Shown: positions 1-64,000 of the stretch, piece by piece
Layout of the letters: every line of letters starts with the position of its first letter
How positions within the stretch are numbered: the first letter of the stretch is position 1
Translations under genes and position numbers: made by a program
Notes under the pieces: model-generated
The model's database searches: none
What the model was told of the DNA's origin: nothing
Seen by the model: only the letters and a program-made list of their open reading frames with translations
Source: Lytechinus pictus
Lineage: Eukaryota
DNA: 64,000 nucleotides
Direction of reading: 5' to 3'
NCBI RefSeq assembly: GCF_037042905.1
Contig: NC_087251.1
Coordinates: 36,644,001 to 36,708,000 of the forward strand

Positions 1-600
1 TCTGCTAGTAGAACCCTTCATTCCAGTGCTCTGCTCTCTTGAATAGCACTCTATACCTTCTGTATACAGAAACATAAATTTAAGATAAAAATTAGTTCTT
101 GGTTCTGAAGTGGAATGACTCAAACAATCTTATCTGCTTCACACAAATCAATATACATAGGATTGATGACTTTGTGATATTGAAATATCAAGTATTTTCT
201 TTTTTTACATTACCTGTTGATTATACAATGTAAGAATCAAAGGCCACGGAGGGATATTGCACAACTTACCACTGGTTCTGGTGGCCTATTGCTGGGTATT
301 TATTTGACCATTGACCCGAGTTTGTCGAGTTCATCCCTCAGCATGACAACAAATTCTTCTTAATCAAGCTCCATATTCTCTGCTTTCAGTTGGACCACTT
401 CTGCCAGATAAACCCTTGATTCCAGGGATGTGCTCTCGTGGATAGCACTCTGTGCTTGCTTGAGAGAGTAATGAAAATAGAAGATAAAATTTAGTTCTCG
501 GTTCTGAAGTGGAATGACTCTGGCAGTCACGCCTGCATCACACAAATCATGCACAGGATTGATGACTTTGTGGTGTTGAAATATCAAACATTTCTCTTTT
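1..600. repeat. Diverged ~400-bp tandem duplication of an exon-like segment plus flanking intron and a HINE end remnant
   Basis: Bases 1-200 (tctgctagtagaacccttcattccag...ggttctgaagtggaatgact...gattgatgactttgtg) align with ~400-597 (tctgccagataaacccttgattccag...ggttctgaagtggaatgact...gattgatgactttgtg). Confidence 0.7.
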
Positions 601-2305
601 CCATTGAATGTACAATGGAATAATCTAAGGCTTTGAAAGGCAAATGTTCTGGATACCCCGTTGACTGGCCTCACTGTCCATCTTATTGTCCTTGGAATAA
701 TTGATGCCATTTTTAATCTTCCCTATTTAATATGTGATGTAATAAAAAATGATAGTGATCATGATATTGACACAACATGGTCATAGTTAGTTCATTGACA
801 ACAAATGACTTTTGACCATGACCATTTCATATGAAACTCATGCCACATGATCAGCAACACTTAATTACCCTTATGTCCTACTTTTACACAACAGGTCAAT
901 TGTGAAGACATTTCAGAAACTTTAAACCTAAGATTTCAATATTCAATAGTATAAACAGAGACGTGATCTGATTCTATTATTTCAATCACAAACTTTATAC
1001 TTTTCAACCATTATCATAATTAATTATCATCATTATTATAATTACTACCATCATCATAATTTTCAATATCCTTACCTCTGATGCCAGTTGTCTTTTCCGT
1101 GTCTTTGGTTTGAGGTGTCAGGCCCTGTAAATCATCTTGACCCAGCTGAGGAGTTTAATTCCCTGAACCGTACTGCATTTCTTTTACGAAAGATAAAATC
1201 ATTTAAGTTTATTATTTCATCAATAATTATTATTAATTACAAATTACCATTAATAGAGAGAAACATGGTGGCATCTTGTTATCTTAAATTTGTTGCACAA
1301 AAAAAAACCCGACTAGTATCAACTGTCTAGGATGGGAGCAAACTGAATTTTTATAGGATAGATATGTCTTTCCAAACCTTACCATAGGTCTGTGATCCGA
1401 TTTTTTCATTAAACTTGGTAAAATTTGATGCATTTGATATTATGGAACATCTTAAAGTTCTAAATCATCATACAAGTACGTATGTTGCTACATGTAACAT
1501 CCTTAATAGAATAAGACTGAATTGAATATCTAGTCGCAATGACGTCAGAACAACGGTATGATTGGCTACGATTTGAAACCAATTTGACCTTTACTCCAAA
1601 ATAAAGGCTTGCAATTATCAAACATTGTGTCATGTATTAGTATTCTTACAATTAATTTGAACCTGAAATAAAATCATACTTAAGGACGATGTCCCAGTTG
1701 TATAAGATACAAGACAAGTGCAGATAGGGCGGGATATCGGGACTTTGGATGTGTAAATAGAGTTCTAGAAGGGAAGACAGTGCATGTGTGTGAATACAGT
1801 ACCACAACATATTACGGGAAAGAAGGAAAGGTGTTCCAAGAGCATAGAGAATGGCGGTACAAGAGTGACAGTGCAGCAGAACCACAAGGAATCAATAGAA
1901 CAAAACAAGGGAAGTACACATATACACAGAGTCAATGAGGCTGCTAAAGTAGGGACCTTGTTATCAGACAAGGAACTGGAGGCAACGTGTGCAGGGAAAG
2001 TGAAGCACATAAACCAAACTGTTCAGAAAGAAACATTCCGGGATGGGGAACTCATGAACACAAGAAAGAGTTTTTCACAGACTATGAGGTGGACCTCAAA
2101 GCCGGGATCCTCTGGAAAGACTGTTATTAGGATGCACTTTACAAAGTTTAATTCACTATTCTGATTCGCTTTGTTCAACCTTTACACAGCCTTAGAAATT
2201 TTATGGAAATTTGAGGGAATTATCTATAAAAAAAAAAAAAGATTGTACTTTTGAAGGAACAATTACTTAAAGTATCATATTTAAATATTCTTTTTCATAA
2301 TTCAG

Positions 2306-4880
2306 GAGATCAGAGCAGCACCTTTAGCCAGGTGGTTCCTGTGGTCCTGGACCTGAACAGTCATCTGTGGAAGTGGCTGGCCAAGGGGGGGGGGGGAATG
2401 CAGGCACATTGTTGTGGCAATGAGGGACTTCCTTCAGCGAAGATTCTAAGGAATTTTGAAGTACGGCATGGTCCCAACTGGACCAGGGACCCACAATGAG
2501 CCCTTTGTGATCGCAGAACAGTGACTCATTGCCACAGAATGAATTTTTATCGTGGTGAATATTTTGAAGACTCTTTAAGTAGCGAAACTTTATTTTAAAA
2601 AATAAAAAATTCTCTCCTTGTGATTTTTTTCCAAAACCAAAAACTTGGAGATTGTCGTTTTGGAAACTTTAAAAGGTGAATAGAAAATGATACGTCGTAG
2701 TGCCGCTCTTCTGCTTGTAAACAGTTAGTGTGTACAGCGTACACTACAAGCCACTGAACTCTTGCCTTGCTCGCATGTGCGAAGGTGCGGCAAAAGCTCA
2801 TAGCTCATTGGTTTATCAAGCATAACGTAACTGTAAACTTCGTGCACACTGCCCCTGCCGGCCCAGCCCAAGACAGATTTCATTCATAACAAGTGGAACG
2901 CCTCTGGCAGTCTCGCCTGCATTACGCAATTTAATATAGCAGCAGTGCTAACTTTGAAAACTACTATAAAATAATCATTCACAAAAACATCATTCATATA
3001 ATGACATAATACCACGTTCATTGACCATAAATGACATTTGAACGGAGACTTAAGACTGTCAACTACACCCATGTCCACATTTCATTCACTCTATCCATAA
3101 ACTTTCAAAGTTATGATGGCACTTCAACAATTACCCCAACATGGCCTAAGTTTATTGACCTAAACTGACCTTTGATTTGGTTTTGTGACCTGAATCTCAC
3201 AGGGGATGTTCAGTGATGCTTGATTACTCTTATATCCCAAGTTTTATGAACTAGATCCATAAACTTTCACAGTTAGGATGGTAATTCAACAAATACCCCC
3301 AACACGGCCAAAGTTCATTGACCTTTAATGACCTTTTACCATAGTCATGTGACCTGAAACTCGTACAGGATGTTCAGTGATACTTGATTACTCTTATGTC
3401 CAAGTTTTATGAACTAGATCCATAAACTTTCAGAGTTAGGATGGTAATTTAACAAATACCCCCAACATGGCCAAAGTTCATTGACCTTAAATGACCATTG
3501 ACCATGGTCATGTGAACTGAAACTCGCACAGGATATTCAGTGGTACTTGATTAACCTAATGTCCAAGTTTCATAAACTAGATCCATAAATTTTCAAAGTT
3601 ATGATAGTAATTCAACAAATACCCCCAACTTGACCAAAGCTCATTGACCCTAAATGACCTTTGACCTTGGTCACGTGACCTGAAACTCGAGAAGGATGTT
3701 CACTAATACTTGATTAACCTTATGCCCAAGTTTCATGAACTAGGTCCATATACTTTCTAAGTTATGATGTCATTTCAAAAACTTAACCTTCGGTTAAGAT
3801 TTTGAAAATAATTTTCCCAACATGGTCTAAGTTCATTGACCCTAAATGACCTTTGACCTTGGTCATGTGACCTGAAACTCAGGCAGGATGTTCAGTAATA
3901 CTTGATTAACCTTATGTCTAAGTTTCATGAACTAGGTCCAAATACTTTCTAAGTTATCATGTCATTTCAAAAACTTAACCTTAGGTTAAGATTTGATGTT
4001 GACGCCGCCGCCGCCGTCGCCGTCGGAAAAGCGGCGCCTATAGTCTCGCTCTGCTATGCAGGCGAGACAAAAATGGACATGTAAGTGGGGCTGTGGCTTC
4101 TCGCGCAAATACAGAACTCCAAGGGTGGGTATAAAAGTGGAATTTTAGTGATGAAAACTTGTGCAGCATCTGAGAACTTAGAATTAATGTGAGGCTGTGA
4201 GCATGGTAATTTAATGTTGTTCAATTAAATATTTATTCGCTTGTTTACAACTCCCACGCAAGTTTTATGCAGATGATACAGTGTACACGGTCATAGAATT
4301 CCGTACACGTGCACTGACTTGACCCTGCGTGTACACGTATACCCAAAACAGGCCTAAAATTGTTACATTTCTTTTCTATCGTATCTGATTTATTGCAGGT
4401 AACTAGATTGATCAAGAATTACAAGATATATGTATTTTAAGATTTGTTTCCATTTTTATTTTCATTACAGAGCTTGTCATCAGTATGGCAGAGAGAAGGC
4501 TAAGTAATGCAGAAGATGTAGAGAGGGGGAAGGAATGGCAACCAACAGCACCATCAAGGATGAGGAGATGCCAGCAAAATTCCTGCGTTTAACAGCTAAA
4601 TACCGAATGATTCCCAAGCGAGTAAAGAGTGGGGGCAAAGACAAAGCAAGGGCTCAGCTGAACAACTACCTTGCAACAGAAACTAACGGCCAAGATGCCA
4701 TCACCTTCTGGGCCCCTGGCAATTCTGCCCGTGTTAAATACCCAGCCCTTCACCTACTTGTCATGAAAATCCTCGGTGTTCCTGCAAGTAGCACACCTAT
4801 TGAGAGGGAGTTCAACACAGGTGGAATTATACATGTAGGGCTTGTTTAAACCCTGTGATGGTTGAAAAGTGCAACAAGCA
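2306..4880 (+). pseudogene. Degenerate, intron-split hAT (Ac/ZBED-like) transposase, C-terminal part
   Basis: After acceptor ttcag (2301-2305) the sequence reads GDQSSTFSQVVPVVLDLNSHL. After a frameshift in a G-run it reads HIVVAMRDFLQRRF*GIL. After acceptor ttacag (4470) it reads LNNYL...AITFW...KYPALHLLVMKILGVPASSTPIEREFNTGG, which matches the hAT C-terminal dimerisation motif. Stops and frameshifts are present, and a HINE lies between the two pieces. Confidence 0.8.
2888..4072 (-). mobile_element. Non-autonomous Helentron-type element (HINE; DINE-1/Tsp-like) with internal ~163-bp tandem repeats
   Basis: On the + strand: AACAAGTGGAA.., subTIR GTCTCGCCTGCAT, ~5 repeat units, (GCC)n microsatellite, then GTCTCGCTCTGCTATGCAGGCGAGAC hairpin and AAAAA. 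Ends lie in A/T runs with no TSD. Confidence 0.85.
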
Positions 4881-5104
4881 CATTAGGTAGGGGGAAAACC
4901 TAGACTCTCGCATATATGAAAAGCCCGCCTTGCAGACGTTGCAGTGTATCCCTTCCTTGTATAGCCACATAACTGATGAGGTGGTCTTTTCTTGTTAGAT
5001 CAAATCAAGTAAGGGAGTAATCTGGTATTTATAAATTTTTAATTGAAAAACTCAGTGGAATAATCCTTCCTGTGCATTTTGTAAGCCCGGCATTGAAACA
5101 CCTG

Positions 5105-6564
5105 GGGTGGTATTCTGAAAACGTTCTTATCTTTGTTCTTATCTTTTATCTTATCTCATTGAGATAAGAAGACGCTAAAATAATTGCAAATCGGTATTCT
5201 GAAAATCTTCTTAACGTGTTCTTATCTCTGTAAGGACTGCCTCCTTCTTATCTTCAACACGCCCATTTTAAAGATATTACCAATCAAAATGCGCTTTATA
5301 CTGTCAATATAACCAATAGAAGCGTTCCTTATGTCAAGAGAATATCATGGGCAAAGCGCGTACACTGTTTCTGGCGCATTTTATACGCAATGACTGATTA
5401 TTATTTCGAGACACGTGCACAATAAGGAAAGAAAGAAAGAAAGAAAGAAAGGGAGGGAGGGAGGGAGGGAGGGAGGAAGGAAGGAAGGAAGGAAGGAAGG
5501 AAGGAAGGAAGGAAGATAGAAAGAAAGAAAGTAAGTAAAGAAAAAAAAGTAAATAAAGCAGGTACGAATAAAGAATAAAACAGGAAGAAAGAAAGTAGGT
5601 AAGAAAGGAGACAGAAAAGGGTAAGAATGAAGCAGAAAAAAAAAAAATGAAAGGAACAAAGCAGAAAATAATGAAAGAGTAAACGAAAGAAAGCAAGCAA
5701 AAAGAACTTAAATGAAGAAAAAGAAAGAAAGAAACTTAAAGGAAAAAACGAAAAAAAGGACAAAAAAAAAATCAAAAGGATAAAATGAAGGAATAAAGAA
5801 CTGAAAAACAGAAAAAACGAGTGAAAGAAAAAAAAGAAAGAGAAAAAAAAGGAATAAAAAAATGTAAAAGGTGAAGGAAGAGAGAAAAAAGGAAAATGAA
5901 ACAATGAAAGATAAATTAAAGCAAAAATAAAGACTAAAGAAAGAAATCGAAAGAAAGGTTAATTCAAAGAAAGAAAGAAAAAGAACGAAAAGGGAAAATA
6001 AAAAAGGAAGAAAGATGAAGAATAAATGAAACAAAGTAAAATAAGAATAAAGAAGATATTAAAAAATTCAAAAGAATAAAGCAAAAGATATAAATGAAGA
6101 ATGAAAGAAAGGAAGATAGACAGATAGAAAGGAAAAAAAAGTGAAATAGATAAAGAAAGACAAAAGGATAGAAAAAAAGGTGAAAAACAAAATAAAGGGT
6201 GGATGAAAGAAAGGATGGAAAGAATACATGTTATTACCAGTGGCCATCTTTTTTTAGCAACAAAGAACGCAAAAATCGTGAGATGTGATAACCCTCTAGC
6301 TATCTTAAATATTATCATAAATATCGTAAAAGATAAGAAAGATAAAAGATAAGAACGTTTTCAGAATACCACTTATCTTTATTTTGTTCTTATCTTTTTA
6401 GCGCGCTTTTGTATTATGCGCGTGTAATAAATTTACGCGCTCAGCATAGGATGGAAAGCAAGATAAGAAAAAGATAAGAACGTTTTCAGAATACCAATTT
6501 GAGAACGTGACGTAGATAAGAACAAAATTAAGAATAAGATAAGAACGTTTTCAGAATACCGCCC
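5105..6564. mobile_element. PIF/Harbinger-like non-autonomous element carrying a purine-rich tract
   Basis: TIRs GGGTGGTATTCTGAAAACGTTCTTATC / GATAAGAACGTTTTCAGAATACCGCCC. 3-bp CTG duplication at 5102-5104 and 6565-6567. The TIR motif is reiterated subterminally (~5195, ~6350, ~6475). Confidence 0.8.
5424..6225. repeat. (GAAA)n/(GGGA)n/(GGAA)n microsatellite grading into a long A/G-rich low-complexity tract
   Basis: Directly visible. It explains the Phe/Leu/Ser-rich minus-strand ORFs. Confidence 0.95.
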
Positions 6565-7119
6565 CTGGCGTTTGTGTAAGTTCTTCTTTGTATCTTTATC
6601 AGTTGTACCCATGTGAAATATATGAAAACCAGTTTTCAGGGAAAAAATATCGTACTGAAAATATGTACATTTGTGTAGGATATCGTCTGCTACAGGCATT
6701 ATGATATAGTGTTTGACGTCACCACTTTCCCATTGCATTCGGCAAGAAACGGTGCTTTTCGGAAGTGTTTGTTTTATTAATTTTGAAAAGGAATTTTTCA
6801 AAACATGAGATATGATATGTGTATCTTTTATATAATTGAATCTCTGTTCACCATATCTGGCAGAATATTTTCTCAGATTACAGTTACACATGTATATTGA
6901 AGGTTTGGGGGAATGTTTGCTTACAGAACAAGGAGGGTGCTGAGAAACAAGTGAAAACTTAATCTTGGTATGTTTCTAAGGACATTCACTACAAGTAATT
7001 TTAAAACTAGAATCAACTACATACTTTTGTCCTATAATTATTTTGTGCCTATATATTATACATATATATATTTTTTAAAGTACAAATATTTTGAATGTGG
7101 AACTTGTTTCGGATTCATT

Positions 7120-7198
7120 GCACATGAGCCAGACTCGGACATGCCGGACTCAGACTCGGAAGGCCAAATCAGACTGACTGGACTCGGAAACATCGCTG
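7120..7198. mobile_element. Probable right end of a hAT-like element
   Basis: GACTCGG/GACTCAG subterminal motifs repeated 4 times, ending ...AAACATCGCTG (reverse complement CAGCGATG). It lies downstream of the hAT transposase remnant. No left end was found. Confidence 0.4.
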
Positions 7199-7812
7199 AA
7201 TCTTGGGTGGGTGTTATGTAACGAATTTCTAAAATCAGATCGTGGACCAGTCATAAGGTGTGCATATGGTATTCAGGCAATTTATGATATCTTATTTTAC
7301 TCACCAACTATTTCTGCTTCTTCTCCATCTGTTCCGAAGTCTGTAATAGAGCCTATTCCGGCACCCTTAGCTCTGCGGGAACGTTTGTCCGTTCGATGAC
7401 ATGGATCAGCACAGAGAGGGCGGGCTTTGCCTGATAACCACTAGAATAGATACTGTGAATTGTTGACTCTTCCTACACAATTGTTGTTCCAGCCCAAACC
7501 CTGAAACCCAGTTGCAGAACTCTTTGATGAGTGCTTTGAAGTATTCATCCTGTGGAGAGTCCCTTTTGTTTCGCCTTATCCGTCGGATCCTTCTTCTGCT
7601 GTTCTTCTTTGTAAGGCAACCATCTGTAGGGGTTCCAAACCTTCTATTGCCCTGTCGACAGGAAATAAAGTATTTCAATTAAATTTGATTCAATTCACTC
7701 CTTATTCATTGCAAGCATGTACCAGTATGCATATTCCACTTTGAAACGTATTTTACAGATATTATGGTTGACATACAGTATGATATTACAAAGATTGATA
7801 ATCATAATTATA

Positions 7813-8918
7813 AGAAGGTGGAATGCCTCTGGCAGTCTTGCTTATATTCATGCATATTTATGCTTATATTAATGCATATTCAATATATATTTGAAAACTA
7901 CATGTAAAATGAATTTAAAAAATAGAGAAAAAACCTTTTACTTGATAATAAAATCTTAAAGTGATTGGTTAACATTGGTTTGACTTTTAAAAATCTGAGC
8001 TAGAAGGTCACACTTGTCACCTGTGTCTGTGATATGTTACAAAAATGAAGCCCAGAAAAAATTGTTTTCGAAAATAATTATTTAGTGCTTCAAAAATTGA
8101 AATATAAAGTGACCGAAAACACCATCTTAATTTCATCCCATACACTTATGTGTACTATTTAGGCGTCTATAAGACACCTATTTACAAAATCGGGGTTTGC
8201 CTTGTAGTTTAAGCTTTTCATTCTCAATAATGGTTGTTTTCAGGGTTTATTAGTTCTAATACATGCACTTGTACACATGTTTCATCTTGGTTTGAGAATT
8301 TTTTAAATCGGCTGCTCACAAAGTTAAACAATACCTTTAAGTTCATTAAAAATCTCAAATTACATAATTTGACCTTGACTCAGAAACTTGTTTTCCATTT
8401 CATACATACATATAATGTGAGTAGGCCTACATATTTCTTGTTACAATAATGAACAACATATCAAGTCTCATCCAAGTTAATTCATCTGGAATGACCACTG
8501 ACCTTGACCTAGTAACCTGAAATTATTCATCTAATTTCTGATACCTGTTAACCACTATGTCTATGTTATTCTGACTGATGATTTTAAAATCTTTAAAATT
8601 GAAAATCCTAACTTCTGGTTAATTTCCTTTTTCTAATATTAGTTTACTGACCCCCAAATGACTTTTAACCTTCAAGTTCACTTAGTGATTCATCCATTTG
8701 CCATTAAACATTTCATAGCTATCATATTAAAGTTTAATGGAATAGGGACTTATACTTTCAAAATCATCCTGAAAATTCAAAATCTTAACCTCAAGTTTCT
8801 AATATTAATACTTATTAATATTTGAACTGGTCAACAGTTCAAATTTCAGTGTTGATGACGCCACTGTCGACGTACAAAAAGCAGGCAGTCTCGCTCTGCT
8901 ATGCAGGCGAGACAAAAA
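7813..8918 (-). mobile_element. Old, degenerate HINE copy interrupted by a Kolobok-like MITE
   Basis: gtggaatgcctctggcagtc at ~7818, decayed repeat units, and terminal gtctcgctctgctatgcaggcgagacaaaaa at 8887-8918. Confidence 0.75.
7960..8336. mobile_element. Kolobok-like MITE
   Basis: TTAA on both sides (7956-7959, 8337-8340). Imperfect TIRs AGTGATTGGTTAAC / GTTAAACAATACCT, with AG...CT termini. Confidence 0.7.
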
Positions 8919-9799
8919 CGACACAAAACTGCTCTCAATTTGAATTTTTAAAACTTGTTTACCACATAAGAAAAATGAGGTAAAACAAAACAAACTTGTT
9001 TTTTTTTAAATTCAAATAAGACAACTAGGTATACCTGATTGTAAAACTACCCTCCAGTTGGAGATAACTGGGGCTGGAGTCAATGCAAAAATGTGTATTA
9101 ACATTATACTGAAATTTAATCATGTTCAACAACTCAAGAGTGAAGACCTTACCTATCTGTGTTGGAATAGTGGAGCAGCAGTAAAATCCATGACATCATC
9201 CTGGACACTGATCCTTCACTCTGATCGTCAAACTTCATGTTGAAAAGTTGCTTAGCAAAAGCAACACACTCTGTCATAAATGATTAAAAAAAGGTCAATT
9301 ACTAGGGAATTCTCAAAACATAAAGCTTCCTTCTTGATCACAGGGCCGACTGATAAACCAAACCTGCCCATGTACACTGTAAAATTTAGAATTGTGAAGG
9401 CCTACACATGTTGTCGGCGGTCATCCGAACCATCGTATCCACATACGACGGTGCAAACCCATTTCAGAGAAAATCGACTTCAAAGTTTACTATAAATGTC
9501 ACACTTAGTTCTCCAGCCTTACAACATATTCATTGCTAGAAAAATGTATGGTTGGAAAGACTAAGACGATTGCTTGACATTGGTATCCTTATTTTTACAC
9601 AAAACCAAGGATCAGAGAAAATATCGCAAAAGAGCTCTATGCTTATAATTTCGGTTTGAGCGGTTTAGATTTCCCCTGTACAAAAACGCTACATAGGGGA
9701 TACAACAACCCTGACCGCGATTTCAATGCGCGCGGTCAGTCAAAACGTTGTATCGCTCTGCTACAGTACGTGTTTCCAATGGGGTTTGCGCATTTTATT

Positions 9800-10768
9800 A
9801 ACAAGTGGAATGCCTCTGGCCGTCTCACCTGCATCACGCAATTCAATATAGCAGCAGTGCTGATTTTGAAAACTACTATAACTCGCACAAGATGTTCAGT
9901 GATACTTGGTTACTCTTATTTCCACGTTTTATGAACTAGACCAATACACTTATAGAGATATGATGGCAATTCAACAAATACCCCCAACATGGCCAAAGTT
10001 CTTTGACCTTACATGACCTTTGACCTTGATCATGTGACCTGAAACTTGCACAGGATGTTCAGTGATACTTGATTACTATTATGTCCAAGTTTTATGAACT
10101 AGACCAACACACTTTCAAATTTATGGCTGTAATTCAACAAATACCCCAATTTGGCCAAAGTTCATTGACCCTAAATGACCTTTGACCTTGATCATGTGAC
10201 CTGAAACTTGCACAGGATGTTCAGTAATACTTGATTACTATTATGTCCAAGTTTCATGAATCAGATCCATAAACTTTCAAAGTTATGATGGTAATTCAAC
10301 AGATACCCCCAATTCGGCCAAAGTTCATTGACCCTAAATGACCTTTGACCTTGGTCATGTGACGTGAAACTCATGCAGGATGTTCAGTGATACTTGATTA
10401 ACCTTATGTATAAGTTTCATGAACTAGGTCCATATATTTTCTAAGTTATGATGACATTTCAAAAACTTAACCTTAGGTTAAGATTTTGATGTTGATTCCC
10501 CCAACATGGTCTAAGTTCATTGACCCTAAATGACCTTTGACCTTGGTCATGTGACATGAAACTCAGGCAGGATGTTCAGTAATACTTGATTAACCTTATG
10601 GCCAAGTTTCATGAACTAGGTCCATATACTTTCTAAGTTATGCTGTCATTTCAAAAACTTAACCTCAGGTTAAGATTTGGTGTTGACGCCGCCGCCGCCG
10701 TCGCCGCCGCCGCCGCCGTCGGAAAAGCGGCGCCTATAGTCTCACTCTGCTATGCAGGTGAGACAAAA
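9800..10768 (-). mobile_element. HINE (Helentron-type) copy with 5 internal repeat units
   Basis: subTIR GTCTCACCTGCAT / ATGCAGGTGAGAC, ~162-164-bp units plus one 192-bp unit, (GCC)n tract, A-run ends. Confidence 0.9.
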
Positions 10769-11154
10769 ACTTGATTTCCCCCTAGTTCATCGTTTTTTTT
10801 TTATGACTGGCCGTCTTCCTAGTCTTGTGATAAACCCTGATATCTTTACTTGGGCACTCGATTGGTGTCGGCACTTGACAGGTGAATGATATTTCTCATG
10901 GGAGTGGAAAGAAGTCACCAGCGCTGACGAAATAAACGGCAGTGAATGGAAATGCCGAAATCATAATAAATGAAAACAATCCTTGCAAACAAGGATGCAT
11001 CCCCCTTTTGAATTGATATTACTCTGTGTGTGTCTACATGTATACAGACTAATCCACATGAGTATGGCAGTGGATCATATTGCTAAACACATTTCATAAA
11101 TTTAATAATATCAAACACAACATTTGTTATCTTAAAATTCTTACTCTTACTCTT

Positions 11155-11350
11155 CTTCGGTTTGGGACCCTCATACCAAAGAGCTTATCTCTAAGACTGA
11201 AATGGTTCAGCGGCGTGCAGCTATAGATTTATAAAAGGTGATTACGACTGACAGAGCAGTGTCACACAAATGATGAAAGAACTACGGTAGCAGTCTCTTC
11301 ATAAACGACGAGCTCACAACAAAGTCATCATGATGTACAGAATTGTACAG
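11155..11350 (+). pseudogene. Short decayed CR1-group LINE ORF2 C-terminal fragment
   Basis: Translates with stops and a frameshift as VWDPHTKELISKTEMVQRRAA..FIKGDYD*QSSVTQMMKEL..QSLHKRRAHNKVIMMYRIV, a typical post-RT motif. Confidence 0.75.
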
Positions 11351-12307
11351 CTGCACCACCTTTCCTGTCAACTTTTTAGCACCTCTCTTCACAAGAAAAA
11401 TGTTTTGGTTACTTGAAAATTGCAGGCCTATCGTATTTAAAAAAAAAGAAAAAAGGAAGCCCGATGGTGGCGCTAATAAATTTCACAGCCTACATTCAGC
11501 TCCTCGGTAATTTTATAACTGTGTCTAAATTCTTTGAATGCGCAATTCTTATGATTACTTGATAAAATATGGGCACTGATAAAATAAATGAAATATCTTC
11601 AAAAACATAATTTAAGATCATTATTGGTGATAACACTTTTCTGCAAATAATGATGGCTAATCTAAAAAATCTTAGAAGATCTACCTTGACCAAAACCAGC
11701 AGTGCAGTACAAGCTTTATTTTTAAAGGACAAGTTCACCCCAACCAAAAGTGGATTTGAATAAAAAGAGAAAAATCCAAAAAGCGCAACACTAAAATTTC
11801 ATCAAAATCGGATGGAAAATTAGAAAGTTATGACATTTTAAAGTTTAATTAATTTCACAAAATAGTTATATTCACATCCTGGTTAGTATGCAAATGACGG
11901 AACTGATGACATCACACACTCACTACCGTATTTCTTTTGTATTTTATAATATGAAATATTCTAATTTTCTCCTCATTGTCCTGTGAAACAAAGTTTTATT
12001 TAGTACTGAACATGTTGAATTACCATTGTTTAACATTTTATGGTTCAGTCAAGTTGGTCTTTATTGTCAAATCTGTAAAAACCTAAATATTGTATGATTC
12101 AATCAATAAAAAACAAAAGAAATAGTGAGTGAGGGACATCATCTATTATCCAGTCTCATTTGCATGTGACAAAATTTGGGGAAAATAAGCAAAACTTTAA
12201 AATGTCATAACTTTCTTATTTTACATCCGATTTTTATGAAATTTTCAGCATTTATGCTTGTCTGATTTTTCTTTCTTGATTCGAATCAACATTTTTCTGC
12301 TCTGAGG

Positions 12308-12813
12308 CACTTGTTCACTGCAACCACCCTGCCTGTCGGGAATCTACAGGTTGGACTATGGCATGCCAATGCTGTACAGAGCACACACCTTAAAAAATGA
12401 TTAAAATATCACTTTTGTGACCAAAATTACTAATTTCCGTACAGTTGCAAATTTATTTTTCATTAGTAACTTGGGAATAATTTTTGTATTCACTAGAGCG
12501 CTCAAAAACTTGAATTTTTGGCATATTTTTGTGTACGCCCTCTATTGGTGGAAAATAATATGGCAAGAAAATTTTCATTTTTTAATCTCTATTTTTAATT
12601 AAGAAAAAAATAATTTAAAGTTTCTAATCAAATTTACTTAAGGGCCAAGTTGTATGACGAATAGGTGTAATGGAAACTGTCAGTGTAAAAAAATCAAGCA
12701 TTTGTCCCAAAGAAAAAGAGAAAATAAGCCAAACATTGCCATCCTTATTTTGCCACACATGGAGATATAACTGAGAACAAGGTTATATCATAACCTTGTT
12801 CATTGAATGAGTG
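12308..12813 (+). mobile_element. CAC...GAGTG element, type A (8-bp TSD, 3' subterminal hairpin)
   Basis: Starts CACTTGTTCAC. Ends GAACAAGGTTAT-ATC-ATAACCTTGTTC ATTGAATGAGTG. CTCTGAGG at 12300-12307 and 12814-12821. Confidence 0.8.
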
Positions 12814-12821
12814 CTCTGAGG

Positions 12822-13604
12822 CACCCATGGGTACATTACCGCCGCCGTGCACAGGATAACCGCTGGCACGGCACTTGCAATAAGTTTTTTATTCTTATGT
12901 AAAAATTAGAAATTTATCTACATTTTACATGAAGTAAGCTTTGGATATGAAACTTACCAAACGATATGAAGCCAATTTCAATTCCTCTCTGTCTTTCTGG
13001 TACTTTATATCGATGATTTGTCTTAAAGTCGAAGCAGGCATGGCGCCGATTCGATGGTTCTCTCTATACGCACAGAGAGGGCGCGCGATATTATTTAATA
13101 AACTTGCTTGTTTACGTCGTTTACGTCAGATCAGCTGTACTGCTGGTTGCGTTCTAGGCGCTCCGCATTTTTTTCGCTGTTCAGCGTTATTTTATGATGT
13201 AGCGCCATCAGCGATTATACGTGACATGCAACCTGTTGATTTTTGGTACAATTTTTATGCGCCGGCGACTTGAATCTAGACTGTTCGATAGGAAAAATTC
13301 GCATTTCGATTGTTGTTTGCGTAATTTCCACCGCAGTATAAAGGATGACTAAGGATGGATCGAACGAAGTATCGTGGTTGAGATTTGGAGGTAAGCGATA
13401 AAAACACTTTTATAAATAATTTCTAATTCCTTTTTACAATGAACTTAAATCATACGATCAAGATTAACATAGTGGAAAAATATTGAAAGGTTTGGCGTGT
13501 TTTAGTCCCTCACATTCGTGTGATGAATGAAAACGTCAAAACGCACTATGAAATCACATGCGTTGTGCGAGGTTGGTATACTAACCTCGCATGTTGTGTG
13601 AGTG
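12822..13604 (+). mobile_element. CAC...GAGTG element, type B, copy 1
   Basis: Starts CACCCATGGGTACATTACC. Ends GCGAGGTTGGTATACTAACCTCGC ATGTTGTGTGAGTG. Flanked by (G)CTCTGAGG. Highly similar to the copy at 18305-20513. Confidence 0.85.
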
Positions 13605-13731
13605 GCTCTGAGGTGGACTTGACCTTTAAGAAGATCTGTCAATGTATTGTTTGCCGTTGAGGGTGTTCTTTTATATAAGAATTACACAGATACCCGTATG
13701 CGTAGTTGTAGACAAGTCAGGGGGCACTGAG

Positions 13732-14280
13732 GGCGCTAATGCAGTTTCGCACCGGCCGATTACCAGCATACCTCATCACCAATGTCATGACAAGTTTCTC
13801 AGTCACATTTCGAGGTCAATATACCCACCTCTTTTCCAAATATCGCGATCGGGAACGGCTGTATTTCAGCTTTGATCTCGATGTCGTTGTTCGAATCCTC
13901 AGACATCACTTCGCAGATCGCTTGGATTCGCCGTAATGTTGATATGGACTAAATTTATGCGACCAAAAGATTCGCCTGTAGCATGCTGGCAGTTTGTTCG
14001 CCACATGTTCGCATGATTTGGTTGCTAACTTCAGTCAGTCCATATCAACATTACGGCGCACGGCGAATCCAAGCGATCCGGGAAGTGATGTCTGAGGATT
14101 CGAACAACGACATCAAATGATCAAGATCAAAGCTGAAATACAGCCGTTCCCGATATTTGGAAAAGAGGTGGGAATATATTGACCTTGAAATGTGACTGAG
14201 AGACTTGTCATGATATTTGGGAACAAATATTGGTGATGAGGTATGCTGGTAATTGGCCGGTGCGAAACTGCATTAGCGCC
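13732..14280. mobile_element. Palindromic MITE, Merlin-like (GG...CC termini, 8-bp TSD)
   Basis: Inverted arms of ~220 bp, GGCGCTAATGCAGTTTCGCACCGGCC... / ...GGCCGGTGCGAAACTGCATTAGCGCC. TSD GCACTGAG at 13724-13731 and 14281-14288. The superfamily call is inferred from termini and TSD length. Confidence 0.85.
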
Positions 14281-14351
14281 GCACTGAGCAGTGCAGTCAG
14301 ACTTGGAACCCTAATCATATCACCACTCACACTTGTACGAGGTTAGTATGG

Positions 14352-15223
14352 CAGTGTATCCTATTGCCGGACACCTTTATTTCAGTGCTTTAAAAATGAC
14401 AACTAGAGGAAATACAATCAAGAAAAATTCACACTTGCTATTCCAAATATTATGAAAATTATGAATGTGATAAAATTATTTTATATTTACCAACCATTTT
14501 CTTTGCATCGCACTTGCTGCATACCCCTCCACGAAAAACAATTATTTTCGTGCGCGACAAATTACATCATGATTCCGGACGCGCGCCGGACGGGTATAGA
14601 TATCCTTGATTATCGATGTAAGAACAAATTTGTGTGATTTTTTTGTTCTTATATCATATCAAGAGTAAATTATAAGTTTTCATTTGCTTTTTTATATCGA
14701 ATCTGAGCAGATGTTGCTAATAAATTCGTGTTTGATAACTTATTTTGTTTTTTCTTGTTAGCTGCATGTTCCATGGCACTTTCCAATAATAATATGCTCG
14801 CGTTCGTATCGTGACGCTCATCAAGTTCTATCGATGCGCTGCCGATCGACGGCTCTACTCACGGTAAACCTCGCAAACGGGTACCTTGAGAACTAGCCGT
14901 AGACGATCACCCGCAATACACCACACCTCATCATTCGATCGAAGGAGTGGACGAGATTGAAATTCGGCAAATCAGGCCCATATTTCCATTAGAAAATATA
15001 TCAATTGTTAATGCAAAACTATGTTATATGATATTTTAAGCATTTTCTGTCATTTTAGAGATAAATAAGGTAAAAGTTGGATTTTTGGGCCTTGTTTTTG
15101 CAATCTTGTTCTATGTATTGCTCTGTGAAATTGAATTGCGAAAGTCTTGAGGTACGAAATTGTTTTCGAACGCAGTAATATGCGCGTCCGGAATCATAAT
15201 AGTGTCCGGTAATACAATACGTG
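14352..15223. mobile_element. TIR element inserted in the loop of element C's terminal hairpin
   Basis: Imperfect TIRs GTATCCTATTGCCGGACAC / GTGTCCGGTAATACAATAC(GTG). The C hairpin arms GTACGAGGTTAGTAT (14335) and ATATTAACCTCGTAC (15240) flank it. Confidence 0.6.
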
Positions 15224-16121
15224 ACTAAAAACTGACTATATATTAACCTCGTACACCGAACCCTGTTTGACCCTTGATTTCTAAGTAGTCGGCAAACATC
15301 GCTTCATTGCTGAAGTAATATTTGCCGAAACTCCTTCTCGCTACTCACCGGGGCTCTTTCCGGTAAGTAGCAATACATTAAAGAATTTAAAATGTAATTT
15401 GAATATAATAATCGGTCAAAAAGAGCAAATTTCGCTTACCTCGGCCTCGAAAGTAACTTCGCTTATCTCTTCTACGGAAATACAAGGAGGCCCGTTGGTG
15501 GCGCTAATAAATTTCACAACCTTGATTCAGCTCCTCGGTAATTTTATAACTGTGTCTAAATTCTTTGAATGCGCAATTCTTATGATTAATTTACTAATTA
15601 TGGGCACCAATAAATGAAATACCTTCAAACATGTCAAAAACATAATTCAAGATTATTATTGGCAATGATAACACTTTTCTGCAATTAATTTAAAACGATG
15701 ACTAATAATGAAAAATTGAAAAAAATATACGTGCCTGGAACGAAACCAGCAGTACAGGCTTTAACGAGCATCAATAATACGGTATACCAAAGTCTTTACA
15801 ATGAAAAGATTGGACACTTCACGGACTTTGCGTAATGACCTGCGTCAATTTGCGTGTAAAATAGTGTAGGTGCCTAGTCTTTCCCTTGTTGTGTCTTTAG
15901 TTTGATATGAATATAAATCGCGCGCCCTCTTTAGACGAAAATTGATATCGGCGCTGACCAAATTTTATCTCCGTGAAATCTTCACTAAAGATCAAGAAAA
16001 TATACATATTTTTTAGAAGAAACTTCAAGGAGAAGTCACGGAAGGATCTAAATGATTGGGTAAGTGTCATAGCAGAATGTGAAATCCCTAATTATGTGTG
16101 ATGTTTTATGCGGTATTTTAT

Positions 16122-18255
16122 AGATGGCAAATATAGCGATCTTCAACGCTTATATATAAGCGTCGAAATTTGTAGCCATCTCCTTGTATTAGTCTATAAT
16201 ATACGACGTGTCAAATTGTAGCGAACTAGTTCGCTATTTCCAGATCTCCTCTATATATATATATACGAGGGGGAATTGTAGCGAACTAGTTCGCTATTTT
16301 CCAGATCTCCTCTATATATATATATACGAGGGGGAATTGTAGCGAACTAGTTCGCTATTTTCTAGATCTCCTCTATATACAAACGACAGGAAATTGTAGC
16401 GAACTAGTTCGCTATTTTTCGGATCTCCTCGATATATATACACGAGGGGGAATTGTAGCGAACTAGTTCGCTATTTTCCAGATCTCCTCTAGATACATAC
16501 TACGGGATTTGTAATTTTTCGGATTTCCTCTATATATATATACGACGGGAAATTGTAGCGAACTAGTTCGCTATTTTCCAGATCTCCTCTATATATATAT
16601 ACGACGGGAAATTGTAGCGAACTAGTTCGCTATTTTTCGGATCTCTTCTTTTGTAGCGAACTAGTTCGCTATTTTTCGGATCTCCTCTATATACGACAGA
16701 AAATTGTAGCGAACTAGTTCGCTATTTTTCGGATCTCCTCGATATATACACGAGGGGGAATTGTAGCGAACTAGTTCGCTATTTTCCAGATCTCCTCTAG
16801 ATACATACTACGGGATTTGTTCGCTATTTTTCGGATTTCCTCTCCCTATATATACGACGGGAAATCATAGCGAACTAGTTCGCTATTTTCCAGATCTCCT
16901 CTTTATATATATACGACGGGAAATTATAGCGAACTAGTTCGCTATTTTTCGGATCTCTTCTTTTGTAGCGAACTAGTTCGCTATTTTTTGGATCTCCTCT
17001 TGATATATACGACGGAAAATTGTAGCGAACTAGTTTGCTATTTTTCGGATCTCCTCTATAAAATTTTATACACGAGGAGGAATTAGTGAACTAGTTCGCT
17101 ATTTTTCTAATCTTTATATATACAAGAGACGGAATTGTAGCGAACTAGTTCGCTACAATTCCCCCTCGTGTATATAATTTTATAGAGGAGATCCGAAAAG
17201 TAGCGAACTAGTTAGCTACAAATCCCGTCGTATGGATATAGAGGAGATCTGGAAAATAGCGAACTGGTTCGCTACAATTCCCCCTCGTATATATATATAG
17301 AGGAGATCTGGAAAATAGCGAACTAGTCTGCTACAATTTGACAATATGGCATCAATATATACAGCCAAAACCTGCAGATTTTCACTTTGAAGCCTTCACA
17401 ATAATGTAAGCTTTGGAAAAAATGACAACTAGTTCGCTACAATTTCCCCCTCGTGTATATGAAGAGATCAGAAAAATTGCCAACTAGTTCGCTACAGTTT
17501 GCCATGTTTATATTTTAGAGAGGAGATGAGAAATGGCGAACTAGTTTGCAACAATTTCCTGTCGTATACATGTAGAGGAGATTCGAAAAATAGCGAACTA
17601 GTTTGCTACAATTCCCCCCTGGTGTATATATAGAGGAGATCAAAAAAAATAGCGAACTAGTTCGCTACAATGCCCCCTCGTATATAGTTCGCTACAAATC
17701 CCGTCGTATGTATATAGAGGAGATCTGGAAAAATAAAAAAATAGCGAACTAGTTTGCTACAATTCCCCCTCGTGTACATATCGAGGAGATCCGAAAAATA
17801 GCGAACTAGTTCGCTACAAATCCCGTAGTATGTATATAGAGGAGATCTGGAAAATAGCGAACTAGTTCGCTACAATTCCCCTTGTGTATATATCGAGGAG
17901 ATCCGAAAAATAGCGAACTAGTTCGCTACAATTTCCCGTCGTTTGTATATAGAGGAGATCTGGAAAATAGCGAACTAGTTCGCTACAATTCCCCTCGTGT
18001 ATATATCGAGGAGATCCGAAAAATAGCGAACTAGTTCGCTACAATTTCCCGTCGTTTGTATATAGAGGAGATCTGGAAAATAGCGAACTAGTTCGCTACA
18101 ATTCCCCCTCGTATATATATATATAGAGGAGATCTGGAAATGGCGAACTAGTTCGCTACAATTTGACACGTCGTATATTATAGACTAATACAAGGAGATG
18201 GCTACAAATTTCGACGCTTATATATAAGCGTTGAAGATCGCTATATTTGCCATCT
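16122..18255. mobile_element. Foldback-type element with inverted minisatellite arms
   Basis: Perfect terminal inverted repeat of >100 bp, AGATGGCAAATATAGCGATC... / ...GATCGCTATATTTGCCATCT. TAT on both flanks. Arms are built of ~60-bp units containing the palindrome TAGCGAACTAGTTCGCTA. Confidence 0.9.
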
Positions 18256-18344
18256 TATTATTTCCCTGTTTTATGTGGGCGAAAGCCCAGTAGTATATGG
18301 ATGTCACCTATGGGTACATTACCGCCGCCGTGCACAGGATAACC

Positions 18345-19776
18345 CACTGGTTCACCCCGACCATTCGCCATACAGAAAAATGTACGGGGTGGGACTGATC
18401 TGAGACCAGTGCCGCTAACACTGTCATTTCTATGTAGGAACGCGCGAAGTAAAAGAGTCTGACTTACCAATTCTTGTGTTGACCCAAATGCAGATTTTGG
18501 TTCTACTTAAACAGGATTCCAATGCCCAATGAGTCAAATATCGTCCTTCAATTGAAGATTTCTTTCTAAATCGGGTAAAATCATAAGGAAATTTTTCCTT
18601 ATTCTTGTCTGGTCCATAGTCTCCTACGTAAGTATTTCAGCACGCCCTCTTGTGCTGAATAAAAGAAAGCTAGCCACTGAACAGTGGCAACCACAGAGCT
18701 GGTTACAATAAGCTCCTACCTGTTTCCGGTGAAGCATAATAATAGGAAGCTCCGCGATCCGGGGACTGTAGTCTTTTTCTCACCTGACACCACTAACATA
18801 CCTAAGGGGCAGGGAGGGCACACTGCACCCCCTGACGAGTCACAACTCATGCAAGGGACGTACCCCTGCCCCCCTGACGAGTCACAACTGATCCCTGTGA
18901 CGAGCCACAAGTGGCCCCCTCTTTTGAACTTGAAGACCTTTTTTTTTTTTTTTTTTTTTAATTTTTTGGCGGACGAATTTGCCCCCCCCCCTTGGAAAAT
19001 CCTGGGTACGCCACTGCCTGACACTCAATATTTTGTTCACTATTTTTTTTTTTACACAAGAATTATTGTTGTCACAGGCGGCGGAGGGGGGGGGTACACA
19101 TTCAATACCCCTTAAATTTCAGGAGGAGGGGAGAGTTCCCCTTAAGAAATAAAGAAAAAGAAAAAAACAAAGAACAAAGACTGAGAAAAAAGTAAGAAAT
19201 AAAAAATCAAATAAATTAATTTACGCTCAAAAGAAAAAGAAAGAAAGGGTAAGGGAAGAGGAAAACAGACAAATGATGCTCTGGATACAGAACTAGAAAT
19301 ATTATAGATAAGCCCCCCAAAATAGCCATTTGGAGTTTTTGGACTTTTTTATTCTTTAAACATGTTTATCTAGACGAAACAAAATTGCCAATCTGTCGAG
19401 GCTATCGAGACATGTTTACCAGAATGCATCACGAGTAGTGTTTCATCCATCCGGGTGGATGAACCTCTATGGCTTCGTGATATTTTTTTTCTTTTTCGAT
19501 TTGTCACGATCAAACACCATTGAACGAACCAAGAGTAGTGACGGTCACCGGAGGTGGAAAAATCTGTGAGTTTTTAGTCATTTTTCATATTATTTTCATC
19601 AATTAGATCATATTTGTTATATAAATTTATGTCAAGTATCACACTTGATCTAGTTCGATAAGGTCATGATGTTTGGGTGAGGGAAGAGGAGGAAAATAGT
19701 CGATGCTTTTTTTGGCCATGCTAGTGTATACACACGAGAACGAGGTTATATTATAACCTCGTTCGTAGGATGAGTG
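18345..19776 (+). mobile_element. CAC...GAGTG element, type A', nested 40 bp inside B copy 2
   Basis: Starts CACTGGTTCAC. Ends GAACGAGGTTAT-ATT-ATAACCTCGTTC GTAGGATGAGTG. TSD GGATAACC at 18337-18344 and 19777-19784. Confidence 0.88.
18791..19016. mobile_element. hAT-like MITE nested in A'
   Basis: TSD CCTGACAC at 18783-18790 and 19017-19024. Right end GGGTACGCCACTG; degenerate left end CACTAACATACCTAAGGGG. Internal CCCCCTGACGAGTCACAACT repeats. Confidence 0.75.
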
Positions 19777-21731
19777 GGATAACCGCTGGCACGGCACTTG
19801 CAATAAGTTTTTATTCTTATTTAAAAATTTGAAATTTATCTACATTTTACATTAAGTAAGCTTTGGATATGAAACTTACCGAACGATATGAAGCCAATTT
19901 CAATTCCTCTCTGTCTTTCTGGTACTTTATATCGATGATTTTTCTTGATGTCGAAGCAGGCATGGCCCCGATTAGCTGGTTCTCTCTATACGCACAGAGA
20001 GGGCGCGCGATATTATTTAATAAACTTGCTTGTTTACGTCAGATCAGCTGTACTGCTGGCTGCGTTCTAGGCGCTCCGCATTTTTTTCGCTGTTCAGCGT
20101 TATTTTATGATGTAGCGCCAGCAGCGATTATACGTGACATGCAACCTGTTGATTTTTGGTACAGTTTCCTATTATGCGCCGGCGACTTGAATCTAGACTG
20201 TTCGATAGGAAAAATTCGCATTTCGATTGTTGTTTGCGTAATTTCCACCGCAGTATTAAGTATCGGACGGAGTAACTGGCTGAGATTTGGAGGTAAGCGT
20301 TTAAAATCCATTTTTATAGATAAGTTCGTGCTGATTTTTAAAATTAGATTACATTATAAGATTAAGATTACTAAATTTAGTATATTGTGAAGATTTAGGC
20401 GTGTTTCATATTCTCAGTTTCGTGTGATGAATGAAAACGTCAAAATTCATTATGAAATGACATGCGTTGTGCGAGGTTAGTACCGTATACTAACCTCGCA
20501 TGTTGTGTGAGTGATGGATGTGTCGTGTGTGTCGCGTTATTATGAATGATATTCCTTCGCACGCGAGATGATATGAGCCCATGGCCATGCCCATGGTAGA
20601 CAGCTGGCAGCCGTCTGTTTCGAGGAGTTTTTTAACATTTTTTTTTAAAATAAATTTCTCCTCATACACAGACGGCTCGCTAGCGTGCAGCCACCATTAG
20701 GGGACTTGCAATGCAAAATCCCCCCGTCGGGGCTCTTCAATTTTTGTCTTTAATGAGTAAAAATTTTGAAAATTCACGCGACCAAAATGCAAATTAATAT
20801 TCCCTCTTGGCATCAATTGCCAAAAAAACGGAGAAAAATCAAGTTAAAAGGAACAAAAACAGTGACTTACCTCAGCTGTCGCGCAAATTCACTTCCCTGT
20901 TTTATCCGATCTTAAGTACATAAACATATGGCCATTGAGTCCCCTGTACAGATCGCGCTAGAACTTCGGTCTCTGTATTTGGTGAGTGAAGCCAACGGAG
21001 TTCAGCTGAACAACCAACATAACAGAGACCGAAGCTTTTGGTCTATGCCCATGGGTGCATATCACCGCCACACGGCCACCGGTAGTATCGAGTCCCTAGC
21101 GATAGCCCGAGCTCCGCCCGACTTCGGCGGCGGAGGAGACCCCTCGGGCCCGAATGAGACTCATGAGACAGTCATGCTGACTAGCAAGCAAAGTCAATTA
21201 AAGAAAAACAAAACTCTAAGTAGCATCAAAATTCTCATCACTCTTTATCATATACAGTCAAAGCATACGCAATTCAAAGGTACAGGATTCATCTTGTTTA
21301 ACGAATCGGGTACACTCACCTGTAAATTTAAAAAAAGAAAACATCACATTTGCATCACCTTTTCGTACCGGTAGCGCGTACCGGTAGTACCGACTCCCGA
21401 TATCCCAGTTCTTGTATGGTATCTTATAGATCCAGGAGCTACTGCACTGGATTCGGTCTGGATTGGCTATAATATCCGGCGGGATATACGGTAACTTGGC
21501 TTCGTTCTGAACTTGCTTGATTTCCTGACATATCATTTAATACATTACATTATTTTCTTTCAAACCAACATATTATTTTTTTATGGAATGATTCAGATAA
21601 CAAAATTTGAAGCCAAATCTGCCGGGGTGAGTTTGCATCGCCGCCCGGCATCGCCGCAATTATATTGCTGCTGATGCATTGTGCCGATCGAATGATGGGA
21701 TGAGGCGGAGGATGCTCATAAAGATGATGAT

Positions 21732-21904
21732 CAGTGACGGATCCAGGTAGGGGTACATTCGGTGTGCCCCCCCCCCCCTTGAGAGGCACATTTTCAGGGG
21801 AATATGCCATGCACAAGCAAGTGAGGACCTTTTTTTTTGCTTGTCAAATTTTCCGTGTACGAAAAAGCCCCCCGCCCCCCCCCCCCCCTTGATCCGCGCA
21901 CCTA
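21732..21904. mobile_element. hAT-like MITE inserted in an (ATG)n microsatellite
   Basis: CAGTGACGGATCCAGG... / ...TTGATCCGCGCACCTA, with ATGATGAT on both sides. Confidence 0.6.
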
Positions 21905-22576
21905 ATGATGATGATGATGATGGTTATAATGATGGCGATATGATGATGATGATGAGGTATCCGGTAATATATACTGAAGTTTAACTTTGTAAGTTAAAAA
22001 AAAAATATTCAAAACTCAATACTAGAGTTTCGAATTTCCAGGGTTCAAATCGAACAGATTACAATACTAAAAAATACGACTGAAAAAAAATCACCAACAC
22101 TTACGGAGACCAATCAAGGGGGCGTTGCCCCCCCCCCCCCCCCGCAAAAAAAGAGGGAGGAAGAGGGGGGAAGGAAGAAAATCAAGAAAAAGAGAGAGAG
22201 AGAAAGAGGGGGAAAGAAAGAGAAGAGAAAAGAGAGATGAAGAGGGGAAAGCAACAGTTCTCGATGCCGTTATAGTTTTCGGCTCCAATGTCGCCGTTGT
22301 TTTAGGTTAGGACATAAAGCAAAGTCCTGTTTGTTAGAATATTAGGTCTTCGGCCAAGATGAGAGAGCCGAATTCAACTCTTTTCACTGTAACCCATATC
22401 TTGCTCCGCATGACTCTTCAATTAACCAATGTAATTATGCGTCTCCAACAACTGAAATTAACTCTGTTTCACGTTATGATGATAGTTTTTCAACTGATAG
22501 TTATCAATCAAATAACTGTGCTTATGAAATTCATGCTGATATTCTTCGGAAATATAATAGTCTTAAAATTGCCCAT

Positions 22577-25500
22577 ATGAATGTTCGAAGTATTTTTGGT
22601 AAACTTGATGAAATTAGCTTTCTATTAAAAAAACTAGATCTTGATATCTTATGTATATCCGAAACGTGGTTGAGCAATGCAATAAAAGATGGTATGATTA
22701 ATATCGATAATTACAGTTTATTAAGATTAGATAGAAGTAGTAAACGTGGAGGTGGAGTATGTATGTATATTCGTAGTACTTTATCTTTCTGTCGACGGCA
22801 TGATTTAGAGCATAATTCCCTAGAAGCATTATGGATAGAATTAAAATTAAAACACGAAAGTTTGATTATAAGCTGCTTATATAGACCTCCAAATTCTCAG
22901 TCCGAATTCTTTGATCATTTATTCAATGTCTTAGAATTGACATCAATTGACAATAAGAAATTGTGTATACTTGGTGATATTAATATTGATTATTTTGATA
23001 CCAAATGTAGTGGGAAAAAAAATATTGATGACATGGAGAACCTTTTTCTTCTAACTCAACTGGTAAATAAACCCACAAGGGTAACTCTGACAACATCCAA
23101 ATGTATTGACCATATTTTTTCAACTAATCCTAATGATCATTTAATAACAAATGTTGCACCGATTTCTCTCAGCGACCACTACTTGACTTATACATGTCTT
23201 AATTTTAGAAATCAGTCTACTAGCCATAAAACAGTGCGTTTCAGGAATTATAAAAAATTTGACCAAAAGTTATTTCTTGATGATTTATCCAAAAGTTCAA
23301 TATGCAATGATAATTTTTCGTGCAACGATGACATAAATACCGTATGGAAGAGTTGGAAAAATATTTTCCTTGATATATGTCATAAACATGCTCCCCTTAA
23401 AGGAGAATGAAACTCTTGGAGCAAGTTAGCTTTTGTGAAAGCAGAAAAATCAAAGAATAAGATCAACAAAAGTTTGAGTAAAATAGGACTAGCAATAGAA
23501 GAGTTATGAGCATTTGAATGTCGAGATCACTAATGCTATGGTGATCCTCCCATTGGCAATGCGACCAAGATCTATGATGTCACAGATGAACAACTCTCCC
23601 CTTTTGGACACTGAAAATATACCCCAAAATATCTCGTTTTGCTCATTCTAACCATATGACAAACGATTCATCAATGATATAATGTTGTGAAACCTCTGTA
23701 CTTGTCCTCTCATAAAGAGAACACCTCACCTTGTGATAGACTCTATAAAAGTGAGAATATAAGTGAAATAAGTACTAAAGTAATGAGGGAGTTGTACGTG
23801 TGTGACATCACAGATCTTGGTCGCATTGCCAATGGGAGGATCTACATGGCATTAGTGATCTCAATATTAAAATGCTCATAACTTTCTTATTATTCATTCA
23901 ATCTTCCTCAAACTTTCAACAATATGTTTCTTTGATTTTTCTCTTTGATGTGGATTCAGCTGGTTTCAAGGGTTTCATTCTCCTTTAAAGTTATCAGAGT
24001 TAAAGAACGTTACTCTCCGTGGATAACTGGTGAAATTATTGATCTTATGTACCGGCGTGATTTCTTGAAAAGAAAATATTGTAAATCAAAAGCGGTAGAT
24101 AATCTTCATCATGTTAAAGAATATCGTATTGTAAGAAATCAAATTACTAAATTAATAAGAAAATCTAAACGTCAATACTTTTCCGAGATTTCCACTAAAT
24201 ATAAACATGATCCAAAGAAATTATGGAATGAACTTACTTTGATGACTGGAAATACAAAAAACAAAAATGATGTTCCAGCTGAATTAGACTGTAACACAAT
24301 GAATGATTATTTTATTAATGTAGGCAAAAAATTTAATTACAAAGAAAAGGATATTAATTGGAACCAACCACAGTGTATATATGAATTTGATTTTGAGCAT
24401 GCTAAACCTGATGAAGTGTTAAAACTGCTCTTGAGTCTGTCATCCACAAGTAACCTAGATGTTATGAATTTTGATTCTAAACTTCTACGTTTAGCTGCAC
24501 CTCTTATTTATAATTCACTAAGTCAAATTTTCAATTTAAGTTTATTGTCAGGTATAATCCCAGACGACTGGAAAAAGTCAAGAACAACACCTATATATAA
24601 GGGTAAAGGATCAAAATCAGATAAGTCAAACTATAGACCAATTTCAGTCGTTTGTCATATTTCCAAATTAATTGAAAAAACTGTTCAAAAACAACTTCTC
24701 GCTTATTTACAAAAGTTTGATCTTATCAATATTGATCAGTTTGCTTTCATTCCTAACCACTCAACTGTCACCTCCTTACATAGAGTTATTGACGATTGGT
24801 ATGGGGCATTCAATAAACGTGAAGTTGTCGGGGCATGCTTCCTTGACATTTCTAAATGCTTCGATTCAATCGATCACAAGCTATTACTATTCAAATTAGA
24901 AAAATACGGCATTACTCGTAATTCATTGAAATGGTTTGAATGTTATTTAAGTAACAGAAAGCAAATGGTCTGTTGCCATGGTGAAATGTCATCATATAAA
25001 GATGTAGATATCGGAATTCCGCAAGGGAGTGGGCTTGGCCCGGCTCTTTTTCTCTTAATAATTAATGATATTTCTACTTGTCTCAACAGTGGTGAATGTA
25101 ATATTTTTGCTGATGACGTGGTAATTTATGATTATGGTTCCGATGTCAATGAAGTTACTTTAAAAATGCAAAAGAATATCGACAATGTTAAAAAATGGTA
25201 TGATAAAAACCACTTAAGTATAAACGTCAGTAAGACAAAGGTAATGCTGTTGAGAAATAGGTCTTATTCATGCGATAAGATTAATATTTTTATTGATAAT
25301 AATTTGGTGGAACAGGTGAAATCTATTAGATACCTCGGTGTTGAAATTGATGAAAATTTGAATTGGAGTTCGCACGTTAATCATATATCCAAAACATTAG
25401 CCTACAAGATATTTTCACTCGGTAAACTAAGACAATTTTTGAATAAATCCCACCTTAACACTCTTTATATGACAAATGTTTTGCCAACTTTAGATTATGC

Positions 25501-25939
25501 CATTTCTGTTTGGGGAAATTATATTGGTAAAAGGGAACTAGATCACTTAACACGATTACAAAAAAGAGCAGCACGCTACGTTGCAGGTAATTTTGATTAT
25601 GTTAACAGCCGTGGTGAAGATCTCATGAAGGAACTCAAATGGCCTACTATTGAGCAAAGACGTGATTATTTTTTAGCCAATATTATGTTTAAGTGTATAC
25701 ATGGAATGGCTCCTATCAGATTATGTAATAATATTGAGTTGGTAGTTGATAGGCATGACATAAGAACTAGAAATTGTGATACACTCAATGTTATACCACC
25801 CAAACCGAATTTGGAATGTTTTAAGAGGTCTTTTTTATTTTCAGGATAAAAAATCTGGAATAATTTACCACATTTTCTTCAAAATCTACCTTCAATTAAC
25901 TCCTTTAAGAGAATGTATAAAAAGCTCTTCCAATGTTAA
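22577..25939 (+). pseudogene. LINE ORF2 (APE endonuclease + reverse transcriptase), disrupted by a MITE (23401-23988) and one nonsense codon (25847-25849)
   Basis: APE motifs: NVRS, CISETWL, RGGGV, LYRPP, LGDIN, IDHIF, SDH. RT motifs: NYRPIS, FLDISKCFDSIDH, GIPQGSGLGP, FADD, YLGV. Removing the MITE and one TTAA restores HAPLKVIRVKER in frame. Reading through the TAA at 25847 gives KIWNNLP...SFKRMYKKLFQC* ending at 25939. Confidence 0.95.
23401..23984. mobile_element. Kolobok-like MITE inserted in LINE ORF2 (unedited)
   Basis: TTAA TSD (23397-23400, 23985-23988). TIR AGGAGAATGAAAC / GTTTCATTCTCCT. Inverted arms of ~190 bp. Confidence 0.93.
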
Positions 25940-26368
25940 AGGGGAGTGAAATCTTTGGAATAGGTAGGCTGGTGTCGAGGCGGAGGGGTCGAGGAGGCAG
26001 ATCGGCGAGGGTTTGGGAGGGGTCGGACGGGCGGTGGGAGGGTTGTGGGCGTTTGAATGTTGCGATCACTGATGCTGTGGGGATCCTCCCATTGGCGGTG
26101 CGACGGGGGTGTGTGGTGTCGCATGTTAACAGTTTTCCCTTTAATGGACTGTGAGATGCCGGCCCAGGGGAGAGTTGTTCGCAGGTGGCATCGCACATCT
26201 TTGTTGCGTCGCCGGTGTGGGGGTCTCCGTAGCGTTGGTGATCGCATTGTTCGGGTGCTCGTGGCCTTCTCATTGTTTGTCCGATTTTTCTCGGGCTTTC
26301 GTTGGTCTGTTTCTTTGATTTTTCTGATTTCACACGGGCTATTTTTGTTCTAAGGGTTTCATTCTCCT
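25940..26368. mobile_element. Related Kolobok-like MITE in the LINE 3' UTR, A-to-G hypermutated on the + strand
   Basis: TTAA / CTAA flanks. Ends AGGGGAGTGAAA / TTTCATTCTCCT. Homologous to 23401-23984 (shared GATCCTCCCATTGGC). The two arms differ almost only by G-for-A changes on the + strand. Confidence 0.9.
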
Positions 26369-26859
26369 CTAATACTTATCATATGAAGCATCATTGTGAA
26401 AGGTTGGGTGGTGTTATCAGATAATCTTGCCGTGATTACTTAACTAGTTCGAACTGAATTCCATTTTTTAATGTCATAATATAATTATTGCAGTATTTTA
26501 TTATCATATTTTAGTAGCTATGTAATCAAATTTTTTCAATGTCTTAACATAATTATTTACAGTATTTTTTTATCATATTTTAGTAGCTAAGTTTAAATAT
26601 TTATATGTATTTTGCATCATGATATTATTGTAACTTTATATGTTTTTTATCCCTGTTAAATCAGGACATTGATGTAAAACAGCAATTTAGCTGATCTTTT
26701 TATCCTGAATAAATATTTTCTAATAAATAAATAAATAAATAAGAAAGAAGGAAAAAAGAGGGAAGGGGAGATAAGAAGGGGAAAGAAGAAAAGAGAAAGA
26801 AAAAAAAAAGGGGGAAGAGAAAGAGGGGAAAAAACTAATAAATGGGTGGAAGCACCCAT

Positions 26860-28690
26860 TTGATGTTGACCGGCGTGCCGATTTGATGTTCGAATGATGA
26901 GGAGGGGCCAATTGATGTTCGAACTAGGGGGCGCTGAATTAATGTTCAAACTATATAGAAGGGCGCCATATTGATGTTCAAACTATATAGGGGCGCCAAA
27001 TTGATGGTTGAACTGGAGGGGGGGGGGGGGTGCGCAGAAATGTTGTTCAAACTAGGGGGCGCCGAATTGGTGTTCAAACTAGGGGTGCCAAATTGATGTT
27101 CAAACAAGGGGGGGTGAATTGATGTGATCGAACTAAGGGGGATGCCGAATTGATGTTCGAATTAGGGGGCGCCGAATTAATGTTTGAAGTTAATAGGGCG
27201 GGTGCCACATGAATGTTCAAACTATAGGGGGGCGCCGAATTGATGTTCGAACTAGAGGTGGGGGGCGCTGAATTGATGTTCGAACTATAGGGGCCGCCAA
27301 ACTGATGTTCAAACTAGAGGTGCCAAATTGATGTTCGAACAAGGAGGGCGAAGTGATGTTCGAATTAGGGGGCGCCGAATCGCGAACTATGGGGTGCCAA
27401 ATTGATGTTCAAACTGGGGGGGGGGGCGAATTTATGTTAGATCTAGAAAGCGCCAAATTGATGTTCGAACTAGGGGTTGGGGGCGCCGAATTGATGTTCT
27501 AACAAGGGGGTGCCAAATTGATGTTCAAACTAGGGGCGCCAAATTGATGTTTGAACTAGGAGGGGGCACGAATCAAAGTTCAAACTATGGGGGGCCGAAT
27601 TGATGTTCAAGCTATATAAGGGCGCCAAATTGATGTTCGAACAAGGGGGGTGCGGAAATGATGTTCGAACTAGGGGGGGGGGGCCCTAAATTGATGTTCA
27701 AACTAAAGGGACTCCAAAATAATGTTTGAATTAGGGAGGGGGGCGCTGAATTGATGTTCGAACTACAGGGGCCGCCAAACTGATGTTCAAATTAGGGGCG
27801 CCGAATTGATGTTCGAACAAGGAGGGCGAAGTGATGTTCGAATTAGGGGGCGCCGAATCGCGAACTATGGGGTGCCAAATTGATGTTCAAACTGGGGGGG
27901 GGGGGGCGAATTTATGTTAGATCTAGAAAGCGCCAAATTGATGTTCGAACTAGGGGTTGGGGGCGCCGAATTGATGTTCTAACAAGGGGGTGCCAAATTG
28001 ATGTTCAAATTAGGGGCGCCGAATCGATGTTTGAATTAGGGGGCGCCACATTGATGTTCAAACTAGGGGGGCGCCGAATTGATGTTCGAAGTAGGGGGTG
28101 CCGAATTGATGTTCAAATTAGGGGCGCCGAATCGATGTTTGAATTAGGGGGCGCCACATTGATGTTCAAACTAGGGGGCGCCAAATTGATGTTCAAATTA
28201 GGGGCGCCGAATCGATGTTTGAATTAGGGGGCGCCACATTGATGTTCTAACTAGGGGGGCGCCGAATTGATGTTCGAAATAGGGGGTGCCGAATTAATAT
28301 TTGAACTATAGGGGGGCGCCATATTGATGTTTGAACTAGGGGGGCGCAAAATTTATGTTCGAACTATAGGGGGCGCCGAATCGATGTTCTTCGAACAAGG
28401 GGGCTGCCAAATTGAGTCAAACTAGGGGCGAAAAATTGATGTTTAAATTAGGAGGGGGCGCCGAATTGATATTCGAACTAGGGGGGGGGGGGGCGGCCAG
28501 GCGCCGAATTGATGTTCAAACTAGGGGAGCGCCAATATGATGTTTGACCAGAGGCGACAAATTAATGTTTTTAAGAGGGGGGAGGGCAAAGTCATTTTCA
28601 CATGGGGGCTCCAAATTCATGTTCAACTGAAGGCGCCAAATTGACCTTAAACTAAGGGGGTGCCATGCAAATTCATGTTCGACCGGGGGC
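26860..28690. repeat. ~28-33-bp minisatellite array (consensus AATTGATGTTCGAACTAGGGGGCGCCG)
   Basis: Dozens of head-to-tail units with variable G-run length. An internal block duplication matches ~27260-27530 to ~27740-28010. Confidence 0.95.
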
Positions 28691-28959
28691 CGCGCAACAT
28701 TGCTCATAATGAGATACATGTCCTGCCCAAAAAGATTAAATGCAGATGAATTAAAATCCTGTTTTTATGATAATAGACAAAAACAATGTGCTCGCATTTG
28801 AAGTCTATAGGTATCCTGTTCTGGATCACAAGGACTGATTATTGTATATAACTCAGTTCACCCTACGCTCTCGCAATATTTGATCATTGAGGTGCGTATC
28901 CTCTCCATAGATCCAACGTAAATAAGTCCTTAAAAAGTTAGTTTTTTCAGGTCAATAAA

Positions 28960-31741
28960 CAAAGGCGGATACAGGGGGTAAATTGGATCCCCCCCCCCCC
29001 CACGGCGGTGCAAAAAAGGGAAAGAAACAGAAGAAAAAAAAAAACAATTAGAAATGGAATCAAAGCTTAAAAGAGTCCTTCTTACTGTCAGTATATAAAC
29101 AATTTCTGCTCGCGCTTCGCATTCGCACTTATTTTGATTTTTATTTAATTTTTATTGGGGGTCACATGCACAGTGTGTTTTTTAGTAAAGACGATTTAAA
29201 TGTCATTTTTTTTTAGATCGGAATATTAAAAAACTTTGGCTCGCTCTTCGCGCTTGCCTCATTTATTTTGCGATGATACCCTTCCAAAATCTTTTTGTAA
29301 CCCCAAATTTAACTTAGTGCTCGCACTTCATTAGGTATATCAATCCTGTCAAAAGTGCTCAGAATATCCGCTTTTCAGGTCGTAAAGTTAAAAAATCAGA
29401 TACCCATTTTCTTCATGGTTAACTAGGCCTACGCATAGAAAATCAAAATTTTCTCGCATCATTTGTCTAGTTAGATACCCATTCAACTTTTCTGTTCATA
29501 TTTAAAAGTGCAAAAAAATTTCCAGTTTGATTTCGAAGAATCAAACTTTTTAAGTTTCTCCTACTTTGCGCTCTCGTCAATTAGTGAGATACCTCCTGTT
29601 CGAAGTTACAAAAAGTGCTAAAGATTTGCAGTTTAAAAGTCGGAAAATCAAAAATTTTCAGCTCGCGCTTTGCATGACTTTGCTCAGTTAGATACCTACC
29701 TTTTTAATTATCACGAGAAGTACATTTCCAGTTTTCTAGTCGATGAAATTTTTAATTGTTTAGTGAGATACTTATTCTGTTCGTAGTTACAAAATGTGCT
29801 AATAATTGCCAGTTTTAAAGTTGGAAAATCAAAGATTTTCAGCTCGCGCTCGCATCAGTTGTTTACTTAGATACCTATTCTTTTCAAGGTTACAAAAAGT
29901 GCTTAAAAATTGAAGTTTAAAGTCGGAAAATCATAATTTCTAGGTCACGCTACGCGCTCGCAAATTTCCAGTTTTCTGGTCGTAAAATGAAATTTTAAGC
30001 TCGCGCTTCACCCTTGCCTCAATATTGTTTGGTTAGATATTTGTGTAGATTTTTACAAAAAGATGCTTAAAGTCTACTACACTGCTCTCACTTCGCGCTC
30101 GCATGATATGATTGGTGATATAGATTTATAAATCATTTTCATGAGTCACTGGAAACCGTCGCTTTTCAGATCAGTATATTAAAATTTTCAGCTCGCGCTC
30201 GCAATATCTTCTTCATGAGTCACTGCAAAGTGTTCCTTTTCAGATCAGTGTATTGGGTTTTTTTATCTCGCGCTTCGCGCTTGCATTAATTACTTAGTTA
30301 CATACTTATCTTGTTAATGATTATGAACAACTGTTCAGAATATTAAATCTTATATCACTATACATGAAACATAATTTAAAAAAAATAGGCCATGCTTCGC
30401 GCTCACGTTAGTTTTTATGGCTTATCTTGATATCTTGTGTGTAAATTAAAACAAACCTGGGCCCTGTTGCATAAAAGTTTATGTATTGATTTTTGTCATG
30501 ATTTATGTCACGATTTATGTCATACAGCATAAATCACGCTATAAAATCATGACATAAATCCATTTGAATGACATAAATTTATGTTGTGATTAAAATCAAG
30601 ACATAAGCGGCGGCTTTCCGCAAGAAGTGACTTAAGGGTAATTTCACGATTATTTTTTTTTTATTATGCCCTCTGTAATTTGATGATATTTTGAGTTTTA
30701 CTTGGACTTTCGAAATAATTTTTGTGTCATTGGATAGCGTATGATGTATTCTTTCAATATTTGAAAAACTAACAATCATAAATATTTCCCTTATTTTTAT
30801 AACCAAAACTAGGCCTAAGCTTAATAGTTAATGTGTTTACTTCGTTGAGGATAGGACATTTTCCTTAGAATAATATCCTAATTTAAATATCAACGTCACA
30901 TATTTTACAAGCACCACCCCTCCCTCCCAAAATAATGCTAATAACTCTGACTTTCAGTCTAGAATCGCCCCTTTTGTGCTTAATTCAGATGTGATTAAAC
31001 AAGAAGTTTGCTACACACATTGGCTGATTTCAAGTCCGGCGTTGGCGTTGATGTTGGAAGTTGGATATTCCCCCTAGCTCCAAAACATATTTTGTGTGTT
31101 GGAAATCATGTTACCATGGTAACGGCATACTATATGACAAAAAATGGTAAAACATTTTCAGGTTTAATTACTTCATCAATTTTCAACCAATTCTCATGAA
31201 ATTTGGTTCACACATTAAGTTAGAAGTAAAGGTGTGACAGACACATATTTTGTGTGTGTTGAAAATTGTGTTGCCATGGCTACAACATATTATAGGCCCC
31301 AAATTAGGTAAAAATCTATTGGTTCCAACTACTTGATTAGTTTTCAACCAATTCTCATGAAATTTTGCTCACACATTTGCCTCGAGGTAAAGATGTACAA
31401 GACATATTTTTGCATGTGTCGGAAATCGTGTTGCCATGGTAACATTATACAATATGTCCAAAATTAGGCAAAAATCTTGAGGTTCAAACTACTTCATCAG
31501 CAATTCTCATGACTTGATCACACATACATGTAGGTCTTGGGTAAAGATGGGCAATAAATATATTTTTTCCATGTGTTGGAAACTGTTGCCATGATAACGG
31601 CGTAGGGCAGGGGTATTAATCACCTTCATTGATAGTTCTAGTTTAAGTTACCCCAAAATTTTGCTTGCTCGCAGTTTTTTGAAATTTTGCCCTTTACACC
31701 ATGTCTGCCCTATAAAAATTTAAATTCCTGAAGCCACCCCT
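28960..31741. mobile_element. Degenerate hAT-like element with CTCGCGCTTCGCGCTCGCA-containing repeats and nested insertions
   Basis: Left end AAGGCGGATACAGGGGG and right end TTCCTGAAGCCACCCCT resemble CAGGGGCGGATCCAGG-type ends. Recurrent gctcgcgcttcgcgctcgca motifs at 29100-30410. Confidence 0.45.
30975..31643 (+). mobile_element. Second HINE family (decayed) with ~160-170-bp internal repeats
   Basis: GGCGTT repeat near the 5' end, repeated units (caaccaattctcatgaaa...gttgccatgg), 3' end GGGGTATTAATCACCTTCATTGATAGTTCTAGTT. Confidence 0.65.
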
Positions 31742-31985
31742 TTAAACTAAAAGAAAACTCCTTTGCAGAGAACAATATTTATATCAGTCATCCCCAAACC
31801 ATTAACTCCGATTGACAACTATGCATATATCCCTGTAATAATTTATTCATTATTTTTTTAATTCTATATAATTTCAGTTGTCTATTTTATAAGCCTGTCA
31901 TGGAACCCTCTTGCCTGAGCAGTTTGGGCGAGGCTTACACATTTGGAAGCACAGTGGGGCAATTTCGTCAAGAAAATATTTGACA

Positions 31986-31992
31986 TAAAATA

Positions 31993-32063
<71 letters not shown>

Positions 32064-32068
32064 ATGAA

Positions 32069-32111
<43 letters not shown>

Positions 32112-32113
32112 AC

Positions 32114-32160
<47 letters not shown>

Positions 32161-32163
32161 ATA
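31986..32163. repeat. (TAAA)n microsatellite
   Basis: About 40 near-perfect units. Confidence 0.98.
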
Positions 32164-32854
32164 GGCCTAAATAAAAATGTTCCTCACTTCAGAACAATGG
32201 TCTAATCCGATGGTTTGGTTTATTTTTTTTTGCTAAGAAAAAAATAAAAGAGATACGGTTTTCCTTGCCCAAAACTGGCCAAGATGGGGCGATGGGGGGG
32301 GGGGGCACTTAAAAAAAAATTCCCACTTATTGTCCAAATTTCAAGAGGAGTGCATATGAGGGGCCACTACTCATCACAGCTTTGTGCCTAAATTGGGACA
32401 CATTCATGCCACCTGTATCCCTTGATCCATGCCTCTGTCACCCATCATTTATATTTTTTTCATCTTTAAGCACCTGGCCATTTTCTTTCTATCTCTCATC
32501 AAATGTAACCAACCCCCTCCCCAAAAAATGCTTTATCATATTTTTCCATTTCATTATCTTCCACCCTCCGAGGTTGGCACACTATCATTCTCGAAATTTA
32601 TCTCTTTAATTCTCTATACATCTCTCTACCTCTGTTAATGACTTCTTCACATTTCTACTTTTTTCCTCTCCCTTCTCCCATTCTAATTCACCTCGCCTCT
32701 CTCTCTCTCTTTCTCTCATTATTCCTTATACAGTGTAATTTTTGCATATCTGGATCTTTCAAATTTTGTCATGATATTTCCTTTTCATTTCTCGCCCTTG
32801 CTAATTCAAATCTTCATCTCAATCAATTATTTTTCTAATTTGACAATTCATGGG

Positions 32855-33594
32855 ACAACTATTGGTTTTAACTGGTATCAATTGGTTTGATATTCCAGTA
32901 TGGTTAATGGGTTTTTTAAGTGGGTTATGGGAGGTCTATGGGTTTCAACTGGCATAATCTGTTCCATATTGGTTTATGGGTGTTTACTGGAATCAACTGG
33001 TAGATATATCAGTAAGGCCTATTGGTTTTAGCTGGTATCAATTGGTTTGATATTCCAGTATGGTTAATGGGTTTCAAGTGGATATGGGAGGTCTATGATT
33101 TCAACTGGTAAATTCTGGTCCAGTTTGGTTTATGGGTGTTTACTGGAATCAACTGGTAGATATATCAGTAAGGCCTATTGGTTCTAACTGGTATCAATTG
33201 GTTAAATGATATACCAGTATGGTTAATGGGTTTAAGATGGCATTAACTGGTATATGCACCCATTGAGTTTCTATGGGTTCCAACTGGCATCAAATGGTCC
33301 AGTTTGGCTTATGGGTTTTAAACTGGAATATATTGGTAGATAAACCAGCAAGGCCTATTGGTTTTAACTGGTATTAACTGGTGTACTAATTTATACCAGT
33401 ATAGTTAATTGGTTTCAACTGGAATCAACTTGTATGTTTTCAGCATGTCCAGTTGGGACAATTGGTTTCAACTGGAATATACTGGTATGATGGGAGTTTA
33501 CCAGTTGTGCCAATTGGTTTCAACTGGTCCCAGTTAAATCCAGTTGAAACCAGTTAAAATTTCAACTGGTTTCAACTGTTTTTTTTTACCTGGG
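32855..33594. mobile_element. Right part of an EnSpm/CACTA-like element with AACTGG-rich tandem repeats
   Basis: About three ~160-180-bp units rich in TTTCAACTGG, ending TTTTTTTTTACCTGGG (reverse complement CCCAGGTAAAAA). No left end found. Confidence 0.55.
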
Positions 33595-35189
33595 TTCAGA
33601 GTTTATAAAAAAATAATCCTACAATTTTCTACAAATATTAATTACTATTTCTAGTAGGGAAACGTGTGTTCTGAGGGGCAAATCATATTTTAACCCCACC
33701 CCTCTTCCTCCCGATTCATTGAAAGCAACAAAACAAAGAGATGAAGCAAAAAGAATGACATTTTGTGTAAATTTATTACTTTTAAAATAAATACACACCA
33801 AAATTTGTAAAACAATATAATCTTTTCACCTGTCCCATGTCCTTTAATCATGACTGTATAAACATGATTAAAAGAGGTACATACACATACAAAAATATTT
33901 CTTAATCAGTTGTTAACACTTAATGTATAAAATATAAGAAAAAATTATACTTCATAATTATTTTTTGCTTTTTTAAAGTAGTTTCAACTTGTCTTTTAAT
34001 TTACTTGATTTATTTGGGTTCAATATACATTTAAGAAAATTCACGTACTGCTAGCTTGCTTCAATTGAGTGAATCTAACTTAATTAGGCAAAGATGATTA
34101 TTACTTATAAAATCATGTTGAATGTACTTATATTTTCAATTAACGCCTTATTGAAATAATGCATGAATATTCATTAGAGCAAGTCATTTTTATTTTTACT
34201 GTCATAGGCCTATCTATTTGTGTTTGAAATTGTTTTGGATAAGGGTGTGCATTTTATTCTTTTGTTGAATTAAAGATTGAGCAACATTAAATTTAGCAGA
34301 AAATTTCAGATTTCTTTTTAGGTTTTCGGAAAATGCTTATATTATTCTCATTGTTTTATTTGTAAGAATGAAACGATCGCGTATAAATATCTGTCAGTAC
34401 CTATACATGTACAGGTAAGTGACAATGCACAAAGTCTAATATTTGGATAAAAGATGTCTAAGATGAAAATGATGCCACTAAAAGTGGGACGATGGGGGGA
34501 GCGGACTTTTTAATCACGAAAGTCCACTCCCCCATTTGATTTTTTCAAATATTTTAGTGATTGTTTTACTTAATTGAATTAAGTTATTGTAACTTAATTT
34601 TCTTGAGTAAAAATGGATGCAAAGAAAAAAATGTAAATTTTACTTAAAACTGCCAAACTCATAAATACTGGAAAAAATTTAAGTAATTTTTTGCCACAAT
34701 TTTATACAGTCATTTCAACTATTTTTTTTTACAGTGTCGATTCAAATGAAATATATTATTCATATCCTAAATGAATACAATACCTAAATCAAGTGTACAA
34801 CTACAAACATGACACATAATACATTAAAAAAAAAACATGAATAACTATATCGCATTTGTATGCTTAATAAATATTTCCATTTAAAAGAGAAAGATTTCTG
34901 TAAGATTTCATGAAGAGGAACTCACAGTGATGTAATTTATTCTTATTCTCCTTTTTTCCTCTTCCACCCCTCCTCTTCTATTTCTTCATAATCTTCTTCT
35001 CCTCTTCCTTCTTTGTCGCCTTCTTTTCTACTTATTGTTCCTTTGTATTATGACTTATCATCATTATCATTATAATAATTTTATGATAAAAATCATAAAA
35101 AGGTATCCACAATATCAATATAATGATTATTATCTTTGAAAAATGAAAATGAGTACTTTTGTTAATTTTACAAAGCGTTTAGAGAATAC

Positions 35190-35287
35190 TTAAGTCAGTG
35201 AACAGTCATCATGGTCATATAGTTCCCTTGCCAGGTGCAACCAGGTCCATGGCGTCACGTCTTCAAAAGTCTTGACTCTTGAACAAT
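35190..35287 (-). other. Candidate terminal exon (unverified)
   Basis: Minus-strand acceptor cttcttatttcag. One frame reads CSRVKTFEDVTPWTWLHLARELYDHDDCSLT*. The composition is non-repetitive. Confidence 0.3.
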
Positions 35288-35442
35288 CTGAAATAAGAAG
35301 AATCAGTGCAAACCACGTTAGCAGCTCAACTTGATAATAGCAGAGTGTTCACATTCATGTACAGTATGTATGATTTATGGAAGAGCCTTATGATGTTGCA
35401 ATCACGGGCTTAAATTTAAAAAAAGATAGAATGTGAAATTAA

Positions 35443-36208
35443 AACAAGTGGAATGCCTCTGGCCGTCTCACCTGCATCACGTGATTCAATATAGCAGCAG
35501 TGCTGATTTTGAAAACTACTATAACTCGCACAAGATGTTCAGTGATACTTGGTTACTCTTATTTCCACGTTTTATGAACTAAACCCATACACTTATAGAG
35601 ATATGATGGCAATTCAACAAATACCCCAAACGTGGCCAAAGTTCTTTGACCTTGATCATGTGACCTGAAACTTGCACAGGATGTTCAGTAATACTTGATT
35701 ACTATTATGTCCAAGTTTCATGAATCAGATCCATAAACTTTCAAAGTTATGATGGTAATTCAACAGATACCCCCAATTCGGCCAAAGTTCATTGACCCTA
35801 AATGACCTTTGACCTTGGTCATGTGACGTGAAACTCATGCAGTATGTTCCGTGATACTTGATTAACCTTATGTATAAGTTTCATGAACTAGGTCTATATA
35901 TTTTCTAAGTTATGATGACATTTCAAAAACTTAACCTTAGGTTAAGATTTTGATGTTGATTCCCCCAACATGGTCTAAGTTCATTGACCCTAAATGACCT
36001 TTGACCTTGATCCTGTGACCTGAAACTTGCACAGGATGTTCAGTAATACTTGATTAACCTTTTGGCCAAGTTTCATGAACTAGGTCCATATACTTTGTAA
36101 GTTATGCTGTCATTTCAAAAACTTAACCTCAGGTTAAGATTTGGTGTTGCCGCCGCCGTCGGAAAAGCGGCGCCTATAGTCTCACTCTGCAATGCAGGTG
36201 AGACAAAA
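35443..36208 (-). mobile_element. HINE copy with 4 internal repeat units
   Basis: Same termini and subTIRs as 9800-10768 and near-identical to it, with one unit fewer. Confidence 0.9.
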
Positions 36209-36909
36209 AATGGGTTAATAGTCTCCGAATATTATTTTTGATACCCGTATATTGAAGTCAGAAAATATATTTCATTTCAATCATATCATTGGAGAAAATG
36301 TTAATGTGTGGTGTAAGGAGGGCAAGGGTGCAGGGTAGGCGACTCACCTCTAGTAGTGGGGGAAATAAGAGAACTTTAGAAGAGGGGAAGAACAAGAAAT
36401 GGGGGGAAAATACATGAACACAAAATTGAGGTCAAGGTCATGTTTATGTTACCAACTTACCACCTATCTCTACTACTACTATTTTATTCTTAAATGCACT
36501 TATATTGTGTTTATGCTTGTAAGCTCACATTGTTAGTCTCTTTGTTGAGATTCTAATAAAAAATAAAATCAACTGAATCTGAATCTCTTGCAAAAGTTAA
36601 GTGGAAAATAATTGTTACAATAGTATGGATCCAATAGTCTACCTAGATTTTGTTTTCATTTTGACGAGTTACATTGTTCTTGCTCTTACATATTTTTGAG
36701 AATGCATTCCATAATTATATTGTCATTGATTGAAATATTAAGAGGGCTCAGATGTCAATTCAAACTTGACATTCTATAAAAATTCATGAGATTGATATTA
36801 TCCATTTCTGTGAGTAAATTTAAGATGAATTTATTACAAGATGTGGATGAATTAAATAGATATAACAGTACATCACATTTACAACCGCTCTTAAGAGTAA
36901 AATAAATAA

Positions 36910-37821
36910 AACAAGTGGAATGCCTCCGGCCGTCTCACCTGCATCACGCGATTCAATATAGCAGCAGTGCTGATTTTGAAAACTACTATAACTCGCACAA
37001 GATGTTTAGTGATACTTGGTTACTCTTATTTCCACGTTTTATGAACTAAACCCATACACTTATAGAGATATGATGGTATTTCAACAAATACCCCCAACGT
37101 GGCCAAAGTTCATTGACCTTACATGACCTTTGACCTTGATCATGTGACCTGAAACTCGCACAGGATGTTCAGTGATACTTTATTAGTCTTGTGTCCAAGT
37201 TTCAAGAGTCAGATCCATCAACTTTCAAAGTTATGATGGTAATTCAACAGATACCCCCATTATGGCCAAAGTTCATTGACCTTTGACCTTGGTCATGTGA
37301 CCTAAAATGCGCACAGGATGTTCAGTGATACTTGATTACTCTTATGTCCAAGTTTTATGAACTAGACCAACACACTTTCAAAGTTATGGCAGTAATTCAA
37401 CAAATACCCCAATTTGACCAAAGTTCATTGACCCTAAATGACCTTTGACCTTAATCATGTGACCTGAAACTTGCACAGGATGTTCAGTAATACTTGATTA
37501 CTATTATGTCCAAGTTTCATGAATCAGATCCATAAACTTTTAAAGTTATGATGGTAATTCAACAGATACCCCCAATTCGGCCAAAGTTCATTGACCCTAA
37601 ATGACCTTTGACCTTGGTCATGTGACATGAAACTCAGGCAGGATGTTTAATAATACTTGATTAACATTATGGCCAAGTTTCATGAACTAGGTCCATATAC
37701 TTTCTAAGTTATGCTGTCATTTCAAAAACTTAACCTCAGGTTAAGATTTGGTGTTGACGCCGCCGCCGCCGTCGGAAAAGCGGCGCCTATAGTCTCACTC
37801 TGCTATGCAGGTGAGACAAAA
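36910..37821 (-). mobile_element. HINE copy with 5 internal repeat units
   Basis: Same termini and subTIRs. It lacks the 192-bp variant unit. Confidence 0.9.
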
Positions 37822-37896
37822 ATAAATATTACCCTACAGTATACTTGTATTTACAAGTAGAATGTTCAATAAATACAACTTTATATACAAACTCAC

Positions 37897-38041
37897 CTTC
37901 ATACTAGAAGCTTGACCCCCTTATCCAAAGAGAGATTTCTTGTTCAATGGCACACAGTGGCAGAGTGTCTGGACTTCCATCTCCTTCCAGTTGCTGTCCC
38001 CCTCTTTCTTTCTACCTCTTCTCACCGTTTGTGTGGTTCAC
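37897..38041 (-). other. Candidate internal exon, non-coding or pseudogenic
   Basis: Minus-strand acceptor ttttctaacag and donor AG|gtgagt. Stops occur in all three frames. Confidence 0.35.
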
Positions 38042-38705
38042 CTGTTAGAAAAGTGAATACCAAATTTTTCCATAGTAACAGATGAGAATGAATTCATATG
38101 TACATTTTGTATCAACAACAACAACTGAAGTCCCTTCTTTAAAAAATATTGTTATCATTACAGATTTTGTCAAATATATTTGACAGGGGTGTTGGACTTT
38201 TGGTACAGTTTCACTGGCTATTATAAGAACTGTGTAAAAATGAATTCTATCCATGAGTGCATTGTGAATGAGGTCTAGTCATTCAACCTTGAAATGGTTT
38301 GATGAACACACTAAGAATCAGGGTTCAAATTTGAGCCTTAGGGGTTGGTACAGTAAGGGGTGCTAGAGAGAGCAATGCTCATTTGTGCACCTTCATGGGT
38401 GTAACATAAGCTACATTAAGCACCATATAGGGTGCATATTTGAACCATGTAATGAAAGTTAATTTTTTTTTGAACATTTTTAATGTTTAAGTATTATACA
38501 CCTTAAAAGGTAAAATGTTGCCCCTTTTATTGTGCAAATGAACATTTCTGGGTGCAAACAATAATAAGGACAATTTCACCTTTTATCACTTAGGGTGCAA
38601 TATTACAAGTGTTTCATTTAGGCTTCAAATTTTTTAACTTAGAAAAATATGTTAGAAAAATGATTTACAAACGCAATATATGAATACTTCAAATGAAGAT
38701 ACATG

Positions 38706-41700
38706 TAGCATCCTAACCGATTATTACAGCGAGAATCAAGAAGATCCAAGGGAGTTTGAATTTTCGACCCCCTCGCGCCCCACCCGCGACATGGAAAATT
38801 GGCCAAAATTGGCCAAAATTGAGCAAATAATTTTTGTTTAATATAGCCCCCGAAACCCCCACCCCCCCAAATCAGCCGTCTTTGCTCCCTGGGATGTTTT
38901 AGCATCCTAACCGATTATTACAGCGAGAATCAAGAAGATCCAGAGCCATTTGATGTTATTTGTATTGTGACCTTTGTTGTATTAATATATTAGTTTAATA
39001 TTCAACTCGTTATGATACATTGGTGTCTATATTTATTAGAGTCTTACACCAACGTCTTACGTCTTATATTATTAACCCTTGGCGCAGGGAGTTTGAATTT
39101 TTGACCCCCTCGCCCCACCCGCAACATGGAAAATTGGGCAAAATTGGCCAAAATTGAGCAAAATAATATTTGTTCAATATTTCCCCCAAAACCCCCCCCG
39201 AATCAGCCGTCTTCGCTCCCTGGGATGTTTTAGCATCCTAACCGATTATTAAAGCGAGAATCAAGAGGATCCAGGGAGTTTGAATTTTTGACCCCCTCGC
39301 CCCACCCTCAACATGGAAAATTGGGCAAAATTGGCCAAAATTGAGCAAAATAATATTTGTTCAATATTTCCCCCAAAACCCCCCCCCCCCCCGAATCAGC
39401 CGTCTTCGCTCCCTGGGATGTTTAAGCATCCTAACTGATTATTACAGCGAGAATCAAGAGGATCCAGGGAGTTTGAATTTTCGACCCCTCGCCCGACCCG
39501 CGACATGGAAAATTGGGCAAAATTGAGCAAAATAATATTTGTTCAATATTTCCCCCAAAACCCCCCCCGAATCAGCCGTCTTCGCTCCCTCGGATGTTTT
39601 AGCATCCTAACCGATTATTACAGCGAGAATCAAGAGGATCCAGGGAGTTTGAATTTTTGACCCCCTCGCCCCACCCTCAACATGGAAAATTGGGCAAAAT
39701 TGGCAAAAATTGAGAAAAAATAATATTTGTTCAATATTTCCCCCGAAACCCCCCCCCCCAAAATCAGCCGTCTTCGCTCCCTGGGATGTTTTAGCATCCT
39801 AACCGATTATTACAGCAAGAATCAAGAGGATCCAGGGAGTTTGAATTTTCGACCCCCTCGCCCCACCCGCAATGTGGAAAATTGGGCAAAATAATATTTG
39901 TTCAATATTTCCCCCGAAACCCCCCCAAATCAGCCGTCTTCGCTCCCTGGAATGTTTTAGCATCCTAACCGATTATTACATCGAGAATCAAGAGGATCAA
40001 GGGAGTTTGAATTTTTGACCCCTCGCCCCACCCACGACATGGAAAATTGGGAAAAATTGGCAAAAATAATATTTGTTCAGTATTTCCCCCGAAATCAGCC
40101 ATCTCCGCTCCCTGGGATGTTTTAGCATCCTAACCGATTATTATAGCGAGAATCAAGAGTATCCAGGGAGTTTGAATTTTCGACCCCCTCGCCCCACCCG
40201 CGACATGGAAAATTGGGCAAAATTGGCCAAAATTGAGCAAAATAATATTTGTTCAATATTTCCCCCGAAACCCCCCCAAATCAGCCGTCTTCGCTCCCTG
40301 GGATGTTTTAGCATCCTAACCGATTATTATAGCGAGAATCAAGAGGATCCAGAGAGTTTGAATTTTCGACCCCCTCGCCCCACCCGCGACATGGAAAATT
40401 GGGCAAAATTGAGCAAAATAATATTTGTTCAATATTTCCCCCGAAACCCCCCCAAATCAGCCGTCTTCGCTCCCTGGAATGTTTTAGCATCCTAACCAAT
40501 TATTACATCGAGAATCAAGAGGATCCAGGGAGTTTGAATTTTCGACCCCCTCGCCCCACCCGCGACATGGAAAATTGGGCAAAATTGGGCAAAATTGAGC
40601 AAAATAATATTTGTTTAATATTTCCCCCGAAACCCCCCTAAATCAGCCGTCTTCGCTCCCTGGGATGTTTTAGCATCCTAACCGATTATTACAGCGAGAA
40701 TCAAGAGGATCCAGGGAGTTTGAATTTTCGACCCCCTCGCCCCACCCGCGACATGGAAAATTGGGCAAAATTGGCCAAAATTGAGCAAAATAATATTTGT
40801 TTAATATTTCCCCCATAACCCCCGCAAATCAGCCGTCTTCGCTCCCTGGAATGTTTTAGCATCCTAACCGATTATTACAGCGAGAATCAAGAGGATCCAA
40901 GGAATTTGAATTTTCGACCCCCTCGCCCCACCCGCGACATGGAAAATTGGGCAAAATTGGCCAAAATTGAGCAAAATAATATTTGTTCAATATTTCCCCC
41001 GAAACCCCCCCAAATCAGCCGTCTTTGCTCCCTGGGATGTTTTAGCATCCTTACCTATTATTACAGCGAGAATCCAGAGGATCCAGAGAGTTTGAATTTT
41101 CGACCCCTTCGCCCCACCCACGACATGGAAAATTGGGCAAAATTTGGCAAAATTTGCCAAAATTGAGCAAAATAATATTTGTTCAATATTTCCCCCGAAA
41201 CCCCCCCAAATCAGCCGCTTCACTCCCTGGGATGTTTTTGCATCCTAACCGATTATTACAGCGAGAATGAAGAGAATCAAGAGGATCCAGGGAGTTTGAA
41301 TTTTCGACCCCCTCGCCCCACCCGCGACATGGAAAATTGGGCAAAATTGAGCAAAATAATATTTGTTCAATATTTCCCCCGAAACCCCCCCAAATCAGCC
41401 GTCTTCGCTCCGTAGGATGTTTTAGCATCCTAACCGATTATTACAGCGAGAATCAAGAGAATCAAGAGGATCCAAGGAGTTTGAATTTTCGACCCCCTCG
41501 CCCCACCCGCGACATGGAAAATTGGGCAAAATTGGCCAAAATTGAGAAAAATAATATTTGTTCAATATTTCCCCCGAAACCCCCCCAAATCAGCCGTCTT
41601 CGCTCCCTGGAATGTTTAAGCATCCTAACTGATTATTACATTGAGTATCAAGAGGATCCAGGGAGTTTGAATCTTCGACCCCCTCGCCCCACCCACGACA

Positions 41701-44700
41701 TGGAAAATTGGGCAAAATTGGCAAAAATAATATTTGTTCAGTATTTCCCCCGAAACCCCCCCAAATCAGCCGTCTTCGCTCCCTGGGATGTTTTAGCATC
41801 CTAACCGATTATTATAGCGAGAATCAAGAGGATCCAGGGAGTTTGAATTTTCGACCCCATCGCCCCACCCGCGACATGGAAAATTGGGCAAAATTGGCCA
41901 AAATTGAGCAAAATAATATTTGTTCAATATTTCCCCCGAAACCCCCCCAAATCAGCCGTCTTCGCTCCCTGGGATGTTTTAGCATCCTAACCGATTATTA
42001 TAGCGAGAATCAAGAGGATCCAGGGAGTTTGAATTTTCGACCCCCTCGCCCCACCCGCGACATGGAAAATTGGGCAAAATTGGGCAAAAGTGAGCAAAAT
42101 AATATTTGTTCAATATTTCCCCCAAAACCCCCGCAAATCAGCCGTCTTCGCTCCCTGGAATGTTTTAGCATCCTAACCGATTATTACAGCGAGAATCAAG
42201 AGGATCCAAGGAATTTGAATTTTCGACCCCCTCGCCCCACCTGCGACATGGAAAATTGGGCAAAATTTGGCAAAATTTGCCAAAATTGAGCAAAATAATA
42301 TTTGTTCAATATTTCCCCCGAAACCCCCCCAAATCAGCCGCTTCACTCCCTGGGATGTTTTTGCATCCTAACCGATTATTACAGCGAGAATGAAGAGAAT
42401 CAAGAGGATCCAGGGAGTTTGAATTTTCGACCCCCTCGCCCCACCCGCGACATGGAAAATTGGGCAAAATTGAGCAAAATAATATTTGTTCAATATTTCC
42501 CCCGAAACCCCCCCAAATCAGCCGTCTTCGCTCCGTAGGATGTTTTAGCATCCTAACCGATTATTACAGCGAGAATCAAGAGAATCAAGAGGATCCAAGG
42601 AGTTTGAATTTTCGACCCCCTCGCCCCACCCGCGACATGGAAAATTGGGCAAAATTGGCCAAAATTGAGAAAAATAATATTTGTTCAATATTTCCCCCGA
42701 AACCCCCCCAAATCAGCCGTCTTCGCTCCCTGGAATGTTTAAGCATCCTAACTGATTATTACATCGAGTATCAAGAGGATCCAGGGAGTTTGAATCTTCG
42801 ACCCCCTCGCCCCACCCACGACATGGAAAATTGGGCAAAATTGGCAAAAATAATATTTGTTCAGTATTTCCCCCGAAACCCCCCCAAATCAGCCGTCTTC
42901 GCTCCCTGGGATGTTTTAGCATCCTAACCGATTATTATAGCGAGAATCAAGAGGATCCAGGGAGTTTGAATTTTCGACCCCATCGCCCCACCCGCGACAT
43001 GGAAAATTGGGCAAAATTGGCCAAAATTGAGCAAAATAATATTTGTTCAATATTTCCCCCGAAACCCCCCCAAATCAGCCGTCTTCGCTCCCTGGGATGT
43101 TTTAGCATCCTAACCGATTATTATAGCGAGAATCAAGAGGATCCAGGGAGTTTGAATTTTCGACCCCCTCGCCCCACCCGCGACATGGAAAATTGGGCAA
43201 AATTGGGCAAAAGTGAGCAAAATAATATTTGTTCAATATTTCCCCCAAAACCCCCGCAAATCAGCCGTCTTCGCTCCCTGGAATGTTTTAGCATCCTAAC
43301 CGATTATTACAGCGAGAATCAAGAGGATCCAAGGAATTTGAATTTTCGACCCCCTCGCCCCACCTGCGACATGGAAAATTGGCCAAAATTGAGCAAAATA
43401 ATATTTGTTCAATATTTCCCCCGAAACCCCCCCAAATCAGCCGTCTTCGCTCCCTGGGATGTTTTAGCATCCTTACCTATTATTACAGTGAGAATCCAGA
43501 GGATCCAGAGAGTTTGAATTTTCGACCCCTTCGCCCCACCCACGACATGGAAAATTGGGCAAAATTTGCCAAAATTGAGCAAAATAATATTTGTTCAATA
43601 TTTCCCCCGAAACCCCCCCAAATCAGCCGTCTTCACTCCCTGGGATGTTTTAGCATCCTAACCGATTATTACAGCGAGAATCATGAGGATCCAGGGAGTT
43701 TGAATTTTTGACCCCCTCGCCCCACCTGCGACATGGAAAATTGGGCAAAATTGGCCAAAATTGAGCAAAATAATATTTGTTCAATATTTCCCCCGAAACC
43801 CCCCCAAATCAGCCGTCTTTGCTCCCTGGAATGTTTTAGCATCCTTATCGATTATTACAGCGTGAATCCAGAGGATCCAGAGAGTTTGAATTTTCGACCC
43901 CTTCGCCCCACCCACGACATGGAAAATTGGGCAAAATTGGGCAAAATTGAGCAAAATAATATTTGTTCAATATTTCCCCGAAACCCCCTCAAATCAGCCG
44001 TCTTTGCTCCCTGGGATGTTTTAGCATCCTAATCGATTATTACAGCGAGAATCAAGAGGATCCAGGGAGTTTGAATTTTCGACCCCCTCGCCCCACCCGC
44101 GACATGGAAAATTGGGCAAAATTGGCCAAAATTGAGCAAAATAATATTTGTTCAATATTTCCCCCGAAACCCCCCCAAATCAGCCGTCTTCGCTCCCTGG
44201 AATGTTTTAGCATCCTAACTGATTATTACATCGAGAATCAAGAGGATCCAGGGAGTTTGAATTTTCGACACCCTCGCCCCATCCACGACATGGAAAATTG
44301 GGCAAAATTGGCAAAAATAATACTTGTTCAGTATTTCCCCCGAATCCCCCCAAATCAGCCATCTCCGCTCCCTGGGATGTTTTAGCATCCTAACCGATTA
44401 TTATAGCGAGAATCAAGAGGATCCAGGGATTTTGAATTTTCGACCCCCTCGCCCCAACCGCGACATGGAAAATTGGGCAAAATTGACCAAAATTGAGCAA
44501 AATAATATTTGTTCAATATTTCCCCCGAAACCCCCCCAAATCAGCCGTCTTCGCTCCCTGGGATGTTTTAGCATCCTTACCTATTATTACAGCGAGAATC
44601 CAGAGGATCCAGAGAGTTTGAATTTTCGACCCCTTCGCCCCACCCACGACATGGAAAATTGGGATAAATTTGCCAAAATTGAGCAAAATAATATTTGTTC

Positions 44701-47700
44701 AATATTTCCCCCGAAACCCCCCCAAATCAGCCGTCTTCACTCCCGGGGATGTTTTAGCATCCTAACCGATTATTACAGCGAGAATCATGAGGATCCAGGG
44801 AGTTTGAATTTTTGACCCCCTCGCCCCACCTGCGACATGGAAAATTGGGCAAAATTGGCCAAAATTGAGCAAAATAATATTTGTTCAATATTTCCCCCGA
44901 AACCCCCCCAAATCAGCCGTCTTTGCTCCCTGGAATGTTTTAGCATCCTTACCGATTATTACAGCGAGAATCCAGAGGATCCAGAGAGTTTGAATTTTCG
45001 ACCCCTTCGCCCCACCCACGACATGGAAAATTGGGCAAAATTGGGCAAAATTGGGCAAAATTGAGCAAAATAATATTTGTTCAATATTTCCCCGAAACCC
45101 CCTCAAATCAGCCGTCTTCGCTCCCTGGGATGTTTTAGCATCCTAACCGATTATTACAGCGAGAATCAAGAGGATCCAGAGAGTTTGAATTTTCGACCCC
45201 TCGCCCCACCCGCGACATGGAAAATTGGGCAAAATTGGCCAAAATTGAGCAAAATAATATTTGTTCAATATTTCCCCCGAAACCCCCCCAAATCAGCCGT
45301 CTTCGCTCCCTGGGATGTTTTAGCATCCTAACCGATTATTACAGCGAGAATGAAGAGAATCAAAAGGATCCAGGGAGTTTGAATTTTCGACCCCCTCGCC
45401 CCACCCGCGACATGGAAAATTGGGCAAAATTGACCAAAATTGAGCAAAATAATATTTGTTCAATATTTCCCCCGAAACCCCCCCAAATCAGCCGTCTTCG
45501 CTCCCTGGGATGTTTTAGCATCCTAACCGATTATTATAGCGAGAATCAAGAGGATCCAGGGAGTTTGAATTTTCGACCCCATCGCCCCACCCGCGACATG
45601 GAAAATTGGGCAAAATTGGCCAAAATTGAGCAAAATAATATTTGTTCAATATTTCCCCCGAAACCCCCCCAAATCAGCCGTCTTCGCTCCCTGGGATGTT
45701 TTAGCATCCTAACCGATTATTATAGCGAGAATCAAGAGGATCCAGGGAGTTTGAATTTTCGACCCCTTCGCCCCACCCGCGACATGGAAAATTGGGCAAA
45801 ATTGGGCAAAATTGAGCAAAATAATATTTGTTCAATATTTCCCCCAAAACCCCCGCAAATCAGCCGTCTTCGCTCCCTGGAATGTTTTAGCATCCTAACC
45901 GATTATTACAGCGAGAATCAAGAGGATCCAAGGAATTTGAATTTTCGACCCCCTCGCCCCACCTGCGACATGGAAAATTGGCCAAAATTGAGCAAAATAA
46001 TATTTGTTCAATATTTCCCCCGAAACCCCCCCAAATCAGCCGTCTTCGCTCCCTGGGATGTTTTAGCATCCTTACCTATTATTACAGTGAGAATCCAGAG
46101 GATCCAGAGAGTTTGAATTTTCGACCCCTTCGCCCCACCCACGACATGGAAAATTGGGCAAAATTGAGCAAAATAATATTTGTTCAATATTTCCCCCGAA
46201 ACCCCCCCAAATCAGCCGTCTTCACTCCCTGGGATGTTTTAGCATCCTAACCGATTATTACAGCGAGAATCATGAGGATCCAGGGAGTTTGAATTTTTGA
46301 CCCCCAAGCCCCACCTGCGACATGGAAAATTGGGCAAAATTGGCCAAAATTGAGCAAAATAATATTTGTTCAACATTTCCCCCGAAACCCCCCCAAATCA
46401 GCCGTCTTCGCTCCCTGGAATGTTTTAGCATCCTAACTGATTATTACATCGAGAATCAAGAGGATCCAGGGAGTTTGAATTTTCGACACCCTCGCCCCAT
46501 CCACGACATGGAAAATTGGGCAAAATTGGCAAAAATAATACTTGTTCAGTATTTCCCCCGAATCCCCCCAAATCAGCCATCTCCGCTCCCTGGGATGTTT
46601 TAGCATCCTAACCGATTATTATAGCGAGAATCAAGAGGATCCAGGGATTTTGAATTTTCGACCCCCTCGCCCCAACCGCGACATGGAAAATTGGGCAAAA
46701 TTGACCAAAATTGAGCAAAATAATATTTGTTCAATATTTCCCCCGAAACCCCCCCAAATCAGCCGTCTTCGCTCCCTGGGATGTTTTAGCATCCTTACCT
46801 ATTATTACAGCGAGAATCCAGAGGATCCAGAGAGTTTGAATTTTCGACCCCTTCGCCCCACCCACGACATGGAAAATTGGGATAAATTTGCCAAAATTGA
46901 GCAAAATAATATTTGTTCAATATTTCCCCCGAAACCCCCCCAAATCAGCCGTCTTCACTCCCGGGGATGTTTTAGCATCCTAACCGATTATTACAGCGAG
47001 AATCATGAGGATCCAGGGAGTTTGAATTTTTGACCCCCTCGCCCCACCTGCGACATGGAAAATTGGGCAAAATTGGCCAAAATTGAGCAAAATAATATTT
47101 GTTCAATATTTCCCCCGAAACCCCCCCAAATCAGCCGTCTTTGCTCCCTGGAATGTTTTAGCATCCTTACCGATTATTACAGCGAGAATCCAGAGGATCC
47201 AGAGAGTTTGAATTTTCGACCCCTTCGCCCCACCCACGACATGGAAAATTGGGGAAAATTGGGCAAAATTGGGCAAAATTGAGCAAAATAATATTTGTTC
47301 AATATTTCCCCGAAACCCCCTCAAATCAGCCGTCTTCGCTCCTTGGGATGTTTTAGCATCCTAACCGATTATTACAGCGAGAATCAAGAGGATCCAGGGA
47401 GTTTGAATTTTCGACCCCTCGCCCCACCCGCGACATGGAAAATTGGGCAAAATTGGCCAAAATTGAGCAAAATAATATTTGTTCAATATTTCCCCCGAAA
47501 CCCCCCCAAATCAGCCGTCTTCGCTCCCTGGGATGTTTTAGCATCCTAACCGATTATTACAGCGAGAATGAAGAGAATCAAAAGGATCCAGGGAGTTTGA
47601 ATTTTCGACCCCCTCGCCCCACCCGCGACATGGAAAATTGGGCAAAATTGACCAAAATTTAGCAAAATAAAATTTGTTCAATATTTCCCCCGAAACCCCC

Positions 47701-50700
47701 CCAAATCAGCCGTCTTCGCTCCCTGGGATGTTTTAGCATCCTAACCGATTATTATAGCGAGAATCAAGAGGATCCAGGGAGTTTGAATTTTCGACCCCAT
47801 CGCCCCACCCGCGACATGGAAAATTGGGCAAAATTGGCCAAAATTGAGCAAAATAATATTTGTTCAATATTTCCCCCGAAACCCCCCCAAATCAGCCGTC
47901 TTCGCTCCCTGGGATGTTTTAGCATCCTAACCGATTATTATAGCGAGAATCAAGAGGATCCAGGGAGTTTGAATTTTCGACCCCCTCGCCCCACCCGCGA
48001 CATGGAAAATTGGGCAAAATTGGGCAAAATTGAGCAAAATAATATTTGTTCAATATTTCCCCCAAAACCCCCGCAAATCAGCCGTCTTCGCTCCCTGGAA
48101 TGTTTTAGCATCCTAACCGATTATTACAGCGAGAATCAAGAGGATCCAAGGAATTTGAATTTTCGACCCCCTCGCCCCACCTGCGACATGGAAAATTGGC
48201 CAAAATTGAGCAAAATAATATTTGTTCAATATTTCCCCCGAAACCCCCCCAAATCAGCCGTCTTCGCTCCCTGGGATGTTTTAGCATCCTTACCTATTAT
48301 TACAGTGAGAATCCAGAGGATCCAGAGAGTTTGAATTTTCGACCCCTTCGCCCCACCCACGACGTGGAAAATTGGGCAAAATTGAGCAAAATAATATTTG
48401 TTCAATATTTCCCCCGAAACCCCCCCAAATCAGCCGTCTTCACTCCCTGGGATGTTTTAGCATCCTAACCGATTATTACAGCGAGAATCATGAGGATCCA
48501 GGGAGTTTGAATATTTGACCCCCTCGCCCCACCTGCGACATGGAAAATTGGGCAAAATTGGCCAAAATTGAGCAAAATAATATTTGTTCAATATTTCCCC
48601 CGAAACCCCCCCAAATCAGCCGTCTTTGCTCCCTGGAATGTTTTAGCATCCTTACCGATTATTACAGCGTGAATCCAGAGGATCCAGAGAGTTTGAATTT
48701 TCGACCCCTTCGCCCCACCCACGACATGGAAAATTGGGCAAAATTGGGCAAAATTGGGCAAAATTGAGCAAAATAATATTTGTTCAATATTTCCCCGAAA
48801 CCCCCTCAAATCAGCCGTCTTTGCTCCCTGGGATGTTTTAGCATCCTAATCAATTATTACAGCGAGAATCAAGAGGATCCAGGGAGTTTGAATTTTCGAC
48901 CCCCTCGCCCCACCCGCGACATGGAAAATTGGGCAAAATTGGCCAAAATTGAGCAAAATAATATTTGTTCAATATTTCCCCCGAAACCCCCCCAAATCAG
49001 CCGTCTTCGCTCCCTGGGATGTTTTAGCATCCTAACCGATTATTACAGCGAGAATGAAGAGAATCAAGAGGTTCCAGGGAGTTTGAATTTTCGACCCCCT
49101 CGCCCCACCCGCGACATGGAAAATTGGGCAAAATTTGCCAAAATTGAGCAAAATAATATTTGTTCAATATTTCCCCCAAAACCCCCGCAAATCAGCCGTC
49201 TTCGCTCCCTGGAATGTTTTAGCATCCTAACCGATTATTACAGCGAGAATCAAGAGGATCCAAGGAATTTGAATTTTCGACCCCCTCGCCCCACCCGCGA
49301 CATGGAAAATTGGGCAAAATTGGCCAAAATTGAGCAAAATAATATTTGTTCAATATTTCCCCCGAAACCCCCCCAAATCAGCCGTCTGCACTCCCTGGGA
49401 TGTTTTAGCATCCTTACCGATTGTTACAGCGAGAATCCAGAGGATCCAGAGAGTTTGAATTTTCGACCCCTTCGCCCCACCCACGACATGCAAAATTTTG
49501 CAAAATGTGCCAAAATTGAGCAAAATAATATTTGTTCAATATTTCCCCCGAAACCCCCCCAAATCAGCCGTCTTCGCTCCCTGGGATGTTTTAGCATCCT
49601 AACCGATTATTACAGCGAGAATCAAGAGGATCCAGGGAGTTTGAATTTTCTACCCCCTCGCCCCACCCGCGACATGGAAAATTGGGCAAAATTGGCCAAA
49701 ATTGAGCAAAATAATATTTGTTCAATATTTCCCCCGAAACCCCCCCAAATCAGCCGTCTTCGCTCCCTGGAATGTTTTAGCATCCTAACTGATTATTACA
49801 TCGAGAAACAAGAGGATCCAGGGAGTTTGAATTTTCGACACCCTCGCCCCATCCACGACATGGAAAATTGGGCAAAATTGGCAAAAATAATACTTGTTCA
49901 GTATTTCCCCCGAATCCCCCCAAATCAGCCATCTCCGCTCCCTGGGATGTTTTAGCATCCTAACCGATTATTATAGCGAGAATCAAGAGGATCCAGGGAT
50001 TTTGAATTTTCGACCCCCTCGCCCCAACCGCGACATGGAAAATTGGGCAAAATTGACCAAAATTGAGCAAAATAATATTTGTTCAATATTTCCCCCGAAA
50101 CCCCCCCAAATCAGCCGTCTTCGCTCCCTGGGATGTTTTAGCATCCTTACCTATTATTACAGCGAGAATCCAGAGGATCCAGAGAGTTTGAATTTTCGAC
50201 CCCTTCGCCCCACCCACGACATGGAAAATTGGGATAAATTTGCCAAAATTGGGCAAAATTGAGCAAAATAATATTTGTTCAATATTTCCCCGAAACCCCC
50301 TCAAATCAGCCGTCTTCGCTCCCTGGGATGTTTTAGCATCCTAACCGATTATTACAGCGAGAATCAAGAGGATCCAGGGAGTTTGAATTTTCGACCCCTC
50401 GCCCCACCCGCGACATGGAAAATTGGGCAAAATTGGCCAAAATTGAGCAAAATAATATTTGTTCAATATTTCCCCCGAAACCCCCCCAAATCAGCCGTCT
50501 TTGCTCCCTGGAATGTTTTAGCATCCTTACCGATTATTACAGCGTGAATCCAGAGGATCCAGAGAGTTTGAATTTTCGACCCCTTCGCCCCACCCACGAC
50601 ATGGAAAATTGGGCAAAATTGGGCAAAATTGGGCAAAATTGAGCAAAATAATATTTGTTCAATATTTCCCCCGAAACCCCCTCAAATCAGCCGTCTTTGC

Positions 50701-53700
50701 TCCCTGGGATGTTTTAGCATCCTAATCGATTATTACAGCGAGAATCAAGAGGATCCAGGGAGTTTGAATTTTCGACCCCCTCGCCCCACCCGCGACATGG
50801 AAAATTGGGCAAAATTGGCCAAAATTGAGCAAAATAATATTTGTTCAATATTTCCCCCGAAACCCCCCCAAATCAGCCGTCTTCGCTCCCTGGGATGTTT
50901 TAGCATCCTAACCGATTATTACAGCGAGAATGAAGAGAATCAAGAGGTTCCAGGGAGTTTTAATTTTCGACCCCCTCGCCCCACCCGCGACATGGAAAAT
51001 TTGCCAAAATTGAGCAAAATAATATTTGTTCAATATTTCCCCCAAAACCCCCGCAAATCAGCCGTCTTCGCTCCCTGGAATGTTTTAGCATCCTAACCGA
51101 TTATTACAGCGAGAATCAAGAGGATCCAAGGAATTTGAATTTTCGACCCCCTCGCCCCACCCGCGACATGGAAAATTGGGCAAAATTGGCCAAAATTGAG
51201 CAAAATAATATTTGTTCAATATATCCCCCGAAACCCCCCCAAATCAGCCGTCTGCACTCCCTGGGATGTTTTAGCATCCTTACCGATTGTTACAGCGAGA
51301 ATCCAGAGGATCCAGAGAGTTTGAATTTTCGACCCCTTCGCCCCACCCACGACATGCAAAATTTTGCAAAATGTGCCAAAATTGAGCAAAATAATATTTG
51401 TTCAATATTTCCCCCGAAACCCCCCCAAATCAGCCGTCTTCGCTCCCTGGGATGTTTTAGCATCCTAACCGATTATTACAGCGAGAATCAAGAGGATCCA
51501 GGGAGTTTGAATTTTCGACCCCCTCGCCCCACCCGCGACATGGAAAATTGGGCAAAATTGGCCAAAATTGAGCAAAATAATATTTGTTCAATATTTCCCC
51601 CGAAACCCCCCCAAATCAGCCGTCTTCGCTCCCTGGAATGTTTTAGCATCCTAACTGATTATTACATCGAGAATCAAGAGGATCCAGGGAGTTTGAATTT
51701 TCGACACCCTCGCCCCATCCACGACATGGAAAATTGGGCAAAATTGGCAAAAATAATACTTGTTCAGTATTTCCCCCGAATCCCCCCAAATCAGCCATCT
51801 CCGCTCCCTGGGATGTTTTAGCATCCTAACCGATTATTATAGCGAGAATCAAGAGGATCCAGGGATTTTGAATTTTCGACCCCCTCGCCCCAACCGCGAC
51901 ATGGAAAATTGGGCAAAATTGACCAAAATTGAGCAAAATAATATTTGTTCAATATTTCCCCCGAAACCCCCCCAAATCAGCCGTCTTCGCTCCCTGGGAT
52001 GTTTTAGCATCCTTACCTATTATTACAGCGAGAATCCAGAGGATCCAGAGAGTTTGAATTTTCGACCCCTTCGCCCCACCCACGACATGGAAAATTGGGC
52101 AAAATTGAGCAAAATAATATTTGTTCAATATTTCCCCCGAAACCCCCTCAAATCAGCTGTCTTCGCTCCCTGGGATGTTTTAGCATCCTAACCGATTATT
52201 ACAGCGAGAATCAAGAGGATCCAGGGAGTTTGAATTTTCGACCCCCTCGCGACATGGAAAATTAGGCAAAATTTGCCAAAATTGAGGAAATTAATATTTG
52301 TTCAATATTTCCCCCGAATCGCCCCCAAATCAGCCGTCTTCGCTCCTTGGGATGTTTTAGCATCCTAACCGATTATTACAGCGAGAATCAAGAGAATCAA
52401 GAGGATCCAGGGAGTTTGAATTTTCGACCCCATTGCCCCACCCGCGACATGGAAAATTGGGCAAAATTGAGCAAAATAATATTTGTTCAATATTTCCCCC
52501 GAAACCCCCTCAAATCAGCTGTCTTCGCTCCCTGGGATGTTTTAGCATCCTAACCGATTATTACAGCGAGAATCAAGAGGATCCAGGGAGTTTGAATTTT
52601 CGACCCCATTGCCCCACCCGCGACATGGAAAATTGGGCAAAATTGGCCAAAATTGAGCAAAGTAATATTTGTTCAATATTTCCCCCGAAACCCCCCCAAA
52701 TCAGCCGTCTTCGCTCCCTGGGATGTTTTAGCATCCTAACCGATTATTACAGCGAGAATCAAGAGGATCCAGGGAGTTTGAATTTTCGACCCCCTCGCCC
52801 CACCCGCGACATGGAAAATTGGGCAAAATTGGCCAAAATTGAGCAAAATAATAATTGTTCAATATTTCCTCCGAAACCCCCCCAAATCAGCCGTCTTCGC
52901 TCCCTGGGATGTTTTAGCATCCTAACCGATTATTACAGCGAGAATCATGAGGATCCAGGGAGTTTGAATTTTTGACCCCCTCGCCCCACCCGCGACATGG
53001 AAAATTGGGCAAAATTGGCAAAAATAATATTTGTTCAGTATTTCCCCCGAAACCCCCCCAAATCAGCCGTCTTCGCTCCCTGGGATGTTTTAGCATCCTA
53101 ACCGATTATTATAGCGAGAATCAAGAGGATCCAGGGAGTTTGAATTTTCGACCCCATCGCCCCACCCGCGACATGGAAAATTGGGCAAAATTGGCCAAAA
53201 TTGAGCAAAATAATATTTGTTCAATATTTCCCCCGAAACCCCCCCAAATCAGCCGTCTTCGCTCCCTGGGATGTTTTAGCATCCTAACCGATTATTATAG
53301 CGAGAATCAAGAGGATCCAGGGAGTTTGAATTTTCGACCCCCTCGCCCCACCCGCGACATGGAAAATTGGGCAAAATTGGGCAAAAGTGAGCAAAATAAT
53401 ATTTGTTCAATATTTCCCCCAAAACCCCCGCAAATCAGCCGTCTTCGCTCCCTGGAATGTTTTAGCATCCTAACCGATTATTACAGCGAGAATCAAGAGG
53501 ATCCAAGGAATTTGAATTTTCGACCCCCTCGCCCCACCTGCGACATGGAAAATTGGCCAAAATTGAGCAAAATAATATTTGTTCAATATTTCCCCCGAAA
53601 CCCCCCCAAATCAGCCGTCTTCGCTCCCTGGGATGTTTTAGCATCCTTACCTATTATTACAGTGAGAATCCAGAGGATCCAGAGAGTTTGAATTTTCGAC

Positions 53701-56700
53701 CCCTTCGCCCCACCCACGACATGGAAAATTGGGCAAAATTTGCCAAAATTGAGCAAAATAATATTTGTTCAATATTTCCCCCGAAACCCCCCCAAATCAG
53801 CCGTCTTCACTCCCTGGGATGTTTTAGCATCCTAACCGATTATTACAGCGAGAATCATGAGGATCCAGGGAGTTTGAATTTTTGACCCCCTCGCCCCACC
53901 TGCGACATGGAAAATTGGGCAAAATTGGCCAAAATTGAGCAAAATAATATTTGTTCAATATTTCCCCCGAAACCCCCCCAAATCAGCCGTCTTTGCTCCC
54001 TGGAATGTTTTAGCATCCTTATCGATTATTACAGCGTGAATCCAGAGGATCCAGAGAGTTTGAATTTTCGACCCCTTCGCCCCACCCACGACATGGAAAA
54101 TTGGGCAAAATTGGGCAAAATTGAGCAAAATAATATTTGTTCAATATTTCCCCGAAACCCCCTCAAATCAGCCGTCTTTGCTCCCTGGGATGTTTTAGCA
54201 TCCTAATCGATTATTACAGCGAGAATCAAGAGGATCCAGGGAGTTTGAATTTTCGACCCCCTCGCCCCACCCGCGACATGGAAAATTGGGCAAAATTGGC
54301 CAAAATTGAGCAAAATAATATTTGTTCAATATTTCCCCCGAAACCCCCCCAAATCAGCCGTCTTCACTCCCTGGAATGTTTTAGCATCCTAACTGATTAT
54401 TACATCGAGAATCAAGAGGATCCAGGGAGTTTGAATTTTCGACACCCTCGCCCCATCCACGACATGGAAAATTGGGCAAAATTGGCAAAAATAATACTTG
54501 TTCAGTATTTCCCCCGAATCCCCCCAAATCAGCCATCTCCGCTCCCTGGGATGTTTTAGCATCCTAACCGATTATTATAGCGAGAATCAAGAGGATCCAG
54601 GGATTTTGAATTTTCGACCCCCTCGCCCCAACCGCGACATGGAAAATTGGGCAAAATTGACCAAAATTGAGCAAAATAATATTTGTTCAATATTTCCCCC
54701 GAAACCCCCCCAAATCAGCCGTCTTCGCTCCCTGGGATGTTTTAGCATCCTTACCTATTATTACAGCGAGAATCCAGAGGATCCAGAGAGTTTGAATTTT
54801 CGACCCCTTCGCCCCACCCACGACATGGAAAATTGGGATAAATTTGCCAAAATTGAGCAAAATAATATTTGTTCAATATTTCCCCCGAAACCCCCCCAAA
54901 TCAGCCGTCTTCACTCCCGGGGATGTTTTAGCATCCTAACCGATTATTACAGCGAGAATCATGAGGATCCAGGGAGTTTGAATTTTTGACCCCCTCGCCC
55001 CACCTGCGACATGGAAAATTGGGCAAAATTGGCCAAAATTGAGCAAAATAATATTTGTTCAATATTTCCCCCGAAACCCCCCCAAATCAGCCGTCTTTGC
55101 TCCCTGGAATGTTTTAGCATCCTTACCGATTATTACAGCGAGAATCCAGAGGATCCAGAGAGTTTGAATTTTCGACCCCTTCGCCCCACCCACGACATGG
55201 AAAATTGGGCAAAATTGGGCAAAATTGGGCAAAATTGAGCAAAATAATATTTGTTCAATATTTCCCCGAAACCCCCTCAAATCAGCCGTCTTCGCTCCCT
55301 GGGATGTTTTAGCATCCTAACCGATTATTACAGCGAGAATCAAGAGGATCCAGAGAGTTTGAATTTTCGACCCCTCGCCCCACCCGCGACATGGAAAATT
55401 GGGCAAAATTGGCCAAAATTGAGCAAAATAATATTTGTTCAATATTTCCCCCGAAACCCCCCCAAATCAGCCGTCTTCGCTCCCTGGGATGTTTTAGCAT
55501 CCTAACCGATTATTACAGCGAGAATGAAGAGAATCAAAAGGATCCAGGGAGTTTGAATTTTCGACCCCCTCGCCCCACCCGCGACATGGAAAATTGGGCA
55601 AAATTGACCAAAATTGAGCAAAATAATATTTGTTCAATATTTCCCCCGAAACCCCCCCAAATCAGCCGTCTTCGCTCCCTGGGATGTTTTAGCATCCTAA
55701 CCGATTATTATAGCGAGAATCAAGAGGATCCAGGGAGTTTGAATTTTCGACCCCATCGCCCCACCCGCGACATGGAAAATTGGGCAAAATTGGCCAAAAT
55801 TGAGCAAAATAATATTTGTTCAATATTTCCCCCGAAACCCCCCCAAATCAGCCGTCTTCGCTCCCTGGGATGTTTTAGCATCCTAACCGATTATTATAGC
55901 GAGAATCAAGAGGATCCAGGGAGTTTGAATTTTCGACCCCTTCGCCCCACCCGCGACATGGAAAATTGGGCAAAATTGGGCAAAATTGAGCAAAATAATA
56001 TTTGTTCAATATTTCCCCCAAAACCCCCGCAAATCAGCCGTCTTCGCTCCCTGGAATGTTTTAGCATCCTAACCGATTATTACAGCGAGAATCAAGAGGA
56101 TCCAAGGAATTTGAATTTTCGACCCCCTCGCCCCACCTGCGACATGGAAAATTGGCCAAAATTGAGCAAAATAATATTTGTTCAATATTTCCCCCGAAAC
56201 CCCCCCAAATCAGCCGTCTTCGCTCCCTGGGATGTTTTAGCATCCTTACCTATTATTACAGTGAGAATCCAGAGGATCCAGAGAGTTTGAATTTTCGACC
56301 CCTTCGCCCCACCCACGACATGGAAAATTGGGCAAAATTGAGCAAAATAATATTTGTTCAATATTTCCCCCGAAACCCCCCCAAATCAGCCGTCTTCACT
56401 CCCTGGGATGTTTTAGCATCCTAACCGATTATTACAGCGAGAATCATGAGGATCCAGGGAGTTTGAATTTTTGACCCCCAAGCCCCACCTGCGACATGGA
56501 AAATTGGGCAAAATTGGCCAAAATTGAGCAAAATAATATTTGTTCAACATTTCCCCCGAAACCCCCCCAAATCAGCCGTCTTCGCTCCCTGGAATGTTTT
56601 AGCATCCTAACTGATTATTACATCGAGAATCAAGAGGATCCAGGGAGTTTGAATTTTCGACACCCTCGCCCCATCCACGACATGGAAAATTGGGCAAAAT

Positions 56701-59700
56701 TGGCAAAAATAATACTTGTTCAGTATTTCCCCCGAATCCCCCCAAATCAGCCATCTCCGCTCCCTGGGATGTTTTAGCATCCTAACCGATTATTATAGCG
56801 AGAATCAAGAGGATCCAGGGATTTTGAATTTTCGACCCCCTCGCCCCAACCGCGACATGGAAAATTGGGCAAAATTGACCAAAATTGAGCAAAATAATAT
56901 TTGTTCAATATTTCCCCCGAAACCCCCCCAAATCAGCCGTCTTCGCTCCCTGGGATGTTTTAGCATCCTTACCTATTATTACAGCGAGAATCCAGAGGAT
57001 CCAGAGAGTTTGAATTTTCGACCCCTTCGCCCCACCCACGACATGGAAAATTGGGATAAATTTGCCAAAATTGAGCAAAATAATATTTGTTCAATATTTC
57101 CCCCGAAACCCCCCAAATCAGCCGTCTTCACTCCCGGGGATGTTTTAGCATCCTAACCGATTATTACAGCGAGAATCATGAGGATCCAGGGAGTTTGAAT
57201 TTTTGACCCCCTCGCCCCACCTGCGACATGGAAAATTGGGCAAAATTGGCCAAAATTGAGCAAAATAATATTTGTTCAATATTTCCCCCGAAACCCCCCC
57301 AAATCAGCCGTCTTTGCTCCCTGGAATGTTTTAGCATCCTTACCGATTATTACAGCGAGAATCCAGAGGATCCAGAGAGTTTGAATTTTCGACCCCTTCG
57401 CCCCACCCACGACATGGAAAATTGGGGAAAATTGGGCAAAATTGGGCAAAATTGAGCAAAATAATATTTGTTCAATATTTCCCCGAAACCCCCTCAAATC
57501 AGCCGTCTTCGCTCCTTGGGATGTTTTAGCATCCTAACCGATTATTACAGCGAGAATCAAGAGGATCCAGGGAGTTTGAATTTTCGACCCCTCGCCCCAC
57601 CCGCGACATGGAAAATTGGGCAAAATTGGCCAAAATTGAGCAAAATAATATTTGTTCAATATTTCCCCCGAAACCCCCCCAAATCAGCCGTCTTCGCTCC
57701 CTGGGATGTTTTAGCATCCTAACCGATTATTACAGCGAGAATGAAGAGAATCAAAAGGATCCAGGGAGTTTGAATTTTCGACCCCCTCGCCCCACCCGCG
57801 ACATGGAAAATTGGGCAAAATTGACCAAAATTTAGCAAAATAAAATTTGTTCAATATTTCCCCCGAAACCCCCCCAAATCAGCCGTCTTCGCTCCCTGGG
57901 ATGTTTTAGCATCCTAACCGATTATTATAGCGAGAATCAAGAGGATCCAGGGAGTTTGAATTTTCGACCCCATCGCCCCACCCGCGACATGGAAAATTGG
58001 GCAAAATTGGCCAAAATTGAGCAAAATAATATTTGTTCAATATTTCCCCCGAAACCCCCCCAAATCAGCCGTCTTCGCTCCCTGGGATGTTTTAGCATCC
58101 TAACCGATTATTATAGCGAGAATCAAGAGGATCCAGGGAGTTTGAATTTTCGACCCCCTCGCCCCACCCGCGACATGGAAAATTGGGCAAAATTGGGCAA
58201 AATTGAGCAAAATAATATTTGTTCAATATTTCCCCCAAAACCCCCGCAAATCAGCCGTCTTCGCTCCCTGGAATGTTTTAGCATCCTAACCGATTATTAC
58301 AGCGAGAATCAAGAGGATCCAAGGAATTTGAATTTTCGACCCCCTCGCCCCACCTGCGACATGGAAAATTGGCCAAAATTGAGCAAAATAATATTTGTTC
58401 AATATTTCCCCCGAAACCCCCCCAAATCAGCCGTCTTCGCTCCCTGGGATGTTTTAGCATCCTTACCTATTATTACAGTGAGAATCCAGAGGATCCAGAG
58501 AGTTTGAATTTTCGACCCCTTCGCCCCACCCACGACATGGAAAATTGGGCAAAATTGAGCAAAATAATATTTGTTCAATATTTCCCCCGAAACCCCCCCA
58601 AATCAGCCGTCTTCACTCCCTGGGATGTTTTAGCATCCTAACCGATTATTACAGCGAGAATCATGAGGATCCAGGGAGTTTGAATATTTGACCCCCTCGC
58701 CCCACCTGCGACATGGAAAATTGGGCAAAATTGGCCAAAATTGAGCAAAATAATATTTGTTCAATATTTCCCCCGAAACCCCCCCAAATCAGCCGTCTTT
58801 GCTCCCTGGAATGTTTTAGCATCCTTACCGATTATTACAGCGTGAATCCAGAGGATCCAGAGAGTTTGAATTTTCGACCCCTTCGCCCCACCCACGACAT
58901 GGAAAATTGGGCAAAATTGGGCAAAATTGGGCAAAATTGAGCAAAATAATATTTGTTCAATATTTCCCCGAAACCCCCTCAAATCAGCCGTCTTTGCTCC
59001 CTGGGATGTTTTAGCATCCTAATCGATTATTACAGCGAGAATCAAGAGGATCCAGGGAGTTTGAATTTTCGACCCCCTCGCCCCACCCGCGACATGGAAA
59101 ATTGGGCAAAATTGGCCAAAATTGAGCAAAATAATATTTGTTCAATATTTCCCCCGAAACCCCCCCAAATCAGCCGTCTTCGCTCCCTGGGATGTTTTAG
59201 CATCCTAACCGATTATTACAGCGAGAATGAAGAGAATCAAGAGGTTCCAGGGAGTTTGAATTTTCGACCCCCTCGCCCCACCCGCGACATGGAAAATTGG
59301 GCAAAATTTGCCAAAATTGAGCAAAATAATATTTGTTCAATATTTCCCCCAAAACCCCCGCAAATCAGCCGTCTTCGCTCCCTGGAATGTTTTAGCATCC
59401 TAACCGATTATTACAGCGAGAATCAAGAGGATCCAAGGAATTTGAATTTTCGACCCCCTCGCCCCACCCGCGACATGGAAAATTGGGCAAAATTGGCCAA
59501 AATTGAGCAAAATAATATTTGTTCAATATTTCCCCCGAAACCCCCCCAAATCAGCCGTCTGCACTCCCTGGGATGTTTTAGCATCCTTACCGATTGTTAC
59601 AGCGAGAATCCAGAGGATCCAGAGAGTTTGAATTTTCGACCCCTTCGCCCCACCCACGACATGCAAAATTTTGCAAAATGTGCCAAAATTGAGCAAAATA

Positions 59701-62700
59701 ATATTTGTTCAATATTTCCCCCGAAACCCCCCCAAATCAGCCGTCTTCGCTCCCTGGGATGTTTTAGCATCCTAACCGATTATTACAGCGAGAATCAAGA
59801 GGATCCAGGGAGTTTGAATTTTCTACCCCCTCGCCCCACCCGCGACATGGAAAATTGGGCAAAATTGGCCAAAATTGAGCAAAATAATATTTGTTCAATA
59901 TTTCCCCCGAAACCCCCCCAAATCAGCCGTCTTCGCTCCCTGGAATGTTTTAGCATCCTAACTGATTATTACATCGAGAATCAAGAGGATCCAGGGAGTT
60001 TGAATTTTCGACACCCTCGCCCCATCCACGACATGGAAAATTGGGCAAAATTGGCAAAAATAATACTTGTTCAGTATTTCCCCCGAATCCCCCCAAATCA
60101 GCCATCTCCGCTCCCTGGGATGTTTTAGCATCCTAACCGATTATTATAGCGAGAATCAAGAGGATCCAGGGATTTTGAATTTTCGACCCCCTCGCCCCAA
60201 CCGCGACATGGAAAATTGGGCAAAATTGACCAAAATTGAGCAAAATAATATTTGTTCAATATTTCCCCCGAAACCCCCCCAAATCAGCCGTCTTCGCTCC
60301 CTGGGATGTTTTAGCATCCTTACCTATTATTACAGCGAGAATCCAGAGGATCCAGAGAGTTTGAATTTTCGACCCCTTCGCCCCACCCACGACATGGAAA
60401 ATTGGGATAAATTTGCCAAAATTGGGCAAAATTGAGCAAAATAATATTTGTTCAATATTTCCCCGAAACCCCCTCAAATCAGCCGTCTTCGCTCCCTGGG
60501 ATGTTTTAGCATCCTAACCGATTATTACAGCGAGAATCAAGAGGATCCAGGGAGTTTGAATTTTCGACCCCTCGCCCCACCCGCGACATGGAAAATTGGG
60601 CAAAATTGGCCAAAATTGAGCAAAATAATATTTGTTCAATATTTCCCCCGAAACCCCCCCAAATCAGCCGTCTTTGCTCCCTGGAATGTTTTAGCATCCT
60701 TACCGATTATTACAGCGTGAATCCAGAGGATCCAGAGAGTTTGAATTTTCGACCCCTTCGCCCCACCCACGACATGGAAAATTGGGCAAAATTGGGCAAA
60801 ATTGAGCAAAATAATATTTGTTCAATATTTCCCCCGAAACCCCCTCAAATCAGCCGTCTTTGCTCCCTGGGATGTTTTAGCATCCTAATCGATTATTACA
60901 GCGAGAATCAAGAGGATCCAGGGAGTTTGAATTTTCGACCCCCTCGCCCCACCCGCGACATGGAAAATTGGGCAAAATTGGCCAAAATTGAGCAAAATAA
61001 TATTTGTTCAATATTTCCCCCGAAACCCCCCCAAATCAGCCGTCTTCGCTCCCTGGGATGTTTTAGCATCCTAACCGATTATTACAGCGAGAATGAAGAG
61101 AATCAAGAGGTTCCAGGGAGTTTTAATTTTCGACCCCCTCGCCCCACCCGCGACATGGAAAATTTGCCAAAATTGAGCAAAATAATATTTGTTCAATATT
61201 TCCCCCAAAACCCCCGCAAATCAGCCGTCTTCGCTCCCTGGAATGTTTTAGCATCCTAACCGATTATTACAGCGAGAATCAAGAGGATCCAAGGAATTTG
61301 AATTTTCGACCCCCTCGCCCCACCCGCGACATGGAAAATTGGGCAAAATTGGCCAAAATTGAGCAAAATAATATTTGTTCAATATATCCCCCGAAACCCC
61401 CCCAAATCAGCCGTCTGCACTCCCTGGGATGTTTTAGCATCCTTACCGATTGTTACAGCGAGAATCCAGAGGATCCAGAGAGTTTGAATTTTCGACCCCT
61501 TCGCCCCACCCACGACATGCAAAATTTTGCAAAATGTGCCAAAATTGAGCAAAATAATATTTGTTCAATATTTCCCCCGAAACCCCCCCAAATCAGCCGT
61601 CTTCGCTCCCTGGGATGTTTTAGCATCCTAACCGATTATTACAGCGAGAATCAAGAGGATCCAGGGAGTTTGAATTTTCGACCCCCTCGCCCCACCCGCG
61701 ACATGGAAAATTGGGCAAAATTGGCCAAAATTGAGCAAAATAATATTTGTTCAATATTTCCCCCGAAACCCCCCCAAATCAGCCGTCTTCGCTCCCTGGA
61801 ATGTTTTAGCATCCTAACTGATTATTACATCGAGAATCAAGAGGATCCAGGGAGTTTGAATTTTCGACACCCTCGCCCCATCCACGACATGGAAAATTGG
61901 GCAAAATTGGCAAAAATAATACTTGTTCAGTATTTCCCCCGAATCCCCCCAAATCAGCCATCTCCGCTCCCTGGGATGTTTTAGCATCCTAACCGATTAT
62001 TATAGCGAGAATCAAGAGGATCCAGGGATTTTGAATTTTCGACCCCCTCGCCCCAACCGCGACATGGAAAATTGGGCAAAATTGACCAAAATTGAGCAAA
62101 ATAATATTTGTTCAATATTTCCCCCGAAACCCCCCCAAATCAGCCGTCTTCGCTCCCTGGGATGTTTTAGCATCCTTACCTATTATTACAGCGAGAATCC
62201 AGAGGATCCAGAGAGTTTGAATTTTCGACCCCTTCGCCCCACCCACGACATGGAAAATTGGGCAAAATTGAGCAAAATAATATTTGTTCAATATTTCCCC
62301 CGAAACCCCCTCAAATCAGCTGTCTTCGCTCCCTGGGATGTTTTAGCATCCTAACCGATTATTACAGCGAGAATCAAGAGGATCCAGGGAGTTTGAATTT
62401 TCGACCCCCTCGCGACATGGAAAATTAGGCAAAATTTGCCAAAATTGAGGAAATTAATATTTGTTCAATATTTCCCCCGAATCGCCCCCAAATCAGCCGT
62501 CTTCGCTCCTTGGGATGTTTTAGCATCCTAACCGATTATTACAGCGAGAATCAAGAGAATCAAGAGGATCCAGGGAGTTTGAATTTTCGACCCCATTGCC
62601 CCACCCGCGACATGGAAAATTGGGCAAAATTGAGCAAAATAATATTTGTTCAATATTTCCCCCGAAACCCCCTCAAATCAGCTGTCTTCGCTCCCTGGGA

Positions 62701-64000
62701 TGTTTTAGCATCCTAACCGATTATTACAGCGAGAATCAAGAGGATCCAGGGAGTTTGAATTTTCGACCCCATTGCCCCACCCGCGACATGGAAAATTGGG
62801 CAAAATTGGCCAAAATTGAGCAAAGTAATATTTGTTCAATATTTCCCCCGAAACCCCCCCAAATCAGCCGTCTTCGCTCCCTGGGATGTTTTAGCATCCT
62901 AACCGATTATTACAGCGAGAATCAAGAGGATCCAGGGAGTTTGAATTTTCGACCCCCTCGCCCCACCCGCGACATGGAAAATTGGGCAAAATTGGCCAAA
63001 ATTGAGCAAAATAATAATTGTTCAATATTTCCTCCGAAACCCCCCCAAATCAGCCGTCTTCGCTCCCTGGGATGTTTTAGCATCCTAACCGATTATTACA
63101 GCGAGAATCATGAGGATCCAGGGAGTTTGAATTTTTGACCCCCTCGCCCCACCCGCGACATGGAAAATTGGGCAAAATTTGCCAAAATTGAGCAAAATAA
63201 TATTTGTTCAATATTTCCCCTGAAACCCCCCAAAATCAGCAGTCTTTGCTACCTGGGATGTTTTAGCATCCTAACCGATTATTACAGCGAGAATCAAGAG
63301 GATCCAGGGAGTTTGAATTTTCGACCCCATTGCCCCACCCGCGACATGGAAAATTGGGCAAAATTGGCCAAAATTGAGCAAAATAATATTTGTTCAATAT
63401 TTCCCCCAAAACCCCCCCAAATCAGCCGTCTTCGCTCCCTGGGATGTTTTAGCATCCTAACCGATTATAACAGCGAGAATCAAGAGGATCCAGGGAGTTT
63501 GAATTTTCGACCCCCTCGCGACATGGAAAATTGGGCAAAATTGGCCAAAATTGAGGAAATTAATATTTGTTCAATATTTCCCCCGAATCGCCCCCAAATC
63601 AGCCGTCTTTGCTCCCTGGGATGTTTTAGCATCCTAACCGATTATAACAGCGAGAATCAAGAGGATCCAGGGAGTTTGAACTTTCGCCCCCCTCGCCCCA
63701 CCCGCGACATGGAAAATTGGCCAAAATTGAGCAAAATAATATTTGTTCAATATTTCCCCCGAAACCCCCCCAAATCAGCCGTCTTCGCTCCCTGGGATGT
63801 TTTAGCATCCTAACCGATTATTACAGCGAGAATCAAGAGGATGCTGGGAGTTTAAATTTTTGACCCCATTGCCCCACCCGCGACATGGAAAATTGGGCAA
63901 AATTGGCCAAAATTGAGCAAAATAATATTTGTTCAATATTTCCCCCGAAACCCCCCCAAATCAGCCGTCTTCGCTCCCTGGGATGTTTTAGCATCCTAAC
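38706..64000. repeat. 186-bp satellite DNA array (>25 kb, runs off the window) with higher-order repeats
   Basis: Monomer ATGGAAAATTGGGCAAAATTGGCCAAAATTGAGCAAAATAATATTTG...CCCCACCCGCGAC (for example 40205 to 40391 = 186 bp). Length variants arise from gain or loss of a 10-bp subrepeat and from a 9-bp duplication. Confidence 0.99.

Follow-up and report, generated by a model that had tools for sequence, protein, structure and literature searches.

The window, a 64,000-nucleotide stretch of Lytechinus pictus DNA, contains five insertions that are almost certainly real non-autonomous DNA transposons. The initial annotation had treated them as one non-autonomous family without proper terminal inverted repeats (TIRs). 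The elements are indeed non-autonomous and without TIRs, but they represent at least two lineages, A/A' and B/C, that carry one type of end. Five elements had been proposed and all of their boundaries, CAC starts and GAGTG ends were recovered at the following positions.

12308 to 12813, plus strand: element A, 506 bp; 5' end CACTTGTTCAC, 3' end GAGTG; 8-bp target-site duplication (TSD) at 12300-12307 and 12814-12821.
12822 to 13604, plus strand: element B1, 783 bp; flanking repeat of 9 bp.
14324 to 21057, minus strand: element C, 6734 bp with nested inserts counted; 8-bp TSD at 14316-14323 and 21058-21065.
18305 to 20513, plus strand: element B2, 777 bp of its own sequence plus A'; inside C in the opposite orientation; 8-bp TSD at 18297-18304 and 20514-20521.
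18345 to 19776, plus strand: element A', 1432 bp; within B2, 40 nt from the B2 5' end; 8-bp TSD at 18337-18344 and 19777-19784.

The 5' motif is CACCYATGGG in B1, B2 and C and CACTKGTTCAC in A and A', and the two ends of an element share only CAC..GTG, that is, 3-4 matching terminal bases, as had been described. When the first and last 200 nt of each element were compared, no inverted match stood out in four of the five comparisons. In the fifth, B1, 6 of 300 shuffles scored as high and the match was an AT-rich internal stretch. Beyond CAC..GTG, a terminal or subterminal inverted repeat between the two ends is absent. The boundaries were also examined in contigs from sequencing runs, those with small word shares being left out. 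Contigs of other copies begin and stop exactly at the ends of A and B: in run X1, one begins at 12308, preceded by 43 unlike letters, another stops at 12813 with 4 letters beyond, and a third begins at 12822 after 12 unlike letters. Taken as a whole, the initial observation was partly confirmed and its interpretation partly supported.

Exact 8-bp TSDs had been reported throughout. They were found in four of the five elements, A (CTCTGAGG), C (CATATCAC), B2 (ATGGATGT) and A' (GGATAACC), but the duplication of B1 is 9 bp when the element is ended at GAGTG: GCTCTGAGG stands at 12813-12821 (also at 12299-12307) and at 13605-13613. The uninterrupted B1 has a single GGATAACC at 12854-12861, which is the empty site of A'. 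CAC..GTG pairs with exact 8-bp flanks numbered 7 in positions 1-39,000, whereas 200 Markov resamples gave 1.2 on average and never more than 5; three of the 7 are other than the five elements, two at 11915/11917-23802/23804 and one within the 16-18 kb satellite. The targets of the elements are other repeats. A shared motif was sought in the four insertion sites and none was found, at most 1 of 58 columns being identical.

The elements are stacked and nested, and three further features were delineated around and within them.

11726 to 13625, no strand assigned: host element, a TTAA-flanked, AGG..CCT-ended small inverted-repeat element with A and B1 within its right terminal repeat.
14350 to 15236, no strand assigned: insert E, about 890 bp, in the loop of the C hairpin; its right boundary can be placed only to within about 4 nt.
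16122 to 18255, no strand assigned: foldback stretch with tandem units of about 57 nt and 197-nt inverted arms, inside C.

The host element is presumably Kolobok-like. Among the joints listed for its copies, 11 of 15 jump from 12249-12297 to 13607-13610, that is, they are without A and B1. Insert E, with imperfect inverted ends and a possible TAT duplication, is an independent repeat that arrived in C later; three of the contigs listed match up to 14343-14348 and then continue into unlike sequence. The foldback stretch is probably also a later insert into C. A possible sixth element at 11061-11707 consists of C-like and E-like pieces without a hairpin or GAGTG end and was not counted. A adjoins B1 through 8 nt, A' is inserted in the tip of B2, and the arrangement B 3' end, 8 nt, A 5' end occurs in tandem in two public runs, X2 and X3.

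The possibility was considered that the elements are derivatives of the P superfamily with eroded TIRs. CA..TG ends, an 8-bp TSD, a left end that differs from the right one and a tandem double insertion at one site all argue for this origin. The Drosophila P element and zebrafish P-like elements have 8-bp TSDs and functionally unlike ends that differ in internal spacing (PMC7776569, in excerpt), and P tandems keep one 8-nt TSD between copies (PMC5932611, in excerpt), as in the A-B1 and B-A joints. However, the TIRs described for them are 13-31 bp and are accompanied by subterminal inverted repeats between the ends and by a target consensus (same excerpts), whereas only 3-4 terminal bases match here, no such repeat stands out and the four insertion sites give no consensus. 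On balance, a P origin is regarded as unlikely. Tandem insertions with a TSD between copies and the absence of TIRs are shared with Dada, which differs in its 6-bp TSD, its strict targeting of small-RNA genes and its short inverted repeats, which are divided between the two ends (PMC3706591, in excerpt).

An origin from non-TIR Mutator-like elements (MULEs) is another improbable explanation. Nested cargo is habitual in MULEs, and that of C would suit them. MULEs without TIRs are not known from outside plants, and their existence keeps the missing long TIRs from excluding such an origin. Besides the 9-bp repeat, the 5' tip of B1 carries a 10-bp palindrome (12823-12832), and the four sites give no target consensus. 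These features are shared with Muta1 of Aedes aegypti, which has TSDs of 8 or 9 bp, no sequence preference and a 10-bp terminal palindrome (PMC5225508, in excerpt). However, Muta1 has 145-bp TIRs with tandem subterminal repeats, and TIRs were reported in 14 of 14 Aedes families, exceeding 100 bp in 12 (same excerpt), while in the present elements no long TIRs were found and 8 bp prevails (four of five).

The interiors of A, A', B and C had been described as different. This does not apply to B and C, which have three collinear blocks in common and are distant relatives: they share 12 10-mers, compared with a mean of 1.4 and a maximum of 8 in 200 shuffles.

The feature that unites the lineages is an AGGTT..AACCT inverted repeat at the 3' end, present in all five elements and ending 16-17 nt from the GAGTG end.

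12775 to 12801, plus strand: 3' hairpin of A; outer arms GAACA/TGTTC; 12 nt from the end.
13566 to 13591, plus strand: 3' hairpin of B1; outer arms TGCG/CGCA; 13 nt from the end.
19738 to 19764, plus strand: 3' hairpin of A'; outer arms GAACG/CGTTC; 12 nt from the end.
20470 to 20500, plus strand: 3' hairpin of B2; perfect 13-bp stem; 13 nt from the end.
14334 to 14349, minus strand: outer (right) arm of the split repeat of C; 10 nt from the GAGTG end; 15 of 16 positions pair with the left arm.
15240 to 15255, minus strand: inner (left) arm of the split repeat of C, of the GTACG/CGTAC type.

A hairpin 12-14 nt from GAGTG had been claimed for each element; this is correct for A, A', B1 and B2, but in C the distance is 10 nt and the arms are split, standing 890 nt apart so that no local hairpin forms. 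The constant measure is the distance from AACCT to the terminus, 17 nt in four elements and 16 nt in C. The split hairpin of C, seen in one copy, was weighed against the best explanation considered below. The invocation of Zisupton through asymmetric subterminal repeats was a misfit as put forward. In the 2012 study of Böhne et al., the subterminal repeats of Zisupton reportedly pair one end with the other, and inverted repeats between the two ends are likewise said to mark Dileera. In contrast, the inverted repeat here lies wholly at one end, none connects the two, and these copies are without a transposase.

Ends that combine a hairpin with GAGTG numbered 4 in positions 1-39,000 and 0 in all 200 Markov resamples, a post hoc comparison since the pattern came from the observation itself. 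The spacer of the hairpin varies from 7 to 13 nt and the outer arms differ in pairs between families, C having a third type. All 40 of 40 cells were paired, 3 of 10 pairs were altered on both sides and 5 of 500 shuffles scored as high, in a test that comprised only four complete ends from two lineages, with the structure read from those same sequences. Template switching can make palindromes perfect without selection. A search of 11000-22000 against Rfam gave no match. The position of AACCT 17 nt from the terminus in four of the five elements equals the length of the staggered donor cut of P, as given in excerpted sources, and may be a coincidence.

These properties raise the possibility of a lineage not yet described, in which the enzyme would recognise the 3' hairpin by its DNA structure, in the manner of Helitron and IS200/IS605 enzymes, but would integrate by a staggered double-strand attack. 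The paired arm changes, the variable spacer and the fixed distance to the end are consistent with it, and the literature search yielded no description of such an end type. However, HUH elements are generally without a TSD, the invariant AGGTT/AACCT core is what would be expected of a sequence-specific binding site, and such families may already stand in Repbase Reports, Dfam or the Zisupton or AcademH papers. This reading too is considered unlikely. Helitron ends themselves carry a hairpin near the 3' end, which the hairpin here, 10-13 nt from the end, resembles, and asymmetric ends with a one-ended subterminal hairpin are common to Helitrons, Helentrons and Replitrons. However, those groups have no TSD or an irregular one and dinucleotide targets (PMC10288648, in excerpt), whereas five duplications of 8-9 bp are distributed here over four different targets, one of them proven by an empty site. 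There is no TT/AT target rule, CTRR end, poly-A tail or Rfam match and the 5' ends are fixed, which makes Helitrons, Helentrons or retroposed copies that happen to be flanked by repeats extremely improbable.

The coding capacity of the elements was examined with Pfam. Across the 48 frames read from the elements, no transposase remnant, including KDZ (PF18758), scored above the cut-off. The only P-type match, in 1 of 52 frames, missed the cut-off (E 0.04) and lay mostly within insert E, which also counts against a P origin. A hAT dimerisation remnant was detected at 4508-4846 and could point to non-autonomous members of the hAT superfamily whose TIRs are very short. However, it is 7 kb away and outside the ends of these elements, the terminal match is only 3-4 bases, and hAT termini typically start with CAG or TAG rather than the CAC seen here. 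Although hAT TSDs are usually 8 bp (PMC12730594, in excerpt), a hAT origin is very unlikely. No autonomous partner was found in scans of viral contigs, metagenomes and prokaryote genomes. The end-motif loci in viral contigs (2, and 14 in a looser scan), metagenomes (1) and prokaryote genomes (3) were attributed to chance, all 20 being without a CA start bounded by a TSD; the 14 loci of the looser scan were also without paired outer arms and two lay within phage genes.

The likeliest source of the transposase, tentatively and at somewhat less than an even chance, is the KDZ group (Kyakuja, Dileera and Zisupton), because in the literature searched, part of it in excerpt, only KDZ has members with 8-bp TSDs as well as members with CA..TG ends without TIRs. 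The 8-bp TSDs are those of Zisupton and Dileera, and the CA..TG ends without TIRs are those of Kyakuja (PMC12730594, in excerpt). Zisupton and Dileera occur in marine deuterostomes. TIRs are undetectable in KDZx1 (PMC11343200). Sea stars are reported to carry Zisupton homologues (PMC9297572), and an annotation of such homologues exists for a sea urchin (PMC13745590). Kyakuja-1_LB and -2_LB (Kojima 2025, PMC12730594, in excerpt) resemble the present elements in their ends: many Kyakuja ends start with CAC and several have CCCATG in the first 9 nt. Among the 16 Kyakuja 5' ends compared from this excerpt, 9 begin with CAC and 7 have CCCATG at positions 4-9, compared with 3-8 in B1 and C. On the other hand, this likeness, drawn on 5' ends only, is one base off, is missing in A/A' and concerns fungal, coding elements of 9-31 kb with a 7-bp TSD (same excerpt), compared with 8-9 bp here. 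Moreover, none of the 9 fungal Zisupton and 2 Dileera 5' ends compared, again from excerpted material, begins with CAC, and Cryptococcus KDZ1-3 have TIRs of 139-241 bp, both of which count against a KDZ partner.

In the best explanation, A/A' and B/C are cut-and-paste elements that a DDE-type transposase, its gene lying elsewhere, would mobilise in trans. The enzyme would cut at CAC/GTG and integrate by attacking the target DNA with a stagger of 8(9) nt. It would read two unlike ends, the 5' end through a lineage-specific tip and the 3' end through the AGGTT..AACCT repeat. Because its spacer varies, this repeat may be bound by two subunits as a symmetric site or be extruded as a cruciform. It may also favour landing at or near the ends of kin already inserted. 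That the elements represent an undescribed animal lineage between the HUH and DDE types, combining one-end recognition via an extruded hairpin with staggered double-strand integration and homing to kin ends, is quite unlikely.

The families look very abundant in the read data, read depth not being taken as a copy count. Because they are abundant in reads and without TIRs, they probably sit within the large share of unknown DNA transposons in sea-urchin annotations (21.5% in one assembly, PMC13745590). Terminus profiles have been described for Dfam (PMC7805219), and if the families prove to be filed already, the value of the finding drops to annotation. The literature searched leaves end recognition by transposons without TIRs, such as Kyakuja, unexplained. 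Several unrelated interiors with one end type define a minimal signal, consisting of the CAC tip, the AGGTT..AACCT repeat, 16-17 nt and GAGTG, and this signal can be used to search for the autonomous partner and can serve directly as the substrate in transposition assays.

The boundaries proposed in the initial annotation for five non-autonomous CAC...GAGTG elements were correct in the window sequence. The elements and their associated features are:

12308-12813, forward strand, A
12822-13604, forward strand, B1
14324-21057, reverse strand, C, carrying nested inserts
18305-20513, forward strand, B2, nested in C and interrupted by A'
18345-19776, forward strand, A'
11726-13625, TTAA-flanked host element
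14350-15236, E, an insert in the loop of the split 3' inverted repeat of C

The exact target-site duplications (TSDs) of 8 bp claimed for the group were found for A, C, B2 and A', but B1, when ended at GAGTG like the others, is flanked by the 9-bp repeat GCTCTGAGG. The identical 9-mer also lies to the left of A, so the repeat of B1 is 9 bp whether A or B1 inserted first. Controls within the window, contigs from public runs and scans for the end motifs served to test the ends and TSDs. Seven CAC..GTG pairs with exact 8-bp flanks occur in 1-39,000, four of them these elements; 200 Markov resamples averaged 1.2 such pairs and never exceeded 5. Four hairpin-plus-GAGTG ends, a pattern chosen post hoc, were observed in this interval against none in all 200 resamples, and hairpin ends anywhere in the window are confined to this single cluster.

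The surrounding sequence is repeat-rich animal DNA with a GC content of 32-45%. The last ~24 kb (39085-64000) are occupied by a 186-bp satellite that shows higher-order spacing and a strong strand skew. A Pfam frame scan identified endonuclease and reverse-transcriptase frames of a broken LINE (22346-25849) and a hAT dimerisation-domain remnant (4508-4846) scoring barely over the cut-off. Near 23.4-23.9 kb the LINE is split by an inverted-repeat relative of the TTAA host. The element at 13732-14280 (549 bp) is a nearly complete palindrome with GGCGC ends and the exact 8-bp flanking repeat GCACTGAG; its GG start and 8-bp TSD are reminiscent of Merlin. A tandem-unit repeat (units of 146-163 nt and 192 nt) is present in four copies:

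3071-3994
9880-10686
35523-36149
36990-37713

B1 and B2 are one family. The sequence GGATAACC is single in B1 and present twice in B2, with A' between the two copies, which is proof of where A' ends and of its 8-bp duplication. A and B1 are located in the right terminal repeat of the host element. Contig mapping was carried out with 4 of the 24 runs listed over 11700-16100, a range outside which B2, A' and the 5' end of C fall. Among the joints listed, 11 of 15 skip from 12249-12297 to 13607-13610, with short sides of 19-27 letters, indicating related host copies without A and B1; these are paralogues of the host element, not demonstrated alleles. In one public sequencing run (X1), contigs start exactly at 12308, the A 5' end, and at 12822, the B1 5' end, preceded by 43 and 12 unlike letters, respectively, and one contig ends at 12813, the A 3' end, with 4 letters beyond. 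The summed depth over A in a second run (X2) was 290,000-550,000, with depths of 18-43 for the contigs listed there; depth does not equal copy number, and the value fits a very abundant family. Compared with the paralogue consensus, whose loose end lies at 12299, the occupied site carries 5 additional bases ahead of the TSD (12295-12307), for which a micro-duplication and the scar of an earlier excision are candidate readings.

As first described, the two ends share a very short match of only 3-4 terminal bases; in A, 8 of 10 terminal bases match, with two mismatches. Local alignment of the first and last 200 nt of the five elements gave no convincing inverted repeat. The scores of the four elements other than B1 were equalled in 78, 192, 286 and 74 of 300 shuffles, and that of B1, equalled in 6 of 300, reflected an AT-rich internal stretch. 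The A 5' tip (12310-12320) matches, in direct orientation and at 10 of 11 nt, the right arm of the 3' hairpin in the same element (12795-12805); this repeat was not significant relative to shuffles and is not clear in B or C.

The common part of the elements is the 3' end. AGGTT and AACCT are invariant; in the four complete ends the spacer is 7, 7, 8 and 13 nt and AACCT ends 17 nt from the terminus, compared with 16 nt in C. The outer arms are lineage-specific yet still paired: pairing holds in 40 of 40 cells, and both partners have changed in 3 of 10 pairs, a level reached by 5 of 500 shuffles. These paired changes, drawn from four complete ends of two lineages with the structure read off the same ends, are suggestive only, and template switching could be an alternative source of perfected arms.

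A hairpin had been reported in each element. It is present in A, A', B1 and B2, but the last 60 nt of C do not form it; there, 890 nt separate the two arms, which are complementary at 15 of 16 bases. Three of the contigs listed match up to 14343-14348 and are unlike beyond; thus E behaves as a separate repeat, and it is interpreted as having inserted later within the loop of C's hairpin. E is unclassified and may be a terminal inverted repeat (TIR) element or a Helentron-type element. Its imperfect inverted-repeat pairs are:

14356-14380 and 15196-15220
14566-14584 and 15182-15200

Decayed pieces at 11061-11094 and 11453-11707 match the left end of E (82%) and the interior of C (80%), in the order and strand found in C; they are truncated by the TTAA element and have no GAGTG end. 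C also contains a foldback (16122-18255) of ~57-nt tandem units with 197-nt arms 99% complementary, whose two sides share only a TAT trinucleotide. Near the 5' end of C, a perfect 13-nt inverted repeat (20964-20976/21022-21034, 45 nt apart) encloses a 12-bp palindrome and has no counterpart in B.

The interiors of A, A', B and C had been described as different. This holds for A and A', which cannot be aligned internally; their last 41 nt align (score 52, shuffle maximum 30) and their first ~47 nt look alike. B and C, however, share three collinear blocks and are thus distant relatives, with 12 shared 10-mers compared with a shuffled mean of 1.4 and maximum of 8. B1 and B2 are 97% identical (427/440) in the 5' part and 86% (235/274) in the 3' part, where read depth on B rises about hundredfold above the 5' part, indicating that B is a mosaic that borrowed a common 3' end. 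No Pfam hit exceeded the cut-off in 48 element frames of the 88 listed, those omitted being foldback frames and a few others.

Fixed ends combined with an 8-9-bp duplication of targets unrelated to one another are the hallmark of a DDE-type transposase, which transfers strands in a staggered manner. Such an enzyme would move these elements, duplicating 8-9 bp of target, and, since they encode nothing, would act in trans. The transposase would bind two unlike ends. The invariant AGGTT/AACCT core is an argument for a sequence-specific site at the 3' end; in favour of a cruciform are the pairing of the arms and the variation in spacer length. The elements are also stacked on their kin: B1 begins 8 nt from the A 3' end, A' lies 40 nt inside B2, and B2 lies within C. 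In X2 and a third run (X3), the B 3' end is joined through 8 nt to the A 5' end, the order opposite to that of A and B1 in the window. No motif was common to the four target sites compared. Attraction to kin ends might occur via enzyme already bound there. For P elements, double insertion with one TSD between the elements is known (PMC5932611).

The elements were compared with known families. Zisupton and Dileera have 8-bp TSDs, and Kyakuja combines 7-bp TSDs with CA..TG termini and an absence of TIRs (PMC12730594). The first 400 nt, 5' ends alone, were compared for 27 of the 51 Kyakuja/Dileera/Zisupton (KDZ) rows in that paper's table. Like these elements, 9 of 16 Kyakuja ends start with CAC, and in 7 of 16 CCCATG occupies positions 4-9, a shift of one base relative to B1 and C; unlike these elements, none of the Zisupton (9) or Dileera (2) ends starts with CAC. 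Long TIRs are present in Cryptococcus KDZ1-3. KDZx1 has no detectable TIRs (PMC11343200). P elements have 13-31-bp TIRs (PMC7776569), in contrast to the 3-4 matching terminal bases here. Muta1 shares TSDs of 8 or 9 bp but has 145-bp TIRs (PMC5225508), and Dada likewise lacks TIRs but targets small-RNA genes (PMC3706591). AcademH has 9-10-bp TSDs, and HUH elements have hairpins, as here, but mostly no TSD. Passages from PMC12477816, PMC11071193 and PMC5718144 gave nothing further on termini.

Because each family compared fails at least one tested feature, the elements were assigned to none, consistent with the initial annotation, which assigned no superfamily; in their mode of working they come closest to TIR-less KDZ elements. 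The literature searched, which did not include the Zisupton and AcademH papers, Repbase or Dfam, contained no account of such an end, and an existing unclassified Repbase or Dfam entry is quite possible. The group is real, abundant, unclassified and non-autonomous, with an unusual one-hairpin end, and it would be of greater interest if the partner enzyme proves new.

Follow-up and report, generated by a model that had tools for sequence, protein, structure and literature searches.

The window analysed here, a stretch of 64,000 nucleotides of the Lytechinus pictus genome (NC_087251.1, positions 36,644,001 to 36,708,000 of the forward strand), contains a LINE whose 3'UTR carries a captured hairpin MITE that is heavily changed from A to G on one strand only. 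This pattern is best explained by ADAR-type hyperediting of the LINE RNA, with the edits then fixed in DNA by retrotransposition and extended in later rounds, a reading to which we assign a probability of roughly 0.88. We infer both the enzyme, ADAR, and the level of the change, RNA, from patterns in the genomic sequence. The initial annotation of the region had already proposed that the LINE transcript folded at the MITE, was hyperedited and was rewritten into DNA, and this proposal is supported by the direction of change relative to a consensus, by the avoidance of a 5' G, by the confinement of edited copies to LINEs and by the existence of empty insertion sites. The same type of change was found in two further LINE families, LINE-B and LINE-C. 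The parts of the LINE in the window, termed LINE-A, and of the MITE that it carries are as follows (window positions):

22577 to 23410, + strand: endonuclease part of the LINE-A ORF2, an open frame of 277 aa (Pfam Exo_endo_phos, E = 8.7e-13)
23397 to 23988, + strand: unedited, diverged relative of the MITE, TTAA-flanked, which splits ORF2 and was used as an internal control (identity to the MITE consensus 78.5%)
23945 to 25849, + strand: reverse transcriptase part of the LINE-A ORF2, 634 aa, stop at 25847-25849 (Pfam RVT_1, E = 5.6e-32)
25850 to 26742, + strand: LINE-A 3'UTR, common to 17 other copies up to position 2303 of the window copy (L001), which is window position 26742
25936 to 25939, no strand: left TTAA target-site duplication of the MITE; empty-site LINE-A copies read ...CCAATGTTAATACATATC... 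with one TTAA
25940 to 26368, + strand: captured MITE, with ~160 nt of its centre missing, A>G hypermutated on the + strand relative to the consensus of 30 free copies
25940 to 26150, + strand: left, G-rich arm of the hairpin as given by the RNA fold, A>G at 50/85 As and T>C at 0/52 Ts
26157 to 26368, + strand: right, T-rich arm of the hairpin as given by the RNA fold, A>G at 27/43 As and T>C at 3/78 Ts
26369 to 26372, no strand: right target-site duplication of the MITE, now CTAA through one T>C according to the consensus alignment (the LINE-A copy L013 still has TTAA)
26721 to 26742, + strand: (TAAA)n tail of LINE-A, where every copy ends and unrelated flanks begin

LINE-A has the hallmarks of a LINE: its ORF2 combines AP-endonuclease and reverse transcriptase domains (as also found for LINE-B), and its copies are truncated at varied 5' points (219, 442, 1312, 1352, 1407, 1537, 1718, 1746, 1786 and 1796 in L001 numbering) and share a common 3' end with a simple-repeat tail. 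The flanks of eight LINE-A copies revealed no convincing target-site duplication, the longest shared words being 6-8 nt, and Pfam searches of three candidate ORF1s (window 19863-20390, window 20928-21374 and L063:2078-2953) returned nothing above the cut-off. Copies that are 99-100% identical attest to recent activity of the lineage.

The interval singled out at the start, 25940-26368, is precisely the body of the MITE, with TTAA on its left and CTAA on its right. G+C is ~0.55-0.65 within the MITE (55% for the region) and ~0.3 outside it, the remaining LINE having 32%. The same hairpin, whole or in part, occurs at 18 LINE-A places on nine contigs (C1, C3, C6, C7, C8, C9, C15 and C20 among them) at 93-100% identity, and the window hairpin is therefore not an assembly artefact; in all LINE-A copies the MITE is without ~160 nt of its centre. 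The presence of the sequence in genomic reads receives weak independent support from the MITE/UTR junctions found in assembled contigs (Logan) of other public runs. One such contig (X1) covers 26157-26545 with 7 differences, others (X2) cover the junctions at 25822-25984 (5 differences) and 26262-26432 (1 difference), and another (X4) contains a copy resembling LINE-B whose centre measures 165 nt, while the whole hairpin is spanned by no single contig among those matched. Among the public runs listed with this stretch, none is recorded as RNA. With a cut-off of E <= 0.1, Rfam matched no family in 25000-27000. In older LINE-A copies (L080, L081, L083, L086 and others), which are 91-96% identical in the ORF2 end, the site is empty, with a single TTAA and the MITE absent (...CTCTTCCAATGTTAATACATATCATATG...), which indicates that the MITE was captured by a DNA-level insertion into the LINE-A 3'UTR. 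Among LINE-A lineages, the one with the MITE is the youngest.

Outside LINEs the MITE is abundant. Searching the 812-Mb host assembly with an unedited relative gave >3000 first-look candidates, the best 40 full-length matches being 94-100% identical to the query (L028). As reference we used the consensus of 30 free copies (L031-L060) whose flanks are unrelated, with TTAA on the left of 30/30 and on the right of 28/30. The element is ~590 nt long with the termini AGGGGAATGAAACC...GGTTTCATTCTCCT, and its terminal inverted repeats, TTAA duplication, short length and lack of coding capacity identify the family as a high-copy, TTAA-targeting hairpin MITE. The label Kolobok-like given in the initial annotation is tentative, the TTAA duplication and the inverted termini being the features observed; a TTAA duplication is produced by both piggyBac and Kolobok. 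The consensus has a G+C content of 35% and 8 CpG.

The two arms of the window hairpin carry the first trace of the change. Aligned without gaps over 77 nt, 25981-26057 and the reverse complement of 26250-26326 differ by 38 mismatches, 28 of them G/A and 10 T/C with zero others, a recount that agrees exactly with the figures of the initial annotation; because the mismatches are solely of these two kinds, each is a G·T (G·U) pair on the + strand. The same diagonal (i+j=52307), followed over 253 positions, comprises 123 Watson-Crick pairs and 82 G·T pairs. The arms alone leave the direction of change ambiguous, because A>G in an AT-rich ancestor and C>T in a GC-rich ancestor both yield G·T. The proposed direction, A>G on the LINE sense (+) strand, was settled by the free-copy consensus, against which the window copy has A>G at 78/137 As (57%) and T>C at 5/140 Ts (Fisher p = 1e-24), alongside 4 C>T, 1 G>A and 5 transversions. 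A comparable number of T>C changes on the + strand, named beforehand as a sign against editing, is thus absent. From the consensus to the window copy, G+C shifts from 35% to 55% and CpG from 8 (observed/expected 0.45) to 29 (1.01), in keeping with the earlier idea that an AT-rich MITE had been turned into CpG-rich DNA.

This asymmetry is specific to the captured hairpin. Pooled against the consensus, the 30 free copies have balanced changes (A>G at 61/5755 As, 68 T>C, 103 C>T, 79 G>A and 256 transversions), and the same holds for the relative within ORF2 (23397-23988), which presumably inserted later as DNA (18 A>G, 19 T>C, 11 C>T, 22 G>A and 54 transversions). The flanks of the LINEs are likewise balanced in their substitutions, unlike the hairpin. 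Few of the edited sites have a G in at least 3 of the 30 free copies (2/78 for the window copy, 4/116 for the LINE-B copy L017 and 1/78 for the LINE-C copy L062), and the edits were therefore not pre-existing variants.

Clustered A>G changes on one strand were found in three copies, each from a different LINE family and each with few T>C (78 vs 5 in the window copy, 116 vs 5 in LINE-B and 78 vs 4 in LINE-C). LINE-B (L017 and L061) ends in an (AAACTG)n tail, and its ORF2, of 1055 aa, encodes an endonuclease and a reverse transcriptase and is ~32% identical to that of LINE-A. Its MITE is full-length, lies between TTAAs with the ORF2 ATG (L017:2903) ~810 nt downstream of it, and differs from the consensus by A>G at 116/192 As and T>C at 5/196 Ts (p = 1e-39), with 5 C>T and 2 G>A. 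Older LINE-B copies have an empty TTAA site (L070, L073, L074 and L075/76, 93-94% identical, and L072, 88%), and young copies, 99.5% identical, have this edited MITE as well, their 5' truncation points falling within it at 1800, 1836 and 2027; the truncation points of LINE-B overall are 1800, 1836, 2027, 2119 and 2345. Comparison of ~1977 nt of LINE-B flanks with MITE-less copies gives balanced counts of the four transitions (10-11 A>G, 14-15 G>A, 13-14 T>C and 16-17 C>T). LINE-C (L062) carries a MITE from a different MITE subfamily, placed between TTAAs and followed ~970 nt downstream by an endonuclease-type ORF; the start of the endonuclease is the part seen, and it shares 33% identity with LINE-B (E = 1.6e-17). 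In this copy, the one MITE-bearing copy of LINE-C, A>G changes affect 78/191 As and T>C changes 4/196 Ts (p = 2e-23), with 7 C>T and 4 G>A. The LINE-C flanks form a repeat family with MITE-less copies on C22, C2 and C21 (empty sites) and with 5'-truncated copies as well. The MITEs of the three families occupy different TTAA sites, those of LINE-B and LINE-C being in 5' regions.

The extent and the sequence context of the changes resemble the action of an ADAR. The share of aligned As that changed is 57% in the window copy, 60% in L017 and 41% in L062. In vitro, modification of long perfect duplexes can reach about half of their adenosines, a ceiling that the 57% matches. Grouped by their 5' neighbour in the consensus, edited As in the window copy amount to 36/50 after A, 20/34 after C, 11/19 after T and 11/33 after G. 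The predicted depletion of a 5' G at changed sites is present in all three copies, with 11/33 As after G against 67/103 other As edited in the window copy (p = 0.002), 13/41 against 103/148 in L017 (p = 2e-5) and 8/40 against 70/145 in L062 (p = 0.002). Expressed as edited fractions, these are 0.33, 0.32 and 0.20 after G compared with 0.46-0.74 after A, C or T. A 3' G at edited sites is in slight excess, which is not significant. The surviving As had been described as mostly following a G; such As do form the largest single class (26/60), but they are not the majority. An aversion to a 5' G is a reported property of ADAR (PMC8586724).

The substrate expected of such an enzyme is evident in the predicted folds. 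As RNA, the + strand of 25930-26380 forms one long hairpin of -284.2 kcal/mol (shuffles -154.0, sd 5.3; z = -24.4), whereas the - strand reaches only -97.6 kcal/mol (z = -2.9). In an unedited free copy the two strands fold equally (-334 and -319 kcal/mol). In edited copies the sense RNA still forms a G·U-rich helix (-282 to -349 kcal/mol), whereas the antisense RNA has lost its fold (-97 to -146 kcal/mol); calculated with DNA parameters, the hairpin weakens from -204 kcal/mol to a range of -68 to -101 kcal/mol. In the window copy, As that pair with U in the consensus fold were edited at 74/125 and unpaired ones at 4/11. In L017, predicted-unpaired As were edited almost as often as paired ones (19/34 vs 97/155), and the non-self-complementary, weakly paired centre of the MITE was edited too (31/58 As in L017 and 17/55 in L062), so a simple cis hairpin is not the full explanation. 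Editing of the centre may reflect local structure that extends further, or else pairing with antisense transcripts from other MITE copies. An ADAR is encoded in the genome, as a 554-aa open frame with dsrm in two stretches (E = 2.9e-28) followed by A_deamin (E = 1.7e-58); including this frame, the genome has four A_deamin loci.

That editing may have spanned several cycles, as first suggested, finds backing in the relationships among LINE-A copies. L013 is a basal LINE-A copy and keeps a 3'UTR segment of the empty-site copies that was lost in the window's group. It has 67 A>G and 8 non-A>G changes in common with the window copy, which has 10 private A>G (6 of them outside CpG context) compared with 2 private to L013, so that the edits of L013 are a near-subset of those of the window copy. 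More were added in the L012 lineage, where new A>G appear at 6/53 remaining hairpin As and at 1/631 flank As (p = 1e-6), and the duplicated pair L009/L010 shows a similar concentration (3/53 hairpin As vs 2/476 flank As, p = 0.008). Right-arm edits are already present in L015 and L022, which are old, diverged and 5'-truncated. Each of the seven youngest LINE-A copies (L001-L007) has 0-1 private A>G in the hairpin, and hyperediting is therefore not part of every retrotransposition. The bulk of the editing probably took place early, with smaller additions later. The commonest hairpin changes among LINE-A copies are C>T (24) and G>A (30, or 18 without L013), an excess as expected from CpG decay.

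LINE-A and LINE-B share edited sites with each other far more than either does with LINE-C. Between them 68 edited sites are shared and 9 and 17 are private (odds ratio 17.8), and a Mantel-Haenszel odds ratio of 12.9 is retained after stratifying by LINE-C state and 5' G. Given so high an overlap, the two are possibly not independent events, and the odds ratio of 12.9 favours shared descent. On the other hand, none of the other substitutions (15 and 13) is common to LINE-A and LINE-B and their minor MITE variants differ, which favours independence. Convergent editing of an identical substrate is one explanation for the overlap. It is conceivable, if rather doubtful, that the RNA edits spread beyond one LINE lineage through re-mobilisation of the edited MITE by its DNA transposase, from a LINE copy to another LINE. 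If this occurred, RNA-level edits would have entered the DNA-transposon pool.

The distribution of edited copies bears directly on whether RNA was involved at all. Among the matches listed, the 21 places at least 88% identical to the window hairpin all belong to LINE-A (18) or LINE-B (3). When the edited centre of the LINE-B copy was used as query, LINE-B (100%) and LINE-C (82%) alone exceeded the unedited background of 76-80% in the best 40 of 1414 matches. Free-standing G-rich copies, whose existence had been proposed as evidence against editing, were not seen among the best 40 candidates per search; within that scope every edited copy sits in a LINE lineage and in sense orientation. A parental LINE copy with an unedited MITE at the same site was not found among the matches listed for LINE-A, LINE-B or LINE-C. 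Identical edit sets on different chromosomes show that the edits were inherited through transposition rather than acquired in place.

It could be argued that the hairpin or cruciform mutated in a strand-asymmetric manner as DNA, through adenine deamination of the non-template strand in transcription or through an unidentified DNA adenine deaminase, with no RNA intermediate. The limitation of the changes to the palindrome and the edited state of the sole MITE-bearing LINE-C copy agree with this. We nevertheless regard it as very improbable, since the same palindrome is balanced in 30 free copies, the MITE relative within the same LINE copy is balanced as well, all edited copies among the matches listed are LINE-borne in sense orientation, and the edit sets repeated across chromosomes were inherited via transposition. 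Just as improbable in our view is misincorporation by the LINE reverse transcriptase, which would have to place C opposite template A in a very stable hairpin. Such an error would account for changes that are found solely in retrotransposed copies and solely in their structured part; however, the pattern recurs in three LINE families, with ORF2 proteins ~32% identical, the avoidance of a 5' G fits ADAR, and young copies went through reverse transcription with 0-1 new A>G. Furthermore, reverse transcriptases are not known to err in a pattern in which ~40-60% of As are changed on one strand with the Ts nearly intact.

A gradual gain of G with no hyperediting event, whether by GC-biased gene conversion or by selection for a G·U-rich RNA structure, appears even less credible. 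The preserved sense RNA hairpin and the youth of the MITE-bearing LINE-A lineage are compatible with it, but biased conversion would lift T>C equally (5 vs 78 were counted), at least 67 edits preceded the split of L013 and L001 when other substitutions amounted to just ~3%, and the LINE flanks show no bias. A GC-rich ancestor in which C>T changes arose on the + strand, through CpG decay or through deamination of an APOBEC-like or RIP-like type, is equally compatible with the arms taken alone but is refuted for practical purposes by a consensus of 35% G+C with A at the 78 G positions of the window copy and just 4 C>T.

Under the preferred reading, ADAR-type editing of LINE RNA, a ~590-nt TTAA-targeting hairpin MITE would have entered the 3'UTR of a LINE-A source copy by insertion at the DNA level, and each LINE-A transcript would thereafter have borne a long, nearly perfect intramolecular dsRNA. 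An ADAR-type enzyme would have deaminated more than half of the duplex adenosines to inosine, and the LINE's own reverse transcriptase, reading inosine as G in target-primed reverse transcription, would have left sense-strand A>G in the new copy. The edited copy would then have turned into a source element, with later rounds adding few edits in a lineage that was probably active until very recently. LINE-B and LINE-C may have followed the same course, each at a TTAA site of its own in the 5' region.

Related phenomena are known from retroviruses, with ADAR-linked A-to-G hypermutation described in proviral DNA of RAV-1 (Felder 1994), of avian leukosis virus (Hajjar & Linial 1995) and of HTLV-2/STLV-3 in culture (PMC8586724). 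As described in these accounts, double-stranded-type RNA is A-to-I edited and reverse transcribed to give clustered sense-strand A>G in DNA, as would be the case here. The retroviral cases, however, concern exogenous viruses in infected cells, whereas the present one concerns germline non-LTR LINEs with dsRNA derived from a captured DNA-transposon hairpin, and here edited copies are the sources of whole subfamilies in three LINE families. APOBEC G-to-A "DNA editing" footprints have been described in germline retrotransposons (Knisbacher & Levanon 2016, PMC4866542), and what is reported there is similar in that a host deaminase leaves strand-specific, clustered, one-way transitions in inherited copies, detected by comparing a copy with its subfamily consensus. 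In that account APOBEC acts on cDNA, with minus-strand C>U seen as G>A, in contrast to the A>G confined to a dsRNA-forming segment and avoiding a 5' G that is seen here. ADAR editing of Alu/SINE inverted repeats also involves a transposon-derived inverted repeat within a longer transcript but stays in RNA, whereas the edits in L. pictus are in the DNA of retrotransposon subfamilies. Restriction of human LINE-1 by ADAR1 is another instance in which ADAR meets LINE RNA; the report in question describes >2.5 kb of L1 RNA without editing and concludes that the mechanism is editing-independent (Orecchini 2017, PMC5224506), unlike the present LINE RNA, which has a long perfect hairpin and would have been heavily edited. 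A role of ADAR in the evolution of retrotransposon subfamilies such as Alu is called "logical to assume" in one review, which at that point treats it as undetermined (PMC4982230). No report of germline LINE families with an ADAR-edited captured transposon hairpin was found in the full-text literature, coverage of which is incomplete, with most subscription journals outside it, and this is not proof of novelty.

RNA editing is usually held to leave no genomic trace, and here a reverse-transcribing element would have written the edits into heritable DNA. Three LINE families with clean internal controls would thus provide a direct example of ADAR shaping retrotransposon subfamilies, and of a fast route to new sequence in which an AT-rich transposon becomes CpG-rich DNA in few steps. 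The edited copies would also constitute a fossil record of ADAR site choice on a long natural dsRNA, against which present-day editing can be set. On a practical level, such copies resemble a repeat family of their own, which can lead the annotation and dating of repeats astray. Lastly, editing and retrotransposition may together act as a ratchet that converts perfect dsRNA, potentially immunogenic or RNAi-triggering, into G·U-rich hairpins and gives rise to CpG-rich islands, and if this is true hairpin-bearing LINE lineages could stay active.

The hairpin transposon lying in the LINE-A 3' UTR (the window copy, rich in A>G changes) has two relatives nearby.

23397-23988: diverged, TTAA-flanked relative of the hairpin MITE, separating the endonuclease part of LINE-A ORF2 from its reverse transcriptase part
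11722-12298: more distant relative, ~58-72% identical to the MITE consensus

The first of these splits ORF2 of the window LINE-A copy and has a balanced substitution spectrum, that is, no excess of A>G over T>C, and it therefore probably inserted after this LINE-A copy had integrated. The spectrum of the more distant relative is also balanced. Elsewhere, a free copy of the MITE (L026) carries a nested insertion at ~1340-1590, edged by long G and C homopolymers. This insertion has inverted GGGGCCGCGGAAC/GTTCCGCGGCCCC ends and is another small palindromic element.

Two open frames cross the hairpin, both of which are most likely by-products of its G-rich, A-poor composition and not genes.

25905-26333, minus strand: open frame of 142 aa
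25936-26247, minus strand: open frame of 103 aa

Within the hairpin, position 26129 (1690 of L001, the locus holding the window's own LINE-A) is A in the window's group of copies and G in the LINE-A copies L012, L009/L010 and L013. This site has either been edited repeatedly or reverted from G to A in the young group. L009 (contig C8, 37.43 Mb) and L010 (C8, 29.33 Mb) share a common downstream flank as well as three identical private A>G changes, and are a single LINE-A insertion duplicated through segmental duplication or inversion. A tandem set of three LINE-A 3' parts lacking the MITE, spaced at ~4 kb and in one orientation, was also observed at G000:C12:17089525-17097440.

Several further sequence features accompany these elements, three of them in or just beyond the LINE-A 3' end.

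26463-26589: tandem repeat within the LINE-A 3' UTR, 1.9 copies of a 69-nt unit
26743-26830: purine-only stretch opening with AAGAAAGAAGGAAAAAAGAGGGAAGGGG, directly 3' of the (TAAA)n tail and ahead of the satellite
26877-28485: 27-nt satellite, unit GGGGGCGCCGAATTGATGTTCGAACTA, ~52 copies, beginning shortly past the LINE-A tail
2888-4010, 9886-10694, 35529-36158 and 36996-37765, with 7078-7679 of L061 (a locus of the second LINE family, LINE-B): ~160-200-nt repeat arrays

A sequence lying downstream of the LINE-B locus, on the same contig, shares 78-86% identity with the ~160-200-nt arrays. The 27-nt satellite also breaks up two other LINE-A copies (L082:~90-260 and L087:~175-900), one interruption falling within the MITE and the other within the 3' UTR. 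Its presence in these copies, together with its position after the window LINE-A tail, suggests that the satellite, or its carrier, is associated with LINE-A 3' ends.
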